A DNA stretch of 56,280 bases, the filler included, from Sphacelaria rigidula (lineage: Eukaryota): assembly GCA_964200075.2 (NCBI GenBank). It is 4 parts of 4 records of this genome, joined end to end, with 100 filler letters (N's around TTAATTAATTAA, not from the genome) between each part and the next. Parts side by side here need not be neighbours in the genome. Positions count along the whole stretch, not along the records: positions 14,098 to 28,094 come from CAXNAA020002529.1; 3 more parts are not named here. One strand, 5' to 3'. The notes below the pieces were generated by a model. The model did not search any database. It saw nothing but the letters and a program-made list of their open reading frames with translations, and was not told the DNA's origin. The position numbers and the translations under genes were made by a program. Every line of letters starts with the position of its first letter. Positions within the stretch are counted from its first letter, which is position 1. Positions 1 to 56,280 of this stretch are shown in pieces.

Positions 1-33
1 GGATGACTCTACCGCATTGGGGTTCGTAAGCCG

Positions 34-398
34 GGCGCCGCGGTAGCTCAGTTGGTAACGTAAAAACCCTCTGACGGTTGCGTCGTCGGTTCAATTTTCG
101 GAGCGATCTGAGATTTTTGCTCACACCATGCCCAACCGGCAAGGGCGACTATATCGTGGGTACACAAAATTCGACTCAACGGTTGACGAGGGGAAGGGAC
201 TGCAAAATCCCTCTCGCGTTAAAAAAGAAAAAGCAAGCACCGCAGAAGAACGGTGGCGTGTTACAAAAAAGAAAAAGAAAGAAAAGGCTCCTGTGTTGAC
301 CTTCCTCCTGTGTGACCCCGGGTGGTGCGCCCACATAATATACCGACAGGTGTACACCGGCGCCCAGCAGAGATGGGCGACATCACACACACACACAC
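34..398 (+). mobile_element. tRNA-derived SINE with (CA)n tail
   Basis: A-box GGTAGCTCAGTTGGTA and degenerate B-box GGTTCAATTTTC, with no clean tRNA cloverleaf. The 3' part recurs inverted at 56212-56280. Confidence 0.7.
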
Positions 399-1699
399 CG
401 TCCATTCAAGTGGTGTTCGTTTAGTGTTCGAGGCTGCGCACTGTCTACCCACATATGGCCAGACGACGGCAGCCCATGTCGTATCTCGCCACAATTCCGG
501 TAAAGCTATTGAGTCATGCTGGAGTAAACTGTCCAACCCTCCTCTTCGTCGGTGTCCTTACCCTAAATTTCGGTGGATTATACCCCGTGGTACCCATTGC
601 CCGCGAAATTCAGGTTGAGTGTTTGACGCCGTACCCATACTACCCTAACGTCGGGTAGAAGACATACCCAGCCATTTCGCTCGAGTACTCGACACTATAC
701 GCCGCATTCGACCTGCCGTTGGAATTATTGCTTCCTCCACAGTGCCGCAGGTGATCTATGTTGTGCAAGTGGTCGGCGGCATGTCCTACGCGAATGCGTC
801 GCATGGGCAGTGGGATGTTTCGAGGCCAACTGCCAACAAACCTCGCCACTTCTCCGGTGCTAACTGCCCCTATAGTATTGCAGAGGGAAAACCGACGACG
901 TCGGACTCAATTTTCGTCGCATCTTCGGCTGCTGTGACATCGTCCTCGCGCGACAGCGGCGGAGGAAATGCACCTTACCCTTCTGTTCGGTTCATGATAT
1001 TTTTGTTCCCATTTTTGGTGAATGAAACTCCGAAACTCTTCTCAAATTCACCTTGTGTGCTGTTTTCCAGGTGGCGACCACGACTTCAAATCTAATCGGT
1101 GAAGACGTCGAGGCTCAACATCTTCAGAGGTGAGGAAATTGACCGGAAGAAATCGTACTCGGATCGGAGAGAAAATGAGGGTGATTTTTTTAAATATGAA
1201 AGAACGTCGGCGGACTAAAACAGTGTCACCGACATTGCAGCCTTGTAGAATAAGCAACTGTTCCCAGACCCATTAACCATTCGACGCTACGAGTTTCCCC
1301 CCCCCCTCCCCCGCAGAGAAGACGGTAAAATATGCAGTACGTATTCGTGTTGAGTACATTATTACAGGTATTGTACAATATGTAATACAACAGTACAGTG
1401 TGCGCCATCGGAACATGACCACTGGCGGCGCACAAGGTGCTCGGTGGTTGAGCGATCACCTCGACAATATGTTTCGTGGTACGCGCCTACCCGCGGGAGT
1501 GCATTCCTCTGTACCGCCGCATTACACCGCAGTGCCCACAGTGATCGACTGTCGTAGAGCTTCAAGCTTCCTTCGCTGCACTACCTGCAATACAGAGTAC
1601 TACAGACGTGTTGTTGTTTGTGAAACAAAACCGAATCATGGAGTTCGAGGAAGGAGTTTTTCACACCTCTGAAAAGCGCGATTATGCCTCGTGGCACTC

Positions 1700-2080
1700 C
1701 CTCTCGTTGGGGTCTTCCCCAGCGGAAGCAATGTGTAGGGCGAGTACTCCAGTCATTCCTACTTGTAGAAACATTTATACGGCGAGCACTCGAGTAATTG
1801 CTCGTCGTCGAAAGAGTTAGTAGGGCGAGCCCTCCGCTCATTGCCCCTTGTGGCAGAAAAAGGCAGGTGCTCCAGTCATTGGTCATTGTGGATAAGCAAG
1901 TGACCCCAGCATATGACTCATCGGTCGTGATGAACGACTGGAGTGGATGAGGCAGTAATCCGACGAGCAAATACTGATGATGACATTTTGTACTTTTCTT
2001 GAAGGTAGAATAAATATATAAGGTCATATGCGTATCTGCAGGTGTACCAGCGTCAACCTCCAAAGCCCGTAAATTCTTCT
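1700..2080 (-). pseudogene. Degenerate Gypsy RNase H remnant
   Basis: LLPHPLQSFITTDESYAGVTCLS..W..C.F resembles the RNase H start motif (PDP..PF..TTDAS..GVGA.L). It lies downstream of the gag relic on the same strand. Confidence 0.45.
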
Positions 2081-3137
2081 CGAGCGCCGCCCCCCCGCCC
2101 CCCCCCCCCCGTCGCACACGCGCAGATTAGAGTAATACGGAAGCGGCGTATAGTTCTGCAGTATATATTCACAGGGCGAGCCCTGGAGTCTTTGCTCCTC
2201 GTGGGGAAATTAATGAGTGGAGCACACGTGTCACTGCTCCTTCAACCACGACTGGAGAGAGGGGCCAAACAGAGTTACCCACGACGTTTGACGTGTCTGG
2301 AGAGTATACAGTAGTGGGCAGTGTAACTCTTCAGCGGCGTTTGGGGGTTTACCTTGCGTACCTCTGTTCGAAAGAAGCCGAAATTGCTAGCGTCGGTAAT
2401 TTTGGTACGATAAACAGATCATCCGAAAAACACAGTGCCCAATTCTGTGTTTGTTCGTATCATCGGGCGAAGCGAGTTGATACTCGGTTTATCAGGACGG
2501 TGTTCTTCACCGTCAAACACAGCTTTTCGGCTCCAGTGCAATGACGACGCAGAATTTGAAAGAAGTACAACTGTACATTTTCATGGAAATGGGATCGGGA
2601 CAGGCTCAATCGACGGAACACCAAAGAGTAATAACCTGGGCTGAAACGTCGCAGGACCCCCATGACCGGTCAGACCCTAAGTCACACGATATTGAGTACA
2701 CATACATGATTTATTTGCCTTGTGATGTGGAGCGGATATGAATATCTTCAGATCTGCAATGTGATAAGCGGTGGAAATGAGAAATCGCCCAAGAAAAGCG
2801 CCATTACGAAGAAAGGATAAAATGCCTCGAAATGAATAGATAGACCGCCCGATCCTGTACTGCGTTCTATACCAGACTATGCTGCCGACTTATCCTTTCT
2901 TGGGTATGGACAACAGAAAAAGCGACCGGGCATTTCCGTTGGTCATTGATGGCCCACTTCCGACGTTTGGCGCGTTTGTTACTCAATAATGAGTGCGTTC
3001 GCAGTGCGCAGAGCGGAGCTAACTGTTCAAATGCTATAGAAACATGACGGAGTAGTGCCCGCGGGATTTCCTTCGGGATATCACCGGCTTGAATAGCACA
3101 CTATTTCCCATGCATCACGCCTCGACTTGTGATCAAC

Positions 3138-3591
3138 TGTCATGGTACGATACCTACGACCTGGGTAGGAAGATGCCAGTTCAGTGGGCACCAGGGCTAG
3201 CAGACCCAAACACAGTCTATGTATCGAAGCCATTGAGTTCGATATTGTCGAGTGGGAGTCAACCACCGCACCAGTGGTCAGGTGGAATGCCATTAACCAC
3301 GCGGGCTGCAGCACAGCATGTGCTGCATGAAGGTCAGGCTTACATTGTGTGAAGACCAGAGAATCCTCTGAAATAGCAGTCCATGGATGGCGTAGATGCT
3401 CTTGTATTATTGGCGTACAGGCTAACTTGTGCTTTGCTAGTTGAGATGTATGGTCCAAAACGACTCTGACCCAAAGGGGGCAGGCAGCTGGATTCAATCA
3501 AACAATGTAGTATGACCCGTCGGGTACCAAGCATGACAAGTATGACAAATGGAACCCAGTCGACTGGAACATGACCAATAAATCTGTAACA
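3138..3591 (+). mobile_element. Solo LTR (TG..CA), probable TSD caac
   Basis: TGTCATGG...TGTAACA with AATAAA near the 3' end; direct copy at 5153-5605. The right-hand caac overlaps the terminal CA. Confidence 0.7.
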
Positions 3592-3599
3592 ACTCCACG

Positions 3600-5680
3600 C
3601 TGCCGTTGATTCGGAAGACATGACTCCGCCGGAATGTATCTGTCGGCAAGCTCCACGGGAACTTCTTCCGCTGACCTATGCGCCGCTAATCTCACTTGAC
3701 GTCACGGCTGCGCAAGCTACGCAGGCCAAGACGCCCCGGCAGGTTCAAACGGCACCGGCGGCGGGTGCGCCCCCCAGCCAGCAAACCAAGAATTTAGCGA
3801 GCCTCCGACCAGCGCGTCAACAGGCGTCGCGCCTGGCGCTGCTGCCGGTGTCGCCGCCGGCGCCACCACCGGCGCCGGCGCAGTGTTCGACTCTGTAGAA
3901 GTCGGGCCCACCTGCACCGCCCGCTGCAGAGCAGCCGAACCCACGGCGGCGCTGGACCCAGAGCCAGGCCCATGCTGACGTCGCTGCCCCTGCTGCTGCT
4001 GGTTCTGCTGCTGCTGCGGCTGCTGCTGAGGGCTCGCCTGTGACCCTCCATCGCCGGAGGATCCGTCGCCGCCACCACGATTACCTTGTCTTTTGCCCTT
4101 GTGCTGGCGATGCTGATGGTGCGCGGCACTAGACTGCCCAGACTCTCCGCCAGAAGACGTTGGGCAATCGCGCGCGTAACGGCCGACCTGGCCACAGCGG
4201 GGGCAAGTATTACTCGCGGTGCGACCGGCCGATTTCGAGCTATGGTTGCGCAAAGATTTCGGCAAAGAGGTGGACGACTGGCCGAAGGTCTCTATTTTCC
4301 GCCACTCCTTGGCCTCGGCCACCACGGTGCTCATCACCAGGTATGGATCGGCCTTCCAGTCTGTTCGGTGCTGCAGCTTGACAAGCACGGCTTGACCGAA
4401 AGTTTCCGGTGCCAACCTCTACACCAAAGCCTTAGTGATTACTTCTGCCGGGCCGGGAATGAAATCACCATCAGGGGAACGATATACCAGTTCCACGTTC
4501 GGATTTTCCGTGAAGTACTTCTTCAAATTAGACAGGATGGGCTCCACTCATTCAAACATCGTTTTCCCCCGAGAATCCACGGCGACAGCTTTCGCCACGG
4601 CCGCGGACGCTCGGGTCAGATCTACCTCAGCGCCCGCCGCATGCCCAGCATGCTTTTCGATCGCCGCAACCGATTGCGGCGGGGTGATAGTACTCTCATC
4701 ATGTTTCAAACGAGCGAACACTCTCTGTACATGAGTTGGCACTTATTGAGCCATTGTCACCACCTGATGTCGCAGGGCACCCCCTGCATTAGGGTGCTCC
4801 ATACGCTTCTTGTATCCCAAATACCTCGAGTAAAAAGTGCGAGATGCACTCTCTGAGTACCTGTCCCCGTATTGGGGAGGTCGCAACTCTCCCCGCATGA
4901 CCACGGGCGTCACGCTGGACGTATTTCGCGAACCCGTCGGCATAGCTGTAACCGGTCACCTGCGAACTTTCACGGGCCAGCAGACTTTCGCGAATCGCAC
5001 TTTCCTTGCTTCGTCGCCGCACCACACAGTCGTAGGAGCCTCCAAACTCCCGCTGCACGCAGCTTCAGCAAGTCTCCAGTCTGGATCAATCACATGCCAG
5101 CCGCCTTTCTTCAGCTGCCTCAGCTGGAACTCTCTCCACGTGTCCGTAGTTTTGTCATGGTACGATACTTACGACCTGGGTAGGAAGATGCCAGTTCAGT
5201 GGGCACCGGGGCTAGCAGGCCCAAACACAGTCTTTAGTATCGAAACCATTGAGTTCGATTTACCATGTGGGGAGTCAACCCACACACCAATGACCAGGCG
5301 CCATGCCCATAGTTCACGCCGGAGACAAGACCCATATGGTTCATGCAATGCGGGCTTACATTGGTGAAGGCCAAAGGCTCCTCTGAGATAGCAGTCCCTG
5401 ATGGCGTAGATGCTCTTGTATTATTGGCGTACAGGCTAACTTGTGCTTTGCTAGTTGAGATGCATGGTCCAAAACCGCTGTGCCCCAAGGGGGCCGCCAA
5501 ATCAATCCAATATAACAACGTAGTGTGACCCATCAGGTACCAAGCATGACAAAGTATGACAAATGGAACCCAGTCGACTGGAACATGACCAATAAATCTG
5601 TAACAGTTTATCAGGTTCCACAGCCACCAGACTTCTTCCGCCGAATTCCTTTCCAGCAGGTTTCTATCACCCACACTAGC
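3600..5680 (-). pseudogene. Decayed LTR-retrotransposon gag with zinc knuckle
   Basis: CPRCGQVGRYARDCP (CCHC with H>Y) in ORF 3717-4415, followed by a Gln/Gly-rich tail. Upstream pieces are frameshifted and interrupted by a solo LTR. Confidence 0.75.
5153..5605 (+). mobile_element. Solo LTR with 4-bp TSD gttt
   Basis: gttt|TGTCATGG...TGTAACA|gttt. Removing it rejoins WWLWNLIN|YGHVERVP on the minus strand. Confidence 0.8.
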
Positions 5681-7184
5681 ACTAACATCGATATTGTGAC
5701 GCCAGCCAGTGAAAAAACTACTGGATCACTTCTGTTGAGGGACTCCCCAGTCTCACGGGCCTTGGTTTCAGTGGTCAGCCCTTACAATATCTCATATTAT
5801 CGGTGTGACCTTCCAAGGCATCCACCTAGACACGTCAGGGTATCAACCTAGTGTTCCCGGTCATTATCCAGATCGTCACTACCAACGATCATTATCCAGA
5901 TCATCACTACCAACTCAACGTTACAGCGTATTTTCGTCACACCCTCCTCTTGCTTTGTGCATACTGCTCAATGCAAAATAGGGAGTGTCACGGCTCATTA
6001 CATACCAGGGAAAATCCGCTTACAGATACGTGCCATCAGCCTTATATCACGCCACCGACGAGAAAACCGCGGGGTTTTGAGGCTAGCGATGACCACGGGA
6101 AGAAATCGTCATGAAACTCAAAGATGAGCAAAAACTAATATTCAGGAAAAAAGCTTCATCGTTTTGGAAAAAAATCTCTGACACCCTGTCGGATCATAGC
6201 GAGTGCTATCGCATGTGCTATGTCCCGGGATCCCAGTCACACTGGGGACAGAAACCACTAAGAATAGTCGAAACCTATTTTCAGATGGTAACGGCGCTTA
6301 GACACCCCTGACTGGATACACCAATTCTGGGTAGTGTAGGACTCGCAAAACGCTGACCCACTGAAAAAACCCAATACGTTTGCTGGTTGATGAGAGTGCG
6401 TAGGCTTTTCTCCCGTCGACCAGCAACCGCTGACCTACTACTGGACACCGGGGGCTCCCACATCTTAGATCAAGAGTTCCGTCATGATACAGTGTCCAGG
6501 CAGGTACGCGGTGCCCGCCCTTCTTGTACAATGCTAATTCTACGACATGAACTTTATACTCGAAAAGGGTAGGGTACCCTCAAGTCGGATCCGCAATAAT
6601 GGAGACAGAGAAAAAAGGAAAGAAGAAAACATGAATCGGACCTAGGACTGACTAAAGAGTAAAAAAGGAAAATAGAAAGAGAGAAAAAAGAGGAAGGATC
6701 CAAGCCTGAGAAGGATATATATATATATATATATAATGCAAAAGTACATAGCGAGTGAGAGGGCACCGCAACTCCCCATCTATATAGGACGAGAAAACTA
6801 AGCTGCAAAGAAACAGAAGAGCAACGTAGGCGCTACAGGACAAAAAAGGCTATAGAAAACATGAAAAAAAGACTTCAGAACCCAGGTAAGACAAAGACAC
6901 GGCTGATTCAACGATGCCCATATGCTAGAAGTATACATGTAAGAAGGGGGAAGATAGAGAAGAAAAGAAGAAAAGAAAAAGGACTCAAGAAACGACTCGT
7001 ACGTCCTTCCCAAAACTATATGTATAAAAAGAAATAAAAGAAAGAAATTCGAACTATGAAACATGAGAGCTGGAAACAAGAGTATGTAGAACTGCACATT
7101 CTCAAGGTACCGTGTAAAGGGTTGACACTCTACGCTTTGTCCCATCTAGAGTCATTCTCTGCTTTTTCTCCCTTACGCCGCTTC

Positions 7185-8650
7185 CTAGCTCGTGACTGTC
7201 GGTGTTGCCGTCTCGTTCGACTGCGCTAGCTGTTGGAGTTCTCTCCGTGACAACTCCTCCCAGTCTTCGCCGTCGTATCCCACTCTCCAGAAACTCTTGC
7301 CGTAATCGAACACTTGTCCCTTCTCCTTGAACCCACCGAAATTCTTCCATAATGTGAAACCCATGGGGAACAAGTTCAGGGCATCACTGCGCGACAGAGG
7401 GGCATGGCGGATGCTCGGGCGAGACAGCGTACTTGGTGTCTTGGCTGGGTGGTAGAGGTACCAAAGTGCGAAAAACCCATCCAGTTGCAGGGATGTGAAG
7501 CTTTCCAGGACTTTGCTTTCCGGAAGCCACTGTGGCGTCGCCCCCCCCTGAGTCCTTCCGTGGAACTCCCAACCTGCACTTCCCTTCCCTGATTTGCACT
7601 CGCGGCGGTTCACTAGGGTAAGGAGGTGGGGTGTGGAGTTAGGCGAAGACGATATCTTGAAGTCCGATACCCATGCAAACTGGGCGAGCTCGTCGGCAAT
7701 GGAGTGTCTCAAGTGCGGCGGCCGTACATGGTACGCTTCGACATCAAACGGGGATACTATGCGAGTACGTAGTTTTCGTCCTTGCATTGCCACCTCGAGA
7801 CTGTGTCCGGCCATCAGTACCTTTTTCACCGTCCCAGGTCCCGTATACCTGTCATGCTGCAGCTTCCTATCCCTGCAATCTCGATACGTGGAGCTTTCAC
7901 TCTCCCTCACCATTACCAGATCCCCCTCCGTCACCGACACTCCTGCTGATGGTCTCGAGATGGCTGCATTGCCGTTCTCCCGCGACACTGCTTTTGCCCC
8001 CTGTACTTACCTCCCGGAGGTTCTGTTTGCGCTGTTCAACGAAAGCATCCGGTCCCTTGCTCGGTTCTGCTTCTCGTGAGAGGGGCACGAGCGAGTCTAG
8101 CGATGTGCGAGGTTTCCGGCCGAACAGGAGCTCGAAAGAGGACATGCTAGAGAGGCGCGATGTGTCAGGCAATATACGCTTGATCCAGAGAGCGGGTGGG
8201 ACATACTCGTCCCACCTCTGGGGCCACAGCCTGCATAGTTCCGACAGCATGTCGAGCAGCCATCCCCCAAGTCGCTCGACTGCTTCTTGACCGCGTGGGT
8301 GATCTGACGGCTCAAAAGCGATGTCCGCCTACGACCTCCTGCACAGATGCGTGACGACATCGGCCCTGAAATCTTTGCTCCTGTCGCAGCGGACTATATG
8401 TGGGACACCAAAAGTTAGGCATAACTCTGCCAGGATGCGTGCGATCTCGTCCGCTTTCTTTGATGGTAGGCAAAACCCGAACGGGAATAGGGAGGCGCGG
8501 TCACGTACCAGCAGAATGTACTTGTTGCGTGAGTGCGACCTCACGTTAATGATAAGTAAGTCGATTTCCAACTCGGCCCATGGGTGTAGAGTGCGCCCGG
8601 TCTCATCGCCATTTGACGGCTGCTTGCCTTGTGCATATGGATTGGCGTGA
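7185..8650 (-). mobile_element. Ty3/Gypsy integrase pseudogene (core, GPY/F, chromo-like, Tudor-like C-terminus)
   Basis: Frameshifted ORFs: EIDL..YILLVRDRASLFP, FGVPHIVRCDRSKDF, SSFELLFGRKPRT, GDLVMV..YTGP. Confidence 0.85.
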
Positions 8651-8765
8651 ACTGAACAGACTCTTAGTGTCGGACAGCGGGGGTCTCGGGGATATGCAAT
8701 CCACTTTCGACGGCCCCAAAGGTAAGCGTTACTTCACCCAACTCGACCTTGCCTCCGGGTTTCTC
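8640..8765 (+). pseudogene. Gypsy reverse transcriptase fragment, opposite orientation to the integrase
   Basis: DWRELNRLL..GKRYFTQLDLASGF. Confidence 0.7.
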
Positions 8766-10423
8766 CGTGGTTTCATGAATCATGAAAACTTTTCGCATCT
8801 GTATAACTGTAAGCATCGAATTGGTACAGGCAAGCAGTGCGACAGCGACGAATTGTCTAGGCTTCTTTCAGCTGATACGGACTACGCTGCTTGAAAACTA
8901 GCTCAACAAAATATCTCAGACAATATCTTTCTGGTCAGCATGTGACGGCGTGAGTCACCATTGAATCGGCAAGTATGTAATATAAACAAATTATCCTAGA
9001 AAATAGGGCTGAAGCCATCCTCGGAAAATTTACGTTTTCCCGGAAAAAGTTTAGAATAAACAACATCTTCGTGAAATTGAGAATAGAGCGTTGATTGAGA
9101 ATGGGTTCGATCATTCGCCCTAACTCGACCAACTTTTCATCATGTGTGTGCTTTTCTTTGCCTGTAACACTGGCGTTTGCTTACAGCCACACGTCCATAT
9201 CCCACTCAGGGTTATCGAGGGCTTCGGTAGTAAGCTACTGCAGAAAGCGTACCGGGCTTCGTGGAGGGTCCTTCCGGAACTGACACAATCAATTAATTGA
9301 TTGAACTGTTCTCACTCTAAATCGTATCCTTTACCGACAATGTTTTCGTGAAATTGAGGACAATAGATCGGATTGAAAACCAACAATTTTTTCGAAAGAC
9401 GCTCACCCACATGCACCTTTCAAATTGTTGCGCGACACGTTGGCTTGTAGCATAATAAGAGGCTAGCTGACTCCCAGACGTGTAGACCTAAAGAAATGTT
9501 CGTACACAATGAATGGTTGACAGGAATGTATTATGTACTTTAGGCCTAGTCGCCTCCGAAACGGCAGCCTCACTACACCTTTGTCCTATTATGCTCTCAC
9601 TAACAGGGTCTCGAGTCGTATGCGCCCGTTATAGTGCAGCTGTGCAGCAACAGTCAACCCGAAATCAAACCACAGTGAAACAGTTCAAATCCAGATGTTC
9701 ACAGCAATGAGTTATCTCATTGTAGATTACAATACGAACCAGAGCCAATAGCACAACTGTAGAGTTCACTGGTAAGGACTCACGTGGAACTCATAGCAAC
9801 GGCGGCTAACGCTGTTAACGTCCGGGATCCGAGACAGAGTGCTCATGGTGGGCACTCTGGACACCAGTGCAACTACCTTACGCAGCAGTTATATCCGTAT
9901 CTAGTCATGGTACAAGGACAGATAAAAAAATTCCTCCATCCAACGAGCGTTCCGGGAACGCTATCTGTTGTGCACATGAGCATTCGATGCGCATCAGACA
10001 GGACAATCAGCCATACAACTTGTATCTCGTATCGACCGCTTATTCGGAACATCGTCTTGGATCTTCCGACAAGCTGGCATCCCTCAACGGCCAAATCAAC
10101 GATTCATATCCAAACGTTGCTTAACTCCGAGACATTTAGTCACATCCAGACGTTGCTTAACTCCGAGGTATGTATGCCCGAGATTACCGATCCGGAGACT
10201 AGCTCCTGCAAATACCATGACAGATGACTACTTGATTTCAGACTTGAGAAAGTTCTAAGAAAATATATGGTTCGGGGTAGGTGAGCAGTGGACACAGCCC
10301 GTCCAGACCATGATTTTGTCGAAGTTGGCGCCTGCCCCGATGATTTGAGGTCTGCCAATCCACACTTCGCCTCGGGTAATAAATGCACTCTGCTCGCCCG
10401 AGGGTCTCTTACGCCTTGGGTCG

Positions 10424-10477
10424 GGGTTAGGGTTAGGGTTAGGGTTAGGGTTAGGGTTAGGGTTAGGGTTAGGGTTA
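10424..10477 (+). repeat. Interstitial telomeric tract (GGGTTA)9 inside a MITE relic
   Basis: Perfect repeat; flanks align with the MITE body at 12655-12807. Confidence 0.9.
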
Positions 10478-10706
10478 GTGCTAGTTTGTAACATTCCATG
10501 TTGTTTCCCAACAACCATTGTCTACAAACATTGTTCTTGGTCCCCTCCCTTAGATCGCGAGGGTAGGTCGCCTGCTGAATCCGCATCAATTTTCACCTGA
10601 AAAACGTGTGCCCGATCCAGATAGACTACTCGCACCGCGGTTCAAGGGTTAACCCTCGTTAGGCTACGTTTTAGAATGGTTGACACAGTTCATGAGTATC
10701 GCTACC

Positions 10707-11151
10707 TGTCATATGGAAAGTGTAGCTAACGCACTGGCTGGGGTCTCTCAGTATGAGTGCCAGGAGATACCATGGTGCCAACCCACCAAGCTCCACGTGG
10801 GCAAACTCACACAGACGTCGCTACCCATCCTTGACTCATCACAAGTAGATTCATTCATGTTCAGACTCTTGATAAGGAACTCACGTGTTTGCTTTGCACC
10901 ATGTTTTATCTACAAGTCTCTCTTATTCAGTACAGCCGCAGGGCAGCCAGAGGAGCAGAGCGTAGTGATGGCCCAGGGTAGACCACGGCAAGGGCAGCAA
11001 CTGATCAGATGGGGCGCCGCGGCCTGGGGCCGCGGCTGAGCAACCCTAACTTATGACAGTAGCAAACGCGATAACAAGGCGTCACGGAATCCAGGGTCTA
11101 CGAGCAGACTCGCACAGAGTATATCTTGCAACGCCTCTGAGCTTCATCACA
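10707..11151. mobile_element. Solo LTR with 4-bp TSD tacc, nested in a MITE
   Basis: tacc|TGTCAT...ATCACA|tacc; homologous to 32528-32978. Confidence 0.8.
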
Positions 11152-12807
11152 TACCCCTAATCCTTACCCCAACCCAACGTACGCCGAGAACCCTCGGGCA
11201 AGGGCAGAACATACATCCCCTTTGCAAAGTGAGGCTTTAGTAGACGCCAAATCGGCGTCTGTGGCGCCGATTTCAACGAAAATGCGTTTTGCGCAGGCGA
11301 GGAGCACACGGGACTGTCAGCCCCACTAGAACTCCGATTCTCGGTGTTCACATTCAAATAAAGAAAAATCAACCATGGAAATTTATAGCCCAACGCCGGT
11401 TAACTCTACGGAGAAAAATCGTCATCAGATGCCCCTGAAGTAGGGTTCACCAGCCCGAGACGAAAGAGTATCAAGGCTAAATGCGCCGGTTGATGACTCG
11501 CGTGTGATGTATCGCCTTTTCATGTCGAGAAAAAGCACAGCACGTCGTGGGTCACAGTAGTTCGAGTTCGTTATCGCATGAGACTGTTGACATCTTCGTA
11601 GTCTGTAACGTAGGCCCCAACCGTCAAGTTCCGACTCGAATCTTTCCTTCGTATGACAGACGAAATAATGCTATCGACCACCGTGCACCTGCACCGGTCA
11701 CCTGGCAACAACATGCCGTTTGTGTGTGCAACCATTTTTTATTATTATTTAGCCCAACGGCGGCTCGGAAATAACCGGAACCAAGGAAAATCCAATCCTT
11801 GTGGTCCGGAGCGTAATTTTCTCTATATGAAAGGAAAAACTGACGACGGTGACCGTTCAATTCTTGGGAATGGTACCCGACCTGTAGAATACCCTCTTAT
11901 TGTACATAGTAATCGGAATAACTTTGTCACGATGTGGAGATTTCACGTTTTTACCTATTCGGGTGGCTGTCGATATGGTTAATTTTTTTCAACATTGGGT
12001 ACTACAATGACGTTGACCGTATCAAAATATCAAATTCGAACTAGAGCACATAGAAGATTCGTACTCAGGTGACATAAGCCTTGAATCTACTGTTGGGAAA
12101 AAAGGCTGGGACGTAACTTCCGATTTTCAAGGGGGCGGCCGATCGACGGAGGCGAGTTAACCGTCGTTGGGCTACATTTTAGAATGATTGACACAATTTT
12201 ACGAGTATCGCTACACTTACCCTTGACCCTAACCCCAACTCAACGCACACCGAGAGCCCACGGGCAAGGGTAGAACGTACATCCCCTAGGCAAAGTGCGG
12301 CCTTGGTACACCCCAAATCGGCCCCTGTGGCGCCGATTTCAACGAAAGACGCGTTTCGTGCATGCAAGGAGCACACGGGGCTGTCAGCCCCACTAAAAAT
12401 CCGGATCTCGTCGCTCACATCCAAATCGTGAAATATCAACTATTCTTAAACGTACCCCAACGCCGGTAAACTCTACTGCAGCGTTGGGGTACGTTTTAGA
12501 ATGATTGATATTACTCGATTCGAGTGTGAACAACGATGGTTAACTAGCCCCGTCTATTCCAACGCTCCTGTTCCACGTCGTGATTGACGAAAACCAGAAT
12601 TACAGCGGGGCTGGCACTCCCGTGTGCTCCCCGCGTGCACAGAACGAATTTTAGTTGAAATCGGCGCTACAGGCGCCGATTTGGGGTCCACCAAGGCCGC
12701 ACTTAGCCTAGGGAATGTATTTCCCGCCCTTGGCCGAGGGTTCTCGGTATGCGTTGGGTTGGGGTTAGGGCTCGGTGTGCGATATTTGTAAAATTGTGTC
12801 AACCATT

Positions 12808-13064
12808 GAGCAATGCTACGGTAGGGATGGGGTGCACGTTTTGCGCAAACTCGTGTCTGGTTCAGGGACCCCCAACGATTCTAGATGCACAAAAAATGGG
12901 TCAGGGCAACCCCGTTTGCAGATTCATTCGGGATAAGCACATTGGAACAGTAACCCTGGCATACTCCCACACATTTCATTAGTCGTGGTTTGGATGGGAT
13001 ACAAGGCTCCTAGCAATACCAAGCTCAGCAAAAATATTTGTGCACCCCTACCGTAGCATCACTC
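12808..13064. mobile_element. Sola-like MITE (GAG..CTC ends, 4-bp TSD catt)
   Basis: TIR GAGCAATGCTACGGTAGGG / CCCTACCGTAGCATCACTC; same family at 41371-41626. Confidence 0.75.
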
Positions 13065-13997
13065 CATTCTAAAACGTAGCCTAACGACGGTTAACCCTTG
13101 AACCGCGGTGGGGGTAGTCCATCTGGATCACGCATAATTGTTTTAAGTGAAAGTTGATGCCGATTCAGCAGGTGACCTACCCTCGCGGTCTAAGGATCGA
13201 CTAGCCTCTTATCATGCTACACGTCAAAGTGTCGTGCAACAATTTGACAGGTGCATGTGACCGTCTTTCGAGTAAATTTTTGACTCTCAATCCGATCTGC
13301 TACTCTCAATCTCACGAAACATTGTTGATAGTTATGCAAAAACAACCAATTGGGGATTTTCTTCGTTCAAGCTTCCCCGAGCTTGACTTGTCGCTGTTGC
13401 TCCGGTCTCTCAAGGCCATGGGCATCTCCTTTCGCACATTCGAAACGGCTCTCACCAAGTGAAGCCGCTTTCATCGGATTCCCTCATCATTGAACAAGAT
13501 GATACCGGGATTTTTCAAGCCCTAGAAAACTTTCGCAGGGGTTTCTCACCGATGAAATTTTCCGTTTTTACGCATGTTGAACATTTCCAGCAACAAAAGT
13601 TTTTTTCGAAACACCAACGGCGGCACTCTTTACTTTTCATCAATTAATTACAGTGTTTCCTCTTTCTTATATTGAGAGACGTTCGAGAAAACCTGTAATA
13701 GCTTTGCATGACACCCGGAGGACGCCAGCCAAAGCTCCTCCTCTCACCTGGGAGCGCCACTTCGCATGCACGAAAGGGTATACATATGGCTTTGAAGACC
13801 GGAGCAACAATGCACGAAAAGACAAGCTAGGAGAGTTTCAGCACAAAAATATAATCCTCAGCAGCTGGTTGTTCTTGCACACCTATTTCGGAAAAAATGT
13901 AAATCCAGAATCCCCTGTAGATAATAAAATGTTCGATTCTGTGTTCGAGAAGAATCGAGCTTTTGTGCAGAAGCGGATAGGAATTTTCCAGATCTGG

Positions 13998-14097
13998 NNN
14001 NNNNNNNNNNNNNNNNNNNNNNNNNNNNNNNNNNNNNNNNNTTAATTAATTAANNNNNNNNNNNNNNNNNNNNNNNNNNNNNNNNNNNNNNNNNNNN
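13998..14097. other. Artificial contig linker N44-TTAATTAATTAA-N44
   Basis: 100-bp spacer with stop codons in all six frames, identical at all three junctions. Confidence 0.97.
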
Positions 14098-15000
14098 TCT
14101 GGTATCGCCACTTCCCGAGACAGCCACGGCTTATACACTACCTCATGGGTCCCTCACCATGTGACTACAGAGGGGGGTTTGGATGTCGAAACACCACTTC
14201 GTCGTGTTCACGACTACGCTAGAGGTCATAAAATCGTGCGGTGGGTTGCCATCCTGGCATGACCGCACCATGGTGTGACCCCGCCCTGTACGGGCATAAG
14301 TGAAAAGGTCGCTATTGAGCCCTCCATGGACAGTTGTAGGGTGGTGCCCACAAGGTCAACTACTTGGTGATAATAGTACCGCACATCGGGCATGTGGGGA
14401 AAGATTTCGACCACACCACGGAAGGCGTCCGCATCAGATGCCCAGTACAGAGTACTGCGCAGATGTCGGAACGGTGTTTAATGTGAAGACAACAACAACA
14501 ACAACAACAACAACAAGCATAATATGCCGGAACACCACACTTCGAGCTATCGCACTATATAGGGACCTCGAATGTACCGGAAACAAATTGCGACATATGT
14601 ATTGTGTGAAGCCCAGTACACGGAGGAGTGGGGCCACTGGTGTGATACCAGATTTGCGCTTGATTCCATCAAATTCGTTCCAGACCGGGGGTCGAAATTG
14701 GCAGCACATGTGGGGAGCGGTAAAAGTAGAAAATAGGCCAAAATATAATGATCACCGCAACCTACGACAGATGCAGCAGGGACACCTATAATAGGTGATG
14801 AAAAAACACGCTCATCGAGGGTTTTTTTCGTCACCGTCGGACTAAGTTGCGAAATCATCATATACATCAAGGAACACCGTGGACTAGTGAAGAGCTCCGT
14901 ATGCTTACAGCGCAAAGAAGCGACAAAACTACGGATCGCGTGCAAGAGGTGACAGTCGAAACCACGGACCCTACCAACGCCATTTGCGCCGTATGTATAC

Positions 15001-15137
15001 CTCGACCAGCTCCATGCCGCATAGGCCTTCTTTGGCCACGCCTCCCACCAACTTGTGCGCTTCTCTCGGCAGCAGCCCTCCGGGCTCTGGCCAGCCGGTG
15101 CCAGGAACAAATGCTGCGTCTAGGGAATCGATGTCAT
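15001..15137 (-). CDS. gdmH: gdmH exon 9 (YDIDSLDAAFVPGTGWPEPGGLLPREAHKLVGGVAKEGLCGMELVE)
   Basis: Acceptor gtccag|, donor GAG|gtatac, 137 bp, phase 1/0. Contains the DxD ligands and the signature Trp. Confidence 0.95.
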
Positions 15138-18100
15138 CTGGACGACAATCATCATGATGCAGCGATGGACACAATCAGCAAGGTGGAAGTCCGCTCCAAA
15201 AAATTGCGAATAGGGACAGCCGTGTGTTGGGGTTATTGCGTCAAGTATCAAGACAAGAAAGAGCGCAGCGTAGGTCACGCGCCACAACACTCCTGGGGAA
15301 TGACGTTTGGGTTCCGCAAACGTATCACCGGGCGGTGTTACCCACGGGGTGTTGTACAACGCGCCCCGATACAGTTATTTAAATATCAATATGGTGCCGA
15401 ATAACGCCGAAAAACCATCAGCTGCGGTTATTATACAAAGTGCCGGTGTCATACCCCGTAAACTATGGTATGTTGAACAAGTGACGGGACGAACGAGCAT
15501 TTGGATGTCCCCTCAGCAATCGCCGCCCCAAGAAGTTATGCAATTCGATCCAAGAAGGACGCGCCAATCTACCCCGGTCCGCAAGGATGGCGAGGTGCTT
15601 CGCGAGGCAACAAGTCCACACTGTATCCCCGCCACAAGCCTAGGCCCTGGTGAAATAGTGCAGTACTCAGGCATCGTGCACCGCATTGACAGTGTGCGCA
15701 GCAAGAGGCAGGATGGAGAACAATCTCTATGCTCAATGCGGGTCCACAGGTGGTCCCGCAAAAGGTGCCACAAAATCGCAAGCATGAAAACCTGGCGACG
15801 CAGAGATTTACACACTGCACCGCATGTTGAAATGAGGTGTCTATGGTACAAGCCACAGGATCCAAAAATGCAATCGCGCAACAAACAATCGTACACATGA
15901 GGTGGACACGCTCCGGATTGCGTTAAAGGATTGCCATTAGCGAACCTCATCAAACACATCTATGTCACGAGCCAAAACCCGCCGGCCCGCCGGCCGTATT
16001 TATTGATGATACCACATTAGCGCACCCTAGACAATAGATTCCACTGTCAAAATGTGTACTGCGCACATTATTGACTACTGCGTCTATTGCAAAATAGACA
16101 ATAGATTCCATACCGCACGCAGTACACTTTCTGTCAATGTAATATATTGTCATCATCCACGATGTGCATGTTATGACCTGCCGTCCAGGGGTCCACTACC
16201 GTACCGAATGAAGGTGCTGTACTCACACGACATGTACACCGCGTCGCAACCATCCCACGCAGCTTCAAGCGCCATCTCGATCACCTTGTCCATGCCGAAA
16301 TCTTCCAAATCCTGTCCCGGCGGTGATACAAACAGTTGCGTAAGTGGACACTCGTGAACCCCAACGCGCTGGCGCAGCTATTTTACGATACTATACATGC
16401 GATGTGTCCGCCTGATGCTGTACCCTTCCCATGAGACACTCTCGCCATCCCGCACGACACATTCAGGGTCGGAAGACGTCTTCAGCGCGCACAAAAACTA
16501 CACACACGCGTCTCTCGGGTCCCTTGGTTGGACACAGAGAATTCTGCACCGTGATGATTCCTGTTCCACCGAGCCCACAAATGGTCGACTTGGTTGACTT
16601 CGATTTTGCTTGTTTTGTCGTACTTGAAAATTCCCCGCCACCCTTTCTCATCCGTCAGGATAAGTAGGTATAGTCTCAAAGGAATCGACCCATCGATCCT
16701 ATAGTACCTGCCTGACGAGTTTATTTGTAGTACTAGACCAGCAATGCCGCCTCCGCGCTGGCTACCATTAGACTTGTACAATCTTGCCAACGTCCGTTGT
16801 AACATTTTCAGACTGTACTACAATATATATACAAGGGTTTCGGCGGCTTACGCCGCCACGCTCAACGGATCGGTTTTCAAGATACATGAGCACTGGCGGT
16901 AGTATACGGCATTATCCTCGTACAGTACAGTAGTACATCACTACATTGTTGACGAAATACATCAGCCACAGACACCACAGCATATGTTGTACAACTGTAC
17001 GGTTCTGTACTGGCTGCAGTGTGCCGTTGAAACACCACACATGGCACCAGCATGCACACGTAGAGAACGATATCCGAGCGCACAGAACGAGCCTCGATCG
17101 TTTTTCTTCCCGGGAGAGTACTCGTATAGCAGTAAAGTATGGTAAGATGGATGAAGTGCAGCACAGTAGTATGAGTAGGGAGATATTGACCCGACAGGAT
17201 GGCGTCAACCCGTTGACAGACGGAGGTGTCCACCAGTGGAATGTGGAACGGGTAACATCTTCATCCGAAAATGAGCTGGAATTGATTGATTTGATTGATT
17301 GATTGATTGTTGCACTTTAACTGACCCCCCCAGGGATCCAGCCGTGGGGCATACGATAGACATGCCCACTACAAAACTAAACTGAAACACTTGCTGGAAA
17401 AAAAAGAAGGGACAAAAACAAAAACAAAAGACAAGGAAAAAAAAGGGAATGATGCCGATTCTACAAATGGACACCTCCGATGGCCACAGGGTCAAAACGG
17501 GCACGGCTAATTCGAGACTAGAGGGACAGGTGACGGCATTCGGAATCGCTGCAGCCGACAAAGGTAGCCGAAAGTTACGTCTAGTTGCCAAAACAGCAGA
17601 GGCGACCGAACAGATGGACGCGTACAATATATCGAACGGAACGCATCGCAACACCATATAGGCACCGCGGGACCACATGCTGACTTCATGTCCTCGGAAC
17701 CCATACAGAACGCGCCCTAAGTAAGGTGAAGTGAAATGTGGCCTATCGGCGCTTGAAGCATGATAGGAAACACCACCCAATCTAAAATCAAGTAGAGACG
17801 GAATGATTGTCAGGACTCGAGAGATGAACATGCTGGCCTTCCAGCCGACCAGAGAAATATCCGGCTGAATTCTCAGGGGAAAAGTAAATCATATATGAAT
17901 GCCATGTAATGATACTATTCCGCACTGACTTCCAGACCTGCATGGTGAAGATATTGGTCTGGCGGTCTCTCATGTTCTTCAAAGATGCGCGGGGGACCTG
18001 TCAACACGAGTCGTGCGGCGCGCAATCGAAGAGACGGATAGAGAAGAGAGTTGAGCCTTACAGGGCGCTAAGCATGGGTCAGGTGCATGGACTACACCTC

Positions 18101-21100
18101 CTGGGCACGGGACGAGCATACCAGGCTCCATCAATCAACCGCTTCATTGAGTGTTTTTTTCCGACTGACTTTCTACAAACCCAGTCGTGACGACAGGAAA
18201 GATTCACCTACGGCAAACAACCAACAGACGTAGATCGTACATGCAAAAACTCATTTCATGCCCTCAGACTAGCGCGCTTTGCCGAGCAAACCTTGAGACT
18301 GCTATAGGCCGCTACCCAAATGGAGGATCTTTCATTGGCTTTTCAACCCTTATCTTGGTGCTGGTGCTTCTGACTGATCTGCACCTGCCAGCCACCGATG
18401 CCAATCTGGACGAGGTTCTTGGCGGGCACATTGGGGATGTTCGTCGCGTGAAAGTAGGGCGTAGTGTGCATACGCTCGTCCAGGTCCTTCTCTTGGATAT
18501 CCGCGTGGCGATCGACGTGTATGATCCCGATGTTCTTCGAAGTTACCGAGGCGATCCTGGGTTGATGGAACATGACCAGTAGGACAGCCGTTACGGTCGT
18601 GGCAACGTACGTGGGCGCGAGGAGGAAGATGTGAGAAAAAGACGAATGGTGAGAACACATTACGGTCGCTTGTGGTAGCCACAGCGGGAACAGCAGCAGC
18701 AGGCGAACCACACAAGAGCCATTACAGCCACGGCAACAAAAACACAGAAATGGGCGTGCCGATGGAACGATAAAAACAAGACACAGCACTACTCCCCACT
18801 CCCACTAACCACCGACACAACCACCACTACATCCGCCACGCTTCAAAATTAAGCATTTGGCTTGTTTTGAACCTTCCACGACATGATCAGAGTATCAATG
18901 ATATTGCTACGTACTTATATAGGTATATATATATATATATATTGGCCTTCTTTAGTGAGATCACCGTCGTGGCTCATCTCCAAGTTGTTTGTTTCCACAA
19001 AACATGGGTTAGTTGTCCGTGAAGCGCAATGACTACGCACCCGCGAACGGTTGGGAAGCCGATTGAGTGATCGCCCCCCATGATGATGGGCATAGCTCCC
19101 GAAGCAGACACGTAAGCCACAGCGTTGGAGATCTGATCAAAAGTCTTTTCGATGTTGGCGGGTATTGTAAACACATCTCCGGCGTCGCACATGGTCATTT
19201 GCTCACGCAGGTCCACCCCCGTTTCGTAATTGTAAGGCGTATCTGTTGCATAAAATACACGTTACAGTACATCCGCGAAAAAGAAACACGAAACACGCGG
19301 GAGCAGACAACATGCGGAATTAGAGACAAAAACCGAGGGGGAAGCAGTAGGTGGTTACCGAAACGCAGTAAAGAAGAATGAAAAAAAAAGGTCAACGGTC
19401 GACACTCCAGTGAAACCAAGCGGTAACGGCAGGTGCAAAACACAAGGAAGACGGAACTCCAACGTGCGAACGAAGAAGAGGCGATAAAACCCGAGAGCAA
19501 AACACCAACCAAAGCCACCGGGGATTATGCATTTTTCATCAGGGTAGGGAGCATATGAAACCTCAGGTGTGGCGGAGTTGAGCCCGGGCGACACCTGAGA
19601 ATGTATGTAGCAATGCCGGTCAAACCAGTGCGTACCCTACTGGACTTGACTCGACTCCTCTTTGCGATGCGTGTTCGTCGCGGCTTTATTCGTCGATTCG
19701 GATTCATCCATACGTTGAGCAGTCAAACTCCACACTAGGATAGTATCCCGTTCACTTGATTGATAGAGGGCAAAGCGAAACCACTCGACGTAGCCAACCC
19801 AGCAACTCGTCCGCCACGCTTCAGCGCTAGTGGGTAACACTTCACATTGACGCCCACACGATGGTGTCCCATTTGCGCAATCTTTGGTAACTTGAGCATG
19901 ATTATCCACAGTCACGACAGTGTCACGTTCCGTTTGAGGTGTTTTTCAGTGATTGTTGTATTTTTCTGTCGGTGGTTCGAGTGTCCATCTAGATTTTTTC
20001 CTCACTCGGACGGAGCCGTTTCAGCTGGCGAGTATGTGAATAGTACAAGGGAGGGAGTACTCATGACCATGCATGCCATAGTCATAAGACCATTGACCTC
20101 GCGGGGGGAGGGAGGGGGGTGATGCGCACGATGCTGTGTTAGTGTCTACTATATCGGACTTGACAAAGCCATTCTTGGAGAAAAAACAGGTGGCCACATT
20201 GGGATAGTCACGGTGCCGTAGTTCGCTGAAACGGTGGTGCACATTGCTTACCAAGCTCTTGAAGTAGACTTAGTGAAGACCTTGCGTGGAGGCGTTCGGA
20301 GGGTTAGGAACTGGAAAGCAATTGTAAAAAGACCACATTTGTGCACCAAAGAAAATGCGTGCGATTGTGTATGAGGGAGGGGGGGGGGGGGCTATACATT
20401 TGTTGCTCGCCTTAGTCGTTTGACCATTGACCACGCATCCCTTTCGAGACGGAGCGTGTTTGGGTTGAGGGGGGGATTTTTTTGCATGAAATCAATAAAC
20501 GAACCGCCTTGCGTTGGTGCAGAGAAGTGATGTCGAACCTACCCGAAGTTTGAGCTCACATGTCGGAGGCCTTCCAAAGTTGTTCGGCGGTACCCCGAAG
20601 GGTGTGGAGTATCGTGCCTCTCGGGAAACAAGTGGCAAAACAAACAGGTCGAAAAATAGTGAAAATGGCCGATCTTGAACACCCTTGTCTCAAGACCAGC
20701 TCATCGGTTACCGTCGAAAAAGAGGGAAGCATGTCGTCAACTTCCCAGCAATGCCGAGATATCTGGGGAGAGAAGCAAATGGCTATGGCAACGCAGTACA
20801 CATCTCCTGTGTGTATCTTGCTATTGACGAAGTGGAGCGCGTAAGAGGTCATTTTGATTTGTCGGTGTTGCACCTAGTCTTCATTTCTCATATAATAGGC
20901 TTTCGCTTTCACTTCATTGGCGCACACGGCTCATCCACTCGCCCGTCATGTACGCATGAGGACCACAAGGTAGCTGCGCCGGCGTGGACTAACGGCTCTC
21001 TCGACTTGTGCGGGGTAAACGAGGTGTTCGAGGATCGATGTTTAGTGCGGAGGTGAAGGACGCCAAGGCCCTCTATGCCAAGATTTAGAACAAACGAGGT

Positions 21101-24100
21101 TCGACGGTCGTCGAAATGTTTCGACAGAATATCGCGGTAGGCGATGGCAAGTGCCGCGTTTTCCTTAACCTATCCGTTTAAACTGCAAGTTTTGAGATAC
21201 GGGATGCCCAGGGCTTGGGGAGCAATGGTTGTCCAGTATTGAAGACACATGAAACGCACAAATTACAACGCGAGGTACGTTTTACGCCAACTCATTGCCA
21301 AAATCCATGGTTGGCACCTACTTCATGTTATCAAAACGGCTGACCTTAGTGCAAACCACGCAAGGGATATTATGTGGCGAAAAACAGGCGCTCCGCCCGA
21401 AGTGCGAGCCGGCGGAGCTGAGCAAAAAATGCGCGCTGCACATGCTGGCGAGAACATGGAATTGTCAGCCCCCAAACGATCCTAATGTGATGTTCCGCAC
21501 CGAGAATACGTATCTTTCATCCGCAATCCTTGGCGACAGGTTGGGGTTAACTCAACTCTAGATAGAGTCCGCCCCACAAATTCAAACATACAAAAACACA
21601 CACACGCACACACTACTCCGAAATTACAACGAACACTGTACAAACTGTCCTCCTTACCGCCCTAGACATTGACCGTCGTGTACTGATAAGGTCGTCCCCG
21701 GCGGTACTATTTCGAAATGCGACATTATTTTTCTCTCTTCAGCACCGAACTCATCTCCGCAGAATCGGTTCTCGAGTCAATGCACCGGGTGGTATCCTTC
21801 CAAAATGGAACGTGTTTCGGTGCCGTTGCGACGCACCGAGCTTACTCCAGCATCCACAAGCTTTTTCATATAGTGCCATCATTAATTCTTGGGCGTGAAC
21901 ACTTTGCGCAGGGATGACGCGGATTTTATATCAACAACCCTCCGATCACAGGAAAACCGGGAGTCGACACGAGGTGGCCCATACTAGCGCGTTCTACCTG
22001 AGGGGCTTGCGTGTGGGTACAACAAACAACGAAAATACGAAGAAAAACAAACAGGCCATCATTTCCCTGACTCGAACTTGTGACCAATTTTGAAACGCTC
22101 GACAATATATATGTAACCACCAGATACATATCTGACCTCACACTTCGCATATTTCGGAGTTTTACGCCCCGACTACTTGTTGTTAACCTGAATTGACCAA
22201 GTCTTCGGAAAAGGTGACCCGTCGCTCCCGCCACTATGGCCGATTTACTTGGACTCACAGAGAGCGGAGATGCGACGGATTCCCTGAGGTCCGAAGCGGG
22301 TACCGGGTCGATAGGTGGTGCCTCCGTCGAATGGAACTCCCAGAACAGCAGCATCGTAACCCCCCACATCTCGGATGTCGTCCAGAAAAGGTGCCTGAAA
22401 TGCACAAGCCGAGTTGAGGGAATGGGAATGATGACGATCGTGAATGCACGTTGGACAATCGAGCAGGTACTGCCTTTGGTGCGTATGTGGACTTGCGACA
22501 CTGGCACGTTACGCTACGATGTAGTTGAGGAATCTCATGAAGGCCACCCTCTGCAAGATCAGTAACCCGTTCGAAAAAGGATCCTTGAAACAAGGCGCAT
22601 ACTCTTCATATCCACAATAATCTTCGGCGAACCCAATACGAGGTCGGTGACTATCTTGGGATCGGTAAATATACGGGTAAACTACGTATAATAGGTGCCC
22701 AGCGAAGTGACCCTCGAGTGTACACCATACACACCCAAGAATCGAGCACGATCTCTGCCAACACAACTTTGGGAATGAATAGGTCGATATTTCTGTCTGC
22801 CGAACACTGCCTCATCCCCTGCAGGCTACCAGTCAACCATTGCATTGATGAACAGGCGAAAAGATATGCGGTTCGAGTCCCGGCATGATCGATTGTGGAA
22901 GGAATGAGTTTGACATGTGAACAGTGAGGCTTGCGAGGGGCAAGGGCCCCCGGAGATCACTGATGTGTCATGCCGGGACGGACCGCACAGTATATTTTTG
23001 TTCAGGAAGCGAACCGTTTACCCATTGAAGAGGTGAGCGCTCACTGGTTCAATGGGTAATTTGTTCGCTTCCTGAACACAAGATTCGACAACCTTTCTCA
23101 AGTATTTAGGCCGTTTCAGCTGATCAGCAGTCGTTGTAGTGTAGATGATATGATAGACCTGAAGAAGAGTTGAGTGAACTGATCAAGCCCTTCAACTAAT
23201 CAACAACACCGCTCGCTTCAGTTGGCAGTGTCTGACCTTCATGAACGTGTTAATCCCCGCGAAATGCGGCAGCTCGCCGCGACTGAAGGTTGGGATAGTT
23301 CTGTCCACAACGGAGGACGCCGCCGGCAAGCCATGCTCCAGGCCTCTCGCCACCTGAGGTGCGGTCAGGTTCGCAGGTAAGTACGTCGTACCGTGACGGC
23401 AGCGGCTGCCCCAGCGATGAGCATTTTGCAGAAATCTCGATGGGTTATTTCAAGGATGTCGATATGTTTCGGGTGTTCAGGTATCATTATCTACTTATGG
23501 AACTCATATTGGAGGCTTGTTTATCACTCCCCGGTAAAACTGTGCGACCTTACAGGAGAACCCGAATGAGGGTACAAGCGCTGGCGGGCCGGCACTCGGG
23601 GTATCGCGTAGCGGCTTGTGCACTTGGTTCCTTCACCACGGAACGAATCCAATCGGTGCCAGCCAGAGCGTGATATTCACGACAACTTGTCAAACCAAAA
23701 CCCGCAAAAGCGACAATGCACGGCAAGCCTGCTGGACCGATCACATCGCCTGCTTCGCACGCGACACCACTGTTTTACGAGAAGCGCGTCTTGGGGAAGA
23801 GTGAAAGTGACTGGGGCCACCGCAAAGGATGACAGAAATCGTGTCCTGGGTACATACTGTAACTTGTCGTCGCTGTATGTTCGCAAGGGACACCTCATGC
23901 ACAACTGCAAATCCATGTCTATGCTCACTTTTCTTTCCATCCCACGGAACATGGACCAATGTCGGGCACACACGACTCATGACCCGTTGCTCCCGTTTTC
24001 AGTCTTGGGTGTGAGCGATGAGAAACCGTAGTAATATTTTCCATAACCGAAGGTACCTCAGGGTACTTTTCATTTATCGATTGTTGGGTTGACTGCTTAA

Positions 24101-24866
24101 TAGCCCGACATGAACTGATCGTTTGATAACGACGAATCCATTTGTGGCCAAAAGACAAAGGATTGATGTTCCCAAGGTGACCTATGTGCCTGATGAGCCG
24201 ACGCAGTTCGCTCAAATGCCACCCTACGCGACTACTGCTGTACAAAGCCATGACGTCAGATGCGCTCACCTCGGCGTCGTGAGCCACCGTAGGTAGATCC
24301 TTTTCTGCTTGGGCGGCCCTCCAGCCTTGAGTCTTCTTCCATTTCGTGGCGTTAGAATCTCCGTCATCGAAAGGCTGAACGATTGAAAAAAAACGTGAAG
24401 AACAAGTCACAAGAGTAACAACAACTGACACTTTGTACGATAGCCCCCCCCCCTCCCCAAACCCGAAAGGGATGCGTGGTCAATGGTCAAACGACTAAGG
24501 CAAGCAACAAATGAGTACGCCCCCCCCCCCTCCCCAAACCCGCCAAAAACTGTCACGGAATAAATGATCATACAGCGCCTGATGACTGGGTTTCAGGCGG
24601 CATGAGCGCCTCATACGGGCGACATTGGCGAAACCGAACCGAAGCGCGGGAATTCCCAGCTGCTCATTGTCCTCGGCTTTTGTCATTTCAATGTACGTGT
24701 GGATTTTGTCTTCCCAGACCAGCTACTTCGTTGGGGGGGGGGGGCTATCGTGAAAAGTGTCATTTACGGGTGCGTTACTTCCGAAATGATCCCGACTGGA
24801 TTCGTCACCAAGCGTGGAGTTGATAAAAGCAAGACACAGCAACACGTTAAACCATTTGAGCCCCAT
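15001..24866 (-). CDS. gdmH: Guanidine hydrolase (GdmH-type, arginase/ureohydrolase family), 9 visible exons, 3'-incomplete
   Basis: Exons 24866-24768(?), 24374-24270, 23353-23237, 22394-22259, 19242-19041, 18556-18385, 17997-17938, 16311-16227, 15137-15001. All introns are GT-AG with matching phases, giving 371 aa without stops. Motifs IPTFSRGELPHFAGINTFMK, GTTYRPGTRFGPQGIRRISALY, GGDHS, DRHAD, SYDID and PGTGWPEPGG closely resemble Synechocystis GdmH (Sll1077) as I recall it. The expected C-terminal VSPPYD.. exon was not found before the contig end at 14098. Confidence 0.9.
16227..16311 (-). CDS. gdmH: gdmH exon 8 (DLEDFGMDKVIEMALEAAWDGCDAVYMS)
   Basis: Acceptor gacag|, donor TCGT|gtgagt, 85 bp, phase 0/1. 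Confidence 0.92.
17938..17997 (-). CDS. gdmH: gdmH exon 7 (VPRASLKNMRDRQTNIFTMQ)
   Basis: Acceptor tgacag|, donor CAG|gtctgg, 60 bp, phase 0/0. Confidence 0.9.
18385..18556 (-). CDS. gdmH: gdmH exon 6 (IASVTSKNIGIIHVDRHADIQEKDLDERMHTTPYFHATN...IGIGGWQ)
   Basis: Acceptor cccag|, donor CAG|gtgcag, 172 bp, phase 2/0. Contains the DxHxD motif. Confidence 0.95.
19041..19242 (-). CDS. gdmH: gdmH exon 5 (YTPYNYETGVDLREQ...GGDHSIGFPTVR)
   Basis: Acceptor caacag|, donor GG|gtgcgt, 202 bp, phase 1/2. Contains the GGDHS metal-ligand motif. Confidence 0.95.
22259..22394 (-). CDS. gdmH: gdmH exon 4 (APFLDDIRDVGGYDAAVLGVPFDGGTTYRPGTRFGPQGIRRISAL)
   Basis: Acceptor tttcag|, donor CT|gtgagt, 136 bp, phase 0/1. 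Confidence 0.95.
22999..23078. repeat. 80-nt near-perfect foldback in gdmH intron 3
   Basis: TGTTCAGGAAGCGAAC..TTACCCATTGAA..GTGAGC|GCTCAC..TTCAATGGGTAA..GTTCGCTTCCTGAACA. Confidence 0.9.
23237..23353 (-). CDS. gdmH: gdmH exon 3 (VARGLEHGLPAASSVVDRTIPTFSRGELPHFAGINTFMK)
   Basis: Acceptor cctcag|, donor AAG|gtcaga, 117 bp. Contains the GdmH N-terminal signature. Confidence 0.93.
24270..24374 (-). CDS. gdmH: gdmH exon 2 (PFDDGDSNATKWKKTQGWRAAQAEKDLPTVAHDAE), N-terminal extension
   Basis: Acceptor ttttcaatcgttcag|, donor GAG|gtgagc, 105 bp, phase 0/0. Confidence 0.8.
24426..24762. mobile_element. MITE filling most of putative gdmH intron 1
   Basis: TIR TGACACTTT..ACGATAGCCCCCC; body homologous to 34900-35072. 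Confidence 0.7.
24768..24866 (-). CDS. gdmH: Probable gdmH exon 1, signal-peptide-like MGLKWFNVLLCLAFINSTLG-DESSRDHFGSNAP
   Basis: ATG in aaatATGG context, 33 codons, phase-0 donor CCC|gtaaat that matches the phase-0 acceptor of exon 2. No homology support. Confidence 0.5.
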
Positions 24867-25692
24867 ATTTTTTTCCCGTCGCAGTGTGAGTGTGGAGTGT
24901 TGTTTGCTCTGCTGGACAGGACTCGAAATGAATCCGAAAGCGTTACGGACCCCAATTCCAACGGCTAGGGAGCACACGAGCGCCTTGACCGGCGCCAGGG
25001 GCGTGCCGCGTGCTCCGCGTGCTCCGCTTTTTCGGCGGGTGGTCTACTGCCCATAAAAACCTCGCTCACAACTCAACACCACTCCGCCCTGCTACCACGT
25101 GATACCAAGACGTATAAACCCACTCTTTCCTGCTTCAAACAACACACGTATACGACTGCTGCGAGGCTGCTTGCGAGTTGTCCATCTCCCCATTCAAAAC
25201 CAACGAGCGAAACCAACAAGCGAAGCGGAAGGAGTGGGAGAGAAAATTGGCGAGGACGATCTCTGTCCCGGTGACCCCACCAAGGAGATCACTCATGGGG
25301 GCTGCACTATTAATAACCACAGCCACAGATGCAAGTTCAGGGCCTACTTCGCGACACTGACGGTGTGAGTCTTCCTTTTGCAGCGTTAAGATCCCACCGT
25401 GGAGGAATGCTGGGCAACCTTCGGATCACGGTAGCGGCCCGGACTTGAGTGCATGAAAATCGAGTCTCGTTCCCGGTGCAAAAACGAGAATCTCTGTTGT
25501 TGCACTACTCAAACCCGAACGAGACTCGTTTTTTTCGTTTGTCGAGCGAAACAGAATGCTCTACGAGGTTTTCCTAGACAAGTTCCTCGCGACACAAACC
25601 GTGACGCATAACAGCTCTTTCATGAAATGCTCGGGGACAGGTGCCAACAGATTCCGTCGTGTTCCGACCCCACCATCGAGTACTCAATATTT

Positions 25693-27280
25693 CCCGGTTC
25701 GGACGAATCAGAGTTCATTCGGGTTGACTCCACATGAATGTTGAATGAGAATCATGTACCAAAGAGCCATCCGTTATGAATCATGGTTGGTGAAGGTGTA
25801 TGTTCAAGGTCATACCGCATGACTGGGAATGCGTACACTCCATGAAGTATCAGACGAATCAAGGATGCAAAATATGTACGAATCACACTTCCTGTATGAA
25901 TTTTTGAGTGGGAAACATGCACACTTTTTTCATCTCGTATGAATCGAAGGTGGCGAGCATGTACGTACGAGTCATCCTGCATGAACGGAGATTTGGGAAC
26001 ACATACGCTCGATTCACCTGGTATGGATGGAAGGGGGAGAACATGTACGTATGATTCATGCTGCATGGACAGAGATTGAAAAAAATGCACGCGTGATTCA
26101 CCTCGCATGGATGGAAGGTGCAGAACGCGTGCCTATGATTCATGTTGTTTGGATGAAAGGGGGGATACATGTACGCTTGATTCACCTCGTATGGATGGAA
26201 GGTGGAAAACATGTATGCATGACTCATGCTCACGAACGCAATATGGGAAACATGTCCATGAGTCACAGGATTCATGCTGTATGGATCATGAGAAAATAAG
26301 TAGCTAGAAGAATCACTCTAGGCGCGCAGATGTGTGCTGTGCCATGCTGTACCGTACCGCCCGCGGACTGCAGATTACATTGCCGGAGTTCACTCCCGCG
26401 AGCATGCAAGGACAACTCGTGCTGATGCTGTGTTCTTCGCAAGTGCTCGTTGTATTGTGTACAACAGTATGTTGAGGTCGGCTGTATCACAAAACACAAC
26501 GTGAAACCACAAAGGCTGTCAATAGCATAGCTCGCGCGGAAAAACTGACTAAAACAAATGCTCTGGGCACGCGTCTGAGTGTGTTGTACTACCACAGTTG
26601 ATGTGTTCCGTGTGAGTACAAAAAATGAAATTGGTTTAATGATTGCGGGTTTGGCTTTTGAGAGGTCCGCGACCTATACGCTCTTATCTGCCTTCCCCAC
26701 CTGCAAAAGGGCCGCGCCACCGAATCGTCGCGCCCCATGATACAGTATGACAGGTGGGAAACAACATGTTCACACTATTTATATCATACAAACTGAAGGT
26801 GGAGAACATGTACGCATGATCCGCGCTGCAAAAATGAAAAGAGGGATACATATACACTTGATCCATCTTGTATGAATGGAAGGTAGGGAACATGTACGTG
26901 TGATTCATGCCGCATGAATGGAAGGTGGGGAACATGTGCGTATGATTCATGCTGCATGAACGGAAATTGGGAACCATGTACGCTTGATTCATCTCGCATT
27001 CATGGAAGGTGGAGAACGTGTGCCCATGGTTCATGCTGGATGAATGGGAATTGGGTAACATGTACCTATGATTCACGCCATACGAATGGAGGGTAGGTAG
27101 CATGTACCTTTGACGGTGTACCGCACGAATCACGAAGTGGGAATGTGTACACTTCAAGCGGTGCCGTACGAATCACGACCCCAAAACATGTACAAATCAC
27201 AACTTGTGTACGAATCGTATGATTGATTCGTACAAATGTTGAATATGAGTCGAATCATGATTTTATTTGTCCGAACCGTG
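25693..27280. mobile_element. Non-autonomous CAC..GTG (CMC-like) DNA transposon with internal 42-bp tandem repeats
   Basis: TIR C(C/A)CGGTTCGGAC / GTCCGAACCGTG. 42-bp units at about 25790-26285 and 26745-27110. Related copy at 45794-46386. Confidence 0.7.
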
Positions 27281-28094
27281 CAATGTTTTCGTTAAATCCA
27301 TACTGTGACCTTTGTTCAGATGCTGGGCTACACATCCTAGTGCCTTGTAGTTTTGACCTGAACGATGGCCTACTCAGCCAACGCCCCCTGAACAAACGTC
27401 GGAGCCCTTGCTCGTGAAACAATACGAGCTGGGCCAGCTTAAAAGCGGCCAAACGTTGTCGACACTACAGCTTTCCCAGTTTCCCGAATAAACCCGATGT
27501 AAGCGTATCACTGTGAAGTGCAGACCAACCTGGTAACAAACGGTACCGCCGCTGAATGTAGAAAAAAAATAGAAAAAAATATGTACTGCATAATATATAA
27601 CCTTATCGACGGACGAAAAAAAAAAGAGAATCTGTCGGGATCCGAACTCATGATCTCCATAATTGGAGTCTCCTATCACTTGAACAACATGGTAGCAGCA
27701 GCGCCACCCAAAACGTTGCACGCACGGCCCTATTCTACGACTCTTGAGCTGAAATTTCACGAAGATCTTCTGCACCCAAGGAAGTGGTACATCACGGGAG
27801 CAGCTGGAGATTCTCGTTTTTTTCCCTGGACTTATGACATTATCTTGTTTTTGCTGAAAGTTCAAATCTCCATACCTTCCTTTTTTCCTTATTTTCTTTG
27901 CTGCTCTCGTCATATTCCGCATGTCGATCATAATAAGCTGCTGCCAAAATTGCAGCGTCCAACCCCTGAAATCACGCTGTGCGTCGCCTGAGCGCGAAAA
28001 CTACCCACTGACTGCTGGCGCGATAGCCCCCCCCCCGAACCGGCCAAAAGAGTGCACGGAGGCGATGATCGTAATTACCTTTGGAGCTGGTTTC

Positions 28095-28194
28095 NNNNNN
28101 NNNNNNNNNNNNNNNNNNNNNNNNNNNNNNNNNNNNNNTTAATTAATTAANNNNNNNNNNNNNNNNNNNNNNNNNNNNNNNNNNNNNNNNNNNN
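28095..28194. other. Artificial contig linker
   Basis: Same 100-bp spacer. Confidence 0.97.
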
Positions 28195-29424
28195 CGCCGC
28201 ACAACATAATCTAGCTCGACTACCATCATGGTTACCGCAGAAAAACGCAAGCGCGCAAAAAGAACGGTAATCTGGTTGCCTAGCTTACGCAGTGAGTGGC
28301 GTGTTTTATAGCGCCATCGCCAACCGGCGCCAACCCGATCGGGGGTCCGCCCTTACAAAGTCGGGACGGAGCACGCCGGGTTCTTGCCGGACCAGGCGGA
28401 AGGAGGTAGGGGTTACTTACCAAGAGTATACACATACACTCAACTACTGCACAAGCAACAACAAGGGAGGAAAGCACACCTATGAAACACATATCGACGG
28501 GAGTGTCCAAACACACAGGCTGAGGGGTAATCCTCCCCACTCGAGCAAACCGTGCCACACTCCACTGTATACTAATTGACGCGTGCTTTCTGTTATAGAA
28601 TCTGTTCGTTCCTATTCTCCGACTGCAGTATGTACCTGTAGAGTGTTGGAAAAGTACGTGTCATCTGCCTAGGGTACGCCATTCCTTGCCAGGTCACATC
28701 GTGTCACAAAATCACAAGAATCATCCAGCCGCAACGCAAAATTGCTTGTGCAAAGCTCTCGCATCCATGGCCAAGAACATGCCAGCCAAAGCCGTCTTGT
28801 GCAATCTCTTGCACCTACAGATCTCTAGTTCGTCTTCAGACAGTCTTGGCCGGCATCGTATTGCTCAAGATACAACAGCATGGGAAAGCTCAATTTCGGC
28901 CGGCATGGTCTTGGTCATGGATACACCATACCCACCTGCCATCAGTCTCATGATAGCCAACGGCATGCACAAATACTATGCGAGTCTATTCATTACAAAC
29001 CCAAGAAATTAACTTCATGGTGATGGACGTCTTCGTTTGCACAACTTGTGTACCCAGTTGCGGGCCAGCACCAAAGAATCTCTCGAGAACAACGCTCAGC
29101 TCTCGGGAACGCGTTACCGATCGTCTGACGACAGCAGCAAGGTCACGAACAAAACGCCGCGGACCACAACAACATCAGGGTGCGGAAATGTTGGCCGCAG
29201 TCCTGGACAAGGACGGCCACTCGCGTCTCATACTGCAGTCTGTGCACCGCTGGTGCACAGGTCAAGAACTGTGGAAGCATTTGGCGAGGCATCAAACACC
29301 AGCGGAGCTCTTTCCGACGATGTAGGGAGTCAGCTCAGGGGCCTTTCTACCCTCTCTACCAATCTCGCGGGTGAAGGCTGTGACCAGTGCATCAGGGAGC
29401 GGCCGACACGATGCTCCAAGGAAC

Positions 29425-29982
29425 CTCCCCGACATGAAAAAACGCCGCCGACCACAACAAAATCAGGTCGTGGAAATACTTGCGGCCATCCTCGACAAGG
29501 ACAGTGCGTTGCGCCCCAGTTTGCAGTCTGTGCACCGCTGGTGCACGACTAAAGAGCCATGGGCTACAAGCGAGGATAATGCGCTTAGCGACAGAGCTCT
29601 CCCCGACGATGCGGAAAGTGAGTTGTGCCCCGGTTTGGAGTCTGTGCACCGCTGATGCACTACTGAAGAGCTATGAGTGACAAGCGAGGGTGATATACTT
29701 AGCGACAGAGCTCTCCCCGACGATGTGGAAAGTGAGTTGTGCCCCAGTTTGGAGCTGGTGCACAGGCTCCAAACTGGGGCACAACTCACTTTCTGCATCG
29801 TCGGGGAGAGCTCTGTCGCTGAGTACATCACCCTCGCTTGTAGCCCATAGCTGTTCGGTAATGCACCAGCGGTTCACAGACTCCATACAGGGGCGCAACT
29901 CAGTGTCCTTGTCGAGGATGGCCGCAAGTATTTCCACGACCTGATTTTGTTGTGGTCGGCGGCGTTTTTTCATGTCGGGGAG
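29425..29982. repeat. Foldback: 222-bp inverted arms centred on GTGCAC (29758-29763), with an extra 114-bp tandem unit in the left arm
   Basis: 29761-29982 is the reverse complement of the left arm. A diverged direct copy lies at about 29150-29345. Confidence 0.9.
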
Positions 29983-32115
29983 AGGGAGGCAAGGAAGAGC
30001 GCAACACGGCATAGCTGGGGACGGGTAAACACTCATGACACAGCGTTCGTTCGGTGTGGGGAGAATGTGTTGTCGATGCGTGTGTGCTTCCTGCCCATGT
30101 ATGTCTCATGAATCATGCATATTCATTGCCCTCACCATGACCATCAGACACCATTGTGCCGGCTTCTACACCTGAGAAATCAGCAACAAAGTGGTGGACA
30201 CCGGGATTAAACACAGCGCCTACAGTAATAAGGACATGACGCACGCCTTTCCGTTTCCCGTAACACTTGCAACCCATGCCCTTCCCCGGGACGAGTCAGT
30301 GTCTGTCCCAAGGCATTGACTCATCTATCCCCCGGTATACGCCCTAGCGTTCGGCGTTGCGAAGTGGATCAGTATGCCTGCCTCGCGTCGACCTCCGTGA
30401 AATAATTGATACTTGCTACTACCCACATCCTCACGTTTACAACAGCGGGACTCAGACTCTAGTCAGGAAATACCCGAATGCATCTACCGGGAATCGGGTC
30501 CGCATAATTCCGACCCCCACTGCATCTCAGTTATATCATTACACCACCGAGGTGCAGCGGCCATTGGCAGTGGATATCAGCATGCACAGGACTGCGTCTT
30601 GGACAAAACGCGACACGAACAAATGGGAGTTTCAAAATGAAGCAGACTAGCTGCCCATGTAACTACCACTTTTGAGTTGTAGAGCATCAACGATCATTAG
30701 CGCGAAAACATATAAATATTGGATCTCAGATACGTAATTGCGTGAGCCAAGCACTCTGGACACACAAGCCAACCAGACATACAGGATTACGAGTTGGGGC
30801 ACGATGGTGTGTAGTACCCTCCGCACACTCCCGCCCTCCCCAACCCGTTCCAGTGACGCATTTAGCCTACCTTCTCCCCGTGCACGAGCTCCTCTGTAAA
30901 GGGAATCAACTAGGAGATAAACTCGTTGTCCCGAGCTCATTAAGTTCCCCTCCATCATGCCATATTTCTCCTGCACATCAAATCAGTGCCGGCGAACCCC
31001 ATTGTTCGACAAACGAGGTGAAGGTCAGGGGCTAAAAGACCACGATTGTTTTCTGTCGACTAGTTCCTCGTCCAAGAAAAGCTCGTCCACAGGAAGAAGG
31101 TAGATCACGGGATGGGATAGGAGCTGGCAGGAGTCTGTGGAGGATATCGTGCGCCAGGGTACTTGGGTCACACTTTTACGCGCCGGGGATCCAAGAAATC
31201 GTTTGGTGCATAAGACAGTAGCGAAAAAACGATTGCTATACAAGGAAATAGATGGTTGCCACAGACGGCGATTAAGGAATGGAATAAGAGATGAAGAAGG
31301 GTTGTGTATAGTGCATGAAGGAAACGTAATGAGCGCCTAAATGCTCGAGGTCCGCTGTCTCCGTGCGACACTGGGAAGTAAGACCAGTCCGTTCCATCTC
31401 TGGATCGTGCTCCATGTTGTCTGCCGACATAATCGGGAGAAAACTCATGTCATGCAGTACGAGGGTTGACGGTATATCATGAAGAGCATACTGTACATAC
31501 TCGACAACGCGCCTGGCTCATTCGTGTGACCTTGCATTCTTTGCATTCAGCCGTCTCATCTATTGCCCCGCTTGTGGAGTCATGCACAGCGTTTTCAAAA
31601 TTGGACATGATCCCGGAATGTATGCTTTACACGCACGGAGGGAAAGCACAAGCATTCACCACGAGGTCCCGACGAGTTTCGATTACCTGGTCCGCTAGCC
31701 GTTGGCGTAGGATTCCACCACCCTTGTGTCCAGCCCATATAGGAGCTTACGGATCTCCCCGATAATGGCGGGTGCATCGTCATCGTCATAGTCATCGTCA
31801 AAGGCGATAAGCCAGTTTCGCGACCGCTCATCGATTTTCTTCGCTACATGAAAAACGTTCACGGCAGCGCGAGGCTCGCAGTTGTGTAAGGGTCTGCATG
31901 TGAATTCGGCCGATAAAGCGACCCCATGAATGCAAAAAAAACAGGCGGTTTACTTTAGTTGCAAGTGTAAGCTGACTCTCCCCCCCTCCTCCACATACAC
32001 ACACTTGGATGTTACAAAACGACGAGTAATACGGCGTTGAGAGCAGAGTTGTTACAATGATGTAGTAGTTATTGCACCTGCTGAGGTCTCTCAGTACGAG
32101 TACCAGGAGATACCA

Positions 32116-32420
32116 TTTTGTTTTTTTTCCTCACACTTTAAATCCCTCCCCTTTCTCGGGATGACTCCGTAGTCTCAAGGGATCAACCCATCTCCCCCAT
32201 GGTACGCGCGTTTCATTTTGGTCTCGCGGATTGGGTCAGCACTCCCGCACCGCGTCAACTCACGTCACACAAATCCAGTCGACTACCTTGTTTACTCACG
32301 TTCTCACGCTTTTCAGGGTGGAAATCATACATTACGAAGAAAAACCCCAACACATCGGGAATCGAACCCCCGTTCTCTCCACCCAATTGGCGACAGTCGG
32401 ACCAGTACACCACCGGGGCG
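32116..32420 (-). mobile_element. tRNA-derived SINE with A-rich end
   Basis: Minus-strand A-box TGGTGTACTGG and B-box GGTTCGATTCCC. Central segment resembles the SINE at 34-398. Confidence 0.7.
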
Positions 32421-32527
32421 CGGTGGCACAACTATAGTTGCAAGTGTAAGCTGACTCTCCCTCCCCCTCCCCCCCCACACACTTGGATGTTAAAAAACGA
32501 CGAGTAATACGGCGTTGAGAGCAGAGA

Positions 32528-32978
32528 TGTTACAATGATGGGATGAGCTAATGCACTGGCTGAGGTCTCTGAGTACAAGTACCAGGGGATATCATTGGTT
32601 CCAGCTAAGCCAAGCTCTCACGTGGGCACATCGCACGACCTATAGCTACCATCATGAACAATCACACATAGGCTCATCTATATGAAGACGGCTGGTTAGA
32701 AACTCACGTGTTTGATAGCATCATGGTATACCTACAAGCATCTCTCTTACTCAGTACAGCCGCGGCGCAGCCATAGGAGCAGAGCGTAGTGATGACCCAG
32801 TGTAGACCAAGGCAAAGTCAGTAACTGAACGAGGTGGGGTCGGGGCGGCCTCTGGCCGCGTCCGGACAACCCTAACTAATGACAGTAGCAAACGCGGTAA
32901 CAACGCGTCACGGAACTGAGGGTCCACGAGCAGACCCGCACAGCGTGATATCTCGCAATGCCTTCGAGCTTCATCACA
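32528..32978. mobile_element. LTR (TGTTACA..ATCACA), same family as 10707-11151
   Basis: End-to-end similarity; no TSD seen. Confidence 0.7.
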
Positions 32979-34546
32979 CTAGCCCATCCTAGACGAGTCC
33001 TTATGCAGTTGAATCATCATCACCTCGGCACAATGTAATTACGCCGAGGAACTTCAAAATTCAACAAGCAAGGGCTCTTCTACACTGCACTCGTACAAAA
33101 GTATGAAGCGAAGAAAAAAGGAATAGATACTCTCCCACACCTCTCATGAGTGTGCATCGCTGCGACCCGCCACATCAAACGTTCAATCCACAAGAAAATG
33201 TTTTATCTACGTGACACTCACTACCTATGTTGAACAAGACAACACACACGCAAGTCCATCTACAAAGTAAAGCACTAAATGGTACGCACGCGTAGACTTC
33301 ATCTACCAACGGAACAAGGAGGGAATGTCAGACAATCCGGGAAGAGGGGAGGGAAAACGCAGTTGCGGCATAGCATCGCGGCAACTGCTCTGGTCGGACG
33401 CAGATCCAAGTGAGCTCCACGTCTTTGTCCGACTCCGTCCCGACACAATCGTCGCGTATAGCGAGAGTGGCACACGACTCGTTTTCCGTGGCAGGGCGCT
33501 TGAAGTATCAAACCTGCCTTGAAAATGCGTGCAACGTCAAGTACGATGCGATGGGGTTGTACTCATGATCATGCATGCCATAGTCATAGGACAATTGACA
33601 TCGTATCCCTACAAAGCCAGGACGGAGCACGCCGGGGTTTCGCCGAACCAGGCTTGCACTCAAACCACCAAGCGCGAAGCGCCGTGGTATGCTCGACGAG
33701 TCGCATGAAGAATGTGAGCTGCATCCTGCTAAGATGGTTCGACCCGAAGCCTGCCGATTATCTTGCATTTGGGTGACAGCCTACAATGAGTTGCTTTATT
33801 TTGTGGTATCGCCACTCCCAGAGACAGCCACGGCTTATACACTGCCTCATGGGTGTCTAACCAGTGGGGGGGGGGGGGGCGGGCGCTACGCAGCAACAGG
33901 GAGATAAAAGTGGCGATGCAGCCCAAGTTCAGGTTTGGTGTGCCCGAAGTGCGAAATTCGAAGCCTCTGCGCGAGTGGGTACGAGCCCATTCAAGACGAC
34001 ACTCAGGGTAAGAAACCATGGGTCGTTGGTGAGAACGTTTTGTTCAGCGCGGCGGATTAAATATCGCGTGTTATGAGCAAAAACTTCGTTAGAACGCAAT
34101 ATCTAACTCAAAGCAACCGTCCGGCGGAAATACGGCCTACAACAAGGGCGGTATGATTGGTAATTCCCGTGGTGACACTGGACCACGAGCAACGGAACGA
34201 CACAAGAGAACACACCCGTGCCGCCAGCTGACCGGGCTGAGCCACAGGACAGGGGTAGAACAAACAAACGAAGACATCCAGATAGATTGTCGAAATACAG
34301 TACCTCACCGCGACCTAAAACAGTCGTCGGGCAAAAATACGGCCTACAACAAGGGCGGTACAGTTAGCAGTACACGTTGTAACCAAGGGCCCGTGCAACA
34401 AGACGATGTAAGGGAGAATCCGTGCGGCGAGCTCTCTTGGCTGGCGGCAAGGGGTTGAGCAGTGACAACAACAGACACACCCAGAGAACGAGCCATCAAA
34501 ATTCCAAACATGTGGGAGGCTGGGCTAAATCTACAGTCGTCTAATC

Positions 34547-34795
34547 GACTGCTGCCGAGACAGACCCCCCCCGAATCGGCCAAAAAAGTGCATGGAGGCG
34601 ATGATCATAAATGTCGTTAGAGCTGGTTTCGTGCAGCGCGACGCGACTCATTTGGACGTTATAGCCGATTTGGGATTGCTACACGCCTCTCATGTGGGCG
34701 AAATGGCTGCAAACGAGCCCAATAGTGGGATCGTAGCCGGTTTGTCGGACGGTCTCCGGTACACCTTTTGTGAGGGGGCTATCTCGGCATTAGTC
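34547..34795. mobile_element. MITE, GACT..AGTC ends
   Basis: TIR GACTRMTGCCGAGAYAGCCCCC. Copies at 38949-39198 and 28010-28094 (truncated by the contig end). Confidence 0.8.
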
Positions 34796-36042
34796 TATCG
34801 TGTAAAGAAACGTCGAAGACAAAAAAAAACACTAGATGCTCAGGGGACACGGACAGAGATGCGACAGTGACAAGAAATGTAGACATACCGCGCCTAATAT
34901 TTGGGTTCAGGCTGCATGAAGCGCCTCATATTGGCGACATTGCCTAGAACGAACCCAAATGTGGGAATTCCCCGCTGCTCGTTGTGCACGGCTTTTCCTG
35001 TTTTGGTTTACGTGAAGATTTGGCCCCCCAAAACCATGCACTTTTGGGGGGGCGGCTATCGTAGAAAGTGTCAAAGGAATACGGTACCAAAACCTGGGAG
35101 GGGTTACAATGCAGCAAAGGGGAAGGGGGGGGGGCTATGATCTGATATCGGATCGGATCGGATTGGGGGATCCAACTCCGCCAAGGTGAGGGGGGCTACG
35201 ATCTGATATCTGACCAAATCGGGGGGGGGGGGGGGGGAAGTAGCCAGGGCAGCGGCATCTGAAACGGGTACGTGGGCTGTGTCCGAAGGCGTCTCTTCTA
35301 CAAGGGAAAATGTTCGAGCTCAGGTATTATTTTCATAGTACAGCAAAAGATTATACTTTGCACTGATGAGGGGGGATATGGTGCGCTAGAAAACCCTGCG
35401 CGGTTATGGGGCCATTTCTTTCTCCTTGACAAGGGGCGGGGACCATCTGATACTACAAGGAAAAGCTAAATCGGGCCGGACTGAAGTAATGTTGTCAAAC
35501 ATCGTGGGGTGGTCACGCAAAACTTGTGGGCTTCCATCCGAGGGCGAATTTTGTCGCTAAACCCACAGTGCTCCCGACGGGAGTCATCTGTAAATACAGG
35601 AAAAGGTCAATCAGGCCTGACTGAAGTGATGTGGGCAAACATCGGGGGGGGCGGCCACGCGAAACTCGTGGGCTTACATCCGAAGGCAAATTTTGTCGCT
35701 AAAACCTATAGCCTCTGCCAGACGATCTGGATAAGAGGACTATCCACGAGGGACTCCTCTAGTAGCACTGGCCACGTGCTCGGTAAATCCTTTCTTCTCA
35801 CTTGTTATTATCACGGAGTGATCCTCAACAGACCACATCAAGAGCCAGAGAACAAAGGGCCACACAGATGAGGGTCATCAATCCAGGATCCCCTGTCCCC
35901 TGCGACTGCTCCGATCATGCATGCGATTACACTGAAACCTGCGGCTTGGTATCATTTGGCTACAGCACCCCCAAAGCGAGTTGAAGAGAAACGAACGAGC
36001 TTGGCAACCAAGAAAAACCAGGGCAAAATCGCATGCGCCAGA

Positions 36043-37499
36043 TCACAAAGAAATACCATACTCCGACGCTAATTTACTGGTCAGCGCCCGAGTCAACCGC
36101 ACTTCACGCACTTCCTTCAAAACAAATTCAGGCACAGAAGAATGAATCTTGCGAAGAAACTCCCACGTACGTTCTTCAGCACCGAACCCTTCCCAATTGA
36201 TCAAAACAATGGCATCACCATTGTCCTCCTCAGCGACGTGCACCAAAGCCTTCATCCGACATTCACCTTGAGCATACGAATGTTGAAATACATTTTTTAG
36301 TTCCGCAGTGATGTGCAACTGCGAGTCAGCATAGAAACATGAACGAACGACATGGGCCAAGTGCACGGCACCAGGAACAATGTTCTGCACCGAATACACG
36401 TGAGCGTGATCGGCTCCGACCACTCGCCACGGACCTGTCCACGTGGACATCAACCTTGGCGTCATACCTTGCCTCCGAACACGGGCATACAATACGAAAT
36501 CGCCAACTGCAAACTTGGGCAACATAGCCTGACCCTGAGCAAGCTTGCGTTTGGTTTCGCGGAACACCGCGACAGCAGCTTGCACTTCGTTACAAAACCG
36601 CACTTGCTCGTCAACCACGCCTCGAACCTTGTTACGCAACGAATCAGCATCAATGACATCGACGTTCCACTCGCCGCCAGTGACAGAAGCCAGCGCGGAA
36701 AACGCTGTACGCGGTGTACGCCCAAACATCACACAATGCGGGGTGTAACGGTAGCCTTCACGAAAAGAAGTATTCAACGTCCACTGGGCGGCTGGCAAAA
36801 CATCAACCCATTCAGACACCCGCCGTTGCTGTTCCGACAAAATAGACCGCAACGCACGAATAACCTCTTTCACCATGCGTTTACAAGCACCATTCGACCA
36901 AGGGGTATACGCAACAGCAAATTGGGGTTGCACCTTCAGCACATCGCTCAGCTGCGCGATCACTCGATTCTTGAAGTGTGTGGCGGTATCACTAACCCAA
37001 ACACGTGGCACCCGCAAAGTCTTGCCCCAATGGAGCAAGTGCTTAGCCGTAACCTCGGCGGTGCAAGCCTCGGTCGGCTCCAAGCAAACGAAATTCGACA
37101 AAGCATCCATGATAACCAAAACGTACCGAAAACCATCCTCCTCAGGCAAACCATTAGCACCTTCAGGTCCACTACTTCCGACGTACAGAAATCAAAGTGA
37201 ACAACTTCACCTGACACAGTGCCGTGCACAGTATCGCCATACGGACGAGGTACAATCGCACCAGCATGAGTGTCTGCACAATGCAAGCACTGGCGAACGA
37301 ACTCGCGAACCTGCGAATCCATGTGAGGCCACACACAGTATTCTTTCAAACGAAACCAAGTCGGCGCCACACCACGGTGACCAGCCGGCCGCATGTGAGC
37401 GCACACCATCAAGCGGGTTTGTAGAACCTTATCATCTGACGGAATCCACAAAACATCACCACTGCCCACACGCCCGCGAAACAAACCATCATCAGCCAA
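36043..37499 (-). pseudogene. Gypsy integrase with HHCC zinc finger, DD(E>K) core, GPY/F and chromodomain; one frameshift
   Basis: AHMRPAGHRG..CLHC, VHFDF, WVSDTATHF, NGACKRM, WTGPWRV, INWEGFGAEERTWE. Confidence 0.9.
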
Positions 37500-37556
37500 A
37501 GTAGCTTGACCGAAAGTCGTAGGAAAAGAATGAACACCGTCGCTGACTGTTTTGCG

Positions 37557-38872
37557 CTACGCGGTACAAATGGCATCTAACGAGGGCAGTGATGCATCGG
37601 CATCACACGGGCTGTACACGGCAACAGAACGAACAGACACGGTAGGAACCTTCACCAAGCGAGACAACGAATCTCCACAAAAAATGCGCTCTCTAGGAAT
37701 GTGTTCACTGACATAACGATATTGTTTTCGGGCTCCCAGCAACTCCCGCATATCTTCTTGGCTTAGCATCACCCCCGGAGACCGTTCCACTTGCGCGTTC
37801 ACCGCCTGATAGTCGCTGACCAAACAGACTGTGTCCCTCTTCGACACTGCCATCGCCGGACTCGCCCACACAGCCTGAATATTCCCAACCAACAACACAA
37901 ATGCCACCAAAACCGCGATGCATGAAGCAAGCCACAGGGTCTTCACCGGGTCGCAGCGACGAGGCATGGCTTCCACGCGCACTGGTGGATCACCACGCAG
38001 CGCACGACGAAATGTGTCTACGCGACGAGCCAAAATATCGCGCAGACTATGTGCGCCATCGGCGCTCAGGCCCTTCTGCTCGGCCTGCCGCACACTATCC
38101 TCAAGCGCACATTTTCTTGAATCTCTCTCCTCTGCTGGGTCCATGATCCTTTCCAACCCCCGATCGACCAAGCTCTCCACCCCTTCATCAGCGGGAGCCT
38201 TCTCCTCATTGGCGCTCTGGAATGGCCGTATGGATACGATCACGCGCCTTGCAGCAAGGTATCCGGGGGTTCCACGCCGGTTCGCACCGGCACTGCACAC
38301 GGACGTAACTTCTCCAACGCCGGCGGATATAGATCAATCCCAAGCTCCTTCATTGTCGCCATCCCAAAAAGAAGCACGTTGTCCCTACCGCGTATGGCTG
38401 CGAAAGTAATGGGTTGCAACTGCACAGCCCCCTACGGCGTACGCACGTCAACAGTAATCAGCACCGTTTTGTGTGTAACCGTCACGGGAGCACCCGTGAC
38501 GGTCTGCGCCGTTTGCGGTTCGTTTCCGAACGGAATCTGAAGCTAAGTGCCGCCAAACTGCGAGGACATCTGTTCTAGAAACCCCACACTGATCGACGTG
38601 AGCGCGGACCCAGAACCCAGAATAACGCGGGCCATGAACGAACCTACAGAACCAGGCAAGGCTAAATCTACGCCTAAGCATTCAGCCTTGCGATCGACAG
38701 GTACCACGCCTGCCGAAGAACCCTGTTCTGTCCTAAGAGTCACCTGACGCCAAGGCTTCCCTCCAGCACTTAGCATCGATAGCTGCGGATCGTCGGTACA
38801 ACGAGACCAAGTCGTCGAATATGCAGACGGCGCTGTTACAGCCGTCGCAGCAGTAGGGAATGCACCAGACAC
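37557..38872 (-). pseudogene. Gypsy protease and internally deleted RT/RNase H
   Basis: WASPAMAVSK..LVSDYQAVNAQ (RT start) is joined directly to QYRYVSEHIP..GDSLSR (RNase H end). Confidence 0.8.
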
Positions 38873-38948
38873 GGATCCTGCCTACCCGAGGGGTTGCGAG
38901 CTATTCGCTCCAGCAATCCCCACCGAAGTATTTGCATTTTCCACGTAC

Positions 38949-39198
38949 GACTGCTGCCGAGATAGCCCCCCCCCCGAACTGGCCAACAAAGCGCACGGAG
39001 GCGATGATCATAAATGCCGCTAGAGCTGGTTTCGTACTGCACGACGCGACTCATTTGGGCGTCATAGCTGATTTCAGATTGCTACACGCCTCTCATGTGG
39101 GCAAAATTGCTGCAAACGAGCCCAATAGTGGGATCGCAGCCGGTTTGTCGGACGCTCTGCGGTGCACTTTTCGTGGGGGGGCTGTCTCGGCATTAGTC
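38949..39198. mobile_element. MITE with 4-bp TSD gtac
   Basis: gtac|GACTGCTGCC...GGCATTAGTC|gtac. Confidence 0.85.
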
Positions 39199-40654
39199 GT
39201 ACACTGTCCGCCCCGCTACGATAATTGATAAAGGGACTGTCCCGTAGAGGACGCGCTCTGGACAGGGGAACGTGTATATCTTCTTCTTGTATTAAACTCT
39301 TGTAACCTTCACTCACCAAACATCAACCGTGCAAGCTCCACCCGAGCTGCTTTGTCCACCCGAAATGCAATGACCAAAATGTACCAAAAACACAACGGAG
39401 CATGGAAGGTAGGACTACATGCTGGGTTCCCTCATATGTCACACATCCAGTCATGACACCATCCGTTGCCGTAAACGAAATCCGGTACCCATGATATGTC
39501 ATCAATCTGCACCGCATGTACCCGAACTAATCCACGTACACATGTACTAATGTTCAGCTCGACGATGTTCAATTAGCCCCCCTTACGAGGCTCAACCTCA
39601 CTCATATCACACAAAAAATCGTAGTCCCATCCCATGAGATCAGACAATTTAAAAGCACAAATGCCGGGATACATGGAAGATTCAGCATGAAAAAAACAAA
39701 TAATCAAGGAACATCGCCTCCTGAATTATTTGCCCCCTTGACCACACATCATCTCACCATTTTCGGGGACATGAAGTATCAAAGCGCATTACGTGTTTTT
39801 CCAAAAATGTACCAAGAAAAACATACTTTTCTCACCACGGAATTGCCGGGATACATGGGGGACTTAGCAAGGGAAAAAATCAAAGTCATCAAGGAAAATC
39901 ACTTCCTACATTTTATGTCCCCCTGACCCCATATCTTTTCGCCATTTTCGGGAGCATAAAATGTCAAAACTCGGAACGTGTTTTTCCAACAATATCTCAC
40001 AAACATATGGCCCGAACTCCAAGTTCAATAAATTCCTCAACCAAACAGAATCCGTCATATGCCATGATCCATAAAAGATTAATGTTGTCACATCGATCGA
40101 CCCCTTGACCTTTTTTTTGTGGCGACAGCACGTGCTTGGAAGCTTTGAATTTCATGCCGAATATCAAACTCACATGAAGGGATAATTTCCCTCATGTCGT
40201 CATCTCAGTGATAATATGAAAAAACCGAGAGTGAACCACAACAATCGAACTTAAATCGAAGTGTGGTGAAATGCATGATACACTACAAAGCGTAATGTCC
40301 CCATGCAAGATCAAACAAATCCTTGTCGAGCATCCCGATCGCTGTTGCAGATATGATGCCCACTACTGTAGTCAAATCACTGCATTCGGACCGTGGTCAT
40401 ATTGCTGCGCTTTTACTCAAAATCACAATATCCAACTCATGAATCTACCATCAAGCTAAAGTGGTCTAAAAATAAACATTTGACAGCCCACATTCGGGGT
40501 ATAATATCGTCCAAAGTCCATCTCCGGCTTTCTGCATTCTTCCATGGTCACGTCCCCCCTCCTCGATCGAACCGGCACCTCATACTTGCTCCACTCCGCC
40601 GGCATCAAGTCCCTCCTCCAACCCATCGGCACCGCTCCCTCCCCCCGCTCCGTT

Positions 40655-42101
40655 TCACCGGCGCTGACGACGCCACGTATCGAAATGTGTTGCCGATTGT
40701 GTCGGTGGTGGCGGCAGTGGTGTTGGCATTAGTCGTGTCGGACTCGGGGTTGTGATGAAGTATAGTTGTTGTGGCGCGGTGGTAAATGGAAGTGGTGGCG
40801 GCAGCACAGCGGCAATGGGGGAATATAATTGTGGCGGTGCTGCGGTGGGTGGAAATGATGGCGGCACAGCGGTACTGGGAAAATTTATATGTGGCGGTGC
40901 TGCGGTGGGTGGAAATAATGACGGCGGCACAGAAGTAATGAGAAAATATATGTGTTGCGGCGCTGCGGTGGGTGGAAATGATGGTAACGGCGGCGCGGCA
41001 GTGGTGGAGCTGTGTTGGTGTTGATTCGGCGATGAGACAGAATGGTATGAAAATGACGGCGGCGTCGGCTCAGGTTTTGCCGCGTCCATCAGCGGCTGCG
41101 AGGATTCCGGCGGATCGGCGACGGTACCCGCTCCACAACCCCCCCAGCCGTCGAGCGGTAGCGGCGGTGGTCGAAGAAGCTGTCCACGCGGAACAGGTTG
41201 CACAGAAGGTACACCACTTGCCGGGGAACCAGAGACCAATGCTACGATAGGGGTTACACCTTTTGTTTCTTGGTCTCGTTTTTGTAGGAGCCCAAATATA
41301 TGGGGCTTACTGTGCAACCCAAATCTCCGAGGACAGGACATGGGGATGCACACAGGGGCCTTTTCGTGAAAAGTGATGCTACGGTAGGGGTGCACAAATC
41401 TGTTCTGGGGTTCGAATTGTTAGGAGCCCTTTATCTCATCCAAAACACGACTTATGAAATACCTGAGAGTACGCCAAGGTTAATATTCCAATGTGCTCCG
41501 GATATTCCGACTAAACTTGCAAACGGGGATGCCCTGACCCATATTCTTGTGCATATAGGATCGTTAGGAGCCCCTGAACCAGACAAGATGTTGCGCAAAA
41601 AGTGCATCCCTACCGTAGCATTGCTCTGAATCGGCATCATTTCCTGTCTTTGTCCAGTGAAAATGTTGCCGATTTTCAAAATGATGCTTGCAATACCCCG
41701 AGAAACATTTTCGCTCAAAAAGTGCAACCCTATCGTAGCATCACTCCAGACTGAATACTGACACCTGACGTGTCAGACAGAACGAACGCTTGTAGCGGAG
41801 GCGGACTGGACAAAGAAACCGAGAGGGGAGACACAACGCCTTCGGCGAAATAGTGGCGTGAGCCAATACTGGGGGAAGCATGAAAACTATCTATTTCCCA
41901 ACTCGGGGGCTGACTACAAGACGCTACAGTAAGATTGGGCGCATGATGCGCCGGGGAAAATTCTACGATAGAATTCCGGAAATTAGATTCATCGCAAACA
42001 GTCTGGGCAGCTGCCGGTGACGACTCTACCGTAGCACGTAAAGACTCTACAGTTGTAGGGAGATCTAACTCTACACAGTAATAGTGCGTGTATCTGACCA
42101 T
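40655..42101 (-). pseudogene. Pro-rich gag-like ORF (60-bp repeats) split by nested MITEs
   Basis: Removing 41234-41746 and one TSD gives a continuous 930-bp frame (..SIQS|GSPASG..) that starts next to the LTR. Confidence 0.65.
41234..41746. mobile_element. Sola-like MITE (TSD caga) containing a related MITE at 41371-41626 (TSD tgaa)
   Basis: Both have ATGCTACGRTAGGG TIRs and exact 4-bp TSDs. Confidence 0.8.
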
Positions 42102-42188
42102 ACACTGGTTGGCGAAGCCTATAGCCTCTGCCAGACGATCTGGACAAGAGGGCTATTCAGTGAGGGACTTCTTCAGAATCCACTGGCC

Positions 42189-42288
42189 NNNNNNNNNNNN
42201 NNNNNNNNNNNNNNNNNNNNNNNNNNNNNNNNTTAATTAATTAANNNNNNNNNNNNNNNNNNNNNNNNNNNNNNNNNNNNNNNNNNNN
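42189..42288. other. Artificial contig linker
   Basis: Same 100-bp spacer. Confidence 0.97.
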
Positions 42289-42499
42289 TTTGGCTGTTTT
42301 CTCGCTTCTGGCCATTTTTCGTACCTGTGGGGGGCAAAAAGCGAGAAGGCATACCTTTTCTAGGCCATTGCTCGATGAAAAATTGGCTAAGTTAAAGCGA
42401 ATGGTCAAAGTCACTCTCAATCAGCGCTCTACTCTCAATCTCACAAAAACATTGTTACAGGAGGGAACCGACCGCCACAACACATGCTGGTGTAGCAGT

Positions 42500-45224
42500 A
42501 TATTTTGATGAGACAAAATGTATATTGGAAAGTGTGCAGGAATTAGCATGGTGGGCAGTTTCATGTTCGCGGGCGCCTTTGGAAGATGTATCACCAGATG
42601 CTAAAAATGCTCAACATATTCATATATTCCTCCGCGAGTGTGTCCATATATATTGCCTGCACAAGAGCTATGAGACGAGCGTGCGCGATATATATATATA
42701 TATATATTGTAAAAACAATACTTTTGCACGTTTTTTGCTCAAAATAGATTATGGCAACAATATGTTGCGCATCGCTTCGACTCAAAATATATATATATAT
42801 ATATATTGATACTTCAATACATACACGGCTGGCATAAACAATATATATGTTGAATGTTTTGCTCCCGGAGAAAATGCATGTCCAATATATATATTATCGT
42901 GCAGTATTTCACGATCATGACACGAGAAAGATGTATTGTTGCTTCGATGGTTCCGAGGACATCTCAACACAATATATATATTGAACAACCGATCATCGGA
43001 ATTGAGGATGGAGCTTTTCATTGAGGATGAGAACCCGGAGGATAAAATCTTCGAAATGTCGTTCCATTCTTTCACCTACTGGTAGCTATTAACAACTGCT
43101 ACACGCCCTACAAATTTGAACTTCGCTGACCGAAATGATGAAAAAAAATATACAGGGAAGCTTGGTGATCCGATCGGATCGCCGAAATTCTCCGAAATTA
43201 GTTTTTCATCTGAGACCCCAACATTTTGGTTACCGAAATCCAAATTTGTATGACGTGTGGTCCTCGTCAATGGCCACCAGCAGGTGAATGAATGAAACCA
43301 TAAGTCGAAGATTTGGTGTTGATACGAATATTTTAATCCTCCGGGTTATCATCCTCCATGAAAAGCTCCATCCTCAATTTTTGTGATCGACTGTTGTTGA
43401 GGACAATATTTGCGCTGTCTCCAATATACAGTATTGATATCATATTGGAACATATTGTATCGTCCAAGGTACAAGCAACACAGCAACGGTGACCAGAGGG
43501 GTGCCAAAAGGCGCGTATCGACCCGCGTTTTCTGTCGTCGTGATGTTTTGCCAAGGTGTATTACATACTTTGAAGGGGATGGGCGGTACCGCACCGGTGG
43601 CCAGATGGGTATCAAAAGGCATATATACCGGGTCGCCGTTTTGTCACCATATTTTTTGGCCATGCACACGAGCTTCTGCGGCTTCTTCCTTAAGCTTTTC
43701 TCAATATGCACGGGCTCCGGAATCCATCGCGTCTTGATCTTTTTCAAAGCGTATACCATACTTATAATATCACATGACCTTCGAGGTTGACAGGACCTTG
43801 CAGAGTCGATGTCCCTGTAGGGCCGCGATGTTGGCGATTGCCGTCTCGACGGCCTCCGGTACACGGGTTGCTCCAACCGGTTGGCGCGGCAAGGCGGCAC
43901 AGTCATTGTCCCGCGACCCTTGCGAGATCCCGCAATTGTCCCCATCGTCTGTCCTTGTCGAACCACCACCATACTCGCCACCAGCGGTCGGCCGACCAGC
44001 TTTACTCACAAATGCGTCCATTTCATGCTGTTTTCGACTGTTTTTTTTCTACGAAAACGGTTGCCTTGTTTTCCATTATGCGATGGAGGAAGAGGGGTTT
44101 GAGGAAGGGGGGTTGGTGAGTGGTCTGTAGGGGGCAGAGAGCCACAGACACATGTCTTCCGTGGACAGCTGAGAGCCACAGATGTATGTTTTTCTGTGGG
44201 CCGCCGACAGCCATTCGCGATTTTTGAAGCTGACAGCCACACAACAGCATGTATCCTGAGAGCTGCCTAAGTTGCACACAACGGGGGTATCTCAAACTCG
44301 AGGCTCCAGGTGTATTTCACAGTAATTTACAGTACAATATATGGAACTTCGAGTTTGAGGTATCTCCAACGTTTGTGATTTGTTTGCTGCGGCATATTTT
44401 TCAAGCAAAAGTGATGCCGACTCATCAGCAAACGTAACCTCACGGGCAAAGGATCAGGTAACTGATGAATCGGATCACTTTCACTCGAAAAATTGCTCCG
44501 AAATATCCCGAAGGAACGAAGAAACGACATTCTGGCCTACTTTTTTTTTTTCGGCATGATTAGAAATGACTCTCGTGAAAACATCCTGCACGCCAAAACA
44601 ATATTCAAACATTCACTCCTTGAATTACACTGAATGCGATATTCGTTAGACGGCATCCCTTTCAGGACGCGGCAGAAATATCGTACTTGAATAGTAGGGC
44701 TCGGTGGAACAGATACTCGACATCGATGCGCCCACACAATGTATACTGAGTGGGTGATCTGTTGTAACACAGGCTACCCCGATATATATATATATATATG
44801 CTATACTGGTACTAATACCGTGACCGGGCAATATCTTAGCACCCATACGGCCCCAATATGTATATTGACTGCCCAACGTATTGGCACCCACGCGGCCCCT
44901 ATATATATTGACCGATCAGTATGTTCTCACCAATGCGACCCTAACATATATTGGTCGCGCAATATGTTTTCACCCACAATGCCCCAATACATTTTGATAG
45001 GACACTATGTGTGCAATCCCGCGGTACCAATATATATATAGAGAGAGAGAGATTGGGCGGGCAATATGTTTGCAGTCCCACGACACCAATATATATTGCG
45101 CGCGCAATATGTGTGCAGTCCAAGGATACCGATAATATATTACTCCGGCAATATATCGCAATATTCTAATATGATCGACTAATATGTGTATATGTTGGAA
45201 ACATATTGTATTGTACAGGGTGTG
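42500..45224. mobile_element. Partial CAC..GTG non-autonomous element (ATATATTG-rich) with internal insertions
   Basis: Colinear with 47690-48930; same right end (CATATTGTATTGTACAGGGTGTG). Confidence 0.7.
42984..43396. mobile_element. MITE with ~65-bp TIRs nested in the previous element
   Basis: AATTGAGGATGGAGCTTTTCAT..CCCGGAGGAT is inverted at the other end. The insertion is absent from the paralogous site near 48110. Confidence 0.75.
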
Positions 45225-45793
45225 AAATATACATCCACATTCTAGTTGTGCCTCATCGCAATGCTACTGCTGTGTGCACCTCACCACACATGACACATTG
45301 AGAACTACTTCGCGGAGGAGATACTTTTTCTGCGCCCACGAGTATAACTGGCAGTGTGGCACGGGTCCCAACCACTAGGATAGCAAGTCCTGACGTGACA
45401 CGATGATACAACGCGAATCTATGGGTGGGTGAGACTGTCACAAACGCGGACGCGAAATACGTCACACACATATATCATGTATGTCAGATGGTACGTGATA
45501 TACTGTGTGATCTATGACATGCCCTACACCTTGGGGAAAAATCCCGCACCCATTACGATATATTAAAAAAATGCTCGCGATATGAAGTTGACTGCCAATA
45601 TATCAACCATATCGATGCATTACAGGATTATGTTCCGCTTCCAGCAAACTGACTATACCTGTTTGCGTCAGCCTGTCTGAAAGCTAGGAAATAAGTCTTC
45701 ACATCGATTTGCACAAAGAAATGTTCCGGTGTTGTTTTCTTCGGGGGTGGCATCGCATCGGCCAATCACAGGGCGTGAGTTATATCATAATAA

Positions 45794-46386
45794 CACGGTT
45801 AGGACAAATACAATCGTGATTCAACTCATGTTCATCATTTCAACGAATGAATCATACAATTCGTACATCATTCGTAATTTATACATGTTTTGAGCTCTTG
45901 AGTCGTGCAGTACACCGTCGACGGTACCTGTTTCTCACCTCATAGGGGGTAGATCATGGGCACATATTTACCCCCTGTTGAAAAATGCGGAAGGAATCGA
46001 TTTACATGCCACCCACACTTACCGTGAGGCGTGAGTGGCATCTACATCTATGCCATGCGTATGACCCGGGCGGGACGAAGAGTCGGCACATCGTTAACCC
46101 TTGGACCGCGAGGTTAGTCTTCTGTTGAATCGGCATCAATGTCAAGTGACAAAGAGTTGCATGATCCAGAAAGACTAATCTCGCGGTCTAAGGGTTAAAT
46201 CCTCTCATCTCACGGGCCTCGCATCAGTCGCACTTTTCTCCCAGTCTGTATGCGGTTGAGATGATCGACTGCACTGCATATGTTACACACTGTCCGGTGC
46301 ATGCGGGACCAACTGCTGAATACAGGTTGACTCCTGTCATTTCATGAGGAGTCAACTCGTACAAATCGTGATCCGTCCTAACCGTG
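45794..46386. mobile_element. CACGG..CCGTG non-autonomous element
   Basis: TIR CACGGTTAGGAC; subterminal region matches 27100-27280 inverted. Confidence 0.7.
46098..46194. mobile_element. 97-bp piggyBac-like MITE with TTAA TSD
   Basis: ttaa|CCCTTGGACCGCGAGGTTAGTCTT...AAGACTAATCTCGCGGTCTAAGGG|ttaa. Confidence 0.85.
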
Positions 46387-47254
46387 AAAAATAATACTAA
46401 TTCTAATACCTATACTACTGCTACTAATAATGCTGCTGATGATGATAAGAATAACAATGATGATAATGGTAATGAACATTATAGTGAATTTAGCTTCGTG
46501 TCCCGGAAAGCACTTGTCTTGACAAAAACAGTCAGGCCGAAAATCAATGCTGTGCCATGATTAGCCCCCTGCCCTGAGCCGCAACTTAACGGATTTTGAT
46601 GTTCCAACCCCTAAAAAATTTCCAACACCTCGCTGAAATCGAGAAGTTGGACGCTATTCATCGAAAGGTGACATGTGGCATGAAGGGGAATGTGAAGACA
46701 AGACATGACCAGTTGATGTAGCAATGCGAATGTTCCGAGATACATAGGTGTGCTCGTCGTTTCAGGGCATGCATCATCTCATCCAGGCACGCACGACACT
46801 ACAGTAATAGTGTTCAGCCTAGAGAGTAAAAGGCGCCCAACAGAAACGCCCAGGGAACACACTCATGTATCTGGATCATGTGAAACAATCGCCAACGACG
46901 AGCGAGAAGTTCGAATCGTGTCCTCCGCTTCACATCATGTAGATGTTGGCACCGGTGTAGGCGAGATATGCGAGTGAATGGAAGCTACAAAGAATGGTAG
47001 GACAACCGCATGATGGTAGTAGTGAAGAGGGGAGGGAACGAGATGGGTGTCGTGAGGCTGGGATCATTTTTGCTGTTTGATGTGCTACTAGGGGCGATTC
47101 ACACGGGCTCGGTGGGGTGTGCGTGCGTTCAGCGATTATCGAGGATCGGGGCTCTAGCTATCCATCCATCCATATCTGTTGGGCGCATGTTACTCTGTAG
47201 GGTTGAACGCTTTGATTGTACGTCTCCTATTTACATATACATATATATATATAC

Positions 47255-48930
47255 CACACCCTAGACAATACAATATGTGACATTTATTGCCCGCTCAACA
47301 TGTCGACGCGTCGAGTGGTCAATATATATTGGGCGATCAATATGATGGCACGAGGGAGGGTTGATTTACATTGTGCCATCAGCATGTCAGGCTCGCGACA
47401 GGCAATATATATCGACCGAACTATATATCACGGCACGCGCCACGTCAAAACATATTGGCCGAGTAATATGTCGGTGCGAGAAGGCACCGAGATATATTTG
47501 TCGAGTTGTATACCGACTGCCACACGAGGTCAATATATATTGATGATTCAATATACTCAACACCCGAAGCGCCAATATATGTATTGCCGCCCCAATATGT
47601 CGTGCGTCAATGCGTCCAACATATATTGGGCGGATCATACACGAGGGAACCGACGGTCACGATACATATTGGTGTAGCAATATCTTTTGATTTTCAACAT
47701 GTAGATTGAAAATTATATTGAAACTAGTATGGTGGGCAGTTCTGTGTTCGCGAGCGCCATTCAGAGATGTATCACCACATGCCGAAAACGCATATTACAT
47801 TCCTCCGCAAGCGTGTTCAATATATATTGGCTGCTCAATAGTTATGCGATGGGCGTGCGCACGATATGTTGGAAAAACAATACTTCAGCATGGTGTGCGT
47901 TCAATATTTATTATGGTAACAGCTACGCATCGATTCGGCTCAATATATATTGAGACTTCAATACATACACGGCCGGCATGCACAATATATATTTATTCCC
48001 GGAGCAAATGCATGTCCAATATATTTTGTCATACATCACTTCATGATCATGACACGAGAAAAATATGTTGTTGCTTCAATGTCTCCAAGGACATCCCAGC
48101 ACAATACATATCGAAAGGACAATATTTGCGCTTGCTCCAATACAAAGTACTGGTATCATATTGGAACATATTGTATTGTCCAGGGTATAGGCAACACAAC
48201 CCCGGTGACCACAGGGGTACCAAAAGGCGCATATCGACCCGCGTTTTTCATCACCGTGATGTTTAGCTAAGATATATTGATTACATGCTGGAAAGCGGGC
48301 GGGCGGCCCCGCACCGGCGGCCACATAGGTATCAGGGGGCATATATACCGGGTCGCCTCTTCTGTCACCATATTTTCTGACCAGTATACATACACACATA
48401 TATGTGTGTGTGTCAAACGCATAAGACAACTCTCCGCAGCTCCCTTTAAAGCTTTTTCCAATCTGCACGAGTTCAGGTATCCATCGCGTCTCGATCTTTG
48501 TTGAAGCGTACACCATACTCACAATATCCAATATATATATATTGACCGGCCAATACATTGGCACACACGTAGACCCAATATATATTGACCGGTCAACATG
48601 TTCTCACCAATGCGACCCTAATATATTGGGGTCGTGCAATATGCTGTCGCCCACGCTGCCCCAAGACATATGTTGATGGGATAATATGTGTTCAACCCCA
48701 TCGTACTAATATATATTGGGCGAGCAATATGTATGCAGTCCCACGACATCAATATATATATATCTATATCAATATATATATATTGGGCGCGCAATACGTG
48801 TGCAGTCCAAGGGTACCAATATTGATATATATATATATATATATATATAAATTACGCCGGCAATAAATCGCAAAATTCCAATATGATCGACTAATATGTA
48901 TTGGAAACATGTTGTGTTGTCCAGGGCGTG
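47255..48930. mobile_element. Complete CAC..GTG non-autonomous DNA transposon
   Basis: TIR CACRCCCTRGACAAYACAAYATG at both ends; AT-rich subterminal repeats. Confidence 0.75.
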
Positions 48931-51370
48931 ATATATACATATGCGTGAAGCTTCTTATCCGTTCCTCGAACCAACCATTGATGACGTGATAGGCGTCCGT
49001 TGGTGACGGAAGAGCCTAGCTTGACCCTGACACCAACTCCGAGATCATAACCGCACGATGTTACGTAATCCCCCACAAGCACAATATATCGAAGCGTCGT
49101 GAACTGTGAGTCCAGTTCTTGTTTCGATGCGGAGAGACTCGGGAACCATCTCCGGGAAGAAAGGGGCGTCCGTGAGTGGCAAACAAGAGGGAAGAGAGCC
49201 GAATGGGATGATTGGAGTTGACGCGTGGACTCTCTTGTGCGCAGTGTACCGTGTCAGGTGAAGTGTAGCGAGCCATGGTCCAGGACGAGTATTTTATGGG
49301 CCGACTGATGGCCCAGATAAGGTATGAAAATTCCTGGATCAGGTATACCTGGTGTATATTTGGCTTAAAATGGGAAAGTGCATGGCTTCTCGAGGCAAGA
49401 TGTCCTTTCGCGTATGGCCGTTCATCGCATGTAGGATGTTTTTTCTGTTTTTTCGAGGCCCGGGTGCCATGAAGCCCCCCGATGGATGTGTGTTAAAGTA
49501 AGTATCGTGGCGAAAACGGTCTAGACTGTGTGGCTTTGTTGTTTTCGCCTTCCTAGTAAGTTTTAATACCTTCCTTGGGCAAAAACGCGAGAAGTTATAC
49601 CTTTTATAAGCAATTTCCCGTATAGTATCGTACACGCAAGTGCGGTGTTACCAGTCAGCGGCTTGCCACAAGAATTTGGTCTTCGATCTGACAAGCATGG
49701 AAATTACAAAATCGGAATTACCTCGTACTGGAACGCAAACGTTCATGCCTCAATAGTGTGCCTACTTTGGTCTTGCCGCGACATTACCAGTGTGTAAGAA
49801 TAACATACATCGACTACCAAGCGAAATTGCGGCACACTTGACGATCATTGAAAAACAACCAGCGTACAAACCGTCAAAAGGCGACCATAGTCGGACAACA
49901 TCAACACCTCGAACATTACACGCATCTAATCTTACGGCCAACATCGAATTGTCTACACAAAACGTCGCGGATGTGTGCCAGAGTCCTCTCTCGCGTTTTG
50001 TTTCCCATCCCATGCCAAACTGTGTGCATCGAAATCGCTTGCGTGTACCCAAATCCTCGTTTTATAGACACGAGAGCTAAGATTCCGAGATGGCGCGGTC
50101 CGTCTTGCCGTCTTTGTACGCCGTAAACGTCGCCACAGAGCGACGATGATAACTTTTTTTAGTAGATAACCCGTCAAGATGCGGTCGAAGTGCTCCGAAA
50201 TGCAGAATTTATATTCTTGAAACGAAAAGGAATTACTCACAAACTTTCCACACAGCACAATTCCGATAGTTATCCGTTCTTCGCCGGATATTGGGCCAGT
50301 TGACGTTTGCTAGAGCCTTAAATCCTGGTGAGTCGAAAAGGCGAATCATTGCCATCGCAGTGATGTGATGCACAGCACCCGGGACATGCGGCAGAGCTGT
50401 TTCTGATAGGCGGGCAGAAACGCTGTTGAATATCCCGCAGAACTTGCGTATCCAACACAAAACTACTCGATTCCGATAAGCGGAGGATTTACTCGGCGAG
50501 CTATCACTCGAAACATCAATACCCCTGGCGTACCAGAGTACTGGGGTCTTAGCGTTCTCTTTTGCTCACGTAAAATCTCTCCCTCTTCATGTCGACCTAT
50601 GTGTACGTCTGTCTAATCAGGTAAAGAACGGGGGGGTTCTGTCTGTGACGGAGGGAGCAACGGTCACGTTCCAGGGTACATCTGAATTCAAGGATAACTC
50701 TATACTTATCAAGGATATCGGGCCCATCTCGTGCGGGCCTAGCTGTACACGAATCGCTCGCGGCATCAGCTACATCGTCAAAAAGGGTGGTGCCATCCAC
50801 AACAAGGTACACAGGTGGTAAACTGGAAACTTGAAACTTACTTTTGTCACTTGCGTGGAATATCATGTATCTACATATCTGAGATCCCGCGTGACAATTG
50901 CTGACAGACAAGTAACGGGGTGGTGAAGGTGTCGAGAGTTGTCCTTGGAGTTCCTCGGAGAACAAGGTGAAATTGCGTGCGGTCCTGCTCCAGTGTTTCT
51001 CTCGATTTCAGCACGGAAAAGGGAAAACCGAAAAAAAAGCGCTCAGGCAGCACAGACGTCGATCGATCGTGCGGCGAAACAACATGCAAACACGATTGTC
51101 TTCTTGTTTCCGGTTGAAATTTGTTCTCTGTCGTTACACGTTTTATGAGCTAAGCCTCTAGGCAAGGTGCACCCGCGTATGCCGCACTCTGAACGTCGAC
51201 CACTTTTCTATGCGTGAGTGTAGACGTACGTCATTGTGCCCTTCTTCTTCGGGGGTGTGTAAAAATGAATAATCTCCCTCCCATGATGGGGTGGCTGACC
51301 TTGGTTCCATGCAATGTCACTTGTGTCGGGACATGCGTAATTGCGTTCGCAGCTGCAGGGTGAACACGTT

Positions 51371-51850
51371 CAAGGTTGGATTCTGTAAGGTACGGATACA
51401 ACCAGTAGGGTATGACATTCCTGACATAACTTACAGAACTGTCGGGTACCGGTATGAAAGTCGTACAGAAATTACAGAACTTGTCTGGTACGGTATCGGA
51501 GGCTTACAGAAAACCGATACCGGCAATCGGGTAGCTCTTTTAGGGCACCTACCGTTTTTGTACAGAACTCACAGAACTGTCGGGTAAGGGTATGGGAGGC
51601 TTACGAAACTCACAACAACTGTCGGGTAGGGTATGGAGGTTGCACAGAAAACTGTACCCGCAACCGGGTATCTTATCAAGAGCGTACCCGTGCCCCCCCG
51701 ACAAGCGGTACGGGAGTCTTACAGAGATTACAAAACTGACGGGTACCGGTATGAAAGTCTTACAGAAGTCACAAAATTGTCGGGTACGGTAAATACCCGG
51801 CAAAATACCCCGGGTATACAGAAAGCTGTACCGTACAGAACACAACCTTG
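51371..51850. mobile_element. MITE (CAAGGTTG..CAACCTTG) with ~42-bp internal ACAGAA/GTCGGGTA repeats
   Basis: TIR plus tandem subrepeats; an inverted partial unit follows at 51855-51925. Confidence 0.6.
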
Positions 51851-52256
51851 GTAATTTCTGTAAGACTTTAATCCAATACCGGTACCCGACAACTCTGTGA
51901 GCTTTGGAAGCCTCCGATACCCCTACCTGGGGTTAGGGTTTACCGTTATAGATATCAACACGTCTCCTCTTTCTGCTTTGTCTCTCTAGTGGTTTGATAG
52001 AGGTGGTAGATGACTACTGCCGCGTGCGCAGCCCACAGGAATGATCGTGGACGTGTCTACACACGCATTTTTTACCCTTTTGGTCGCGAGGCATTTCGGG
52101 ATGTCCTCAATTGCACGAGCATTGGCACATGGAACTCAAGTCACAGAACGCCCGTACAGGGCACACATGGACACACGTCCACACGTCCGCCGTCAGAGGG
52201 TCAACGTGTCCGCACCATGTTCCCCTCACACTACACTGTTGTTGTTGTATATCCAG

Positions 52257-52412
52257 GGAAAATTGACGTTCGATAAAGACGCCATCTTCGTGAGGAACTG
52301 GGTTCACACACTCGACTCCGACCAATTTTCGAGGGCAGGCGCCATATCGAACGCCGAAACGGGGAATATCATGTTCAACGGAGACCTGACGATGCTGGGT
52401 AACGAAGCGGAG
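52257..52412 (+). CDS. Exon of a Pmp-like (GGAI/FxxN repeat, putative beta-helix adhesin-like) gene
   Basis: atccag|GKLTFDKDAIFVRNWV..RAGAISNAETGNIMFNGDLTMLGNEAE|gtgagt, 156 bp, phase 0/0. Confidence 0.75.
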
Positions 52413-55102
52413 GTGAGTGACGGAAGTAAAATAGCGCTTTCTTTTCCCTCGTTTTTTCATTCGAAGTCACCAGGAGCAGTTACCGAGGTGCATGCCTTTG
52501 CTTGATGGCCCATAGGGAAAAATCAGCGGTGGAAGAGAGGTTTCCCGATTCTCTCATCAGCAAACTGAAGCATTCAGCGTTAGACCCTGTGCCGCATCCG
52601 GTGCCCTCTGTGCATCTATCTATGCAGCGTGTAGCGTGATGTGGACAGTTCTCAACAGTTTAGTCAGAGTCTGCCGTCGTCCGAAGGCAAGCCACTTCAA
52701 ATACAGTCATGCATAGTGTTGGAAGGCGAAATTATGCGTCCAGAAGACGCCACTACAACATATCACTTCCGGTCTCAAAATTGTTCGGCAGACGCTCGGC
52801 CAAACGTGACGTCTACTTGTGGCTCGACCCGCCCGAGAGACCTTGCGGAATCTCAACATCGTGGCAACTCTTGCGGATAACGGACGTGCCGAGTAGATCG
52901 CCGTAAGAAATTGTCGCGATCGCTTTCCGAGAAGTTTTGTGAAGTTGTTGGCGTATGTATGTGCGTGCGTCCGTGCCTAGCGATATAATTGGTCCGAATG
53001 TTCTGCATTTTCGCCAAGCCTGATACGCTGAGTACTCGGCTTCGCTTAAACTTTTGAAACATGAAAGTGGATGTACAGTGAAGATCGTCGCTCGGTAGAA
53101 CTTGTCACAGGGCGTTTGAAAACTGCTTACACTTGCGGAAATCTCGGTAGGGCAGTGAACGCAGCGCCGGAGGGCAACCGTGTTGTTGTGTCCGAGATGG
53201 CGCTGACGGTGCACCCTTGTACACTCGGCTGGTGCACACTCTCCCCCATGGAACATACACGCTTGGTTTACCGGACAAATGAGCGAGGCAAAAAATACGA
53301 AGATCCATTTTCTGGATGGGTTTGCGGGCGATCTTAGCCTTGAGTAACTCTTCACCGTGTATCGATTTGTTTGTCCAAAAGTAAGCTCCGTCGCGATCCC
53401 ATATTTTCCCTGATTCGCTTCGTTAAACACATACACGTTTTCCCTTTCCCCCCGGTCTAAATCGTATTTCGGCAGGATGGAACCGGCGGTGGAATTTACA
53501 ATCGTGGTGAAATCACCGTCGAAGGCGAAGCCCTGTTTTTCGAGAACGAGGCTGGGGTAAGAATGATGCCGGAATATGGGGCGGGAGGAGGGGGGGGTAT
53601 CTCTCCGCATACTTCCTCTAACATACCATTGCTCTCTTGCTGCCTCATCCGCGGAGCGCTAGAACTTCCAGTGCCGGCGTCGCATGAATGTATCGCTTGC
53701 GCAACCTACCCATGCGAACAAAGGTGCGGGTATTTTGCTCAGGGTCTAACGCTGACTCTTGTCACGGTTTGGTGTTGATAGTGAAGGTCTCGGCTGTTCT
53801 CCCTTGATCGTTCCCGCAGCTTGGAGGAGGCATCTACCAAAGCAGGCCGGCGACGTGCACGTTCAAGAGCTTTGTCAACTTCACGAGCAATCTTGGCTAC
53901 GTTGTGAGTCCATTGGTGATCCGTTGTTTGTTTACACAGGCGCTGAAATTTCCGCGTTGCAAAGACGAGGGTCGATTCTCCAGTCGCCCTCGTCGTTGTC
54001 GCTGTGGGTTGATTCTTCCGATACCGACGGCGCTGTGTGAGGTGCTCGATGACCCTCTTCTCGATCCCTCGTTACTGTCCCAATATGACCAAATACGAAG
54101 CCGAAAATTCAAACACTGTACCCTGTCGTTAGATATTGGCAATGCTAGAAATATCGAATCGTGTGCTTTCACAGGCGAACACCTAATTTTTTAGGTCTCT
54201 AGAAACGTCTTGAGAAAATTGCGTGACGGTCAATCTATGAGCACCTCCCCTACCATTCGTTTGCGGGCTCTCCGCGAGTTGGAGGGTTGATCCAGGTTGT
54301 TTTGACTATGCAAGGCATAAAGAAGCATCAAGATACCCCGACACGAAAATAGGCACAAACGTTGGACAGATTACCTCCTTCAACGGTACAATTTTGACGT
54401 GTGAACGCCTAATTCAGGCAGGTGTCTATGTACAGAGGACAACGAACCGCATTCGATTTGTTTTTGGGGTTGTGACGATTAGCCTTTCAGCTCTACGTTT
54501 TCGAGTGCGTGTGAAGGGACACACTCGCTCTTGTCATTGAAATACACGTACGGGGCAGTTTTGACCACACCCACATGTGCGGAAGGGTTCTGAAACAAGT
54601 AGTAAAGCTACCCGAAGTACAACATACACGGGCCAGCCTCACGTGGAGGCTATTTCCTCGTCTCGTGAATCAATGCATAAATGACGGCAGAGACCATCCA
54701 TCCACGTCGAGTGTGTATTCTGTGACAGGGGTGGTCGACATGGATGTGTCTTGATTTCGTTCGGTATTTTAGAAGTGATCAGTTTCCTGTTGGCTTTCCT
54801 TCCGACTTTCGTGATATCTGGCCACCTGCGGGCGGCGTTTGTTTGTAGGCTTCGGCTACTGCCGACAGGGTTGCTGCGGCTAAACGGCTTGCATGTGTGG
54901 AATCGGACAAAGTTGAAATGAAAATTGAATAAAATTAAATCAAATTGCGAAGCAAATCAAGAAGCAAAACGCAAAAGTCAGGCAAAATCAATCGAACCCA
55001 CGACCAAACCAAGTCGGAGAGCGCAACGAAAGCTATCCAAACCAAAGGGCACAAGGCATCGAATCAAGCTTGGCTCTCCGTTTGACTGCTCCTTTCCGGC
55101 AG

Positions 55103-55239
55103 TTCTCCGGTGGCGCTGTGGAAAATCGGGGCGTGATGTACTTTAACGATGGTAGCCTCTTCGCTGACAACGGGGTCGACTGTAACTGCGAGGGTGCCTC
55201 AGGCGGCGCGATCTACAACGAAAGGGGCGGGCAAATCAC
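55103..55239 (+). CDS. Next exon of the Pmp-like gene
   Basis: ctttccggcag|FSGGAVENRGVMYFNDGSLFADNGVDCNCEGASGGAIYNERGGQI(T)|gtgaga, phase 0/2. Not present in the ORF track. Confidence 0.75.
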
Positions 55240-55732
55240 GTGAGAGCAGTATTTACTGAGTCCAAAAGCGTTTACGGCCATCATTCATCAGCAACTACCC
55301 CTTTTGCGGATAAGAGCCCGATCCTTGCTTTGAATCGAGTCTTCCTTGACCACTGACGCGCTGGTGGCTGTAGCCACAATAGTGTGACGTCCTTTTTCTT
55401 CTTCTGATACGTGTTCAAGTGATTTCAATTCGTAGATTATTTTCCCGCATTTTTTCACGTTGACGGTTCTCGTCCCCGTGGTGGAACGCATCCTGAAGGG
55501 GTGTGAGTACAGCTAATACACCAGTTCGTTTCCTCTTTTTTTCTGTCTTGTGTACTGAGATGGCGGTTCTGGTGAGGGGCGAGTGGTTCACGTTGTGTTC
55601 GATTTTGGTTACCCGTCTATGAGGTGGTGACATTGAGGTCCCTCTCCCGTTCTGTAAACGAGGTCGGTGGAGGAACGGGAGCCTCCAAGTCCCTGGGCGG
55701 TGTTGTACCTGCGGTTGTTTCTTTCTGCGTAG

Positions 55733-55842
55733 ACACATGTACTGCCAACTCCTTTGTCAACGATGTAGCGTTCGAATTCGGGTCGCGCTGCATTGGAGAG
55801 TTATCCCCGGCCAAGTTGAGACTCTGCCCCAAGATGAAAATG
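55733..55842 (+). CDS. Possible third exon of the Pmp-like gene (frame uncertain)
   Basis: Strong acceptor ttctttctgcgtag| and donor G|gtgagt; the phase-2 frame is open. Confidence 0.4.
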
Positions 55843-56211
55843 GTGAGTAAGGATACGTACCGAAATCCGATTCCGGTCGTTTATCTCGCGGAAAGTACCG
55901 TTTTATGCGCGCGAAGCGCACCGACGTTTTGATGGCGCCGATGCCCAGCTTGACTCGGTATACCACGGGTGATGGCTGATGATGACTTATGTACGGCCCT
56001 GGGCACGGCAACGGCAATGTGGGATTCGGCCAGTCGGAATCCTGATATGACCCATAGAGTAGTCCTCTGGGTCCGGGTGTAAAAAGAGGGGTCAATATTT
56101 CAGTTTTGTCGTAACTCGCTTTCTGCTCGCTCGCACGTCCTTTTAAGCTGCGTCTTGCGAGTACAAAAACTAATCACGAGCGGTCGTGTGTTGAGTATAT
56201 TCCTTGGTATC

Positions 56212-56280
56212 TGTGTGTGTGTGTTGTCGTCCCATTTATTCTGGGCGCCAGTCTACACCTTTCGGTATATGTGGGCGCAC
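56212..56280 (-). mobile_element. 3' end of a SINE of the 34-398 family
   Basis: Reverse complement of about 325-398, including the (CA)n tail. Confidence 0.7.

Follow-up and report, generated by a model that had tools for sequence, protein, structure and literature searches.

An expressed, intron-containing brown-algal gene of Sphacelaria rigidula that probably encodes a GdmH-type guanidine hydrolase

The closest described systems to the gene analysed here are the Ni2+-dependent guanidine hydrolase GdmH of Synechocystis sp. PCC 6803 (Sll1077; structures 7ESR and 7OI1) and the guanidinase of Nitrospira inopinata (structure 9FEK). An N-terminal extension preceding the arginase core is reportedly a guanidine hydrolase feature in the work of Funck et al. 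of 2022, where heterokont homologues are also said to have been predicted; the present gene thus adds one more member to a family already described and, algal members having been predicted before, is in itself unsurprising. According to PMC11410670, in which Palatinszky et al. use a Thr, a His and a Trp as guanidinase criteria, the N. inopinata enzyme works without known nickel chaperones. The metformin and dimethylguanidine hydrolases are tandem alpha/beta paralogues that form a heterohexamer (PMC11399263). The literature searched yielded no eukaryotic enzyme hydrolysing free guanidine, nor any measurement of activity, bound metal or cellular location in an algal member.

The window--that is, the whole stretch of DNA analysed, of 56,280 nucleotides--consists of four unrelated contigs of Sphacelaria rigidula with N-linkers between them, and the gene lies on the contig at 14098-28094. 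Searches of the genome were run against the S. rigidula assembly of 27,214 contigs.

Exon structure and transcripts

Eight minus-strand exons, running from 24374 to 15001, join in phase into 338 codons without a stop (Table 1), each with an AG acceptor and a GT donor as read from the contig. All seven GT-AG joints were seen in contigs of each of three RNA-like sequencing runs (termed here X1-X3), and none in the DNA-like run X5, a pattern that excludes chance; X1-X3 belong to one study, none is recorded as RNA, and they are so classed because the exons are joined in them. Spliced transcripts of the gene thus appear to exist.

This bears out an earlier note on this DNA, which had read eight in-phase, stop-free exons from the sequence, had proposed that RNA reads be used to check the junctions and had named a lack of transcription as an argument against itself. 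The motifs GGDHS, DRHAD, IPTFSRGELPH and PGTGWPEPGG lie where that note had placed them, and its SYDID spans the 16227/15137 junction. Its description of the gene as hidden holds for the ORF track and fails for NCBI, where an unnamed S. rigidula record (CAM9317964.1) already models the gene and is identical over the 338 residues.

Table 1. Features of the locus, in positions of the window
Feature	Position	Strand	Content or basis
Exon, 105 nt, first on contig	24270..24374	-	Start of N-terminal extension, directly after the orthologues' HHPS motif; joint 23350/24267 in 3/3 RNA-like runs
Exon, 117 nt	23237..23353	-	GdmH-type N-terminal extension, including IPTFSRGELPH
Exon, 136 nt	22259..22394	-	Thr codon 22316-22314, equivalent to Synechocystis T97 and N. 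inopinata T105
Exon, 202 nt	19041..19242	-	Metal-ligand His of GGDHS, 19069-19067
Exon, 172 nt	18385..18556	-	DRHAD ligands (Asp, His, Asp), 18513-18499; His 18468-18466, equivalent to N. inopinata H222
Exon, 60 nt	17938..17997	-	Splice phase and RNA-like joints
Exon, 85 nt	16227..16311	-	3' end falls within the SYDID motif
Exon, 137 nt, last on contig	15001..15137	-	Two Asp ligands (15135, 15129); GT donor after the exon
Marker residues of that exon	15001..15137	-	Trp 15093-15091, equivalent to W305/W313; Glu 15003-15001, equivalent to N. inopinata E344; from alignments
Probable part of first intron, up to contig end	24375..28094	-	No HHP in any minus frame; spliced contigs longer 5'
Part of last visible intron, cut by contig end	14098..15000	-	Translations; RNA-like depth 0 at 14560-14933
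First exon of the earlier note, judged intronic	24768..24866	-	No listed joint; unspliced pieces at depth 2-4; without the orthologues' leader-HHP form

The transcripts extend beyond the contig in both directions, the spliced RNA-like contigs carrying 154-386 nt 5' of 24374 and a further 1318-1465 nt past the exon at 15001. At the 3' side, 14098..15000 holds no exon for the C-terminal ~45 residues, as had been claimed, RNA-like depth there falling to zero (Table 1) yet the spliced contigs continuing; it was not found in the fragmented assembly with either the 46-residue Ectocarpus C-terminus or a degenerate pattern. At the 5' side, tblastn of orthologue leaders against 24375..28094 gave chance-level matches only, one orthologue leader used as a query found no leader exon in the assembly, and the pattern A-R-x-H-H-P-S/T followed by GT matched three times in the assembly and three times in a control, with a Met-started leader in none. 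The most promising of these pattern matches, L113, was rejected as a leader exon on being read by eye as lying inside an intron of a glutathione-reductase-like gene.

Two alternative readings bear on the integrity of the gene. The earlier note had placed a probable first exon at 24866-24768, and were the ATG at 24866 a true start, the product would be a secreted or ER-targeted guanidine hydrolase; this stretch does offer an in-frame ATG, a hydrophobic, signal-peptide-like segment and a phase-0 GT at 24767. However, it lacks the HHP motif, none of the joints listed reaches it, and its cover consists of unspliced pieces at the depth of introns (2-4, as against 37-64 for the spliced contigs); moreover, in all five full-length brown-algal orthologues the residues of the 24374 exon are directly preceded by a basic leader that is unrelated to this stretch and has HHPS at its end. 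The stretch is most likely intronic and outside the main transcript, and a real first exon there is very improbable. There is a negligible chance that the locus is contaminating bacterial DNA or the remnant of a dead gene: its identity to bacterial proteins (71-78%) and the failure to find its first and last exons would suit such an origin, but it has seven spliced GT-AG introns, is 95-97% identical to ten brown-algal orthologues, and gives rise to spliced contigs that run past both of the ends missing from this assembly of 27,214 contigs.

Family assignment

The gene is best read as an intact, expressed, single-copy nuclear brown-algal gene encoding a GdmH-type guanidine hydrolase, a reading that sequence comparison makes probable (roughly 0.75). 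In a PDB search the predicted protein matches GdmH (7ESR/7OI1) at E = 5.9e-146 and the N. inopinata guanidinase (9FEK) at 1.6e-145, the next family following at 4.8e-43, and the same GdmH and 9FEK entries come first when the modelled fold of the Ectocarpus orthologue is compared with known structures. The N-terminal extension of the predicted protein is covered by the alignments with 7ESR and 9FEK, which begin at residues 14 and 26, respectively, whereas those with other ureohydrolases begin no earlier than query residue 59. All six ligands of the two-metal centre are present, as are the Thr, His, Trp and Glu equivalents of Table 1 (the Thr position being taken from the PDB alignment, whose chain numbers are 2 higher, and counted by hand); the Trp is missing in the outgroup ureohydrolases with a readable motif (8 of 10).

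Agmatinase and arginase cut-offs, by contrast, are reached neither by the partial protein nor by the full-length Ectocarpus orthologue: these score, respectively, 133.8 and 153.3 bits for TIGR01230 (agmatinase; cut-off 174.3), 178 and 204.9 for PRK02190 (agmatinase; 302), and 123.6 and 130.2 bits for TIGR01229 (arginase; 227.6). The assembly also holds urease exons and, on contig C2181, a separate exon resembling canonical arginase, and all eight genome matches of the Ectocarpus orthologue fall on the one contig of the present gene. Metformin and dimethylguanidine hydrolases match at only E ~1e-30 to 1e-33, and the confinement of the orthologue matches to one contig likewise speaks against membership in that group. 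The trees were quick ones, thinned by hand to 88, 58 and 41 rows by dropping near-duplicates and long outgroups. The protein falls, together with cyanobacterial-type and riboswitch-linked proteins, in a clade of 78 rows (SH-aLRT 99) as against unnamed, distant ureohydrolases; named agmatinases were compared by search score, outside the trees. The GdmH-type reading of the earlier note is thus supported by family placement and conserved active-site residues, and the grouping with agmatinases that would have spoken against it is seen neither in PDB scores and cut-offs nor in trees and fold. Its expectation that automatic annotation would say agmatinase also holds, orthologues being labelled 'agmatinase' or 'unnamed'.

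By analogy with the characterised bacterial enzymes, the protein would form a homohexamer in which free guanidine is split into urea and ammonium at a two-metal site (Ni, or Ni/Mn). The Trp and the extension at the N-terminus would constrict the pocket so as to disfavour agmatine and arginine, and urease of the alga would then break down the urea.

Origin, leader and nickel supply

The nearest bacterial relatives are of proteobacterial or SAR324 type. Among the closest bacteria, 11 of the 13 loci scanned have an upstream Guanidine-I riboswitch (the nearest named one, L023 of SAR324, gave no match in the scan), and in several cases the neighbouring genes are for NMT1-type ABC transporters, urease or nickel transport. 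The trees suggest that the donor of the algal gene was probably a lineage of proteobacterial or SAR324 type without the nickel chaperones GhaA/GhaB, and not the plastid ancestor; descent from cyanobacteria is disfavoured, although a clade uniting them with the eukaryotes is not rejected by the AU test (p=0.219). No viral relative was found in the search. The closest relatives are not of the Synechocystis type to which the earlier note had compared the gene, and the family reaches beyond the heterokonts named there, its clade including haptophytes and Bathycoccus besides the Phaeodactylum 'agmatinase'. Members from haptophytes or green algae may already figure in the full guanidinase tree and tables that accompany PMC11410670 and Funck et al.

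The orthologues start with an Arg-rich, acid-poor leader ending in R-x-His-His-Pro. All 11 named eukaryotic leaders have a net charge of +4 to +7 and an Arg two residues before HHP; their median net charge is +6 and their hydrophobic moment 0.65, as compared with +4 and 0.44 for 73 bacterial leaders, which overlap them in character, are likewise Arg-rich and have the Arg at -2 in 68 cases. Because bacterial leaders share this Arg, the motif is ancestral and is not proof of mitochondrial import. Judged from the orthologues (the first exon being off the contig), the leader would nevertheless, on balance, direct the protein into mitochondria. In the AlphaFold model of the Ectocarpus orthologue, leader and HHP motif have a pLDDT below 50, so that the model is uninformative on the motif. 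An unlikely extension of this reading is that a single mitochondrial guanidine hydrolase of bacterial descent, labelled agmatinase in databases, is common to brown algae, diatoms, haptophytes and Bathycoccus, and that in it removal of the leader after R-x, directly before His-His-Pro, exposes a conserved, nickel-binding N-terminal His-His that replaces GhaA/GhaB; if true, this would constitute a chaperone-independent nickel route for guanidine use in eukaryotic algae.

A similarly improbable alternative is that the enzyme, in algae without GhaA/GhaB, now works with manganese or acts on a different guanidino substrate, having become agmatinase-like or broad. In keeping with such a shift, the assembly gave no HypA match (it is intron-rich and fragmented, so that sensitivity is low) and no HypB-type motif among its 13 CobW-family matches, which read as CobW-type, and the databases label the orthologues agmatinase, although ureohydrolase labels often err, in either direction, according to PMC9772407. 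The HypA negative is weak, however, because the search for UreG was equally blank despite the presence of urease exons; moreover, HypA is also lacking in 15 of 32 close bacterial genomes, the nearest bacterial relatives are mostly without HypA/HypB neighbours, and the N. inopinata guanidinase does without known chaperones. Against a change of substrate, both the Trp and the Thr that narrow the pocket persist in the Sphacelaria protein and in 6/6 other eukaryotic members checked, and scores stay below the agmatinase cut-off. A His-rich partner protein, whose motif occurs in 32/80 of the Proteobacteria/SAR324 GdmH-like loci, bears no eukaryotic label among the best 120 of 1310 homologues (a sample biased to close matches), and its Atlas matches are all under 0.9.

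Physiological role and comparison with described systems

Granted a guanidine hydrolase, its purpose may be either to draw nitrogen from guanidine taken up from outside or to recycle internal guanidine, and the evidence fits both equally well. Under the latter reading, which competes with the nitrogen-source reading only and not with the enzyme assignment, the same enzyme would remove or recycle guanidine that arises within the alga itself, for instance through hydroxylases of arginine or homoarginine, instead of scavenging it from seawater. This is a serious if tentative possibility, at a little under even odds: plants and green algae make guanidine through 2-ODD-C23 enzymes (PMC11018352), a mitochondrial location would suit, and the P. 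tricornutum 'agmatinase' gene rises at night with urease and arginase (PMC5156380), but the bacterial relatives, with their riboswitches and transporters, are clearly coupled to uptake.

Should the GdmH-type assignment hold, major primary producers of the sea would either draw on guanidine in competition with bacteria or recycle what they themselves make, algae would gain a further nickel enzyme beside urease and Ni-SOD, and, where the same gene is meant, the 'agmatinase' step in stramenopile urea-cycle maps (PMC7542463, PMC5156380) would need to be reassigned. The clade also sharpens a point raised in PMC11410670, namely how guanidinases acquire nickel without HypA/HypB. Phaeodactylum is editable and has an orthologue, which makes the question directly testable.

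With Synechocystis GdmH the algal protein shares the N-terminal extension, the six ligands and the equivalents of T97 and W305, its identity to 120 cyanobacterial-type proteins being 60-68%. In contrast to that system, the algal gene is nuclear and has introns, MHTTP replaces MHTCP, and the orthologues have a leader and an R-x-HHP seen in 0/120 of the cyanobacterial-type proteins. The Guanidine-I riboswitch had no Rfam match in the whole window, the true 5' end being off the contig; such a riboswitch characterises the operon rather than the enzyme. The N. inopinata guanidinase, which lies outside the trees, has its T105, H222, W313 and E344 matched in the algal protein, whose gene, by contrast, is eukaryotic and spliced; the alignment starts after the first 25 residues of the guanidinase.

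The GdmH-like genes of Proteobacteria and SAR324 (L023-L102), of which no characterised member was found in the literature searched, are the closest prokaryotic relatives, at 71-78% identity, and share R-x-HHP (71/80), DRHAD and MHTTP (80/80 each); unlike the algal gene, they belong to operons that also encode ABC transporters, urease or nickel transporters. SpeB, guanidinobutyrase, proclavaminate amidinohydrolase and the metformin/dimethylguanidine hydrolases share the ureohydrolase fold and the two-metal ligand set but match at E values of 1e-43 to 1e-26, some 100 orders weaker than GdmH, and guanidinobutyrase has PGTGTPE at the Trp position. Within the same clade, Phaeodactylum tricornutum EEC43644.1 (which we take to be Phatr3_J40880) has all seven of the motifs checked, and both it and Ectocarpus siliculosus CBJ32649.1/CBJ32650.1 differ from the Sphacelaria protein only by the label 'agmatinase'.

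Splicing and ends of the transcript

The predicted guanidine hydrolase gene lies on one Sphacelaria rigidula contig (G000:C2529, window 14098-28094) of an assembly of 244 Mb in 27,214 contigs; because the window joins four unrelated contigs of about 14 kb each by N-linkers, neighbours across these linkers are meaningless. Its eight exons join into 338 codons without a stop. When four public runs were compared with window 14560-25750, all seven joints were found within one contig each of the RNA-like runs X1, X2 and X3 (depth 37-64; one study, with 'RNA' being a software guess) whereas the DNA-like run X5 showed none of them, so that the in-phase exon series described in the earlier note stands. 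Beyond these exons, the spliced contigs carry 154, 386 and 161 further nucleotides 5' of 24374 and 1318-1465 further nucleotides 3' of 15001, and depth in the RNA-like runs is zero over 14560-14933, so the transcript runs on into exons outside 14560-25750; searches for the first and last exons across the assembly gave matches no better than chance.

The earlier note had also proposed a probable first exon, an in-frame, signal-peptide-like stretch that in all likelihood belongs to an intron: among the joints listed (133 weaker ones lie beyond these) none leads to it, it is covered by unspliced pieces only, at the same depth as the introns (2-4), and five full-length brown-algal orthologues have, immediately before the exon corresponding to that at 24374, a basic leader with HHPS at its end. 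His-His-Pro (HHP) is absent from every minus frame of 24375-28094. An NCBI model of the gene already exists, without a function, and identifies the host as a brown alga. Its record, CAM9317964.1 ('unnamed protein product, partial [Sphacelaria rigidula]'), does not differ from the spliced window protein anywhere in 338 residues and then continues with nine residues read from the adjoining intron.

Coordinates of features (window positions unless a contig or locus is named)
Feature	Position	Strand	Remarks
Eight exons	24374 to 15001	minus	AG/GT ends; introns in this order 916, 842, 3016, 484, 387, 1626, 1089 nt
Thr105, His222, Trp313, Glu344 equivalents	22316, 18468, 15093, 15003
Proposed first exon	24866-24768		most likely intronic
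Degenerate 42-bp tandem arrays	25929-26230; 26795-27107		~7 copies each; probable first intron
Very high-copy dispersed repeat	~20050-20455; ~24430-24535		in two introns; depth >400,000 in the DNA-like run
N-linkers with TTAATTAATTAA core	13998-14097; 28095-28194; 42189-42288
382-aa open frame, probably a retrotransposon remnant	36046-37191	minus	other contig; PF00665 integrase core match, E 7.9e-5, below cut-off
Canonical-arginase-like exon	L107 (G000:C2181:4594-4848)		separate gene
Three urease alpha-like exons	L108-L110 (G000:C17072)
Glutathione-reductase-like gene	L113:1530-1920	minus	N-terminal targeting stretch (by-eye reading)
Divergent His-rich partner ORF	L023:9702-10151		SAR324; five genes downstream of hydrolase, past ABC transporter and two STAS genes

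Family identity and algal 'agmatinases'

A PDB search with the window protein puts Synechocystis GdmH (E 5.9e-146) and the guanidinase of N. inopinata (1.6e-145) first, followed by guanidinobutyrase as the next family (4.8e-43). The protein retains all six metal ligands and equivalents of the residues that Palatinszky et al. (PMC11410670) give as guanidinase-defining (Thr105, His222 and Trp313) or also mark (Glu344). Both it and the full-length Ectocarpus orthologue score under the agmatinase and arginase cut-offs, and the predicted structure of the latter (mean pLDDT 74) has the GdmH and N. inopinata guanidinase structures as its top matches. These results bear out the proposed GdmH-type identity, the complete metal ligands and the distinguishing Trp; save for the first exon, the original observation was right, and its interpretation as a guanidine hydrolase is supported. 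The separate arginase-like exon and the urease exons imply that this gene need not act as an arginase and that urea would be further usable.

Eukaryotic members occur in brown algae, Phaeothamnion, diatoms, the haptophytes Diacronema and Phaeocystis, and the green alga Bathycoccus. Heterokont homologues of GdmH were reportedly predicted by Funck et al. in 2022. As had been expected, orthologues are annotated as 'agmatinase', both in P. tricornutum (EEC43644.1) and in Ectocarpus siliculosus, where the gene is divided into two models (CBJ32649.1/CBJ32650.1; P0121, P0128) split at the junction matching window 19041/18556. In PMC2718500, PMC7542463, PMC5156380 and PMC13248578, an enzyme labelled 'agmatinase' in diatoms or Ectocarpus is placed in urea-cycle or stress metabolism; related literature includes PMC12704784, PMC12186494, PMC12623156, PMC11018352, PMC8777261, PMC9772407 and PMC11399263. 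A characterised algal guanidine hydrolase was not found in the literature searched (few subscription papers, and main texts without supplements).

Bacterial relatives, origin and nickel

A SAR324 genome heads the best 80 of 558 bacterial loci, which come chiefly from Alpha- and Gammaproteobacteria. Their identity to the window protein is 71-78%, versus 60-68% for 120 cyanobacterial-type proteins, and an R-x-HHP motif occurs in 71 of these 80 loci versus none of the 120. In quick trees, built from rows without the two characterised enzymes (Synechocystis GdmH and N. inopinata guanidinase), the eukaryotes group together with support of 89 and 97 (a third tree being unresolved) and adjoin, with support of 98-99, a bacterial-type clade in which SAR324 is the one named member; cyanobacterial sequences form a separate long branch. 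An AU test does not reject joining eukaryotes with cyanobacteria (p=0.219); tree shape, identity and shared motifs thus favour a non-plastid origin of the algal gene without proving it. GdmH-like genes also occur on 11 plasmid records (H1-H11), five of which are Sinorhizobium fredii replicons.

An Rfam scan of 13 of the 80 loci found an upstream, same-strand Guanidine-I riboswitch at 11, with no match at L023 (SAR324) and L057. Pfam assignments for 107 hand-picked ORFs of 16 loci place NMT1-type ABC transporters, urease genes and nickel transporters near the hydrolase, and include neither HypA nor HypB; a motif scan, run without a positive control locus, found HypA or HypB patterns at 0/80 loci and UreG-type patterns at 6/80. 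A His-rich partner motif is present at 32 of the 80. HypA is missing from 15 of 32 whole genomes (picked for long contigs, three being titled chromosome or complete genome). It was likewise not found in the Sphacelaria assembly, a weak negative because UreG was missed there too. CobW-type (GCxCC) metal GTPase exons occur on at least five contigs (L010-L022), none of them read as HypB or UreG; these are possible metal chaperones. According to PMC11410670, the N. inopinata guanidinase works without known chaperones.

Leader, proposed pathway and significance

Mitochondrial presequences with an R-2 cleavage site are an established pattern. In 28 proteins that are eukaryotic or eukaryote-like, HHP follows a stretch with a median length of 26 residues and 1.2% acidic residues, and Arg stands at -2 in 27; eleven named eukaryotic leaders have net charges of +4 to +7; this length, charge and Arg suggest a presequence. 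The case is weakened by bacterial leaders, which share the Arg-richness and, in 68 of 73, the Arg at -2, though they are shorter and more acidic (7.7%), leaving mitochondrial import of the algal enzyme moderately probable. The Ectocarpus model has no confidence over the His-His stretch, and nickel binding by an exposed His-His is speculation.

From the spliced mRNA detected through RNA-like joints, an enzyme would be made that would probably enter mitochondria, assemble like the bacterial hexamers and, judging from its conserved ligands, hold two metals. It would convert guanidine, whether taken up from seawater or produced by the alga itself, to urea and ammonium, as its Thr/Trp pocket and riboswitch-linked relatives suggest. 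The Sphacelaria rigidula gene is a further member of a known guanidine hydrolase family, to which this analysis adds splice evidence, a probable mitochondrial leader, a chaperone-less subclade and a testable re-annotation of algal 'agmatinases'.
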